The notes under the pieces were generated by a model. It was not told where the DNA came from. It worked only from the letters and a program-made list of their open reading frames with translations, and searched no databases. A DNA stretch of 32,000 nucleotides from Gemmata obscuriglobus (lineage in GTDB: Bacteria; Planctomycetota; Planctomycetia; Gemmatales; Gemmataceae): positions 6,150,001 through 6,182,000 of the forward strand of contig NZ_CP042911.1 in assembly GCF_008065095.1 (NCBI RefSeq), read 5' to 3'. Shown here in pieces: positions 1 through 32,000 of the stretch; position 1 is the stretch's first letter; every line of letters starts with the position of its first letter. The position numbers were made by a program, and so were the translations under genes.

Positions 1-2205
1 GACGCGGACGGGTTCCGGTCGTTCGACGTCGGCACCGGCAAGCCGGAACGGACGAACGTTCTGCGCAGGCGAACGGAGCCGAACCTATTTCCTCCACGCG
101 AAGAGACCATCGGGGCCGGCTTTTCCCCGGACGCAAAGGTATACGCCGTTGTCCGGGGTAGCGGGGAAATGGTGCTGGGCAACACCGCCACGGGCGAAGT
201 GACACGCACGATCGCGAAAGCGATGACCATCCCCGAGAACATGGGGTACGCCCATGTGAACGTTCTGTTCACCCCGAACGGGACCGGGGTTTGCGTTCCG
301 ATCCTGAATGCCGCGGTTCCGATCTTCGACACGCAAACCGGAGAATCCAAGCACTCGCTGGCAAAGGAACTCGTCTCCCAAAGCAACACAATCTACAGCG
401 CCGCGTTCGCGGCAGACGGGCGCACGTTCGTTGCCGACACCCTCGCACGGGCGGAGGGGGAGCGAGTTGCCGCACCTTACGCGATCGCGGTCGGGGACGT
501 TGCGACCGGTAAAGTGGTGCGAACCATCCCACTGCCAGAGATGCCCCGTGTGCTGAGCGTGAGTCCGAACGGCAAGCTCGTGGCGGTCGGCACGCAATCG
601 AGCGGGCCGAGCCAGATACGGGTTCTGGACTTGGCGAGCGGCAAGGAAGTGCAGTCCGTTCCGCTCACCCTCACGCCCGCCCTGGTGACGTTCTCCCCCG
701 ACTCCCGGTTGCTCGCCGGCACGTGCCACTACGAAGGAAAAGTGACCGTGTGGGATCTCGGAAAGAACGGCCTCCACCCGCAATCAGCAGACGATTTTGA
801 CATATGGGCACACTTCGACGCCCGTGGTCACGTGGTGCTGAACCCGTTCGGCCGAACACATATGGTCGATTGGCGGAGCGGAAAGGTGGTGCAAGAACGG
901 TCGCGGGGACCCGAACCGAGCTACCAACCCGGCACCGCCAAGTCCGGGGATGGTAAGCTGCGCGCCGAGATCGAGTTTCCAAAGGGCAAACCGCAACAGT
1001 CGCGGGCGATTTTGGTGAAGGAGTCGGCTACGGACCGGACGGCGGCGCGGCTGGAGGGTCTGACCGATTTCCCGCGGCGAATGGTGTTCGCAGACGGGAA
1101 CCGCCTGCTCGTGACGGCCACCCAAGACGATGTGCTAACGGTTTGGGATGTCGGGGCCAAGAAGTCACTCTGGTCAGAGAAGTACCCCGCTCGAGCCTTC
1201 GGTTACAGCGGAATGGGCGAGCCCCATTCCGACGCCGCAAACCGCCGGATGGCGATCGCCTGGAGGGGCCAAAACGCAACTGTCATCGACGTGTGGGAAC
1301 TGCGCCGTCCCACGCGCGTGTCGCGGGTGGAAGTTCCGAACGCGCTGCTGGCCGCAGGTATCGCCTTCTCCCCGGACGGAGCGTACATCGCGGGTGGGAA
1401 CGATGCGGTCACGCTCTGGCGGGTGTCGGACGGCCGGAAGGTCCAGACCCTCGGCGGCCATGCGGCCAAGGAGGCGCGCAACGACCGCCCGAGGATATCC
1501 TGTGCGTTTTCGCCGGACAGTGGGAAACTGCTCACCGTCGATGGCACGGGAACGATCCGGTTGTGGGAGTGCGTGAGCGGGCAGTTGATCCGCACGTTCT
1601 CCGGGCACCACGGCCCGACCAGTGCTCACTTTTCACCGGACGGGCGACTGATCGTCGGAGCGAGCTACGATGCCCCCGTACTGATTTGGGATGTATACGG
1701 GCTAAAAGACCCACCCGCCTTCAACGCCGAGCGAATTTGGTCCAATCTGGCGGACGCCTCACCCGCAGCGGCCTTCCGGGCGGTGCGGGAACTGTGCGCC
1801 GCCCCCAAAGAAGCCGTCGTCCTGTTAAAGGAGAAATTGCCCCCGGAATCACTCGATGGGAAAGCGATCGACGCGCTGATTAAGGGCCTCTCTTCGGAGC
1901 AGTTCGCGGACCGGGAGCGAGCCACAACCGACCTCGGGAAGTACGGCGAATCGATCGCCCCGATGCTTCGCCAGGCGAACGGCGCCACCACGGACGCAGA
2001 AGGCCGTCAACGCCTCGCCGCGCTGCTGGGGCGAACGGAGCGACTCTCGCCAGCCGACCTGCGCGTTCGCCGGGCGATGGACGCCCTCGAACACCTCGAC
2101 ACACCGGAAGCGAAAGCACACTTGGAGACGCTGAGCCGGGGAACGCCCGGGTGTCTGCGGACCGTTTTGGCTCAAGAGGCACTGGCGCGGATTACCGAGC
2201 GGTGA
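1..2205 (+). CDS. WD40/beta-propeller repeat protein with helical C-terminal tail (5' end cut by window edge)
   Basis: Frame 1 has no stop from base 1 up to the first ATG at 169, so listed ORF 169..2205 is the tail of a longer gene. It has repeated blades such as FSPDSRLLAG..KVTVWDL, FSPDGAYIAGGNDAVTLWRV, FSPDSGKLLTVDGTGTIRLWE and FSPDGRLIVGASYDAPVLIWDV. The C-terminus is alpha-helical and Arg/Ala/Leu-rich. Third-position GC is high. TGA at 2203-2205. Confidence 0.85.
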   Translation, partial: DADGFRSFDVGTGKPERTNVLRRRTEPNLFPPREETIGAGFSPDAKVYAVVRGSGEMVLGNTATGEVTRTIAKAMTIPENMGYAHVNVLFTPNGTGVCVPILNAAVPIFDTQTGESKHSLAKELVSQSNTIYSAAFAADGRTFVADTLARAEGERVAAPYAIAVGDVATGKVVRTIPLPEMPRVLSVSPNGKLVAVGTQSSGPSQIRVLDLASGKEVQSVPLTLTPALVTFSPDSRLLAGTCHYEGKVTVWDLGKNGLHPQSADDFDIWAHFDARGHVVLNPFGRTHMVDWRSGKVVQERSRGPEPSYQPGTAKSGDGKLRAEIEFPKGKPQQSRAILVKESATDRTAARLEGLTDFPRRMVFADGNRLLVTATQDDVLTVWDVGAKKSLWSEKYPARAFGYSGMGEPHSDAANRRMAIAWRGQNATVIDVWELRRPTRVSRVEVPNALLAAGIAFSPDGAYIAGGNDAVTLWRVSDGRKVQTLGGHAAKEARNDRPRISCAFSPDSGKLLTVDGTGTIRLWECVSGQLIRTFSGHHGPTSAHFSPDGRLIVGASYDAPVLIWDVYGLKDPPAFNAERIWSNLADASPAAAFRAVRELCAAPKEAVVLLKEKLPPESLDGKAIDALIKGLSSEQFADRERATTDLGKYGESIAPMLRQANGATTDAEGRQRLAALLGRTERLSPADLRVRRAMDALEHLDTPEAKAHLETLSRGTPGCLRTVLAQEALARITER

Positions 2206-2223
2206 GGCCGGTTACAGGCAGGC

Positions 2224-2345
2224 GGTTTGGAGTGTGGTCCGCTCGCTCCGCGAGCGGGTTTTGCGGCCCGGAGCATGCGACACGGGTCGCCCGCCACGTC
2301 CGGCCCCGCGACCGCTCGCGGAGCAAGCGGACCACACTCCAAACC
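2224..2345. repeat. 122-bp imperfect palindrome: 34-nt terminal inverted repeats around a 54-nt spacer
   Basis: The left arm is 2224-2257 GGTTTGGAGTGTGGTCCGCTCGCTCCGCGAGCGG. The reverse complement of the right arm (2312-2345) is GGTTTGGAGTGTGGTCCGCTTGCTCCGCGAGCGG, a 33/34 match. The left arm also holds its own 8-bp hairpin (CCGCTCGC-TCC-GCGAGCGG); the right arm has the same hairpin with one mismatch. The element lies between the convergent stops at 2205 and 2367. Confidence 0.9.
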
Positions 2346-2366
2346 AGAAACGCCCTCAACCAAGCG

Positions 2367-3467
2367 CTACTGGTTGGCGTCGAGTGACACGTCGAGCTGC
2401 TGGCCGACGTAGAGCGGCACGTCCGCCCGGTCGATGACGTAAATCACCTGCAACACACGCGTGTCCACCCGCTCGGTGTTCCCGCCCGTCAGCGACTTCT
2501 TCGGCACCACGTAGGGCTCGACGCGCACGAACGTGAGCGGGAACCGTGTCCCGGGCTCGCCGCGCGGCGCGGCGGTGCCTTTCATTCCCGGTTTGAACCG
2601 GCCGATGTCGTTCTCGTCCACGTCCACCCGCACGTTCAACCGCCCGACGGTGCCCAGCACGATGCTCGCCTGCCCCGCCGTGGTGCCGACGTACTCGCCC
2701 GGCCGCACGTTCACCTGCAACACCTTGAACTCCACCAGATCGCCCGACGGGATCGGGTCGAGCGTGCGGTCGGCGCCCGGCTTGCGGACCCGCGGGGCCA
2801 GCACCTTGAGACGGTCCAGTTCGGTGCGGGTCTGCTCCATCTGGGCCTGAGCCTGCGCGACCGCGGCGCGGCTGACGGCGGCGTCGAACGCCCACGCCCC
2901 GGCGCGGCTCAGTTCGAGTTCGGCCTCGGTGCGGCGCAACTGCGCCCGCGCCACGTCCACCGCCATCTGGCGCGTCTCGTAGCTCTCGTTCGACCCGACG
3001 CCGCTGTTCAGCTCGCGCCGCGCCCGCTCGAACAATTTCGTCTTGTCGTCGAGGTTGGCTTTGGACTCCACCACCTTCGCTTCGAGCGGCGGCAGTTCTT
3101 CCTTTCGGGGCATCGCCTCGAGCTTCGCGAGCTGCGCCTCCGCACTGTCGCGCGCGGCCCGGCGCACCGCGAGTTCGGCGGTCATCTGGCGGTCGTCGAG
3201 GTCGAACAGCGGCGCCCCCGCAAGCAGCCGGTCACCGGGCCGGACGTGGACCGCCTTTACCACCCCCGGCACGTGCGTGCCGACCGCAATGTTCTCGGTC
3301 TCGGGCTCGACGATGCCGGCGCCGGCCACCTGGCGCCCGAACGGCGACCGCCCCGGATCGACCGGCGGGCTGACCGGCGCCGGCACCTGCTGCGCCTTGG
3401 TCATCGACAGGATCGCGAACGAGAACGCCAGCAGCGCGACCGCGGGGAGTAGATACCGTATGAGCAT
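2367..3467 (-). CDS. HlyD-family membrane-fusion / periplasmic adaptor subunit of an ABC efflux system
   Basis: It has an N-terminal TM/signal anchor (MLIRYLLPAVALLAFSFAILSM), a lipoyl-like hairpin segment (GVVKAVHVRPGDRLLAGAPLFDLDD), a long coiled-coil (AELAVRRAARDSAEAQLAKLEA...AQLRRTEAELELS) and a beta-barrel C-terminus. The track ORF begins with TTG at 3473; the ATG at 3467 two codons downstream is the likelier start. Confidence 0.9.
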   Translation of the reverse strand: MLIRYLLPAVALLAFSFAILSMTKAQQVPAPVSPPVDPGRSPFGRQVAGAGIVEPETENIAVGTHVPGVVKAVHVRPGDRLLAGAPLFDLDDRQMTAELAVRRAARDSAEAQLAKLEAMPRKEELPPLEAKVVESKANLDDKTKLFERARRELNSGVGSNESYETRQMAVDVARAQLRRTEAELELSRAGAWAFDAAVSRAAVAQAQAQMEQTRTELDRLKVLAPRVRKPGADRTLDPIPSGDLVEFKVLQVNVRPGEYVGTTAGQASIVLGTVGRLNVRVDVDENDIGRFKPGMKGTAAPRGEPGTRFPLTFVRVEPYVVPKKSLTGGNTERVDTRVLQVIYVIDRADVPLYVGQQLDVSLDANQ

Positions 3468-3519
3468 GGGCAACCCTCGGGAGCCGGGCGGAAGTGCGGA
3501 AACAGTAACGAACTCGCCG

Positions 3520-4251
3520 TTAGTGCTCCGCCCTCACACCCGGACTGTTCTTGGTTTCGATCCGCTCGATGCGCCCGTCGGCCATCGACACGATACGGTC
3601 GCCGAAGTCGTACACGCGGCTGTCGTGGGTCACGACGATCACCGCCCGATCGGGCTGAACGGCCACCTTCCGGATCAGTTCCATCACCGTGCGCCCGCTG
3701 GCGGCGTCGAGGGCCGCCGTCGGCTCGTCGCACACCAGCAGCCGCGGCTCGTGGACCAGCGCGCGGGCGATCGCGACCCGCTGCTGTTGGCCGCCGGAGA
3801 GCTGGTTCGGGTAGGAGTCGAGCCGGTTGCCCAGCCCCACCGCGGTGAGCAGTTCCCGGGCCTTCGCCACCGCCTTCGCGCGGCTCCAGCCGGCGATCAG
3901 CAGCGGCACGCACGCGTTCTCGGCCGCGGTCAGCGCCGGGAGCAGGTTGTACTGCTGGAACACGAACCCGATGTTGTCCCCGCGGAACCGCACCTTCCGG
4001 GCACCGCCCATCCGGGTGAGGTTCTGGCCCAGCACCTCGGTTTGTCCCCGGGTCGCGTCGAGCAGCCCCGCCACCACCGAGATGAGCGTGGTCTTCCCGC
4101 ACCCGGAGGGACCGACGAGTAGGACGAGTTCGCCATACGGCAGTTCCAGGTCGATGTCGGCGAGCGCGAGCGTTTTCGTGTCGCCGGTGCCGAACTCCTT
4201 CGCCACCCCCGAAAGTGCTACGGCGGCATTCCGAACCGCAACATCCGTCAT
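3520..4251 (-). CDS. ABC transporter ATP-binding protein (MacB/LolD/DevA-like)
   Basis: Walker A is GPSGCGKTT, the ABC signature is [15 protein letters not shown], Walker B is [12 protein letters not shown] and the H-loop is VVTHD. The track start at 4278 is GTG. The ATG at 4251 (MTDVAVRN...) with a G-rich stretch just upstream is the likelier start. Confidence 0.95.
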
Positions 4252-4638
4252 AGCGCCCCCAGTAGTCTCATGCTCCACACATCAATCACAAACCGTTTCT
4301 TGCTAACACTTTGCGGCACAATCGCCGCCATACACCTGAGCCGCGTTCCGCACAATTTGGAGCGTTGTGCGGGTTTTGAGGGCGTGATTCGGTGGTAGCG
4401 ACCAGCCAGCGACCGGGCAGCGAATCAGCAGTCCTGGCCCCAGCGAAGGTCTCGTCCGCGCCCTCTCACCGCTCATCCGTGTGCCGCGGTGTAACCCCCG
4501 TTACAATGCCGCGAGCGGTCGGCCCTCATCAAGCCCGGCGGCCCCACTTCGAGCGCGCGGACACTTCACCTAATGACCTGATGTCAGCCGCTCGCGTTCG
4601 GCGAGTGGTGGGGTGACGCGAACGGGCATCCCGGGGAC

Positions 4639-5796
4639 TCACCGGAACACCACGGCCGGTTCGAGGAACAGCACCCGCTTGAGGCTCATCGCCGCGGAGG
4701 CACTGATGATGACCAGAACCGCACCGGCGGTGATGACCAGCACCTGCCAGGGGAAGTGGAACGCCGGCGGGGCGTTCTTCACCGCCCGCTCGAACACGAA
4801 CCCGAACAGCGCCGCTCCGCCCACACCCAACCCGTAGCCGATCAGCCCCACCACCAGCGCCTGAAGCATCACCATGCGCACGATCCGCATGTTGCTCACG
4901 CCCATCGCCTTCAGCGAGCCGAACTGTTTCAGGTTCTCGACCGTGAACAGGTAGAAGGTCTGCCCAGCGATCGCGCACCCGACGATGAACCCCAGCGCCA
5001 CCGTGATCCCGAAATTGATCGGGATGCCGGTCCGCTTCAGGTAGTAGCCGATGGTGCTCCAGAAGAACTGGTCGTTGGTCTGCGCCCGCAGGTCGCCGGT
5101 CTGGCCCTCGATCCGGGCACACAGCTCTTCGGGGCTCACCCCGTCGTCGGCCTTCGCGAGCACGAAGGTGAGCGTCTTGCGCTCCTGGGGGACGTACTTC
5201 ACCGCCTGCGAGTACGTGCAGTACAGGATCGGGAACGTCTGGAACGTGGGGCTGCACTTCACCAGCCCCACGATCACTGCCCGCTTGTCGTTCATCTCCA
5301 GCGTCTTGCCCGGCACGAACGGCTCGCTGCCGAACAGATACCGCCAGCCGAACTCGTCCATGAACACCGCGTCCGGCTGGCGCAGGTCCTCGAGTTTCCC
5401 GACCAGGAGCTTCCCCTGCTCCACCGCGGGCGCGCCGGTCAGCGTCGCGTCGTCCACGCCGATCAGGATCACCTGCTGGAAGTTCCCGTCCGCGAGCCGG
5501 GCGCGGCCCAGCCCCTTGTACAGCCGCACCGCCCAGCGGACCCCTTCCACCCCGCGCACCCGGTACAGCGCGTTCTCCGAGAGCGGCTTGGTGTCGTCCA
5601 CGAACTGCACGTTCTTGTCCATCACCCAGACGTCCGCGCCCTGGATGTCGCGGATCTGGCTCGTCGTGTTCCGCATCAGCCCGCAGAAGATGGCGCTCTG
5701 CTGAGCCATCAGGAGCGCGGCGAACGCCACCCCGAACACGATCCCGAGGTACTTGACCCGGTCGCCCAGCAGCATCTTCAGCGCGACCCAGTTCAT
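4639..5796 (-). CDS. ABC transporter permease, FtsX-like / DevC-type (N-terminal TM, large periplasmic domain, 3 C-terminal TMs)
   Basis: The product is 385 aa. It has an N-terminal TM (YLGIVFGVAFAALLMAQQ), a ~230-aa soluble domain and a C-terminal FtsX-type TM cluster (GITVALGFIVGCAIAGQTFYLF...LKAMGVSN..IVRMVMLQALVVGLIGYGLGVG...). It sits in a cluster with the ATPase and the HlyD adaptor. Confidence 0.85.
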   Translation of the reverse strand: MNWVALKMLLGDRVKYLGIVFGVAFAALLMAQQSAIFCGLMRNTTSQIRDIQGADVWVMDKNVQFVDDTKPLSENALYRVRGVEGVRWAVRLYKGLGRARLADGNFQQVILIGVDDATLTGAPAVEQGKLLVGKLEDLRQPDAVFMDEFGWRYLFGSEPFVPGKTLEMNDKRAVIVGLVKCSPTFQTFPILYCTYSQAVKYVPQERKTLTFVLAKADDGVSPEELCARIEGQTGDLRAQTNDQFFWSTIGYYLKRTGIPINFGITVALGFIVGCAIAGQTFYLFTVENLKQFGSLKAMGVSNMRIVRMVMLQALVVGLIGYGLGVGGAALFGFVFERAVKNAPPAFHFPWQVLVITAGAVLVIISASAAMSLKRVLFLEPAVVFR

Positions 5797-5836
5797 AGCG
5801 TCCTCCGAACACGCCCGGCCGGTGCCGGAACCGGGG

Positions 5837-6502
5837 TTACAGTTTCTCGACTTGCGGACCGGCGGCGCCGACCGGCGGGGCGTGCCCCAGCGCCGCCAGC
5901 GTAAACGCCACCACGTGCTCCGCCACGGCGGTCGCGTCCAGCGCCGCCACCGGTTCCTTGCCGAAAATGAGTTCCGCGACCCGGATGTTCTGGCGGTAGA
6001 AGAGGCACTGCCCGATCACGCTGAACCCCGTCATCAGGAGCCGACGTTCGTCGAGATGGGGGAGCAGTTCGCGGAGGATCGCGAGCAGGGCGAACGCGGC
6101 CGGCTGGATGAACTCACTGACCACCACGTGCGCCGCCTGCCCGGGGTCGGACATCTCGCGCATCATCAGCTTCATCGCCGACGGGCTGACCGGGGCGCGC
6201 ATCATCGTGACCATGGCGCCCACAAACACCCGGAGCTTTTCGACCGGAGGCATGTCCGGTGTGATCGGAACGTCGTCCATCCGCCCGGCGCAGGCGTGCG
6301 CGCGTTTGACCGCCTCGATGTACAGTTGTTCCTTGCCACCGAAATAGTAGTTGATCGCCGCAATGTTCGCCCCTGCGGCCTGGCAAATCTCGCGCACGGT
6401 CGCGGCTTTGAACCCGCGCTCGGCGAACACCTCTTGCGCCGCGGCCAGCACCCGCTCGTAGGCTCCGGACTCGTCTGCCGGCGGTAAGGAGGCATCACTC
6501 AT
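5837..6502 (-). CDS. TetR/AcrR-family transcriptional regulator
   Basis: The N-terminal HTH is RVLAAAQEVFAERGFKAATVREICQAAGANIAAINYYFGGKEQLY. The track ORF starts at TTG 6517; the ATG at 6502 (MSDASLPP...) is likelier. The gene lies directly upstream of the ABC efflux genes on the same strand. Confidence 0.9.
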   Translation of the reverse strand: MSDASLPPADESGAYERVLAAAQEVFAERGFKAATVREICQAAGANIAAINYYFGGKEQLYIEAVKRAHACAGRMDDVPITPDMPPVEKLRVFVGAMVTMMRAPVSPSAMKLMMREMSDPGQAAHVVVSEFIQPAAFALLAILRELLPHLDERRLLMTGFSVIGQCLFYRQNIRVAELIFGKEPVAALDATAVAEHVVAFTLAALGHAPPVGAAGPQVEKL

Positions 6503-6512
6503 GGCGGCACAA

Positions 6513-6565
6513 AACAAACGCTTGTTTCAATCGACTGCTTCAAAGATAACAAACGTTTGTTTCAA
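6513..6565. promoter_or_regulatory. Two 18-nt near-identical palindromic operator-like sites (probable TetR operators)
   Basis: Site 1 is 6513-6530 AACAAACGCTTGTTTCAA and site 2 is 6548-6565 AACAAACGTTTGTTTCAA. They differ at one base and start 35 bp apart. Site 2 contains a perfect 14-bp palindrome, AACAAACGTTTGTT. Site 1 begins 11 nt upstream of the tetR ATG, in the divergent intergenic region. Confidence 0.7.
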
Positions 6566-6708
6566 GTCAACAATTGGGTCCGAAAAAAGGCCGCGCGCAC
6601 CGAGTTGGGACTTCAACCCGGTGCCCTCATCCGGACCGCGCTCGTAACCGGGTTGCCCACAGCTACATCAATTTCACAGAGATAATGCCGCCGAACCGGG
6701 AGGAAGAG

Positions 6709-7386
6709 ATGAACGTTCTGGTCACCGCCGGGAACACGCAAACCCCCGTCGATCGGGTGCGCTGCATCACCAACATCTTTTCGGGCCGTACCGGCGCACA
6801 GATCGCTGCGACGGCCTTCGACCGCGGACACGTCGTCACGCTGCTCACATCGCACCCGGAGGTGCTCGAAACGATCGGCGGGGCGCGCCCACGAGTCGCG
6901 CCCGATTGGTCCGTCCGGAGTTACCGCACCTTTGACGACTTGGAACGGCTGATGGCCGCGGAAATCACCTCCGGGCGCTACGAGGCGGTGGTTCACGCTG
7001 CCGCCGTGAGCGACTTCCACGTTGCGGGCGTGTTCAGCTATCGAGAGGGCCAGTTCGAGGACGTGTCGGCCGGGAAGGTGAAGAGTTCGCACCCGGAGTT
7101 GTGGCTCAAGCTGGTGCCGGCTCCGAAACTGGTCGATAAGGTGCGCGGTGAGTGGAGGTTCGGCGGACTATTAATGAAATTCAAGCTGGAGGTTGGAGTT
7201 TCGGAGTCCGAATTGCTAGACATTGCCGAGCGATCGCGCGTGCAATCGGGTGCCGACCTGATGACGGCCAACACGCTGGACGGCATGCACGACTGGGCCT
7301 TCGTCGGCGCCGGCACGGGGGGCTACAGCAAGGTGCCCCGTGCAGAACTATCCGCACGCATTTTGGAGCGAATGGAAAAGAAATAG
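6709..7386 (+). CDS. coaB: Stand-alone CoaB-like (DFP C-terminal domain) phosphopantothenate--cysteine ligase family protein
   Basis: MNVLVTAGNTQTPVDRVRCITNIFSGRTGAQIAATAFDRGHVVTLL matches the CoaB signature (ITAG.T.EP.DPVR.I.N.SSG..G), and AAAVSDF lies downstream. GGGAGG sits at 6698-6703, 5 nt before the ATG at 6709. The 135-nt upstream part of the track ORF has no family similarity. Confidence 0.75.
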   Translation: MNVLVTAGNTQTPVDRVRCITNIFSGRTGAQIAATAFDRGHVVTLLTSHPEVLETIGGARPRVAPDWSVRSYRTFDDLERLMAAEITSGRYEAVVHAAAVSDFHVAGVFSYREGQFEDVSAGKVKSSHPELWLKLVPAPKLVDKVRGEWRFGGLLMKFKLEVGVSESELLDIAERSRVQSGADLMTANTLDGMHDWAFVGAGTGGYSKVPRAELSARILERMEKK

Positions 7387-7485
7387 GATTGCTCGCGGAA
7401 CGGGATCGCAGTTGCTAAAGTGGGCTTAATCCCTCGGCGCCCGTCAATCCCCGTTGCTATTATGGTTGTCACTTCGGAAGACCAA

Positions 7486-8634
7486 ATGCCCCACGTCCTC
7501 GTTGTGAACGCCGGTTCCTCGAACGTCAAGTTTGCGGTGTTCCGTGCGGGCGCGGCGCTCCAGGAGGTCGCCCGCGGAAAGGTCGAAGGCGCCGACTCCG
7601 CGGCCGCAGTTCTGGAACAACTGGAAGAGCGGGGGGCGCTGGGCGACCTCGTGGGCGTGGGGCACCGGCTGGTCCACGGCGGCCCGCGGCACACGGCCCC
7701 GGCCCTCGTCACGCCGGAACTGGTGCGCGACTTGGAGGAGTTAAAGGCGCTCGACCCGACGCACCTCCCCGCCGAACTGGGACTAATCGATGCGGTCGCG
7801 AAGCGGTGGCCGGGGGTGCCGCAGGTCGCGTGCTTCGACACCGCGTTCCACCGCGACCTGCCGGCCGTCGCGCGCACCCTGCCCATTCCGCGGCGGTACC
7901 TGGACCAGGGGGTGCGGCGGTACGGCTTCCACGGCATTTCCTACGAGTACCTCCTTGCGGAACTCGTGCGTGTCGCGGGTGCGGAAGTGGCACACGGGCG
8001 TGTCATTTTCGCACACCTCGGGTCGGGTTCGAGCCTGGCGGCGGTGCGAAACGGCACATGCGTGGACACGACGATGGGCTTCACCCCGGCCGGCGGTCTG
8101 GTGATGGGCACCCGCACCGGGGACCTCGACCCCGGCGTGCTGGTTCACCTCCTGCGGTCCGAGGGCCTGAACGCGGAGCGACTCGACACCCTGGTGAACC
8201 GCGAGTCCGGGCTCCGCGGGCTGTCGGGGACGAGTTCGGACCTCCGCGAACTGCTGACGAACGAGGCCGCCGACCCCCGCGCGGCGGAGGCGGTAGCGGT
8301 GTACTGCTACCAGGTGCGGAAGTGGATCGGGGCGATGGCGGCGGCGCTGGGCGGGCTGGATACACTGGTCTTCTCCGGGGGGATCGGCGAGAACTCGCCC
8401 GATGTCCGGGCGCGCATCTGCGCGGGGCTGAGCTTCTTCGGCGTGCAGCTTGCTACGGAAGCCAACGCCGCCGGCGCGCCGATCATCTCCTCCGACATCG
8501 CCCCGGTCGTCGTTCGGGTGATCCCGACGGACGAAGAGGTGATGATCGCCCGCACGGTGCAGCGCCTGTCGAACGCAACCCCGCCCGACGAAGGAACCCG
8601 CGAATGGCCGAACCGATCCCGGACGCCCTGCTGA
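7486..8634 (+). CDS. ackA: Acetate kinase
   Basis: The N-terminus [19 protein letters not shown] carries the acetate/propionate kinase phosphate-1 motif. Further matches are [28 protein letters not shown] and the C-terminal [12 protein letters not shown]. The start is set at ATG 7486, inside track ORF 7420..8634. Confidence 0.93.
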
Positions 8635-11009
8635 ACCGGATGGACGCCTACTGGCGCGCCGCGAACTACCTGTCGGTCGGCCAGATCTATCTGCTCGACA
8701 ACCCGCTGCTCCGGGAGCCGCTCCGCAAGGAGCACGTCAAGCCGCGCCTCCTGGGGCACTGGGGCACCACCCCGGGGCTGAACTTCATTTACGTCCACCT
8801 GAACCGGGCCATCCGGCAGCACGACCTGAACGTGCTGTACGTGTGCGGGCCGGGGCACGGCGGCCCGGGGATCGTGGCGAACGTGTACCTCGAGGGCACG
8901 TACACCGAGGTGTACCCGCACATCGGGCCGGACGCCGCGGGCCTGAAGAAGCTGTTCAAGCAGTTCAGCTTCCCGGGCGGCATCCCGAGCCACGTCGCCC
9001 CGGAAACGCCGGGCAGCATCCACGAGGGCGGCGAACTCGGCTACGCCCTGTCGCACGCCTACGGCGCGGTGTTCGACAACCCGGACCTGATCGCCGCGTG
9101 CGTGGTGGGCGACGGCGAGGCCGAAACCGGCCCGCTCGCGACCGGGTGGCACTCGAACAAGTTCCTGAACCCGGTGCGCGACGGCGCGGTGCTGCCGATC
9201 CTGCACCTGAACGGGTACAAGATCGCCAACCCGTGCTTCATGGCCCGCATGCCCGAGGACGAACTCCGCAAGCTGTTCGAGGGGTACGGGTACGCGCCCC
9301 ATTTTGTGTCCGGCGAGGACCCGCTCCCCACCCACCGGCAGATGGCCGCGGCGGTTGACGCGTGCGTGGCCGAGATCAAACGGATTCAGGCCGACGCGCG
9401 GGCGAACGGGTTCCGCACGCGGCCGCAGTGGCCGATGATCGTTCTGCGCACCCCGAAGGGGTGGACGTGCCCCAAGGAGATCGACGGGAAGCGGTGCGAG
9501 GGGTCGTGGCGGAGCCACCAGGTGCCGATGAGCGAGGCCGGCACCGAGAGCCACCTCCGCGTGCTCGAAGGGTGGATGAAATCGTACCGCCCCGAGGAGC
9601 TGTTCGACGCCGCCGGGACGTTCAAGCCCGAACTGGCCGAGCTGGCCCCGCGGGGCACGAAGCGGATGGGCGCCAACCCGCACGCCAACGGCGGCCGGCT
9701 CCTGGTCGACCTCAAGCTCCCCGACTTCCGCGACTACGCGGTGAAGGTGGCGCACCCCGGCGCCGAAACCGCCGAATCGACCCGCGTGCAGGGCAAGTAC
9801 CTGCGCGACGTGATGAAGCTCAACCTGGAGGCGCAGAACTTCCGGCTCTTCTCGCCCGACGAACTCGCGTCCAACCGCTGGCAGGACGTGCTCGAAGTCA
9901 CCGACCGGTGCTACACGGCGGAGATCGTCCCGGGCGACGACCACCTCTCGCCGGACGGGCGCGTGCTGGAGGTGCTGAGCGAGCACCAGTGCCAGGGCTG
10001 GCTGGAGGGCTACCTGCTCACCGGGCGGCACGGGTTCTTTAGCTGCTACGAGGCGTTCATCCACATCGTGGACTCGATGTTCAACCAGCACGCCAAGTGG
10101 CTGAAGGTGTGCAACCACATCGAGTGGCGGAGGCCGGTCGCGAGCCTCAACTACCTCCTCAGCTCGCACGTGTGGCGCCAGGACCACAACGGGTTCAGCC
10201 ACCAGGACCCCGGGTTCATCGACCACGTGATGAACAAGAAGGCCGAGGTGATTCGCGTCTACCTGCCGCCCGACGCGAACTGCCTGCTGAGCGTCACCGA
10301 CCACTGTTTGCGGAGCCGCGACTACGTAAACGTGGTGATCGCCGGGAAGCAGCCCGGGCCGCAGTGGCTCGACATGACCTCCGCCGTGCAGCACTGCGCC
10401 GAGGGGCTGGGGGTCTGGGAGTGGGCGTCGAGCGCGGGGGCCGCCGAGCCGGACGTGGTCCTCGCGTGCTGCGGCGACGTGCCGACGCTCGAGGTGGTCG
10501 CGGCCGCGGACCTGCTGCGCCGGCACCTGCCGGACCTCAAGGTGCGCGTGGTGAACGTGGTGGACCTGATGAAGCTCCAGCCCCCGAAGGAGCACCCGCA
10601 CGGGCTCAGCGACGCCGCGTTCGACCGCCTGTTCACGAAAGACAAGCCGGTCATCTTCAACTTCCACGGCTACCCGTGGCTGATCCACCGGCTGACGTAC
10701 CGCCGGACGAACCACAACAACATCCACGTCCGCGGGTACAAGGAAGAGGGCACGACCACCACGCCGTTCGACATGTGCGTGCTCAACGAGATCGACCGGT
10801 TCAAGCTGGTGATCGACGTGATCGAGCGCACCCCCGGTCTCGCGGCGCGTGCGGGGCACGTGAAGGAGCTGATGGACGCCAAACACAAGGCGCACCGCGC
10901 GTACGTCACCGAGCACGGGATCGACATGCCCGAGGTGAGCGGTTGGGAGTGGGGTCAGCGCGGGAAGGTGCCCCGCGGTTCGAGCGATACCGCCGCGGAC
11001 AACGCCTGA
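8604..11009 (+). CDS. xfp: Xylulose-5-phosphate/fructose-6-phosphate phosphoketolase
   Basis: The 801-aa product from ATG 8604 carries [111 protein letters not shown] and [19 protein letters not shown]. This is near full-length collinearity with the Bifidobacterium Xfp pattern. The remainder of track ORF 7806..11009 upstream is a frame artefact inside ackA. Confidence 0.97.
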
Positions 11010-11059
11010 GCCGCGGGTGCGGCCGGCATCGCGAGATGCCGGCCGCTACCCGTTGTCGG

Positions 11060-12010
11060 CTAATTTCCGGCGTAAAATGCCGCGAGGGCGAGCGTGCCGA
11101 GGCCGTAGAAGGTGTACTCCACGTCGGTGTGCTCGTCCCACAGTCCGCCGCGGAACCCGCCGATCGGCCGCTCGCACTCCTCCGCGTACCGCTGCACGGC
11201 CTCCCAGTCCAGCTTGTCCGCGTGCCCCAGTTGGTCCAGCGTCCACCCGCCGGTGAAGGTCGAGAGCAGGTCCGCCGCCGGGATGCGGTCGTTCGCCCGC
11301 AACCCGCCCTCGAACGGCGACGGCAGCGCAGACAGGAAGGTCGCGGTCTCGGCCTTCGCGCTGTCGTCCAGTTCGCCCAAGATCTGAAGCACCCCGACGC
11401 CCGCGGCGGTCGGGTTGGTGCCGCTCCGCTTCATCGCGGAGATTTCCACATACCCGCCGTCGGACCGGCGCCGCGACTGTACGAACGCCGCCAGCCTCTC
11501 CGGCTCGGGGCACGGGCGCCCGAGCAGTTGCAGGCACAGCGTCACCAGGAAGCTCGTGTAGGTGCTCCCGTACAGCGCCGCCGGCGTCTTCCCGTACCCG
11601 CCGTCCGGGCTGCGGAACGTTTCCAGCGTCGCGGCCACGCGGTCGCGCCAGTCGGGCGGGGCGTCGGCCAGCACGTCCGGCCCGCCGCCGAGCGGCACCA
11701 GGTAGCAGCTCACCACGAGCGAGAAGAAATCGACCACCCCCGCGGTGCCGGTCATCTTGGTGCGCAGGAAGTTGGCGGTGCTGCCGCACACCTGCGGGTT
11801 GAGGGCCTGAAGAACCGCCAGCGAGCGCAGCGCGAAACCGGTGTAGTACAGGTCGGACCCGCCCTCGCGCCCGGAAAACCCGCCGTCCGGGTTTTGCGCG
11901 TCGAGCAGGTATTGAACGTTCCGCGCGCGCTGCTCCTCGGGCAACCGCTCGATGCCATCGAGCAGTCGCGTCGTGAGTCGGGTGAGGTACGGTTCGGGTT
12001 CGTCGGGCAT
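11060..12010 (-). CDS. Prenyltransferase/squalene-oxidase repeat protein (alpha/alpha-toroid, geranylgeranyltransferase beta-subunit-like)
   Basis: The 316-aa product from ATG 12010 (MPDEPEPYL...) has five spaced repeats of the terpenoid cyclase/prenyltransferase type: QNPDGGFSGREGG, RSPDGGYGKTP, RRSDGGYVEIS, PFEGGLRAN and RPIGGFRGGL. The upstream part of track ORF 11060..12364 overlaps the thioesterase gene and is rejected. Confidence 0.75.
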   Translation of the reverse strand: MPDEPEPYLTRLTTRLLDGIERLPEEQRARNVQYLLDAQNPDGGFSGREGGSDLYYTGFALRSLAVLQALNPQVCGSTANFLRTKMTGTAGVVDFFSLVVSCYLVPLGGGPDVLADAPPDWRDRVAATLETFRSPDGGYGKTPAALYGSTYTSFLVTLCLQLLGRPCPEPERLAAFVQSRRRSDGGYVEISAMKRSGTNPTAAGVGVLQILGELDDSAKAETATFLSALPSPFEGGLRANDRIPAADLLSTFTGGWTLDQLGHADKLDWEAVQRYAEECERPIGGFRGGLWDEHTDVEYTFYGLGTLALAAFYAGN

Positions 12011-12018
12011 TAGTGGCG

Positions 12019-12099
12019 TCTCAAGTCGTGGGGTCACAAGTCGTAAAGTCGCCGGCCCTGTTCGATGGACGTTACAACTTGCGGCCTCACGACTTGAGA
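12019..12099. repeat. 15-bp inverted repeat (one G-T pair) in the thioesterase/prenyltransferase-like intercistronic gap
   Basis: 12019-12033 TCTCAAGTCGTGGGG pairs with 12085-12099 CCTCACGACTTGAGA. The AAGTCG(T) core occurs three times in direct orientation at 12023-12051 (AAGTCGT twice, then AAGTCGC). The segment is lower in GC than its flanks. Confidence 0.8.
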
Positions 12100-12111
12100 T
12101 CTGGTTCCGCG

Positions 12112-12522
12112 TTACGCTTCCATTTTCGCCCGCACGTCCGGCGGGATCTCCAGCGACTCGATCTGGTCGGGGCCGGCCGCGCGGCAGAACACCGCGGTCA
12201 TCCGCCCCACGGCGATCGGCTCGCCGCGCTGGTTCGTGAAGTCGAACCGGTACGCCACGGACTTCTTGCCGAGTTTCTCCAGCGCCACCGCGATCGTGAG
12301 CACGTCGGCGAACTTCGCGGGTTTGGCGTAGTCGCAGCTCGCGGACACCCGCGGGAACCCCCACTTCACGCCGCCCTCCAGCCAGCTCACCGAGAGCCCC
12401 CGGGCGTTGAGGAAGTCGGTTTCGGCAACCTCCATGAAGCGGAAGAAGTTCGAGAAGTGCATGATGCCGGCCATGTCGGTGTCACCGAACTCGACCCGGC
12501 GCGTGGTGGTGAATGTGGTCAT
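12112..12522 (-). CDS. Acyl-CoA thioesterase, hotdog fold (4HBT/YbgC family)
   Basis: The 136-aa product from ATG 12522 is [38 protein letters not shown]... This matches the 4HBT motif (V.Y.DTD..G.V.H..Y) with the catalytic Asp in DTD. Its start overlaps the stop of the upstream GT gene by 4 nt (ATGA). Confidence 0.85.
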
Positions 12523-13826
12523 GCCGTGATCGGAGCAGAGGTGCGGACGAACTGGTTCAGGAGCGTGACGGTGTGGGCGGCCATCGCCTCGGCGGTGAAC
12601 CGCTCGCGGAGCGCGGCGAGCCCGGCGGCCCCGCAGCGGGCGCGGAACTCGTGGTCGCTCAGCACCCGCGACAGGCCGTCGGCGAGCGCGCCCACGGAGC
12701 CGGGGTCGACGAGCAGCCCGCCGCCGGTCGCCTCGATCAGTTCGGGGAACGTCCCGTGCGCGGGCAGCACCACCGGCACCCCGTTCGCCCACGCCTCGAG
12801 GACGTACAGCCCCTTCGGCTCGCGGTACACGGTGGGCACGCACAGCACATCAATGGAACGCATGAAGCGGACCTTGTCGTCGTGCCCCGGGCTCTCGACG
12901 TGCTCGAAGTCGCCCCGCAGCCCCGCGGCGTCGAGGCGCTTGAGCTGATCGTCGAAGTAGGCCCGGTTGTTCGCACCGAGCCAGCCGCTCGCTTTCAGCT
13001 TCACCTCCGGCGCGCCGGGGCGCTGGCGCAGCGTGATGAACGCTTCCACGGCGCGGTGGAACCCTTTCTCGGGGCAGATCCGCGCGAAGTAGCCGATCGT
13101 GAGCGGGCGGGCGCCGCGCGGGTCCGGGGCGCCGCCGTGCCCCGCGAGGTTGATCCCGGGGTGCGCCACGTGCATGCGCTCCCGCGGCAGCCCGATGTAC
13201 GCCGCCATGTGGTCGGCGTAGTAGTGGCTCGTGCTGATGTAGCCGTCCACCGACCGGCCGTTCTCGCGGATCAGCTCGAAGCACCGCTTGCGGTCGCGTT
13301 CGGGCAGTTCGTCGAGGAAGATGTCGTCCCCCTGGAGGGTGACCAGTACCGGCACCCCCAGTTGGCGCTTCACCTCGGGGATGACGCCCGACAGCAGCGC
13401 GTTGGTGAACAGCACCACGTCGGGCTTCTCGTCGCGGAGGAACTCGACGAGCTTGGCGACCTCCTTGGCCTGGTGCCCGTGCGCGCCCTGCAACATGGAA
13501 ATGGTAATGTCGCCGAGTTCACTGTACTTCGTGCGCACCGCGAACCGGGAGACGAACTTGAGCAGCCAGCGGAAGTTGAACAGCCGGTCGAGGACCCGCG
13601 GGGTGTGGCGGAACAGCCAGAACTTCTGTTCCAGGTAGACGTTCACGCCGCCGAAGAACACCTTCTGCTGCGAGGCGTCGGCCTCGTCAACTTTGATGGG
13701 GGTGTAGGTGGGGATCAGCAGCGCGTCGTGCCCGAGCTTGCGCAGGGCGGTGACGAGTGCGTTGTCGCGCATGCAACTGCCGCAGTACATGCCCGCGGCG
13801 CCGGCGGTGATGAACGCGATGCGCAT
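12519..13826 (-). CDS. Glycosyltransferase family 4 (GT-B fold) with N-terminal CxxC motif
   Basis: The 435-aa product from ATG 13826 starts [22 protein letters not shown]. The C-terminal GT1/GT4 donor-binding region is [42 protein letters not shown] (E-X7-E-like). The 381-nt upstream extension in track ORF 12519..14207 has no support. Confidence 0.85.
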
Positions 13827-14024
13827 GGTGAATCGCCCGCCCTGGTTCCGACCCGGTTGTCTTACACCACATACCGGCCCGCGGCGAACGGCTTTCGACT
13901 TGTAACTCGGGCCTTGAAGCGCGCGCGCGGACGTGTTAGTGTGCTGACGCCGGGGCGTGCCATTCAAACTTGTACGCAAGCCCCGGTGATACTCTCCCAT
14001 CCCATTTGTTCGTTCGAGCCTGTT

Positions 14025-15026
14025 ATGACTTCTCTCTCCCGCTCGCGGCGTGGCTTCACGCTCATTGAGCTGCTCGTCGTCATTGCGATCATCGCGATCC
14101 TGATCGGCCTGCTGCTGCCGGCCGTTCAGAAGGTCCGCGAGGCCGCCGCCCGGATGAAGTGCCAGAACAACCTCAAGCAGATCGGCCTGGCCTGCCACGG
14201 CTACCACGACGTCCAGAGTGCGTTACCGCACGGCTCGATCCTCGACCTCACCCAGGCGTCGCCCACCATCACCCACCGGCAGCACTCGAACTGGGCGATC
14301 GCGATCCTCCCGTACGTGGAACAGGGGGCACTCGGCCAACTGATCGCCGCCGTTCAGCGGGACAACGGGGCGGGCATGCCCCGGGACGATTACAACGACG
14401 CGAACGCCGCCCAGGCGTTCGTTCAGCAGTACCTGCCGCTGTACGTGTGCCCGAGCGACCCGAACGCAAATAAGGTGCTGGAGCCGGAGTCCAAGGCGGG
14501 CAACGACCCGGCCGGGCGGAAGTTCATGACCGGGTCGTACCGCGGCGTGGCCGGGGTCGGTGACCCGGCCGCGAACTACTACTGGGATTGCCCGAACCCG
14601 GGCCTGCCGGCCTCCAACCTGAAGGGGCCGCTCCACGTCCAGAGTCGTGCCCTCGGCCTCAAGGGGGAAACGATCACCGGGATCACCGACGGCACGTCGA
14701 ACACGCTCATGGTGGGCGAGTACACCACCCGCACCCGCGAGCGCCGGGCCACGTTCTGGGCGCGGGCGTACACGTCGTACAGCATGGGGTCGGCGGTGCC
14801 CGGCCAGCCGCGGTGCCTGATCGACGATTACGAACGGTGCCTCGCGATCGGCGGCACCGGCGGCGAGAACCCGTGCAAGCGGGCGTTCGGCAGCCCGCAC
14901 ACCGGGGTCATCAACTTCCTCCAGTGCGACGGCTCGGTTCGCGGCGTGAACACGTCGGTCGACACGAACACCGTGTTCCCCGGCCTGTGCACGATCGCGG
15001 GCGGCGAAATCGTTCAGCTCAACTGA
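14025..15026 (+). CDS. DUF1559 protein with prepilin-type N-terminal cleavage/methylation domain (H-X9-DG family)
   Basis: From ATG 14025 the product reads [62 protein letters not shown]. The C-terminal [16 protein letters not shown] fits H-X9-DG exactly. The remainder of track ORF 12513..15026 is antisense to the GT gene. Confidence 0.9.
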
Positions 15027-15058
15027 CGCAACCACCACACTCGCCAGAGGAGGCAACG

Positions 15059-15466
15059 ATGCGTCAGTTGGTGTTCGGCCTGTGCGCGGCCGCGGTGCTC
15101 GGCGCCGTCGGGTGCGGGGGCGGCGGCCCGGTGTCGGTGTCCGGGGTGGTCACACTCGACGGCCAGCCCGTGGAAGGCGCGAGCGTGTCCTTCACCCCCG
15201 ACGCCGGTGACGGCGGCGGGGTGGGCGGCTCCTACGGCAAAACCGACGCCCAGGGCAAGTACGCGCTCAAGACGGTTATCGGGGATCGCGGCGGTGCGGC
15301 GCCGGGGAAGCACAAGGTGACCATCAGTCTGTCGAAGCCTGACCCGAAGAACCCAGAGGGGGCCGAGAAGAACCTGATCCCGGCCAAGTACAACACCAAG
15401 AGCGATTTGACCTTCGACGTGCCCACGAGCGGCACCGATAAGGCGGACTTCGTGCTGACGAAGTAA
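15059..15466 (+). CDS. Small lipoprotein with carboxypeptidase-regulatory-like (Ig-like) domain, typical DUF1559 partner
   Basis: From ATG 15059, preceded by AGAGGAGG, the product is MRQLVFGLCAAAVLGAVGCGGGG with lipobox LGAVGC. It continues VSGVVTLDGQPVEGASVSFTP...DAQGKYAL...KHKVTI. Start is 32 nt after the DUF1559 stop. Confidence 0.7.
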   Translation: MRQLVFGLCAAAVLGAVGCGGGGPVSVSGVVTLDGQPVEGASVSFTPDAGDGGGVGGSYGKTDAQGKYALKTVIGDRGGAAPGKHKVTISLSKPDPKNPEGAEKNLIPAKYNTKSDLTFDVPTSGTDKADFVLTK

Positions 15467-15486
15467 CGCACACGGCCGGAGACGTG

Positions 15487-15544
15487 CGAACGAGGCGGCG
15501 TGAGTGCCGGGCAACGATGCCCGGCACTCACGCCGCCTCGTTCG
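15487..15544 (+). terminator. 27-bp perfect GC-rich hairpin with 4-nt loop (putative factor-independent terminator or REP-like element, no T-tract)
   Basis: 15487-15513 CGAACGAGGCGGCGTGAGTGCCGGGCA pairs base-for-base with 15518-15544. The loop is ACGA at 15514-15517. The hairpin starts 21 nt after the lipoprotein stop. Confidence 0.6.
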
Positions 15545-15710
15545 TCGCCTGATACGCGATTCGGCCGGCGGTCGATGCAGTTCACGCCCGCGGTGCCTCC
15601 AGATCGTTGATCGTCGTCAGTACATCGCGGGCCAGGATTTTCACTCGCACCGTTGCCGCGGGCTCCGGCGTCGGGGACAATGCCGCACACTTCCCCACGG
15701 GAGACGCAAC

Positions 15711-16571
15711 ATGAAGCTCGGGATGAACCTGCTCCTCTGGACCGGCGAGGTCACCAGCGAGCATTTTCCCCTCTTAGCCAGACTCAAGGCGGCGGGCTTC
15801 GATGGAGTCGAGTTGCCGGTGTTTGGCGGCGCCCCTGCGGAGTACAAGCCGATCCGCGCCGAACTCGACCGGCTCGGGCTGAAATGCACCACCGTCACCG
15901 TCTTAACGAGGGAAACCAACGCGATCAGCCCCGCCCCCGCGACCCGGCAGAGGGCCGTCGAGTGGCTGAAAACGGTGGTCGAGATCAACCACGTTTTGGG
16001 CGCCGAAACCGTGTGCGGGCCGTTCCACTCCGCACTCGGCGAGTTCTCGGGCGCCGGCCCCACCGCCGACGAGAAGAAGCGGTCCGCGGACGTGCTCCGT
16101 GAGGTCGCGGAGTTCGCCAAGTCGGCGAACCTCACGATGGCGGTCGAGTACCTGAACCGGTTCGAGTGCTACCTCATCACCACCGCGGCGCAGGCGGTCG
16201 AGTTGGTGAAGGCCGTCGACCACCCGAACCTGCGGACGATGTACGACAGCTTCCACGCGCACATTGAGGAGAAGGACCCGGCGGCGGCGATCCGGACCGT
16301 CGCGCCGGTGCTGGCGCACGTCCACATCAGCGAGAACGACCGCGGCACGCCCGGGTCCGGGCAGGTGAACTGGGACGACACGTTCACCACGCTGGGCGAA
16401 GTCGGCTACGACGGCTGGATGACGATCGAGGCGTTCGGCCGGGCGCTGCCGGACCTGGCCGCCGCCACGAAGGTGTGGCGGGATCTGTTCCCGACACCTG
16501 AAGACGTGTACACGAAGGGGATCAAATTCATCCGGGAGCAGTTGGGCGGAAAGAGCACGCGCGTCGGGTGA
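15711..16571 (+). CDS. Sugar phosphate isomerase/epimerase (xylose-isomerase-like TIM barrel; ketose 3-epimerase-like)
   Basis: From ATG 15711 the product reads MKLGMNLLLWTGEV...AAGFDGVELPVF. Spaced metal-ligand-like motifs are MAVEYLNRFE, MYDSFHAHIEE, HVHISENDRG and WMTIEAF, consistent with the AP-endonuclease-2/TIM family. Confidence 0.85.
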   Translation: MKLGMNLLLWTGEVTSEHFPLLARLKAAGFDGVELPVFGGAPAEYKPIRAELDRLGLKCTTVTVLTRETNAISPAPATRQRAVEWLKTVVEINHVLGAETVCGPFHSALGEFSGAGPTADEKKRSADVLREVAEFAKSANLTMAVEYLNRFECYLITTAAQAVELVKAVDHPNLRTMYDSFHAHIEEKDPAAAIRTVAPVLAHVHISENDRGTPGSGQVNWDDTFTTLGEVGYDGWMTIEAFGRALPDLAAATKVWRDLFPTPEDVYTKGIKFIREQLGGKSTRVG

Positions 16572-16730
16572 GTCCGCGTGTGCGGGCCGTAGCGAACCCA
16601 TCGGATGCCCCGCCCCGCGAGCCCGCGTGACGCCTCGCGCGGGCGCCGTTCGTTGCCGGATCACCCCCTTGCCCGCCGATGTAGGATGCGACGCCCGCCC
16701 GCAGCGGTCGGGGCGGCCTGGAGGTGCAAA

Positions 16731-17849
16731 ATGCGACGGGCATTACGATACGCGGCGGTTGCGGCGAGCGGGCTGACTCTAACGGTTGCGACGGCCGCTC
16801 CGCCGGCCCCCACCACCGCCGCCCCGGTGGAGCAGCCCGCGGCCCAGTCGGCGGTGCCGTGGGCCAACAAGTTCTTCCTCCCGAACGCCGCGACCGACCG
16901 CGACCAGGCGGCGCCCGCGGTCATCACCCACAACTTCGGCGAGGTGCCGCACGGCACGCTGTGCGTCCACAAGTTCACGATCACGAACATCTACAACGTG
17001 CCCATGCGGGTCACGGACGTGCGCAAGGGCTGCACGTGCCTGGACTACATCCCGATGACCAAGACGCTCGAGCCCAACGAGACGGCCGAGTTCACGGTCA
17101 CGATGAACACCGGGAAGTTCGTGGGGTCGAACTCCCAGAACTTCTACGTCACGTTCGGGCCGAAGTTCGTGTCTACTGCGGTGCTGCGTGTGTCCGCGAC
17201 CAGCCGCACCGACGTGAGCGTGTCGCCGGGCGCGGTCAGCTTCGGGACGGTGCCGAAGGGGACGCGGTTGAGCCAGTCGGTCCAGGTGAAGTACGCGGGC
17301 CGCGCCCGCGACTGGAAGATCACCGAGGCGGTCGCGGGGAACCACCCGTTCGACGTGCGGGTGACCGAGACTTCGCGGGGCGGCCCGCTCCGCGGCGGGG
17401 CCGAGTTCCAGGTGGACGTGACGCTGAGCGCGAACGCGCCCGCGGGGCCGCTCTCCGAGCAGATCACGCTCAGGACGAACGACACCTCGAACCCCCTGAT
17501 CCAGCTCGCGGTGACGGGAACCGTGATCGCGCCGCTGGAGCTGAACCCCGGGAAGGTGCGGTTCGAGGTGAAGCCCGGCGAGTCCGCAACGCAGCGGGTG
17601 CTGGTGCGGGCCGCTAAACCGTTCAAGGTGGCGGCGGTGGACGGCGCCGGCGACGGGATCACGGTCGAGCTGCCCGCAACGCCCGCGGCGCTGCCGGTGC
17701 AGGTGATTGTGGTGAAATTCGAGCCGAAGAAGCCCGGCACGGTGGCACGCCAGCTCCGCATCAGCACCGACCAGCCGGGCGAATCGTCCGCGCTGCTGTC
17801 GGTCGAAGCCACGGGCACCAGCCCCGAGAAGGAAGAAGGCTCCAAGTAA
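16731..17849 (+). CDS. DUF1573 domain protein (secreted, tandem Ig-like/PapD-like domains)
   Basis: From ATG 16731, preceded by GGAGG, there is a signal peptide MRRALRYAAVAASGLTLTVATAAP. The DUF1573 hallmark follows: HNFGEVPHGTLCVHKFTITNIYNVPMRVTDVRKGCTCL. Two further beta-rich modules follow it. Confidence 0.8.
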   Translation: MRRALRYAAVAASGLTLTVATAAPPAPTTAAPVEQPAAQSAVPWANKFFLPNAATDRDQAAPAVITHNFGEVPHGTLCVHKFTITNIYNVPMRVTDVRKGCTCLDYIPMTKTLEPNETAEFTVTMNTGKFVGSNSQNFYVTFGPKFVSTAVLRVSATSRTDVSVSPGAVSFGTVPKGTRLSQSVQVKYAGRARDWKITEAVAGNHPFDVRVTETSRGGPLRGGAEFQVDVTLSANAPAGPLSEQITLRTNDTSNPLIQLAVTGTVIAPLELNPGKVRFEVKPGESATQRVLVRAAKPFKVAAVDGAGDGITVELPATPAALPVQVIVVKFEPKKPGTVARQLRISTDQPGESSALLSVEATGTSPEKEEGSK

Positions 17850-17880
17850 AGCTGCGGAATATTGTCCAGTGCTTCACGGC

Positions 17881-17922
17881 GGCGGGCAGACGAAGCGGAT
17901 CACACCGGCTCTTCTGCCCGCC
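17881..17922. terminator. 10-bp GC-rich stem-loop between convergent genes (possible bidirectional terminator)
   Basis: 17881-17890 GGCGGGCAGA pairs with 17913-17922 TCTGCCCGCC across a 22-nt loop. It lies between the stops at 17849 (+) and 17977 (-). Confidence 0.35.
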
Positions 17923-17976
17923 CCTCTCGCCATTACGCCCCCTCGCAGCCGCCGCTCGTGCGTTTCTCGGACCGCG

Positions 17977-19329
17977 TCAGTACCGCAGGATGAAATCGAT
18001 CGTGAACCGGTAGCGGAAGAGGTCCTTCGGCCCCGCGAACGGGATCTCGAACGCGCCACCGAACTGCGCGTGCTCGTTCAGCTTCACGCGCCCGCCGAGG
18101 GCACCCGTCAGCAGCCCGTGCTTGGCCTGCCCGCCGAAGTTGATCAGGTCCCGCCCCTCGCTCCCGATGGTCGTCGTGGTGCCGCGGGTCGTGGTCAGGA
18201 ACCAGTTCAGCTCGGCCAGCGGGTAGAAATGGTGCTTGTTCAGGATGTCGAAGTCCAGGTGCGCGGACAGCCAGTAATAATCGCTCCGCTCGCTGTTCGT
18301 GGCGAACGAGTAGCCGGTGGTGATGATGCTGTTGAAGCTCCCGAGCCGCATGTCGCGGAGGAAGTTCTGGCCGTAGGTCACGTACGGCACGAGCGACAGC
18401 GACCCGGTGTCCTGGAACGCGCCCGACGAGCCGACCGGCAACTGGAACTGCAACCCGCCGGCCACCAGCGCGCCGTTCTCCTCGCCGCGGTAGAAGGTGT
18501 ACTTCGGCCCGAGCCAAAGTTCCGCGAACCCGGTTTCGTCGCCGAACCGGGAGTTGCCGTCGGGGTTCACCGTGATGCCGCCGAACTTGTGGAACACCAG
18601 CGACCAGCGGTCCGTGAACGCCACCCGCCCCTGCGCGCCGAAGAACGTGATGTGCCCGCCGCGGAAGTCCCGCTGGTCGGTCGGCACCTTCTGGTAAATG
18701 AACAGCGGGCGAAGCTCGGTTATCGACCGGGGGTCCTCCGCGAGGAACGGGTTACTGACCGGCGAGATGAACCCGTCGAACATGTGGTCGCCGCGGAACC
18801 ACCCGCCGTTGCGGCTCCCGAACACGCCCTCCAGCGCGTCCCCGAACTTCCACGACGACCGCTTCGGCGCCGGCAGCTTCTCGTCCTTACCCTTGTCCTT
18901 CAGATCCGAGCGCTTCGTGAGGAACTCGTTCACCGTGTCGGCCGTCGGCGTGGTGTACGCGGTCCGCGCGAGCGCCTTATCAACGAGCGCAGCGGGGACG
19001 GCCACCGCAGATTCGTCGGGCGCGGGGGTGCCGAACGTCGCGGCCACGACCGGGGCGCCGAACGCGGCCCCGCGACGGGGCTGGGGGTTAACGGGAGCGT
19101 CCACGAACCCGGTGGGCGTAAGGCTCGCCTCCGGCGCGACGCCAACCACCGCCACCGGCGCGCCGAGTACCGGAGCCGGCCGCGCGGCGCTGTGCGCGGA
19201 CCGAATCGGCGTCGAGCCGAGAGCCTCGGGCGGCGGCAGCGGCTCGAGTGGGCCGAGTGGCTGCGCGCCGGCCGGGCTCGCGGTCCCGACCGCCACCAAC
19301 GTCAGCGCGACCCACACCGCACGGGGCAT
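17977..19329 (-). CDS. Predicted outer-membrane beta-barrel protein (MetA/phenol-degradation-like transporter family, tentative)
   Basis: It has a signal peptide MPRAVWVALTLVAVGTASPAGAQ and a Pro/Ala-rich linker. An alternating-hydrophobic beta-rich body follows (LWLGPKYTFY, GLQFQLPVGSS, SLSLVPYVTYGQNF, YYWLSAHLDFDI). The C-terminus FTIDFILRY ends in an aromatic residue, as in OMP sorting signals. GGGAGG precedes the ATG at 19329. Confidence 0.6.
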   Translation of the reverse strand: MPRAVWVALTLVAVGTASPAGAQPLGPLEPLPPPEALGSTPIRSAHSAARPAPVLGAPVAVVGVAPEASLTPTGFVDAPVNPQPRRGAAFGAPVVAATFGTPAPDESAVAVPAALVDKALARTAYTTPTADTVNEFLTKRSDLKDKGKDEKLPAPKRSSWKFGDALEGVFGSRNGGWFRGDHMFDGFISPVSNPFLAEDPRSITELRPLFIYQKVPTDQRDFRGGHITFFGAQGRVAFTDRWSLVFHKFGGITVNPDGNSRFGDETGFAELWLGPKYTFYRGEENGALVAGGLQFQLPVGSSGAFQDTGSLSLVPYVTYGQNFLRDMRLGSFNSIITTGYSFATNSERSDYYWLSAHLDFDILNKHHFYPLAELNWFLTTTRGTTTTIGSEGRDLINFGGQAKHGLLTGALGGRVKLNEHAQFGGAFEIPFAGPKDLFRYRFTIDFILRY

Positions 19330-19614
19330 GTCCGACCTCCCGTCTCAGTCAGTGAGGAGTGAGGAATAAGGAAACCAACAACCTTGACCTTGCGAGGTTC
19401 GAAGCGCCCTTGGCCCCAACTCCTCACCTGTCCGCTCCTCACCGACTTCTGGCCCGCCCGATGGAGATCGGGCACCTCTTACAATCGGCCGAATCGGTCG
19501 ATCCGGTTGAATGCCTTCACCAGGAAATAACGACCAACTCGGCAAAGTCGCGAATATAAACCGGTTACGGACGCGCCGGTGCGGCGCTCTGGACCAGATT
19601 TTGAGGGGAAATCA

Positions 19615-20481
19615 ATGAAGCGGCGCACGGCGGTTCTGTTGCTCGCGGCGGTCGTGGCCGCGGGACTGCTCGGGGGCTTCGCGTCGGGCTGGTGGTCCGG
19701 CGGGCACGAGACCGTGGCGGCGGCCGCGGCGGCGCGACTGCCGGACGGGGTGCCGGAGTTCTTCCGGAACGGGGGCAAGCACCTCGCCCACTTCTCCGGC
19801 GATCCCGACCGCTGGAAGAACCGCGAGATGACGTTCCTCCGGCGCGCCGAGGAGGGCAACCACTTCCTCGACCTCGAAGACCTGGACGGCAAGAAGTACC
19901 CCGCCACGCACCGCTACGACGGGCTGAAGATGGTCTACGGCGAACTGAAGAAGGAGCCGAACAAGGTCGGGACGCTACCTTACGCGATCGTGGAGTACTA
20001 CGAGAAACTGACGGTGGGCTTCTACGACCACCGCAAGGCGCCCAAGGACACGTCGGTGCCGATGAAGTGCCTGGTGTACGGGGGCACGCTGGCGCACTAC
20101 ACCGGCGACGCCGCGATGCCGCTCCACACCACCCGCGACTTCGACGGGCGCAACCAGCCGGACGGCACCGTCAAGCAGAAGGGCATCCACGCCAAGGTCG
20201 ACGGCTTCCCCGAGAAGAACAAGATCACCCCCGAGGAGGTGTGCCGCGGGTTGGAAGCGAAGAAGATCGACAACGTCTGGGAGCACGTGAACACGTTCAT
20301 CGCGGAGTCGCACACCCACATCGCCAAGTGCTACGAGTTCGACGCCGCCGGCGCGCTCGACAAGCCGACCGACGAGAGCCGCGAGTTCATCCTGGGGCGG
20401 GTGCGGGCGGGCGCCCAACTGACCCTCGACCTGTGGTACACCGCGTGGCTCCGCAGCGAGAAACTCCCCAACCACTGGTGA
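19615..20481 (+). CDS. Secreted zinc hydrolase of the phospholipase C / S1-P1 nuclease superfamily
   Basis: From ATG 19615, preceded by GAGGGG, there is a signal/anchor MKRRTAVLLLAAVVAAGLLGG followed by WWSGGHE (W...GH start of the mature enzyme). HYTGDAAMPLH has H, D and H spaced +4 and +10, as in P1 nuclease H116/D120/H126. HAKVD has H and D spaced +4, as in H149/D153. Confidence 0.75.
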   Translation: MKRRTAVLLLAAVVAAGLLGGFASGWWSGGHETVAAAAAARLPDGVPEFFRNGGKHLAHFSGDPDRWKNREMTFLRRAEEGNHFLDLEDLDGKKYPATHRYDGLKMVYGELKKEPNKVGTLPYAIVEYYEKLTVGFYDHRKAPKDTSVPMKCLVYGGTLAHYTGDAAMPLHTTRDFDGRNQPDGTVKQKGIHAKVDGFPEKNKITPEEVCRGLEAKKIDNVWEHVNTFIAESHTHIAKCYEFDAAGALDKPTDESREFILGRVRAGAQLTLDLWYTAWLRSEKLPNHW

Positions 20482-20611
20482 GCGTGCGGTTCGGACACGA
20501 AGGGGCTTCGAGAATTGTGTCCGCTTCGGAGCGCGGGCGACCAGTTACTCGGGACCCGACAGTGATTTGCGCACGGAAAGGCCGTTAACTTCGACTATCG
20601 GCTTCGCCCCC

Positions 20612-20938
20612 TTACCCTTCCGGCAGCGGCGCGGCGCCGGGCGGGGGCGTTCCGTGCCCGGCCTTCACGTAATCCGCTCGCAACGCGGCGTACTCCTCGG
20701 GGGTGAGTGCGTCGAGTGTGTCTTCGGGCACCTCGACGCACGACGCGCACCCGCCCGCGGGCGGGGCGTGTTGCCGGAAGATCTGCTTCAAGAACGGAAT
20801 GCACCACCCGCACCCGGTCCCGGCGCCCCCGCACATCGAGAGCTGACTCGGCACCTTCGGCGCGTTATGTTTCACCCAGTTCACGAGCTTCCGGCGCGAG
20901 ACGTGGAAACAGTAACAGACTTTGTCGTCGAGATTCAT
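20612..20938 (-). CDS. BFD-like [2Fe-2S]-binding domain protein
   Basis: The 108-aa product from ATG 20938 is MNLDDKVCYCFHVSRRKLVNWVKH....MCGGAGTGCGWCIPFL. This is the C-x-C ... C-x2-C pattern of bacterioferritin-associated-ferredoxin-like domains. An extra CxxC (CASC) lies downstream. The remainder of track ORF 20612..21670 is antisense to the channel gene. Confidence 0.75.
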   Translation of the reverse strand: MNLDDKVCYCFHVSRRKLVNWVKHNAPKVPSQLSMCGGAGTGCGWCIPFLKQIFRQHAPPAGGCASCVEVPEDTLDALTPEEYAALRADYVKAGHGTPPPGAAPLPEG

Positions 20939-21029
20939 TAGTGCCGCCCGAATAGCCCGGTAGGATCGCCCCGGTACGCTCTTATTATCCGCGGTGCGGG
21001 CCGCGGGCCGCAACGGAAAGCGTGATCGT

Positions 21030-22946
21030 ATGGAACGGCCGGTGCTGCTGTGCGGGCTCGGGCGGGTCGGGTGGCGCGTCCTCGAATCGCTCCGCGCCGC
21101 CGGGCTGCCGGTCGTCGTGATCGACCTCAAGACCGAACCCGACGACCCGCGCCTCTGCGGCGCGACGGTGCTCAAGGGCGACTGCCGCCGGCACGAGTTG
21201 CTCGAACGGGCCGGGGTCAAAGAGGCCCGCGGGATCGTCATCGTGACGTCCGACGACCTGGTGAACATCTCGACGGCGCTGCTGGCCCGCAAGCTGAACC
21301 CGACCGCCCGGGTCGTCGTCCGGATGTTCAACCAGAACCTCATCACCCGGTTCGGCGGGGCGGTGAAGAACACCGTCGCACTGAGCGTCTCCGCGCTAAT
21401 CGCCCCGGTCATGGCGCTGACCGCGGTCACCGGCGACGCGCTCGGCGCGTTCCGGCTGGGGGACGGCCCCCGGCAGATCTCGGAACTGCTTGTCACGGAC
21501 GATTCGGAACTCGCGGGGCGGCCGGTCGCGGACCTCGCACTCCAGCACGGGTTCGCGCCGCTGGTGCTCACCCCCGCCGCCGGCAGCCCCGTTTTCCTCC
21601 ACGCCGTCAGCGGCCAGCGTGTGCTGTCGCCCGGGGACCGGCTCACCGTCACCGGCCGACCGGCCGACATCCAGCGCCTGGTTCAGCGGCTCCGCGGCGA
21701 CCGGTTCGCGGGTGTTCAGTGGGCCGGCGCACTGCGCCGGTGGCTCCGCACCGCCCGGCGCACCCTTCTGGAAGTGGACCTGGCGGTCAAGATCATCACC
21801 CCGGTGCTGTTCGGTACGCTGTTCGCCAGTACGCTCGTGTTCCGCTACGGGCTCGACACCGCGTGGGGCGACGGGCTGTACCAGACGGTCAGCATCATCG
21901 CGACCGGGGGCGACCTGCACGGCGAGAACCGGCCCGAGTGGGCGAAGGTGTTCATCAGCGTGCTGAAGCTGGCCGGCGCCGCCCTCATCGCCGGGTTCAC
22001 GGCCATCCTGACGAACTACCTCATCCGGGCGCGGCTGAAGGGCGCCCTGGAGGTGCGCCACGTCCCGGACGGGGGCCACATCGTCGTCTGCGGGCTGGGG
22101 AACGTGGGTTACCGGCTGGTGCAGGAGCTGATCGCGATGAACGAGCGCGTCGTCGCGATCGACAAGGTCGCCGACGGGCAGTTCCACGACACGGTGCGAC
22201 GGATGGGGGTGCCGGTGTTCGTGGGCGACGCGACCGTGCCGGAGGTGCTCGCGCAGACCCGCGCCGGCGCCGCGAAGGCCGTGATTGCGGCCACCGACAG
22301 CGAGCTGGGCAACATCGAGGTCGCGCTGCTGGTGCGCGAGATGAACGCGAAACAGCGGGTGGTGGTGCGGCTCACGGAACCGGAGTTCGCGGACGCGGTG
22401 CGCGAGGCCGCCGACATCCGGAACGCGATCTCGGCCCCGGCGCTGGCAGCCCCGGCGTTCGTGTCGGCCCTCTACGGCGACAGCGTTCAGGCACTGGTGC
22501 CCGTGGCCGGGCGGACGCTGGTGGTCGTCGATCTGGTCGTCAACGACGCCGACGACCACCTGAACGGCGCGTCGCTCCGCGCGTTCGTGCTCGACCACGA
22601 CCTGCTCCCGATCGCGCTCTCGGGGCGCGACCTCGCCGACGCCCGCGGGTACCGGCTGAAGGTCGGGGACAAGCTGACGGTGGTGGCCGAGCTGCCCGAC
22701 TACGAGCGGCTGCTGCGGTTCCAGCAGCCGCCGACGAACCACCGCGTGGTGGCGGAGTCGTGGCCGGCGACGGCGCGGGACGCGCTGGTGCCGCTGGTGT
22801 GCGTGAGCCGGCAGTGTTCGCGCGAGGAGGCGACGGCGCTGCTGCACGGCGGCGCGTTCACCGTGGCGGACGGGCTCACGTTCGGCGCGGCCCGCGAGCT
22901 GATCGAGTTGCTGGAGCGAGAGAAAGCCAAGGCGCGGCTCGTGTAA
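21030..22946 (+). CDS. Cation (K+-type) channel with RCK/TrkA-N domains on both sides of a 2-TM pore
   Basis: The product starts MERPVLLCGLGRVGWRVLESL (GxGxxG of RCK1), followed by a TrkA-C-like segment. TM1 is VKIITPVLFGTLFASTLVF, the pore loop is GLYQTVSIIATGGDLHG and TM2 is VFISVLKLAGAALIAGFTAILTNYL. A second RCK follows (IVVCGLGNVGYRLVQEL) plus a TrkA-C-like segment. GTG 20994 is an alternative start. Confidence 0.8.
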   Translation: MERPVLLCGLGRVGWRVLESLRAAGLPVVVIDLKTEPDDPRLCGATVLKGDCRRHELLERAGVKEARGIVIVTSDDLVNISTALLARKLNPTARVVVRMFNQNLITRFGGAVKNTVALSVSALIAPVMALTAVTGDALGAFRLGDGPRQISELLVTDDSELAGRPVADLALQHGFAPLVLTPAAGSPVFLHAVSGQRVLSPGDRLTVTGRPADIQRLVQRLRGDRFAGVQWAGALRRWLRTARRTLLEVDLAVKIITPVLFGTLFASTLVFRYGLDTAWGDGLYQTVSIIATGGDLHGENRPEWAKVFISVLKLAGAALIAGFTAILTNYLIRARLKGALEVRHVPDGGHIVVCGLGNVGYRLVQELIAMNERVVAIDKVADGQFHDTVRRMGVPVFVGDATVPEVLAQTRAGAAKAVIAATDSELGNIEVALLVREMNAKQRVVVRLTEPEFADAVREAADIRNAISAPALAAPAFVSALYGDSVQALVPVAGRTLVVVDLVVNDADDHLNGASLRAFVLDHDLLPIALSGRDLADARGYRLKVGDKLTVVAELPDYERLLRFQQPPTNHRVVAESWPATARDALVPLVCVSRQCSREEATALLHGGAFTVADGLTFGAARELIELLEREKAKARLV

Positions 22947-22969
22947 CGGCGGGCGCGTCCTTACACGAG
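22938..22969. terminator. 9-bp inverted repeat that embeds both convergent stop codons
   Basis: 22938-22946 CTCGTGTAA pairs with 22961-22969 TTACACGAG across a 14-nt GC-rich loop. Both proteins therefore end in ...LV-stop. Confidence 0.5.
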
Positions 22970-23866
22970 GGCGCGCACCGCCGCGCCGAGCAACAGCTTC
23001 GCCTTCGCGACCTTGCTCACCTCGGGCCGGCGCGCCCACACGTCGTACCCCTGCCGCTCGATCGCGTCCAGGATCGCTTCGCCGCCGCGGATGAACAAAT
23101 CCACGTCCACGCGGGCCGCGCGCGGCAGCAGCGGAAGCAGTGCGGCCCCCCGCGCGAAGTAGCCGCGGGCGCGAGACACCTCGAACCGCATCAGTTCAAG
23201 GAACTGTGGCGTACACCGCCGCGCGTCGAGGTCTTCGTCGGAGTAGCCGAACCGCGCGCGGTCCTCCGCCGGGAGGTACACTCGGCCGATGTCGAGGTCG
23301 CGCGCCACGTCCTGCCAGAAGTTCGCCAACTGGAGCCCGGTGCAGACCTCGTCCGACAGCGCGGCCCGCTCGGCGTCGAAGCACTCGAACAGCCGCAGCA
23401 CGAGGTGCCCCACCGGGTTCGCGGAGTTCGCGCAGTAACCCGCCAGTTGCTCGAACGTGTCGTACCGCTTCACCCGCTGGTCCTGCTCGAACGCCACGAG
23501 CAGCGCGAGGAACGGGTCCGGTGGGATGTCGAAGCGCCGAACGGTCTCGCGGAGGGCGAGCATCACGGGATGGCGCGGCTCGCCCTCGTAACAAGACATC
23601 AGCTCCCGGCGCCACCACGCGATGAGGTCGAGAGCGGTTTGCCCGCCGGCGGTCTCGTCGGCGAGGTCGTCGGACCAGCGGCAGTAGGCGTACACCGCGT
23701 GGAAGTGTTTGACGAGGCGCCGCGGCAGCAGCAGCGACACGACGGTGAAGTTCTCGTAGTGCGACCGGGCGACGCCCGCGCAGTACGCGCGGGCGTCGCT
23801 GAGGCGTAGCGCGGCGGGGGCGCCCGGCCCCCACCGCGCCAGCTCGCGTGCAAAATCCCAGGTCAT
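22961..23866 (-). CDS. hpnC: Squalene synthase HpnC (squalene/phytoene synthase family)
   Basis: SHYENFTVVSLLLPRRLVKHFHAVYAYCRWSDDLADE carries the HpnC-type N-terminal motif and the first Asp-rich motif. Further matches are HPVMLAL, ANSANPVGHLVL and LQLANFWQDVARDLDIGRVYLPAED. The product is 301 aa. Confidence 0.85.
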   Translation of the reverse strand: MTWDFARELARWGPGAPAALRLSDARAYCAGVARSHYENFTVVSLLLPRRLVKHFHAVYAYCRWSDDLADETAGGQTALDLIAWWRRELMSCYEGEPRHPVMLALRETVRRFDIPPDPFLALLVAFEQDQRVKRYDTFEQLAGYCANSANPVGHLVLRLFECFDAERAALSDEVCTGLQLANFWQDVARDLDIGRVYLPAEDRARFGYSDEDLDARRCTPQFLELMRFEVSRARGYFARGAALLPLLPRAARVDVDLFIRGGEAILDAIERQGYDVWARRPEVSKVAKAKLLLGAAVRALV

Positions 23867-25185
23867 TACTTCTTCGCTTCCAAAATGCGGATCTGCGTAC
23901 AGAGCCCGAACTTCAGCCCGTCGAGGTCGTACTCAGTTTCGGCATAGAACGCCCGGAACCCCTTTTCGGGCGCGGTCACCGTGGCCGGGAACTTCGCGGC
24001 CTTATCCTCGGCCCAGCGGGCCTTGCGGAAGTCGCGCGTTTCGGCCTCCGCCACCCAGACCCGCATCGCGACGGGCTTGGCGGCGGAGGTCACTTCGAGC
24101 CGGCACACGCCGGCCTTCTCGTCACACACCCACGACAGCTCTGGCATCTTCTGGTCGAACACCTGGCAGCGGCCGAACGCGGCCAGCGTGGCCACCGCCC
24201 GCATCGGGAGCAGCTCCTTCTTCCCGTCGGCGTCGACCTCGCGCAGGTCGTGGCCGGCGTTGGGCACGTACAGCACCCACTTGTCGCCCTTCAGGTCGCC
24301 CCAGTAGGAGTTAAGCGCGTCCAGCGGCCAGTACGGGTCGTTCGCCCCGTTGATGATCATCTTCGGCAGCGTGAGCTTCTCGCGGTACACCCACGGGTCC
24401 ACCATCTGCCACAACTTCTTCGCCTCCGGCGTGTCCGGGATCGGCACCAGCTTGCGCTCGGTGTAGTCCTTGATCATCTCGCTCGGCTTGCCGAACGCCG
24501 TGACCTGGTTCTTCATCTGCACCGGCATGTTCAGGGTGTCGATGACGATGGGCGCGATGGCCTTCACGCGCGGGTCGCCGGTGGCGGCCGTCAGCCACGA
24601 GGTCCACCCGCGCTTGGACGCGCCGGTCACCACGAACGACTTCACCTCCGTCTTCCACTCCTCCTTCGCGAACGCCTGTAGCGCGTCCATCGCCCGGACG
24701 ACGCTCTTGACCATCGGGAACAGCAGCGGCCAGGAGCCGTCCTTCGTGTCGAGGTACCGCACGAACGTCTCGGCGATCAGCGTGTCCTCGACTTTGCCCT
24801 CGAACAGCGGCTGTTTCGGCACCCCGTACAGGAACGCGACCGGGGCTTTAACCCCCGTCGCGATCTGGAGCCCCAGGACGCCGGACCCGGCGTTGGGCCG
24901 GCCGCCCTGGTTCCATAGCACCATCGTGGCCTGCGGCTTCGCCCCCTTCGGCACGAACACCTGTAGCTTGTGCTCCCACTTGATGCTCTGCCACGTCTGC
25001 GACACGAGGTCGAGTTCGTACACGGTGCCGGTGTCCGTGTCCTTCTTGTCCGCGAGCTTCCAGGAAAACGAGTCGTCCTTCTTGGTCACGTAATCGACCA
25101 GTTCGGTGGGCGGGGCCGGCACGTCCGGGGCCGCGGCGCCGAGGGCCGGGGTGACGAGCAGACCGAACAGCGTGAGCAGTCGCAA
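23866..25185 (-). CDS. PhoPQ-activated pathogenicity-related (PqaA-type) family protein, secreted alpha/beta-fold
   Basis: It has a signal peptide (M)RLLTLFGLLVTPALGAAAP. The family hallmark is VVTGASKRGWTSWLTAA, followed by NGANDPYW and NAGHD. The start is TTG at 25185 with GGAGA 6 nt upstream. Its TAA stop overlaps the hpnC ATG by 1 nt (TAATG). Confidence 0.8.
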   Translation of the reverse strand: MRLLTLFGLLVTPALGAAAPDVPAPPTELVDYVTKKDDSFSWKLADKKDTDTGTVYELDLVSQTWQSIKWEHKLQVFVPKGAKPQATMVLWNQGGRPNAGSGVLGLQIATGVKAPVAFLYGVPKQPLFEGKVEDTLIAETFVRYLDTKDGSWPLLFPMVKSVVRAMDALQAFAKEEWKTEVKSFVVTGASKRGWTSWLTAATGDPRVKAIAPIVIDTLNMPVQMKNQVTAFGKPSEMIKDYTERKLVPIPDTPEAKKLWQMVDPWVYREKLTLPKMIINGANDPYWPLDALNSYWGDLKGDKWVLYVPNAGHDLREVDADGKKELLPMRAVATLAAFGRCQVFDQKMPELSWVCDEKAGVCRLEVTSAAKPVAMRVWVAEAETRDFRKARWAEDKAAKFPATVTAPEKGFRAFYAETEYDLDGLKFGLCTQIRILEAKK

Positions 25186-25213
25186 GTGAGGTCTCCGTGA
25201 GAGTGTGGTCCGG

Positions 25214-27220
25214 TCACTTCTTGGGCCGGGCGGGAACCGCCCACACCAATGCCGTTGTATCCAGGTGCCCGGAAATCAGCCTGGTGCCGTCCGGGGTGAA
25301 CCGCAGAACGTGCGTGAACCGGTTCCCTGGTCGCTCCCAACCGGTCACCGGCAGCCGGTACCCGCCGAACCACTCGGCGGTCGCCGCGTCGTAGAACTCG
25401 AGTTGATCGGCGGCGGCAACCGCCAGCGTCCGCCCGTCCGGCGACAGGGCCGCTGCGCCGTACTGAGCGATGGGCACCGTGGCGGTCACGCGCCAGATCG
25501 GCGTCGATACCACGACCGCCGCGTACTTCGCCACACCGTCCTCCATGCGGTGCGTCACCAGCGTGAACCACTTGCCGTCGTCCGAGAAGTGCCCCGACAG
25601 CAGGAGAGAATGCCCGGGCACTTTGGCGTCGGCGAGGAGGTTCTTGTCCGGGGAGCCGAGGGCCACCACGCCGCCCCGTCCGTACCCCACTTCGGCAATA
25701 AATTGCGCTCCAGGAGAGAGTTCTCCCCAGTCGCTTTGCCGCGGGTCGGTCAGGCGGGCCACGTTCACGCGCGCCGCGGTCGCGGTGTCCCACGTCGTCA
25801 AGAGGCCCGAATCATCCGCGGTTGCCCCGCGGCTCAGGCCGTGAAGCGTTTTCCCATCGGCAGACAGCCGAATTGACACCACGCCCCCTTGTCCGCCCTC
25901 CTTCAGATCGACAACGAACCGACCCGCGATCTTGCCGGCCAGCGCGTCATATCGCGTGACCTCTCCCGGCCCTGGCCCCGGCAGGTACAGATGCTTCCCG
26001 TTGGGCGCAAACACCAGATACGGAGCGCTCGACCATTGCGCGGCCGTGCGCCACACCTCTTTCCCGGTCGCAGTATCCCAGACGCACACCCGGCTATCGA
26101 GGCCGCGAGTCGCGATCAACTTGCCGTCGGGCGATACGCCGAGACCGTTCACGTAACCGTTATGACCATCGTCCTGCGTGCGGAAAAGCGGTTTCCCCGT
26201 CGCCGCGTCCCACCTCATGAGCATGTGCCCGTTGTGCGCGACCAGTACCTTGCCATCAGGAGTGAGCCGGGCCGGAACGTCTTGAAGACCGCCGCCGGAC
26301 GCAACGACGTCGAACGCGCGCACCGCTTGACCCGCAGCCGGGTCCCACCAAGTGATCCCCTTTAAATCGCCCACGAGCAGCGTTTTGCCGTCCGGCGCAT
26401 AGGCGGCCCACCGCCCACCAGGTGGCCCTTTGAAGCCGTCCCGCAACTTGCCCGTGAGCGGATCGATCGCGCGCCACTCGCTTTTGCCACCGTCCAGATA
26501 AACGCGTGCGACGAGTACCTGCCCCGCCGAATCGAGTGCGAATGTGCCCGCAAGCCAGTCGCTCAGTTGGTGATCCGCAAGCGTTCGCCCTGAGGCCGTG
26601 TCCCAAAGGACAACCTTTCTGCCGACGACGCCGGCCGCCCGCTTCCCGTCACCGGAGAAGTTGACGGCTTCGAAGTACCCATCCCCGCCGCCCAGCGCCG
26701 TCGCCTGCCCGGACTGGATGTCACACAGAAGTACGGAGGAGACGCCCGAACTTGCGGTGGTGAGGATCAGCTTCGAGCCGTCCGGGGAGAAGCGGAACAG
26801 CCGCGGGCGACCGGCCGCGAACTCGGCCAGGCACTTCGGCTTCGACTCACCATCGACCGGTGCCTCCCAGACGGACAGTTTGTCTTGAGAACAGACCGCG
26901 ACCAGCCGACCGTCGGGCGACACCTGTGGGTAGCTGGCGATCGCAACGGGTTCGGGAAGCGGCAGGAACAGCGGCTCCTCGCTGGATTCCCGGGTCGCAC
27001 GCCAGCGCCGCACCTCGGCCAGCATTCCGGCGGTAACGACAGTGCCGTCCTTCTCGATCCCGAATCCCGAGATCGGCGCCCGACCCCGGACCGTGCCGAA
27101 CCGCATCCGCGCCCCGTCCGGCAGCGGGTCACCGTACCGGTCCTTCTTCCCCGGCGGATCGGCCGCCGGTACAGCACCGCACAGCACGGCAACGCCGATG
27201 AACACACCGAATACCCGCAT
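25214..27220 (-). CDS. Secreted WD40/beta-propeller repeat protein
   Basis: From ATG 27220 there is a signal peptide MRVFGVFIGVAVLCGAVPA followed by the DRYGDPLPDGARMRFGT motif. Many blades follow (VSPDGRLVAVCSQDKLSVWE, FSPDGSKLILT, YAPDGKTLLVGDLKGITWWD, VSPDGKLIATRGLDSRVCVWD, LSPDGRTLAVAAADQLEFYD, FTPDGTRLISGHLDTTALVW). The upper part of track ORF 25214..27898 is out of frame over the hydrolase gene. Confidence 0.85.
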   Translation of the reverse strand: MRVFGVFIGVAVLCGAVPAADPPGKKDRYGDPLPDGARMRFGTVRGRAPISGFGIEKDGTVVTAGMLAEVRRWRATRESSEEPLFLPLPEPVAIASYPQVSPDGRLVAVCSQDKLSVWEAPVDGESKPKCLAEFAAGRPRLFRFSPDGSKLILTTASSGVSSVLLCDIQSGQATALGGGDGYFEAVNFSGDGKRAAGVVGRKVVLWDTASGRTLADHQLSDWLAGTFALDSAGQVLVARVYLDGGKSEWRAIDPLTGKLRDGFKGPPGGRWAAYAPDGKTLLVGDLKGITWWDPAAGQAVRAFDVVASGGGLQDVPARLTPDGKVLVAHNGHMLMRWDAATGKPLFRTQDDGHNGYVNGLGVSPDGKLIATRGLDSRVCVWDTATGKEVWRTAAQWSSAPYLVFAPNGKHLYLPGPGPGEVTRYDALAGKIAGRFVVDLKEGGQGGVVSIRLSADGKTLHGLSRGATADDSGLLTTWDTATAARVNVARLTDPRQSDWGELSPGAQFIAEVGYGRGGVVALGSPDKNLLADAKVPGHSLLLSGHFSDDGKWFTLVTHRMEDGVAKYAAVVVSTPIWRVTATVPIAQYGAAALSPDGRTLAVAAADQLEFYDAATAEWFGGYRLPVTGWERPGNRFTHVLRFTPDGTRLISGHLDTTALVWAVPARPKK

Positions 27221-27225
27221 ACTGG

Positions 27226-28011
27226 TCACCCCGAAAGGAGCCGCGCGAAGAACGCGCCCGCGGCGCCGGCGATGTCGTCCTTGTGGGCGGTGAGCCGGTG
27301 ATCGCCGTCCTTGATGAGCCGCAGTTCCACACGAGGGTACCCGACGTTGCGCGCGAAGAACAGGCTGTCCGAATCGGGGACCACGTCGTCCGCCATCCCG
27401 TGGAACAGGAGCGCCGGCGTTGCCCAGTCTTTCACCAGATCTTCGGGGCGGAAGCGGGCGCGTTCGTCCATCAGCCCGATGCCGATTTCCGTCTCCAGCC
27501 ACTGGTTCTTCACGGCCAACCGGCCGGTGCGGGCCCAGGCGATCTGCTCCTCGGGCGTCAGGCGGCTCCACCGACGCTCCAAGAATAGAAACGCCGGGGC
27601 CAGGAACACGCAGCCCACAACAGACACCGGATTTTGCTTCGCGAACCACGCCGCCGCGAACCCGCCCATGCTCGACCCGATCAGCCCCAGTTTCGTGTGC
27701 CCGCGGCCGGCGAGCCACTCGCGAACGAGTGCGAGGTCGTCGAGCAACCCGGAGCACGTCAGGTCTACGATTCGCCCCGGCGACGCGCCGTGCCCACGGA
27801 AGTCGAACGCCGCGAACGCCCACCCCCGGCGCTCGCACTCGGCGCGGACCGCCTCGGCCTTCTCGCCCCCCCGGTGGCTCCCGAACCCGTGGACCCACAG
27901 CACCGCGAAATCGGCCCGCGCCCCGGGCTGATAACTGCCGGCCAGCGCACCAGCCGGAAGCGGAACCGATACGATTGACGTGGGCACAATGCTCCTCTCA
28001 CGTTGGCGCAA
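27226..28011 (-). CDS. Alpha/beta-fold hydrolase
   Basis: It has an HGFG oxyanion-type motif (VLWVHGFGSH) and the nucleophile elbow GSSMGG. The Asp lies in FHGMADDVVP and the His in DGDHRL. The start is uncertain: the track uses TTG 28011, but GTG 27987 is preceded by GAGAGGAG and may be the real start. The stop is 5 nt from the WD40 start. Confidence 0.85.
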   Translation of the reverse strand: MRQRERSIVPTSIVSVPLPAGALAGSYQPGARADFAVLWVHGFGSHRGGEKAEAVRAECERRGWAFAAFDFRGHGASPGRIVDLTCSGLLDDLALVREWLAGRGHTKLGLIGSSMGGFAAAWFAKQNPVSVVGCVFLAPAFLFLERRWSRLTPEEQIAWARTGRLAVKNQWLETEIGIGLMDERARFRPEDLVKDWATPALLFHGMADDVVPDSDSLFFARNVGYPRVELRLIKDGDHRLTAHKDDIAGAAGAFFARLLSG

Positions 28012-28159
28012 ACTCGTCCATTCGGACCATCGGTCCCCTCGACAGTCCGCTCATTGTGCGTCACAAGTGAAGACACGACTCGCTCGACCGCTGGGACCCC
28101 TTCTCAGGGTTCATGTGGCCGAGCCGCGGCGTTCGACCGTGACGCGCACGGTTCGTTCT

Positions 28160-28291
28160 ATTCCCTTCAAGACCAGCCCACTGGGCAAGTTGGATCCGGT
28201 CCCGCCGGAGTGGAACGCGATTAGCAAGCACGAGTTCGACGTGCCGCAGGTCGGGACGGACAAAGCGAACTTCGACATCGTCAGCAAAGGC
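28160..28291 (+). pseudogene. Remnant of a DUF1559-partner lipoprotein gene (C-terminal fragment only)
   Basis: The translation IPFKTSPLGKLDPVPPEWNAISKHEFDVPQVGTDKANFDIVSKG resembles the C-terminus of the intact lipoprotein at 15059..15466 (LIPAKYNTKSDLTFDVPTSGTDKADFVLTK). FDVP..GTDKA.F is shared. Upstream in frame there is no signal peptide or plausible start. Confidence 0.35.
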
Positions 28292-28633
28292 AGGCCGGAA
28301 AGTAACTGCGGCGCGGCAGAAGCGCGGCAAGGCGGTGCCATTTTGGAGCGTCCCTTGTGCGGCGCCGGGGCGCGGGTATGATGGTGGCAGGTCGGTGCAG
28401 CCGACGACCGATTTCGACGCACGGACCGACCTTTTCTGACCGCCGCCGCGCTCGGCACTCGCCGCGCGGCCCACGACCGCCGCCTCTCACGACGACGGCC
28501 GCAGTGACAACCGCGCCGCGCGGGCCGACTGGCCACGCGACACTGCTCCGACGCACCTTCGGGCGCATCGCCGCGCCCGGCCCGACCGACGGCCCGCGAA
28601 CCGTCGACCTTTTCACCTTTTCAGGGACCTGTC

Positions 28634-28816
28634 ATGGACTTCCGACCCCTCGCCGAAGCGGAGCGCCGCCAGCTCCTCACCGCGCTCCGCGGGCACGCCG
28701 ATCGCGGCACCGCGCTGCTGATCGACCCCGAGGACACCAGCTTCGCGGGCACCGCCGACGACGTGCCGGACGAGCAGGTGATCACCGCCGTGAAGTCGGT
28801 CCCCGTGCACTACTGA
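28634..28816 (+). CDS. Small acidic hypothetical protein (60 aa), first gene of the E2/E1-like cassette
   Basis: Almost every codon in ATG 28634..TGA 28816 ends in G or C, a strong coding signature in this genome. No alternative in-frame start exists between the upstream stop at 28505 and 28634. I recognise no family. Confidence 0.55.
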   Translation: MDFRPLAEAERRQLLTALRGHADRGTALLIDPEDTSFAGTADDVPDEQVITAVKSVPVHY

Positions 28817-28825
28817 AACGTGCGG

Positions 28826-28901
28826 GTTCGGAACGCGCAACGCGGGATCAAAGACTTCGTCATTAGTTCTGTGTTTTCATTCCGAGTTCCGCGTTCCGAA
28901 C
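28826..28901. promoter_or_regulatory. 12-bp perfect inverted repeat flanking a lower-GC 52-nt segment between the small ORF and the E2-like gene
   Basis: 28826-28837 GTTCGGAACGCG pairs with 28890-28901 CGCGTTCCGAAC. Each arm contains a GTTC-N-GAAC mini-palindrome. Related TTCCGA/TTCCCGAAC copies occur at 28880-28917. Confidence 0.5.
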
Positions 28902-28917
28902 TTCGCATTCCCGAACC

Positions 28918-29343
28918 ATGGGACTTCTCGACTCCGAACCGGGCAAGCGGCGGTTGCTGGCCGTTGAACTGCCGGCCATCGAGCGCTACAACGCGGGCCG
29001 CGCCACCGAGTACCGCATCGCGGTCACGAAGGTCGGCGGCGGGCTGACGCTGTCGTACTGTCTCAAGCCGTGCCACAACCCGTACGCGCTCGAAACGCGG
29101 CTCCTGTCCAGCTACCCGATTATGGCGCCCGAAACCCGGGTGCTGACGCCGCTGAAGCACTGCCCGCACCTGCTCGAAGGGCAGACGGTTTGTCTGTGGC
29201 GCCAGGGGTCCACGCGGGCGACCAGCCGCTGGGACGCGAGCCAGTTCACGTGCGTGTTCGCGGTGGTCGCGGCGTGGCGGTGGCTGCTGTGCTACGAGCT
29301 GTGGCACGAAACCGGCGAGTGGCCTCTGCCCGAAGCGAAATGA
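28918..29343 (+). CDS. E2/UBC-like protein (prokaryotic E2 candidate), 141 aa
   Basis: The N-terminal helix RRLLAVELPAIERY resembles the UBC helix-1 pattern. YPIMAPETRVLTPLKHCPHLLEGQTVCLW aligns with the UBC core consensus YPfkPPkvkFxTkiyHPNIxxxGxICL. The candidate catalytic Cys is C92 (TGT 29191-29193). Trp-rich C-terminal helices follow. Third-position GC is high. Confidence 0.6.
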   Translation: MGLLDSEPGKRRLLAVELPAIERYNAGRATEYRIAVTKVGGGLTLSYCLKPCHNPYALETRLLSSYPIMAPETRVLTPLKHCPHLLEGQTVCLWRQGSTRATSRWDASQFTCVFAVVAAWRWLLCYELWHETGEWPLPEAK

Positions 29344-29415
29344 GCGCGTTTCGTTAAATCCGGCGCTCCGCGCGTCGTACTCACTGGTGAGTACCCGCAA
29401 CTGTAAGGAGCCGCC

Positions 29416-30030
29416 ATGCGCCGCCCGAACGTGAACCCCTTACTGGCGCTCGCCGCGTGCGCGGTGGTCGGCACCGGCGGGTGCGATCCTGCGCCGGTCG
29501 TCGATCTGCCGGCCGCCGTCGACGAGTTCGAGGCCAACCGCGCCTCCGTTCAGTACCGGATGGAGGCGGTCGACGCCCGTCTCGCGGCCTGGGATGTGCC
29601 CGACGACCGGACCGCCCAGGAGCAGTTCGCGGCGGAGTGGAAGGAGGAATGGGACGACATCGAGCGCGAGGTGAAAAAGCTGAAGAAGCAACTCACGCGA
29701 CTCAGCCGGTCGTTCGACCGGCAGTTCGCGCGCATGCAGCGCGTGGCGCGCACGATCGACTCGCCGCAGGTGCGGGCCGAGGAGCTGAGCGAGAACGCGG
29801 AACTCCAGCGTCGGTGGCTCACGACCGTCGCCGAGGCCCACACCAATTTCAAGAAGATGGACGAGCAGGTCCGCGCCGCCAGGGACTTTCACAAGACGTT
29901 CCGGCTCGCTGTGATGCGCGGACGGGCAGAGGCCAAGCTCGCCGAGGTGCGGGGCCTGAGCCAGCAGGTCAAGGGCACGGCCGCGGAACTCGAGAAGGTC
30001 ACAACCGAGGGTCGCGCCTTGATTCGTTGA
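29416..30030 (+). CDS. Coiled-coil lipoprotein (hypothetical)
   Basis: AAGGAG lies 5 nt before the ATG at 29416. The signal and lipobox are MRRPNVNPLLALAACAVVGTGGC. The remainder is charged and heptad-like (EWKEEWDDIEREVKKLKKQLTRLSRSFDRQFARMQ...). Confidence 0.65.
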   Translation: MRRPNVNPLLALAACAVVGTGGCDPAPVVDLPAAVDEFEANRASVQYRMEAVDARLAAWDVPDDRTAQEQFAAEWKEEWDDIEREVKKLKKQLTRLSRSFDRQFARMQRVARTIDSPQVRAEELSENAELQRRWLTTVAEAHTNFKKMDEQVRAARDFHKTFRLAVMRGRAEAKLAEVRGLSQQVKGTAAELEKVTTEGRALIR

Positions 30031-30044
30031 GGCCGAAGGGAAGC

Positions 30045-30860
30045 ATGAGTCACGTTTTTCAGTTGGGCGCCGGCAGCGGCGGGATGGCGGTGCTCGACCT
30101 GATCGCGCGCGATCCCGCGGTCACCCGGGTCACGCTCATCGAACCGGACGTGTACGCCGCGCACAACGTCCACCGGCACCTCTTCCCCCCCGCCGCAGTC
30201 GGCCGGCTGAAGGCCGATCTGGCAACCGAGTGGCTGCGGGCGCTACGCCCCGACCTCCAGGTCACGGCGCTCGCTTCCGATATCACCGATCCGACGCGCC
30301 AAGCCGAGTTCGCCGCTCTTGCCGCCGAGTGCGACGTGGGCGTGTGCGCGGCCGACAACGAGGCCGCAAAGTTCGCGTTCGACGCGCTGATGCGGACCAC
30401 GGGAAAGCCGTGGACCCTCGGCGAGGTGCTGAGCGGGGGCATCGGCGGGTGGGTCCACCGGTTCGTGCCCAGCGGGGCGTGTTACGGGTGCGTCGCAAGC
30501 CATTTAAAGCGCGAGGTGACCGAGCAACCGGCCGGCCCGCCGCCCGACTACAGCAACCCGAACGGCACACAACCGGAAACGACGATCCCCGCCGGCAAAG
30601 CGAGCATCGCGACCGTCGCCGGTCTACACGCCCTCGTAACGCTGGGGGAAATCGCCTCGCGCCCGGCGATCGACTTCACCAGCATGTTGTTCTCGCTCCA
30701 GACGGTCACTGGAGTATTTGACGCGCCGTTCCGCGCGCACCGAATGAAGGTCCCGCGCTCGCCCACCTGCCTCACCTGCGGCAACGCCAAACCGCTCCCC
30801 GCCGGAGACGCACTTGACGCCGCACTGGCTGACGCGCTGGGCCGTCTGGGCGCGAACTAA
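30045..30860 (+). CDS. ThiF/MoeB/E1-like adenylyltransferase (271 aa)
   Basis: From ATG 30045 the product reads MSHVFQLGAGSGGMAVLDL (nucleotide-binding Gly loop). ThiF-type matches are IEPDVYAAHNVHRHLF (D..sNl.Rq equivalent), GRLKADL and CAADNEAAKF (catalytic Asp region). Two zinc CxxC pairs lie at C146/C149 and C242/C245. The remainder of track ORF 29457..30860 is out of frame over the lipoprotein gene. Confidence 0.85.
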   Translation: MSHVFQLGAGSGGMAVLDLIARDPAVTRVTLIEPDVYAAHNVHRHLFPPAAVGRLKADLATEWLRALRPDLQVTALASDITDPTRQAEFAALAAECDVGVCAADNEAAKFAFDALMRTTGKPWTLGEVLSGGIGGWVHRFVPSGACYGCVASHLKREVTEQPAGPPPDYSNPNGTQPETTIPAGKASIATVAGLHALVTLGEIASRPAIDFTSMLFSLQTVTGVFDAPFRAHRMKVPRSPTCLTCGNAKPLPAGDALDAALADALGRLGAN

Positions 30861-30894
30861 GCTGCTCCGCGGTGGGCGCCCGCTCCTGACGGGC

Positions 30895-32000
30895 GTGACC
30901 GTCGGGTTCGAGCGCGCCGGCGCCACGCGCTGGGAGTCGCCGGTGCCGTGGACCGCCGACGCGGTGGCGCTGGACGTCGGGTTCCGCGGCCCGGGGCGCG
31001 CGCGCCCCAAGTCGGAGTTTGCGCTCCGCACGCCGAGCGCCACGTTCCCCGCCGATACGATTCGCCCCGGTGGCGACGACCGGTTCCACGTCACGTTCCG
31101 GTTCCCGGTGCCGCCGGACTCAGTGTCCGCCGACCTACTGTGGCGCGGCCGCGTGGTCGAGACGCTCCTTGTGCCCGTGTTGGCCCCGACCCAGTTCCTC
31201 ACCGGCCTGACGCTCGCCGACGCGACCGTCGCGGTGCGGTTCGGTGGGACCACCGCGCCGGCGTCCGCGGTCTGTCAGCACCAGTACGACGGGCTCCTCG
31301 CCGCCGCCCTGCTCCGCAGCCCGACCGGGCTGGCACCGCTCGCGGAACTGGGGGTGCGGGTGGTGTTCCACGACTCCCGCTCGGGCACCGAGTACCCCGC
31401 AACGGTCGCGCTGGGGGCGGCGCAGCTCGCACGGTCGGAAGCGCTGGTGACGGCCGTATGTCCGGAACACCCGCAGCCGGCCGGTCCGTGGTGGGTGGTG
31501 TGGCACGCCGGCGACCGCACCCTCGCGGCGCAGCGGCTCCAGGTGGTGCCCGAAGAGAAGTTCGAACTGGGTGTGCGGGTGCTCGAAATCCGCTTCGCGC
31601 TACTCGACGCGAGCGGCACCGTTCACACCGCAAAGCAGCCGCCCGTGCTGAGCGACGCGGGCAAGATCGGACCGTGCTTCGTGCTCGCCGGGGGCGAGCC
31701 CGGGGCGGTCGGCGTGTGCCGGTTCGAGATCGTGGCGTTCGCAAGCGCCGGCCCGGACCCGAACATCCAACACACGGCCGAAGCGGTCATCACGGACGGA
31801 CCGATGGTGTTCGCCCCGGTGCTGTTCGACGTGTCCGCGCTCGCGCGCGTGAGCGGGTTCGAGTTGCGGTTGGGCGGGCGCGTCTTGGGCGTGGCGTCGC
31901 TGCGGCCGGTGCCCGCGGCGCGGGTCAACGGCGAGGGCGGGTTCGTGCCGCCCCCGGACTTCACCTGGTCGCAGGCGGCCGACGACGAACTCGCGGACCG
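30895..32000 (+). CDS. Large hypothetical protein with ~110-125-aa internal repeats (3' end beyond window)
   Basis: It is absent from the supplied track because there is no stop in the window. Frame 1 is open from 30748 to base 32000 with very high third-position GC. Start candidates are GTG 30895 and TTG 30814; there is no in-frame ATG before 31804. Three modules end in similar strings: LLWRGRVVETLLVPVL, VWHAGDRTLAAQRLQVVP and LRLGGRVLGVASLRPVP. Confidence 0.6.
   Translation, partial: MTVGFERAGATRWESPVPWTADAVALDVGFRGPGRARPKSEFALRTPSATFPADTIRPGGDDRFHVTFRFPVPPDSVSADLLWRGRVVETLLVPVLAPTQFLTGLTLADATVAVRFGGTTAPASAVCQHQYDGLLAAALLRSPTGLAPLAELGVRVVFHDSRSGTEYPATVALGAAQLARSEALVTAVCPEHPQPAGPWWVVWHAGDRTLAAQRLQVVPEEKFELGVRVLEIRFALLDASGTVHTAKQPPVLSDAGKIGPCFVLAGGEPGAVGVCRFEIVAFASAGPDPNIQHTAEAVITDGPMVFAPVLFDVSALARVSGFELRLGGRVLGVASLRPVPAARVNGEGGFVPPPDFTWSQAADDELAD

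Follow-up and report, generated by a model that had tools for sequence, protein, structure and literature searches.

The window, a stretch of 32,000 nucleotides from the chromosome of Gemmata obscuriglobus, encodes a 60-aa acidic protein, an E2, an E1-like adenylyltransferase and a 401-aa protein with three Ig-like domains (Ig3), together with an inserted lipoprotein-like gene. Four co-directional open reading frames, separated by gaps of 101, 72 and 14 nt, lie at exactly the coordinates assigned to them in an earlier note on this DNA. The fifth gene, which that note placed about 35 nt after E1, instead starts at a TTG codon within the end of the E1 gene and shares its first 47 nt, in a different frame, with that gene. 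It ends 19 nt past the window, as read from contig L001, which does not differ from the window over 5289 nt. The overlap between the E1 and Ig3 genes is ~44 to 47 nt in the called genes of the loci read, which suggests translational coupling.

Table 1. Positions and supporting observations for the genes and non-coding elements of the G. obscuriglobus locus.
Feature	Position	Strand	Basis or remark
Decayed ORF fragment, outside the system	~28115..28381	+	Similarity of residues 22-58 to a section of a 146-153-aa gene
Conserved non-coding operon leader	28355..28633	+	blastn, 74-89% identity to the equivalent position of further Gemmata and Frigoriglobus loci
60-aa acidic protein	28634..28816	+	Invariant ends MDFRP...SVPxHY; always directly upstream of E2
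Intercistronic RNA hairpin, 60-aa gene to E2	28820..28908	+	Arms 28826-28852 / 28875-28901
E2 (UBC-like), 141 aa, CBASS E2 family	28918..29343	+	PADLOC E2 models, PF26395
Coiled-coil lipoprotein-like gene, 204 aa	29416..30030	+	Insertion in the E2-E1 spacer
E1-like adenylyltransferase, 271 aa	30045..30860	+	ThiF, PADLOC Cap2 E1-E2 models
Ig3 protein, 401 aa	30814..32000 in window, stop 32017-32019	+	L001 supplies the end

Proteins and non-coding elements of the locus

The assignment of the 141-aa protein as an E2 was borne out by its matches to ten PADLOC models. Nine of these are CBASS E2 models (best 1.3e-8), and the tenth is a cyclase model matched at the C-terminal end only. In addition, PF26395 (E2-CBASS) is the collection's precomputed Pfam annotation of this protein. 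The predicted catalytic residue Cys92 lies within the arrangement H81-C-P-H84...C92-L-W, and the protein ends in ...WPLPEAK. Each of the 64 complete copies has 141 aa, and identity among relatives is 69-90%. C92, C125 and K10 never vary, and K141 is kept in 61 copies. An hhalign comparison with UbcH5B places C92 on C85 and HCPH on HPN, albeit with weak statistics (E 0.016), and a search of PDB sequences with the E2 profile found nothing. The protein is predicted from its sequence to carry a UBC-like fold.

The 271-aa protein is a ThiF/E1 family member, as had been proposed, with matches to Pfam ThiF (3.3e-19) and to the PADLOC Cap2 E1-E2 models (8e-21, residues 2-233, essentially the whole length). 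It starts at a GxGxxG motif and carries GAGSGG, R44, K56, D104 (AADNE) and a CxxC...CxxC zinc site formed by C146/C149 and C242/C245. D104 aligns on the DN motif of MoeB, and in the MoeB alignment the residues that bind ATP and Mg are kept. The two CxxC pairs have no Cys between them, in the region where the literature leads one to expect the catalytic Cys of ThiF/Cap2-type enzymes. The protein ends in LDxALxDALxRLG followed by one or two residues.

Full-length members of the Ig3 family are ~400 aa long and consist of a W-rich N-terminal helix, three Ig-like β-sandwich domains, a linker (RPVPAA..AEGGF.PPPDF.WS.AA) and a C-terminal helix (ELADRLRRL-Q). An AF2 model (pLDDT 87.4) predicts that the last two of these elements are flexible. 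The earlier description of this product as a tandem-repeat protein holds at the level of the fold but not at the level of sequence, since the three domains exhibit no mutual sequence similarity (hhalign probability <2%) and the gene contains no DNA tandem repeat. Foldseek returned generic Ig-repeat proteins only. Ig3 is the fastest-evolving component of the operon, and its linker and C-terminal helix are its best conserved segments (0.76-0.77 versus 0.61-0.66). The L-x3-L-x-R-L-G pattern of the Ig3 C terminus recurs at the C terminus of E1.

Of the five genes that the earlier note had combined into a cassette, the 60-aa, E2, E1 and fifth genes belong together, but the lipoprotein-like gene does not. 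It is found only in G. obscuriglobus contigs and in Gemmata sp. JC717 and is missing from all 83 other loci, which identifies it as a lineage-specific insert outside the conserved system. Family searches with its product gave only generic coiled-coil matches below cut-offs, and only visual inspection points to its putative signal peptide and lipobox (LAAC).

The operon is preceded by a leader in which a sigma-70-like promoter (TTGTGC at 28355-28360, a 16-nt spacer and TATGAT at 28377-28382) was read by eye and was not listed by a consensus scan. Within the ~250-nt 5′ UTR lie two hairpins and a ACGACGACGGCCGC block that does not vary. Indels in the leader alignment are not multiples of three, each hairpin has one compensatory change, and no Rfam family matches the leader. 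Of the decayed fragment beside non-coding DNA that had been noted, the resemblance to a piece of a gene stands (the related 146-153-aa gene follows DUF1559 genes in loci L004, L019 and L023), but the 280 nt directly upstream of the 60-aa gene are a conserved leader rather than junk. The intercistronic hairpin (inverted repeat I5) has a minimum free energy of -46.7 kcal/mol (z = -4.7), and its 3′ arm is built from the 7-nt repeats TTCCGAG/TTCCGCG/TTCCGAA (TRF periods 7 and 14). Hairpins whose arms are 20 nt or longer occupy the same spacer in 43 of 65 related loci, although their sequences are unrelated.

A core chromosomal operon of Gemmatales

Relatives were found in 119 species among 185,579 scanned, all from Gemmatales-type lineages as judged by record title. 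Across 83 related loci, all of Gemmatales, the usual gene order is JAB-60aa-E2-E1-Ig3. Both the 60-aa gene and E2 are found in 57 of 60 loci, and the core genes are order-conserved across 57-74 loci at 34-90% identity, with all four core ORFs intact in the window. Co-conservation of E2 and E1, which the earlier note had set as a check, is indeed seen across related loci. Beside these genes in the relatives there is no ThiS/MoaD, β-grasp Ubl, CD-NTase or effector, and the neighborhoods yielded no further conserved neighbor, cyclase or effector.

The original view of the composition requires revision, because the ancestral operon includes a JAB gene in most relatives (39 of 57 loci). Its product matches Cap3-type JAB models in PADLOC at 1.5e-7 and keeps the E...HxHx7Sx2D motif. 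The window itself lacks both a JAB and a β-grasp protein, as previously reported: the JAB HMM of the relatives found no match in a six-frame translation of all 32 kb. The Gemmata clade has lost its adjacent JAB. The composition does differ from that of any described E1/E2 system we found, and no description of the Gemmatales JAB-60aa-E2-E1-Ig3 operon was found in the searchable literature. However, the enzymes are not of an unrecognizable type but are specifically relatives of CBASS Cap2, Cap3 and E2-CBASS.

The locus had also been regarded as accessory DNA, which is contradicted by its surroundings. Its GC content does not stand out from the rest of the window, and several genera share both the upstream flank (SQS_PSY, PhoPQ_related and an alpha/beta hydrolase) and the downstream flank (M50, Aminotran_5 and CTP_transf). 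Loci group by genus in the Ig3 tree, and the viral contigs and plasmids searched contain no relatives. The system is therefore a vertically inherited, non-mobile, core chromosomal operon throughout Gemmatales, a position that argues against its being a defense island.

Linkage among the genes reveals two sub-modules, E1-Ig3 and JAB-60aa-E2. E1 adjoins the Ig3 gene at every one of 74 loci. The pair is kept together in the split operons L064 and L072 and in a few genomes has no E2 beside it. Conversely, Limnoglobus roseus carries JAB-60aa-E2 where neither E1 nor Ig3 is present, and wherever the operon splits the 60-aa gene stays with JAB and E2. E1 is thus separable from the 60-aa gene but never from Ig3. 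Divergent Ig3 homologues retain the C-terminal helix as solitary genes without an E1 beside them, which suggests that the function of the helix may be unrelated to E1.

Length of the Ig3 tail also differs with the presence of JAB. In 40 of 46 JAB-bearing loci (counted by eye), the tail reads RL-hydrophobic-(x)-G and then continues, and in the other six a nearby Gly is absent. The residues after RL number 3-11 (median 6) in JAB loci versus 1-4 (median 2, one exception) in JAB-less loci, a pattern that derives essentially from one loss event plus two singletons, of which L034 does not fit. The G. obscuriglobus protein, with no JAB nearby, ends in ...RLRRLQ, and in the JAB-less clade the final position can be Q, S, G or M. 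The E1 tail and the end of the 60-aa protein are unchanged by JAB presence or absence.

A proposed conjugation pathway and its alternatives

The locus very probably encodes a functional conjugation system of E1/E2(/JAB) type, related to CBASS, whose partners are not cyclases. Whereas Cap2 of CBASS is a fused E1-E2, the Gemmatales locus has separate E2 and E1 genes plus a Cap3/JAB, and in place of the nucleotide cyclase of CBASS or a ubiquitin-like protein it pairs these enzymes with the 60-aa protein and Ig3. The best reading is that the module descended from CBASS type II regulatory enzymes and was repurposed as a lineage-wide cellular system, which would have lost any tie to cyclic-nucleotide signaling. 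In CBASS, Cap2 and a stand-alone E2 conjugate the C terminus of a large non-Ubl protein, CdnG recruits its E2 via a C-terminal helix-containing motif, and the site at which this E2 receives the protein is a Lys within the E2's own C-terminal tail (PMC10097602, PMC12948482, bioRxiv 10.1101/2022.05.25.493364).

In the scheme that we infer, covering every chemical step as well as the conjugated end, the target and the cellular role, E1 and Ig3 would be produced together. Much as Cap2 adenylates the CD-NTase C terminus, E1 would use ATP to adenylate the flexible, conserved Ig3 tail (...ELxDRLxRL-x(G)). The acyl group would then pass to Cys92 of E2, probably directly from the adenylate because E1 has no Cys between its CxxC pairs, and from there to an amine, either on a Lys of a target protein or on E2 itself. 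JAB, where present, may trim the variable residues beyond the tail and reverse conjugation, and the Gemmata clade after JAB loss would encode a tail that is already short. The 60-aa protein would be an obligate partner of the E2/JAB half, acting as a cofactor, adaptor or regulator. Taken as a whole, a CBASS-derived conjugation module with this Ig3-tail mechanism is our best explanation, although we favor it at somewhat less than even odds, and the specific proposal that the Ig3 tail is the activated and conjugated end is likewise tentative. The residue conjugated in CBASS must be Gly or Ala (PMC10097602), and the terminal Q of G. obscuriglobus Ig3, the variable last residue in the JAB-less clade and the six JAB-bearing tails that lack a nearby Gly count against this proposal. 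The C-terminal helices of E1 and Ig3 could be docking elements instead of reactive ends.

Although we judge it unlikely on balance, the 60-aa protein could be the modifier, a small, largely disordered, non-β-grasp tag resembling Pup but using E1/E2 chemistry. E1 would adenylate its invariant ...HY end, Cys92 of E2 would carry it and JAB would remove it. Ig3 would be the main target or an E3-like scaffold, docking through the conserved helix at its C terminus, and the comparable C-terminal helix of E1 would be an E2-docking element. Consistent with such a role, nearly all of the 251 clusters of this family have a called length of 60 aa (the few longer ones are probably due to start calls placed upstream), and a tblastn match covers 60 codons in nearly all 65 loci with the gene (L075 is partial). 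Its HY is never extended, and the variable last residue of Ig3 is unlike an E1 substrate. At 68% median identity it is better conserved than E1 (59%) and far better than Ig3 (39%). Moreover, the gene sits after JAB and before E2, resembling Ubl-first operons, and remains with them on splitting, and the hairpin right behind it could raise its expression above that of the enzymes. However, conservation extends over the whole protein, so its conserved end is not specifically informative, and we know of no precedent for a C-terminal Tyr in E1/E2/JAMM chemistry. The AF2 model (pLDDT 58.5) has two helices and no β-grasp, and searches of Pfam, NCBIfam, PADLOC and PHROG gave no match. The inseparability of E1 from Ig3, rather than from the 60-aa gene, and the fact that JAB loss altered the Ig3 tail but not the 60-aa protein also argue against this view.

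An antiviral function of the Bil/CBASS type, wherein Ig3 or the 60-aa protein would be conjugated to phage structural proteins to block assembly and the Ig domains would bind the phage, appears improbable. The best matches of all three enzymes are PADLOC defense-system models, Ig3 evolves fastest, and Ig-like domains are common on phage particles (matches here being generic). Bil systems reportedly tag phage tail proteins (Hör et al. 2024). Nevertheless, the operon is order-wide, holds the same chromosomal position across genera and gives a gene tree that follows genus. Its E2, with its high identity and fixed length, is unlike arms-race genes, no effector or defense gene adjoins the operon, and no copy was found on viral contigs or plasmids or matched PHROG.

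Far less plausible is that no conjugation occurs, with E1 acting as a ThiF/MoeB- or MccB-type enzyme that forms a thiocarboxylate sulfur carrier or modifies the C terminus of Ig3 or the 60-aa peptide, and the E2-like protein serving as an inactive scaffold. E1 does match MoeB (2.5e-9), UBA5 and MccB among PDB sequences, aligns with ThiF and, over its full length, with MccB, and weakly matches a TOMM docking domain (0.096); the E1-Ig3 pairs without an adjacent E2 also fit. Yet its best score is to Cap2, and the peptide-clamp domain found at the N terminus of MccB is missing from it. No conserved neighbor is a ThiS/MoaD, rhodanese, cysteine desulfurase or RiPP tailoring gene, Cys92 of E2 is invariant within its UBC-like motif, and the ancestral operon included a JAB isopeptidase. 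Finally, the missing JAB, the foreign gene between E2 and E1 and the decayed fragment upstream could evoke a decaying CBASS remnant or chance adjacency with no current function, but this reading is already contradicted by the conservation data, namely four intact core ORFs with active-site residues kept, a gene order and fixed gene lengths maintained across the related loci, and a conserved leader and intercistronic hairpin.

Gene content and distribution of the operon

Relatives of the operon were found in 119 species, all Gemmatales-type by record title, when one genome per species was scanned; they represent the genera Gemmata, Frigoriglobus, Urbifossiella, Fimbriiglobus, Limnoglobus and Zavarzinella, along with a few MAGs that bear other names in their titles. 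Locus content was established by tblastn over 83 loci. As the earlier note had proposed from a single genome, the E1-like and E2-like genes are linked features of one locus: the E1 gene lies directly upstream of the fifth gene, which encodes a protein with three Ig-like domains (Ig3), in all 74 of 74 loci, and the E2 gene is present together with the 60-aa gene in 57 of 60. A gene for a JAB peptidase of about 270 aa stands upstream of the 60-aa gene in 39 of 57 loci. The usual order, therefore, is JAB-60aa-E2-E1-Ig3. The JAB proteins of these relatives match Cap3-type models (1.5e-7) and have an intact E...HxHx7Sx2D motif. The operon can also be split, since Limnoglobus roseus carries JAB-60aa-E2 followed by unrelated genes, and two loci (L064 and L072) carry E1-Ig3 alone.

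The Gemmata/Frigoriglobus clade, to which the window belongs, is a single branch of the Ig3 tree, and its loci have no adjacent JAB. Indeed, tblastn and a JAB HMM, run over six frames of the whole 32 kb, found no JAB in the window, as first reported, and no decayed copy in the 620-nt upstream gap. No other genes are conserved with the operon among the 83 related loci, with no cyclase, effector or ThiS/MoaD present. The E1 gene is thus not a constant neighbor of thiS/moaD genes, an arrangement that would have indicated cofactor biosynthesis.

Flanking genes are common to several genera, both upstream (SQS_PSY, PhoPQ_related and alpha/beta hydrolase) and downstream (M50 peptidase, aminotransferase and CTP-transferase), and searches of viral contigs and plasmids found no relatives of the operon. 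The pattern is one of vertical inheritance as a core operon and not that of a defense island. The suggestion that the genes lie in accessory or mobile DNA is contradicted by GC content, by synteny and by the lack of viral and plasmid relatives.

The first four open reading frames were confirmed at the positions originally listed, but the fifth gene, which had been placed entirely past E1, was corrected to a TTG start that overlaps E1 by 47 nt. This start was chosen because the Ig3 homologues, which are uniformly about 400 aa, align from residue 1, because R22, encoded downstream of the E1 stop codon, is conserved, and because no other in-frame start codon exists between TTG 30814 and GTG 30895. 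A Logan contig (L001) that is identical to the window over 5289 nt extends beyond the window end.

The 204-aa coiled-coil gene had been counted as a member of the cassette, yet its distribution rules it out as a component of the system: no locus outside G. obscuriglobus and Gemmata sp. JC717 has it inserted between E2 and E1. Its product has a lipoprotein-like signal peptide (MRRPNVNPLLALAA, then C). The insert is probably cotranscribed with the operon, because its spacers are short (72 and 14 nt); with it included, E2 and E1 are 701 nt apart.

Two further features near the operon appear to be specific to this lineage or degraded. The central 35 residues of an ORF fragment resemble part of a 146-153-aa protein that follows DUF1559 (N_methyl/SBP_bac_10) genes in relatives (L004 3696-4157, L019 and L023), and the fragment is probably a decayed remnant. 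A large WD40/beta-propeller gene sits between the PhoPQ_related and alpha/beta hydrolase genes, which are adjacent in the SH-PL17 and L004 loci, and it appears to be a lineage-specific insertion beside the operon.

Features of the operon and its surroundings, in window coordinates
Feature	Position	Strand	Product or remark
Long intergenic hairpin	2224-2345		
Long intergenic hairpin	12019-12099		
Long intergenic hairpin	15487-15544		
Long intergenic hairpin	19352-19427		GTGAGGA repeat in arm
PhoPQ_related gene	23866-25185		
WD40/beta-propeller gene	25214-27898	-	
Alpha/beta hydrolase gene	27226-28011		
ORF fragment	28115-28381		
Non-coding leader	28355-28633		about 280 nt
60-aa gene	28634-28816	+	60 aa
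60aa-E2 spacer hairpin	28820-28908		arms 28826-28852 / 28875-28901
E2 gene	28918-29343	+	141 aa
Inserted gene	29416-30030	+	204 aa, coiled coil
E1 gene	30045-30860	+	271 aa
Ig3 gene	30814-32019	+	401 aa, TTG start
E1/Ig3 overlap	30814-30860		coded in two frames
E1 amphipathic end	30816-30857		L-x3-L-x-R-L-G
Ig3 amphipathic end	~31975-32016		L-x3-L-x-R-L-G

The two enzymes and their candidate partners

Family matches bear out the pairing of an E2-like with an E1-like protein. The 141-aa protein was matched by nine PADLOC CBASS 'E2' models (1.3e-8 to 4.7e-4), and PF26395 (E2-CBASS) is the precomputed Pfam annotation of this protein and of all 120 listed homologues; a local Pfam copy, perhaps without the PF26395 model, gave no match. 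The sole match to a PADLOC 'Cyclase' model (PDLC00816) came from the E2 itself (2.2e-4), at the C-terminal end of the model only (483-540 of 542). The length is 141 aa in each of the 64 complete copies from related loci, and K10, C92 and C125 are invariant among them. The proteins end in ...WPLPEAK, with the C-terminal K141 present in 61 of 64, and their median identity to the window protein is 74% (range 69-90%). The stretch H81-C-P-H84 ... C92-L-W ... W105 agrees with the YP..PP...HPN...C-L...W core of UBC-fold E2 enzymes, where the catalytic Cys follows an HPN-like motif. An hhalign comparison with UbcH5B aligned YP with YP, HCPH with HPN, C92 with C85 and W105 with W93, although this match is weak (E 0.016, probability 2.8%), and PDB sequence searches with the E2 gave no match. 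Through its profile homology to CBASS E2s, the protein is predicted to adopt the UBC fold.

The 271-aa protein belongs to the ThiF family (Pfam 3.3e-19, above the cut-off), and its best whole-length matches are the E1 halves of Cap2 E1-E2 models in PADLOC (8e-21, residues 2-233). Residues equivalent to the nucleotide/Mg site of MoeB are conserved (the Rossmann motif GAGSGG at G8-G13, the phosphate binders R44 and K56, and D104-N105 of the Mg site), and so, without variation, are the CxxC pairs of the zinc site, C146/C149 and C242/C245. The stretch between these two pairs, where a ThiF/Cap2-type catalytic Cys is expected (PMC10097602), contains no Cys. The protein begins five residues ahead of GAGSGG, and the MccB-type N-terminal peptide-clamp (RRE-like) domain is absent. 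Median identity to the window E1 is 59% across related loci.

No family in Pfam, NCBIfam or PADLOC matches the 60-aa protein. Its own family comprises 251 clusters, nearly all called at 60 aa; in the few that are longer, the start seems to have been called too far upstream. The two ends (MDFRP... and ...SVP[C/S/V]HY) are invariant, and the median identity to the window protein is 68%. AlphaFold2 (AF2) returned a low-confidence model with two helices and no beta-grasp, and a PDB profile search gave one spurious match to a designed repeat protein. These results agree with the earlier view that a beta-grasp Ubl partner is missing, and on the same evidence the 60-aa protein was rejected as such a partner.

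Ig3 matches no family in Pfam, NCBIfam, PADLOC or PHROGs. Its own family, as recovered by profile search among 1.84 billion representatives, has 413 clusters, almost all of about 400 aa, and the median identity to the window protein among related loci is 39%. The AF2 model, computed from a 41-sequence alignment whose first row (P0001) is 95% identical to the L001 sequence, is confident (pLDDT 87.4). It comprises a short N-terminal helix, beta-sandwiches at about residues 24-120, 133-245 and 255-362, a linker modelled with low confidence (363-386) and a C-terminal helix (387-400). Foldseek retrieved only generic Ig-repeat proteins (invasin, filamin, FdeC and SbsC) or phage Big-1 proteins. The earlier description of a repeat protein holds for the fold only: hhalign detected no sequence similarity among the three domains, and no tandem repeats are present in the protein or DNA sequence. 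Polyubiquitin or multi-Ubl and diverged CD-NTase identities were likewise rejected, given the lack of a Pfam match, the Ig-like sandwiches and the generic Foldseek matches. The best conserved part of the protein is the linker and C-terminal helix (RPVPAA..AEGGF.PPPDF.WS.AAEDELADRLxRL), where the majority fraction is 0.76-0.77 versus 0.61-0.66 in the Ig domains.

Divergent stand-alone Ig3 homologues retain this helix, and their gene lists contain no adjacent E1. One of them, P0275 (metagenome contig, JGI 3300047160), lies tail-to-tail with a GH3-family gene at a distance of 7 nt. GH3 proteins are acyl-adenylate-forming amido synthetases, so that the arrangement, which may be a coincidence, places another carboxylate-activating enzyme beside a member of the Ig3 family.

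Candidate conjugated ends and comparison with known systems

The operon very probably encodes a functional CBASS-related E1/E2(/JAB) conjugation system with non-cyclase partners. In CBASS, Cap2 attaches the CD-NTase C-terminus to a Cys and then a Lys, and Cap3 reverses the reaction (PMC10097602). The stand-alone E2 of E2-CBASS processes and conjugates cGAS/CdnG; the E2 is recruited by a C-terminal motif of CdnG that contains a helix, and the acceptor of CdnG is a Lys in the C-terminal tail of that same E2 (PMC12948482; bioRxiv 10.1101/2022.05.25.493364). By analogy, we infer all chemical steps of a scheme in which E1 would adenylate the Ig3 tail, which would be carried on Cys92 of E2 before its ligation to an amine; in this scheme JAB would also trim the tail and reverse the conjugation, and the 60-aa protein would act as a partner of the E2/JAB half. 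Ig3 is favored as the conjugated protein because its coupling to E1 is unbroken, because its flexible tail is conserved and because the tail varies with JAB. We regard its tail as the activated end only tentatively, with a probability somewhat short of even.

The tail pattern is as follows. Each Ig3 ends in a conserved ELxDRLxRL and a variable tail. At JAB-bearing loci the tail has 3-11 residues, usually a hydrophobic-(x)-G sequence with more residues after it (for example MGGGS, LEGKGKGE or MRGEE), an arrangement counted by eye in 40 of 46 cases. At JAB-less loci it has 1-4 residues (G, GG, SG, QG, Q or S), with one exception. The E1 C-terminus, by comparison, is LDxALxxALxRLG plus one or two residues with or without JAB, and that of the 60-aa protein never varies; therefore, only the Ig3 tail tracks JAB. 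This pattern rests mainly on one loss event. Other findings argue against the Ig3 tail as the activated end. The terminal residue is variable and is Gln in the window (...RLRRLQ), while Cap2 needs Gly or Ala (PMC10097602). Moreover, Gly usually occurs 1-3 residues past RL in relatives but is not universal, with six JAB-bearing tails having none nearby, and the stand-alone homologues keep the helix in the absence of a neighboring E1.

The E1 tail and the Ig3 tail of the Gemmata clade have in common the pattern L-x3-L-x-R-L-G, as seen in LDDALARLG of the SH-PL17 E1 and LADRLKRLG of the L011 Ig3. The pattern is reminiscent of ubiquitin LRLRGG. That E1 and Ig3 have this amphipathic pattern in common suggests a common docking site or pseudo-substrate behavior. 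A shift of one base turns the codons of the conserved E1 tail LD(V/A)ALxxALxRLG into those of the W-rich Ig3 N-terminus (MxxWxxRWxxWA), and in most lineages the ATG of Ig3 derives from the Asp-Val codons of E1. Because the overlap is coded in two frames, conservation of one frame constrains the other.

In the principal rival, which we consider rather unlikely, the modifier is the 60-aa protein, and Ig3 serves as target or scaffold. The invariant end of the 60-aa protein, the linkage of its gene with E2 and JAB, and a conservation above that of E1 and Ig3 are in keeping with such a role, and the hairpin after its gene could let it be expressed more strongly than the enzymes. However, its model has no beta-grasp, its gene is separable from that of E1, and we know of no precedent for a C-terminal Tyr as the end of an E1/E2-type modifier.

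Among known systems, type II CBASS (PMC10097602; bioRxiv 10.1101/2022.03.31.486616) is close in its enzymes: Cap2 E1-E2 models give E1 its highest scores, and Cap3 models do so for the JAB of relatives. Both systems lack a beta-grasp Ubl, both have a JAB (in the ancestral operon here), and in both the likely substrate is large, is not a Ubl and has a flexible tail at its C-terminus. Nevertheless, no locus has a Cap2-like fusion of E1 and E2, which are encoded by two genes throughout, there is no CD-NTase or effector in the window or the 83 related loci, and the candidate substrate has no fixed Gly/Ala end, the window Ig3 ending in Gln and the 60-aa protein in Tyr. The Gemmatales operon also has the additional 60-aa protein, an E1 without a Cys between the CxxC pairs, and a vertical, fixed site across the order, in contrast to the patchy and mobile CBASS. 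In the Gemmata clade the operon has lost its adjacent JAB, and none lies in the 32-kb window.

E2-CBASS has an E2 of the same family, PF26395 (PMC12948482; bioRxiv 10.1101/2022.05.25.493364), and a partner with a conserved C-terminal helix-containing tail, and the near-invariant K141 is reminiscent of the SmE2 acceptor Lys159. An E2-CBASS operon consists of a clade G/H CD-NTase, the E2 and an effector and has neither E1 nor JAB, whereas the Gemmatales operon has E1 and usually JAB, no CdnG, cyclase or effector, and a shorter E2 (141 aa). Because the operon has no cyclase or effector and keeps E1 and E2 as separate genes, it is neither type II CBASS nor E2-CBASS.

The Bil (BilABCD) operons and the 6d/6e Ubl-E2-JAB-E1 operons described by Iyer, Burroughs and Aravind (PMC1779556; PMC10557695) resemble this one in having separate genes and a small protein beside JAB and E2. 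The small protein of Gemmatales, however, is not predicted to be beta-grasp (low-confidence AF2) and ends in His-Tyr instead of Gly, and the operon has no polyUbl, RWD-like inactive E2 or metal-binding protein and is not mobile. PADLOC Bil models gave no E1 or E2 match, and JAB matched BilC at only 0.0087. The lack of a beta-grasp Ubl thus separates the operon from Bil and 6d/6e. Bub is likewise a diverged bacterial E1/E2 with non-standard partners, but its intermediates are oxyesters (Ser), its E1 is fused to a peptidase, and it includes a Ubl and a serine protease (PMC11601596). The operon is not Bub, because it relies on an invariant E2 Cys and a JAMM peptidase and not on Ser chemistry. Finally, ThiF/MoeB-ThiS/MoaD and MccB have the same E1 adenylation core, four-Cys zinc site and gene coupling to a presumed substrate. 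The operon belongs with neither the sulfur-carrier systems nor MccB: its loci have no ThiS/MoaD-like beta-grasp carrier ending in Gly-Gly and no sulfur-transfer genes but do have E2 and JAB, and its E1 is devoid of a peptide clamp.

What is new here is the partner proteins of a bacterial E1/E2/JAB kind and the vertical, order-wide distribution. To our knowledge, the characterized bacterial systems (CBASS type II, E2-CBASS, Bil and Bub) are all mobile antiviral modules, and each acts on a nucleotide cyclase or a beta-grasp Ubl. The Gemmatales operon has the same enzyme lineage, but domesticated and at one chromosomal place across the order. It offers a natural test of how a defense-type conjugation machine becomes a cellular regulator, which bears on the origin of ubiquitin signaling. 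G. obscuriglobus is a tractable host studied for its unusual cell biology, and genetic tools exist for it. Finding out which end is conjugated, the Ig3 tail or the His-Tyr end of the 60-aa protein, could define a new modifier class or a new kind of E1 substrate. As the earlier note had supposed, the composition is unlike that of described E1/E2 systems: full-text searches of the literature on Planctomycetes/Gemmata with ubiquitin, ThiF, JAB, Cap2 or E2-CBASS found no prior account, and a 2006 survey of prokaryotic E1/E2 operons makes no mention of planctomycetes.

A more speculative reading, and one we think improbable as a whole, is that of a Gemmatales housekeeping protein-tagging pathway, present also in the model planctomycete G. 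obscuriglobus, built from CBASS-type E1, E2 and JAB, fixed in the core genome and using a non-beta-grasp modifier. That modifier would be the largely disordered 60-aa protein with its His-Tyr end or Ig3 via its tail, in which case Ig3 would be attached to other proteins, to itself (as covalent Ig polymers) or to lipid. If true, this would be the first vertically inherited, non-defense E1-E2-JAB conjugation system in bacteria, along with a new modifier class.

RNA elements of the operon

A non-coding leader upstream of the 60-aa gene is conserved in the JAB-less Gemmata/Frigoriglobus clade. Alignment of seven sequences (window, L087, L006 and L010-L013) reveals a sigma-70-like promoter (TTGTGC-16 nt-TATGAT), a block, ACGACGACGGCCGC..GACAACC, that does not vary, and two hairpins, each of which shows a single compensatory change. 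A CCUC element may pair with GAGG just before the start codon. With so few sequences in the alignment, the structure is tentative.

The spacer between the 60-aa and E2 genes forms a long hairpin (z = -4.7). A hairpin with arms of at least 20 nt is found in this spacer in 43 of 65 related loci (L003-L086), typically with z-scores of -6 to -12, and the E2-E1 spacer forms a hairpin in 27. The arms are unrelated in sequence between lineages and often consist of 3-5 copies of a 7-nt unit, such as GAACGAT x4, GAAGGAT x4 or TCATTAG x4 and, in the window, TTCCGAG/TTCCGCG/TTCCGAA. About 1 Mb of loci contains 27 period-7 hairpins, one of which is an N-run artefact (L073) and another of which is at the margin of the 60aa-E2 spacer. 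That spacer itself holds 16 and the E2-E1 spacer five; a few more are found elsewhere, so the type is genome-wide but strongly enriched in the operon. Possible roles of the spacer hairpin include processing, stabilization and translational attenuation. An Rfam search of 27900-32000 identified no known RNA family, and neither the leader nor the hairpin was matched. Other long intergenic hairpins in the window, listed in the table, are consistent with a genome-wide hairpin class in Gemmata.

Follow-up and report, generated by a model that had tools for sequence, protein, structure and literature searches.

To our knowledge, the bacterial E1/E2 conjugation systems described to date, namely Type II CBASS, Bil and Bub, are all sporadic anti-phage modules. 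The E2 of S. marcescens (SmE2; PDB 8HSB, 8YJY and 9KKB; Pfam PF26395) belongs to an E2-only form of Type II CBASS. The Cap2/Cap3 form of Type II CBASS, an E2-E1 fusion together with a JAB, corresponds to 6b of Iyer et al. 2006. In Cap2 the E2 cysteine is able to replace the E1 cysteine in vitro. SmE2 has been reported to lack helices α3/α4 (10.1101/2022.05.25.493364). With H87A, as with C101A, SmE2 is no longer linked covalently to cGAS and no longer processes the cGAS C-terminus in its protease-like manner (10.1101/2022.05.25.493364), and this histidine is conserved in the E2s of E2-CBASS, not in Cap2 (Yan et al., 10.1101/2022.05.25.493364). In Bub, a tyrosine in the E1 loop forms an oxyester (PMC11601596).

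Here we describe a relative of SmE2 that is encoded in a window of 32,000 nucleotides from Gemmata obscuriglobus, which is the whole stretch of DNA that was analysed. The gene and the two sites that matter most for its chemistry are as follows.

28918-29343, plus strand: E2 (UBC-fold) enzyme, 141 aa, member of PF26395 'E2-CBASS' (open reading frame, precomputed Pfam, PADLOC, AF2 model, Foldseek)
29161-29169, plus strand: C82-P83-H84, the positional counterpart of the eukaryotic HPN triad (hhalign to UbcH5B, HMMER to 8hsb_B)
29191-29193, plus strand: C92, the predicted catalytic (thioester) cysteine (invariance; alignment to UbcH5B C85 and SmE2 C101)

The reading frame begins with ATG and its residues 64-94 read SSYPIMAPETRVLTPLKHCPHLLEGQTVCLW, a segment that a first-pass annotation of this DNA had compared with the eukaryotic UBC core. 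Our coordinates for the frame and our residue count from C82 to C92, 10 residues, agree with that annotation; H84 lies 8 residues before C92. Since 541 database proteins match E2 at E ≤ 0.001, and their lengths are conserved, this is a real gene and no chance reading frame of GC-rich DNA: the best 120 of the 541 share 71-93% identity with it and are nearly all exactly 141 aa long. A genome scan found an orthologue in each of 117 species representatives, which with few exceptions belong to the Gemmataceae/Gemmatales; the E2 of Gemmata algarum is 99% identical to that of the window.

The product is a genuine UBC-fold E2 protein of the PF26395 (E2-CBASS) family. Precomputed Pfam annotation assigns PF26395 (E at most 1e-5) to this exact protein and to all of the 120 homologues listed, and the PADLOC CBASS E2 models match it at 1.3e-8. 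Local Pfam and NCBIfam scans of E2 returned nothing at E values up to 1, with a Pfam copy that may be one without PF26395. An alignment of 26 E2-family sequences, reaching down to 25% identity (hereafter A1), was the source of both a profile and an AF2 model. Among PDB sequences the profile finds the S. marcescens E2 (8hsb_B) at 3e-8, and the eukaryotic UBE2L3, UFC1, UBE2W-like and yeast Ubc6 proteins at 5e-7 to 1e-5. Aligned by hhalign to the UbcH5B sequence, it gives a probability of 92% and an E value of 5.3e-7. In this alignment C82/P83/H84 occupy the columns of UbcH5B H75/P76/N77, C92 that of C85, and R12-L13...E17 pairs with the 'RL..E' motif of helix α1. The proposal that the segment aligns to the UBC core, with CPH standing in the HPN columns, is therefore borne out in the same register.

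The AF2 model (pLDDT 92.4, pTM 0.87) has a helix at residues 7-25, strands at 35-39, 42-49, 56-62 and 72-75 and a helix at 112-132, with a long active-site loop between the meander and helix α2. The N-terminal helix, the four-strand antiparallel meander and α2 of the UBC fold are thus all present, as the first-pass annotation had expected of an E2 topology, and C92 supplies the active-site cysteine in the loop after strand β4. Two features are missing. Helices α3/α4 are absent, the model stopping after α2 and a 9-residue tail, and the canonical HPN triad, 8-10 residues before the cysteine, is replaced by C-P-H here and by x-P-H across the family. When the model is searched against the PDB with Foldseek, the top 50 matches (TMq 0.37-0.66) comprise a single UEV domain and otherwise E2 chains. 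The S. marcescens CdnG-E2 structures 8yjy_B and 8hsb_B take ranks 1 and 3 (TMq 0.63-0.64), and the other ranks include UBE2N, UBE2S, CDC34, UFC1, Rad6 and Ubc9 among others.

The most informative residues are those that survive in distant relatives. All of the 80 Gemmataceae orthologues have C92, as do all sequences of A1, so that the homologues do keep the cysteine on which the original E2 assignment depended. Also invariant in A1 are E17, P67, W122 and W135, and R12, P71 and H84 are nearly so, with H84 conserved in at least 90% of the sequences. P83 is kept except in a garbled fragment (P0147) and in P0171 ('GQH' there). At position 82, on the other hand, any of C, T, P, V, S and G occurs, and H81 varies as well. 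A HMMER alignment to 8hsb_B places H84 on SmE2 H87 and C92 on SmE2 C101. Judged from these alignments, the signature of this E2 family is x-P-H...C, with a histidine in the column of the eukaryotic asparagine. What had looked like an unusual, one-off change of the oxyanion triad is consequently the known signature of a described family, and in this narrow form the observation is already explained by the published work on SmE2. A histidine at the asparagine position is also found by alignment in a UBE2W-like Plasmodium E2 (2h2y), as H-T-H.

A further suggestion was that KHCPH provides an additional site for metal binding or redox chemistry in place of the oxyanion triad. K80-H81-C82-P83-H84 is invariant among the Gemmataceae orthologues, and a few distant relatives (P0133, P0184, P0189, P0203, P0180 and P0195) likewise have a cysteine at position 82, for example within 'GCPH' in P0133, P0180 and P0195. 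That said, invariance within the Gemmataceae is uninformative because the clade is too shallow. Such a site is highly improbable, as H81 and C82 vary across A1, with position 82 mostly T, P, V, S or G, while P83, H84 and C92 are kept, and the conserved histidine is already catalytic in SmE2. C82 may nevertheless have a lineage-specific role. The missing α3/α4 and the non-canonical triad could also be taken to mean that the protein is a catalytically dead, UEV/RWD-like scaffold. We find this scarcely credible, given an invariant cysteine and a nearly invariant histidine at the active-site positions, and given that SmE2, its closest relative, is active despite the same truncation.

Compared with eukaryotic E2s such as UbcH5B, UBE2L3, UBE2W and UFC1, the Gemmata E2 shares the fold, the R-L..E motif of α1, a YP..PP motif before β4, a cysteine 10 residues beyond the start of the triad and a tryptophan about 8-12 residues after the cysteine. 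It differs from them in the change from HPN to xPH, in the lack of α3/α4 and in a Trp-rich α2, and identity is about 15-20%. SmE2 is closer. It is the best match in both sequence (3e-8) and structure (TM 0.64), and the two proteins have in common a minimal UBC core without α3/α4, the 'PH...C' pair and a Trp-rich α2 that ends in 'W..tG.W'. However, the eukaryote-like YP..aP motif of the Gemmata protein is not found in SmE2. A further difference lies at the C-terminus, where SmE2 has a loop, carrying the regulatory His152 and the acceptor Lys159, that covers the active site and is absent from the Gemmata E2. The latter ends in 'WPLPEAK', just 6 residues after W135, which aligns to SmE2 W146; its terminal K141 is a lysine in 76/80 orthologues and an arginine in 4/80.

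The two also differ in the company that the gene keeps. SmE2 acts on the CD-NTase CdnG without an E1 or a JAB, whereas the Gemmata E2 has no CD-NTase partner and is paired with a 60-aa protein (s60), an Ig-repeat protein (p401), an E1 and, in most loci, a JAB. The three partners encoded in the window are the following.

28634-28816, plus strand: s60, a 60-aa conserved partner of E2 (80/80 loci, distant homologues, fusions)
30045-30860, plus strand: E1-like adenylating enzyme of the ThiF family, 271 aa (PF00899, PADLOC)
30814-32000, plus strand: p401, 401 aa, candidate conjugated protein, its last 6 codons lying past the end of the window (full gene in locus L001)

The neighbouring genes of the window were compared by tblastn with 80 GTDB species loci of the Gemmataceae, and a fixed gene order emerged: (JAB), s60, E2, E1, p401. 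The 141-aa E2 and, directly upstream of it, the 60-aa s60 are present in 80/80 loci, a ThiF-type E1 follows downstream in 74/80, p401 (about 400 aa) in 68/80, and a JAB of 270-400 aa (PF14464) is found in 61/80. The E1-like neighbour invoked by the first-pass annotation is accordingly real, a ThiF gene nearby. A similar operon type, JAB, small ORF, E2, ThiF and a further gene, exists outside the Gemmataceae (loci L087, L089, L090 and L092), where the E2s are 29-46% identical to that of the window. In Limnoglobus roseus JAB-s60-E2 is retained, with neither an E1 nor a p401 gene next to it. An E2 from the one family that has been reported to be E1-independent is here wired to an E1, usually to a JAB, and to two uncharacterised proteins.

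Over the 80 loci, identity ranges from 71 to 99% for E2, from 54 to 93% for E1, from 33 to 94% for p401 and from 64 to 79% for the flanking squalene/phytoene synthase. The other flanking genes encode a PhoPQ-related protein, a hydrolase, TrkA, an aminotransferase and a peptidase M50. The flanks, including the squalene/phytoene synthase and the PhoPQ-related protein, are of housekeeping types, and their synteny is partly kept across genera. Because E2 is more conserved than its neighbours and because the synteny of the flanks is kept, we regard the operon as vertically inherited and under strong purifying selection. The locus is thus syntenic across a planctomycete family, with an E2 that is more constrained than the neighbouring metabolic genes.

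These data bear on whether the operon could be a genuine CBASS, or another anti-phage system, with its cyclase and effector encoded elsewhere. The Pfam and PADLOC models that match E2 were built from CBASS E2s, and E1 matches Cap2-type models, both of which are compatible with such a role. Against it, no CD-NTase or effector was found within about 10 kb on either side in the loci examined (L001, L002, L005, L089 and L092), the neighbours are housekeeping genes of conserved synteny, and 71-99% identity across the family is unlike the patchy, fast-evolving pattern of defence islands. On balance we consider a defence system very unlikely. The role of the operon is probably housekeeping or regulatory, and not that of a mobile defence island. 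What appears to be new is the context, a strongly conserved Gemmataceae operon with E1, s60 and p401 and no CD-NTase. No description of it turned up in the literature searched, with incomplete coverage, on Gemmata and planctomycete E2, ThiF and JAB and on 'E2-CBASS'.

The E1 of the operon is a minimal enzyme. It matches PF00899 at 2.4e-19 and the PADLOC Cap2-type E1-E2 models at 5e-21, and it has an intact nucleotide-binding GxGxxG motif (GAGSGG) and two CxxC zinc motifs. Conservation columns show no crossover-loop cysteine between the two CxxC motifs, where there is an invariant D-Y-S instead, with Y168 (numbered from the methionine at nt 30045) as its tyrosine. This brings to mind the loop tyrosine of the Bub E1, and also the Cap2 E2 cysteine that can take over from the E1 cysteine in vitro. 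The C-terminus is a conserved 'LDxALxxALxRLG' followed by 1-2 variable residues, and this tail overlaps the start of p401 by 47 nt in a different frame. One might suppose that the 'RLG' tail simply results from the p401 start that overlaps it. We rejected this explanation: the nucleotide variation within the overlap sits on the third codon positions of E1 (0.86 bits, vs 0.31 and 0.23 at the other two), and the E1 tail itself is therefore under selection. The tail is absent from the distant operons. In its 'RLG-xx' form it could equally well be the conjugated substrate, an observation that tells against conjugation of p401.

The combination of genes resembles several described systems without coinciding with any of them. 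As in Cap2/Cap3, the logic is that of an E2, a ThiF-like E1 and a JAB, with a conjugated protein (here p401 as the candidate) that is encoded in the operon, is not a beta-grasp Ubl and has a flexible C-terminal tail. The differences are that E2 and E1 are separate genes here and fused in Cap2; that the Cap2 E2 is ATG3/ATG10-like and lacks HPN, Trp and Pro-rich motifs, whereas the Gemmata E2 keeps YP..P, PH and Trp; that Cap2 has a crossover-loop cysteine (C548), which the Gemmata E1 lacks; and that the cyclase is absent here. A Cap3-type JAB is absent from the window and present in 61/80 of the related loci. The Bub system (6E/DUF6527) offers a minimal homodimer-type E1 with a crossover loop that lacks cysteine and carries an invariant tyrosine (Y370 in Bub, D-Y-S here). 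In contrast, the Bub E2 uses a serine, where the cysteine of the Gemmata E2 is invariant, and the Bub pathway includes beta-grasp Ubls as well as a DUF6527 protease; no DUF6527 was found in the neighbourhoods examined. BilABCD (Type I/II Bil) also has separate E2, E1 and JAB genes, and its JAB pre-processes a C-terminal extension. The modifier of Bil is a beta-grasp Ubl, and its E1 has several domains, a CYS domain among them, whereas the Gemmata operon has no Ubl and its 271-aa E1 is a single adenylation domain. No beta-grasp Ubl was found in the operon, in which s60 is unmatched and elsewhere fused N-terminally to E2, and p401 consists of Ig repeats. By family and fold the Gemmata E2 therefore belongs to PF26395 and to the UBC superfamily; it is no part of a CBASS system, and it is neither a Cap2 nor the E2 of a Bil or Bub pathway.

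The smallest member of the operon, s60, has the invariant residues L6, D31, H59 and Y60 and a C-terminal 'VPxHY'. The family has no match in Pfam, NCBIfam or PADLOC, and the best E value of a profile search of the PDB was 0.44. Small ORFs upstream of the distant E2s (L087, L089 and L090) match the s60 HMM at 6e-16 to 2e-3, and in P0167, P0177 and P0193 s60 is fused to the N-terminus of E2. We considered s60 as a Ubl and rejected this, given these upstream fusions and the lack of any Ubl, Pfam or PDB match. Since s60 occurs fused upstream of E2, its C-terminus is no conjugation site. From its sequence relationships we read s60 as a putative accessory N-terminal module of E2. More speculatively, it possibly stands in for the C-terminal loop that covers the active site in SmE2 and that E2 is without.

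For the remaining protein, p401, AF2 gives a model (pLDDT 86.7) that has a helix at the N-terminus, then three beta-sandwich domains of the Ig-like/filamin-like kind and, after a linker of low confidence, a helix at the C-terminus. Foldseek relates this model to the Ig repeats of invasin, filamin and an S-layer protein (SbsC), that is, to generic Ig-repeat proteins only, and the family has no Pfam or PADLOC match. Close homologues among the matches listed are all of Gemmataceae type, and the best 120 matches of a profile search for distant relatives were close Gemmataceae orthologues only. The protein that follows E1 in one distant locus (L086) does match the p401 HMM, at an E value of 7e-12.

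The C-terminus of p401 deserves attention. Its flexible helix reads 'ELx[DE]RLx[RK]Lx'. In the clade without JAB the residues beyond this motif are G, GG, QG, SG, Q or S, and in the genera with JAB they are 'xG' plus 2-7 more residues, so that the tail can be likened to that of ubiquitin ('RLxRLxG' type). A glycine lies at most 3 residues after the helix in 104/139 orthologues. In another 25/139, the window's among them (RLRRLQ), the last residue is Q or S and glycine is lacking, which counts against conjugation of p401. Tail length is 1-3 residues in most of the loci without JAB vs 3-9 in those with JAB, a difference that is essentially one phylogenetic contrast (Mann-Whitney p 3e-5).

We propose that an active, minimal PF26395 E2, with a Cys92-His84 pair for catalysis, serves a non-CBASS operon in which an E1/E2 cascade conjugates p401 via its C-terminus. 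By analogy with Type II CBASS, which conjugates an operon-encoded non-Ubl protein via its C-terminus, we infer that p401 is the protein conjugated, and we give this reading slightly better than even credence. The two things that point to p401 as the modifier are its tail and its position in an operon that has no beta-grasp Ubl. In most genera, the JAB would first trim the p401 tail. The E1, having no crossover-loop cysteine, would adenylate the p401 C-terminus (a helix and a Gly/Gln/Ser tail). C92 of E2 would then take the acyl group as a thioester, either by attacking the adenylate directly or via the loop tyrosine of E1, with H84 assisting C92 as a general base, and E2 would finally ligate p401 to a lysine of a target or of another p401. 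SmE2, a relative, needs no E1, and the E2 of Limnoglobus has no adjacent one; these two observations speak against an E1-driven reading.

The main alternative is that E2 is an E1-independent transpeptidase like SmE2. Cys92-His84 would cleave after a glycine in the tail of a partner and tether that partner, thereby regulating it. The tail in question would be 'ARLG|xx' of E1 or 'RLxG|x' of p401, and E1 would have some other job or would itself be regulated. The family and the Cys-His pair are common to E2 and to SmE2, which needs no E1; the Gemmata E1 lacks a catalytic cysteine; its selected 'RLG' tail plus 1-2 residues recalls G406 of CdnG plus 1 residue; and Limnoglobus retains E2 where no E1 adjoins it. 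Yet E1 does adjoin E2 in 74/80 loci and in the distant operons, and those distant operons do not keep the E1 'RLG' tail. In addition, E2 lacks the C-terminal loop (H152/K159) in which SmE2 stores the isopeptide, and the presence of a JAB points to processing or deconjugation by an enzyme of its own. We therefore judge this alternative unlikely, albeit one to be taken seriously.

If p401 is conjugated as proposed, the range of proteins that serve as ubiquitin-like modifiers would be wider, and the operon would provide a natural test of whether the chemistry of a Cys-His E2 is compatible with E1-driven transfer. It would also be a non-defence example that bears on the pre-eukaryotic evolution of ubiquitination. 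A broader reading is that in Gemmataceae and related bacteria the operon encodes a vertically inherited, non-defence conjugation system with a housekeeping role, composed of a three-Ig-domain modifier, an E1 without cysteine, an E2 with a Cys-His dyad and a 60-aa 'HY' module. This we put forward tentatively, as possible rather than probable. If this non-defence reading with an Ig modifier is true, it would add a fourth mechanism to the ubiquitination-like pathways of bacteria, in organisms known for a complex cell biology.

The window itself departs from the common arrangement of the operon in two places.

28012-28633, no strand: intergenic gap, where most Gemmataceae have a gene for a Prok-JAB peptidase of 270-400 aa (comparison of loci, tblastn)
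29416-30030, plus strand: 204-aa lipoprotein-like coiled-coil protein between E2 and E1 (1/80 loci)

The JAB slot upstream of s60 is empty throughout a Gemmata/Frigoriglobus-like clade, the window included, and tblastn found no remnant of a JAB in the window or its 620-bp gap upstream of s60. The JAB of Limnoglobus matches PF14464 at 7.8e-11, and in P0180, P0188 and P0195 JAB is part of TM-JAB-E2 fusions. Two of the loci without JAB, L066 and L071, are exceptions in having long p401 tails. The 204-aa lipoprotein-like gene, which has only weak coiled-coil matches, is found only in the G. algarum locus among the 80, and it is probably a lineage-specific insertion that lies outside the system.

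The adenylating enzyme of the operon (E1) carries two features that deserve description, one in its crossover loop and the other where its reading frame runs into that of the following Ig-repeat protein, p401.

30045-30860, + strand: E1; crossover loop at about residues 150-190, with Asp-Tyr-Ser and without Cys
30814-30860: overlap of the E1 end and the p401 start, 47 nt in different frames

None of 66 E1 orthologues has a cysteine in the crossover loop, and Asp-Tyr-Ser is invariant among them. This Cys-less loop resembles that of Bub, a known bacterial ubiquitination-like pathway, in which the E1 is of the tyrosine-oxyester type. At the other end of the protein the C-terminal tail, 'ALxRLG' followed by one or two residues, is conserved, and nucleotide variation in the overlap with p401 sits at third codon positions of the E1 frame. 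The ubiquitin-like tail of E1 itself is therefore under selection. The tail may serve as a pseudo-substrate, in autoinhibition or in self-conjugation.

The operon and its surroundings have also gained and lost genes.

29416-30030, + strand: 204-aa ORF between E2 and E1; long coiled coil and a signal peptide of the lipoprotein type (…LALAACAVVGTGGC…)
25214-27220, - strand: large WD40/beta-propeller protein, between a PhoPQ-related gene and a hydrolase
28012-28633: 620-bp gap, at the position of the Prok-JAB gene in other Gemmataceae
28115-28381: 88-aa ORF predicted by the gene caller inside this gap

The 204-aa coiled-coil ORF is found in just one of the 80 related loci, that of G. algarum, and is therefore a recent insertion into the operon. 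Since the WD40/beta-propeller gene (668 aa as called in locus L002) occupies the same place in only 3/80 loci, it is a further lineage-specific insertion close by. The Gemmata/Frigoriglobus-like clade has lost the JAB gene from its slot upstream of s60, the 60-aa E2 partner; the 88-aa ORF in the gap has no family matches on record.

The complete genome of Limnoglobus roseus (L005; CP042425.1, 4982762-5003187) keeps JAB-s60-E2, with an E2 that is 76% identical. A GDSL lipase gene occupies the usual position of E1 and p401 after E2; these two genes either lie at another place in this genome or have been lost.

In locus L089 a distant JAB-s67-E2-ThiF operon is preceded, about 600 bp upstream and on the opposite strand, by a Pup ligase gene (PF03136; 2511-3908, - strand), which puts two protein-tagging systems next to each other. 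This may be a coincidence.

Three metagenomic proteins of 550-670 aa (P0180, P0188 and P0195) combine membrane segments at the N-terminus with a JAB domain and, at the C-terminus, a PH-type E2 (Pro-His before the catalytic Cys); thus the JAB-E2 pairing also exists as one membrane-anchored polypeptide. Two of these three fusions contain 'GCPH'.
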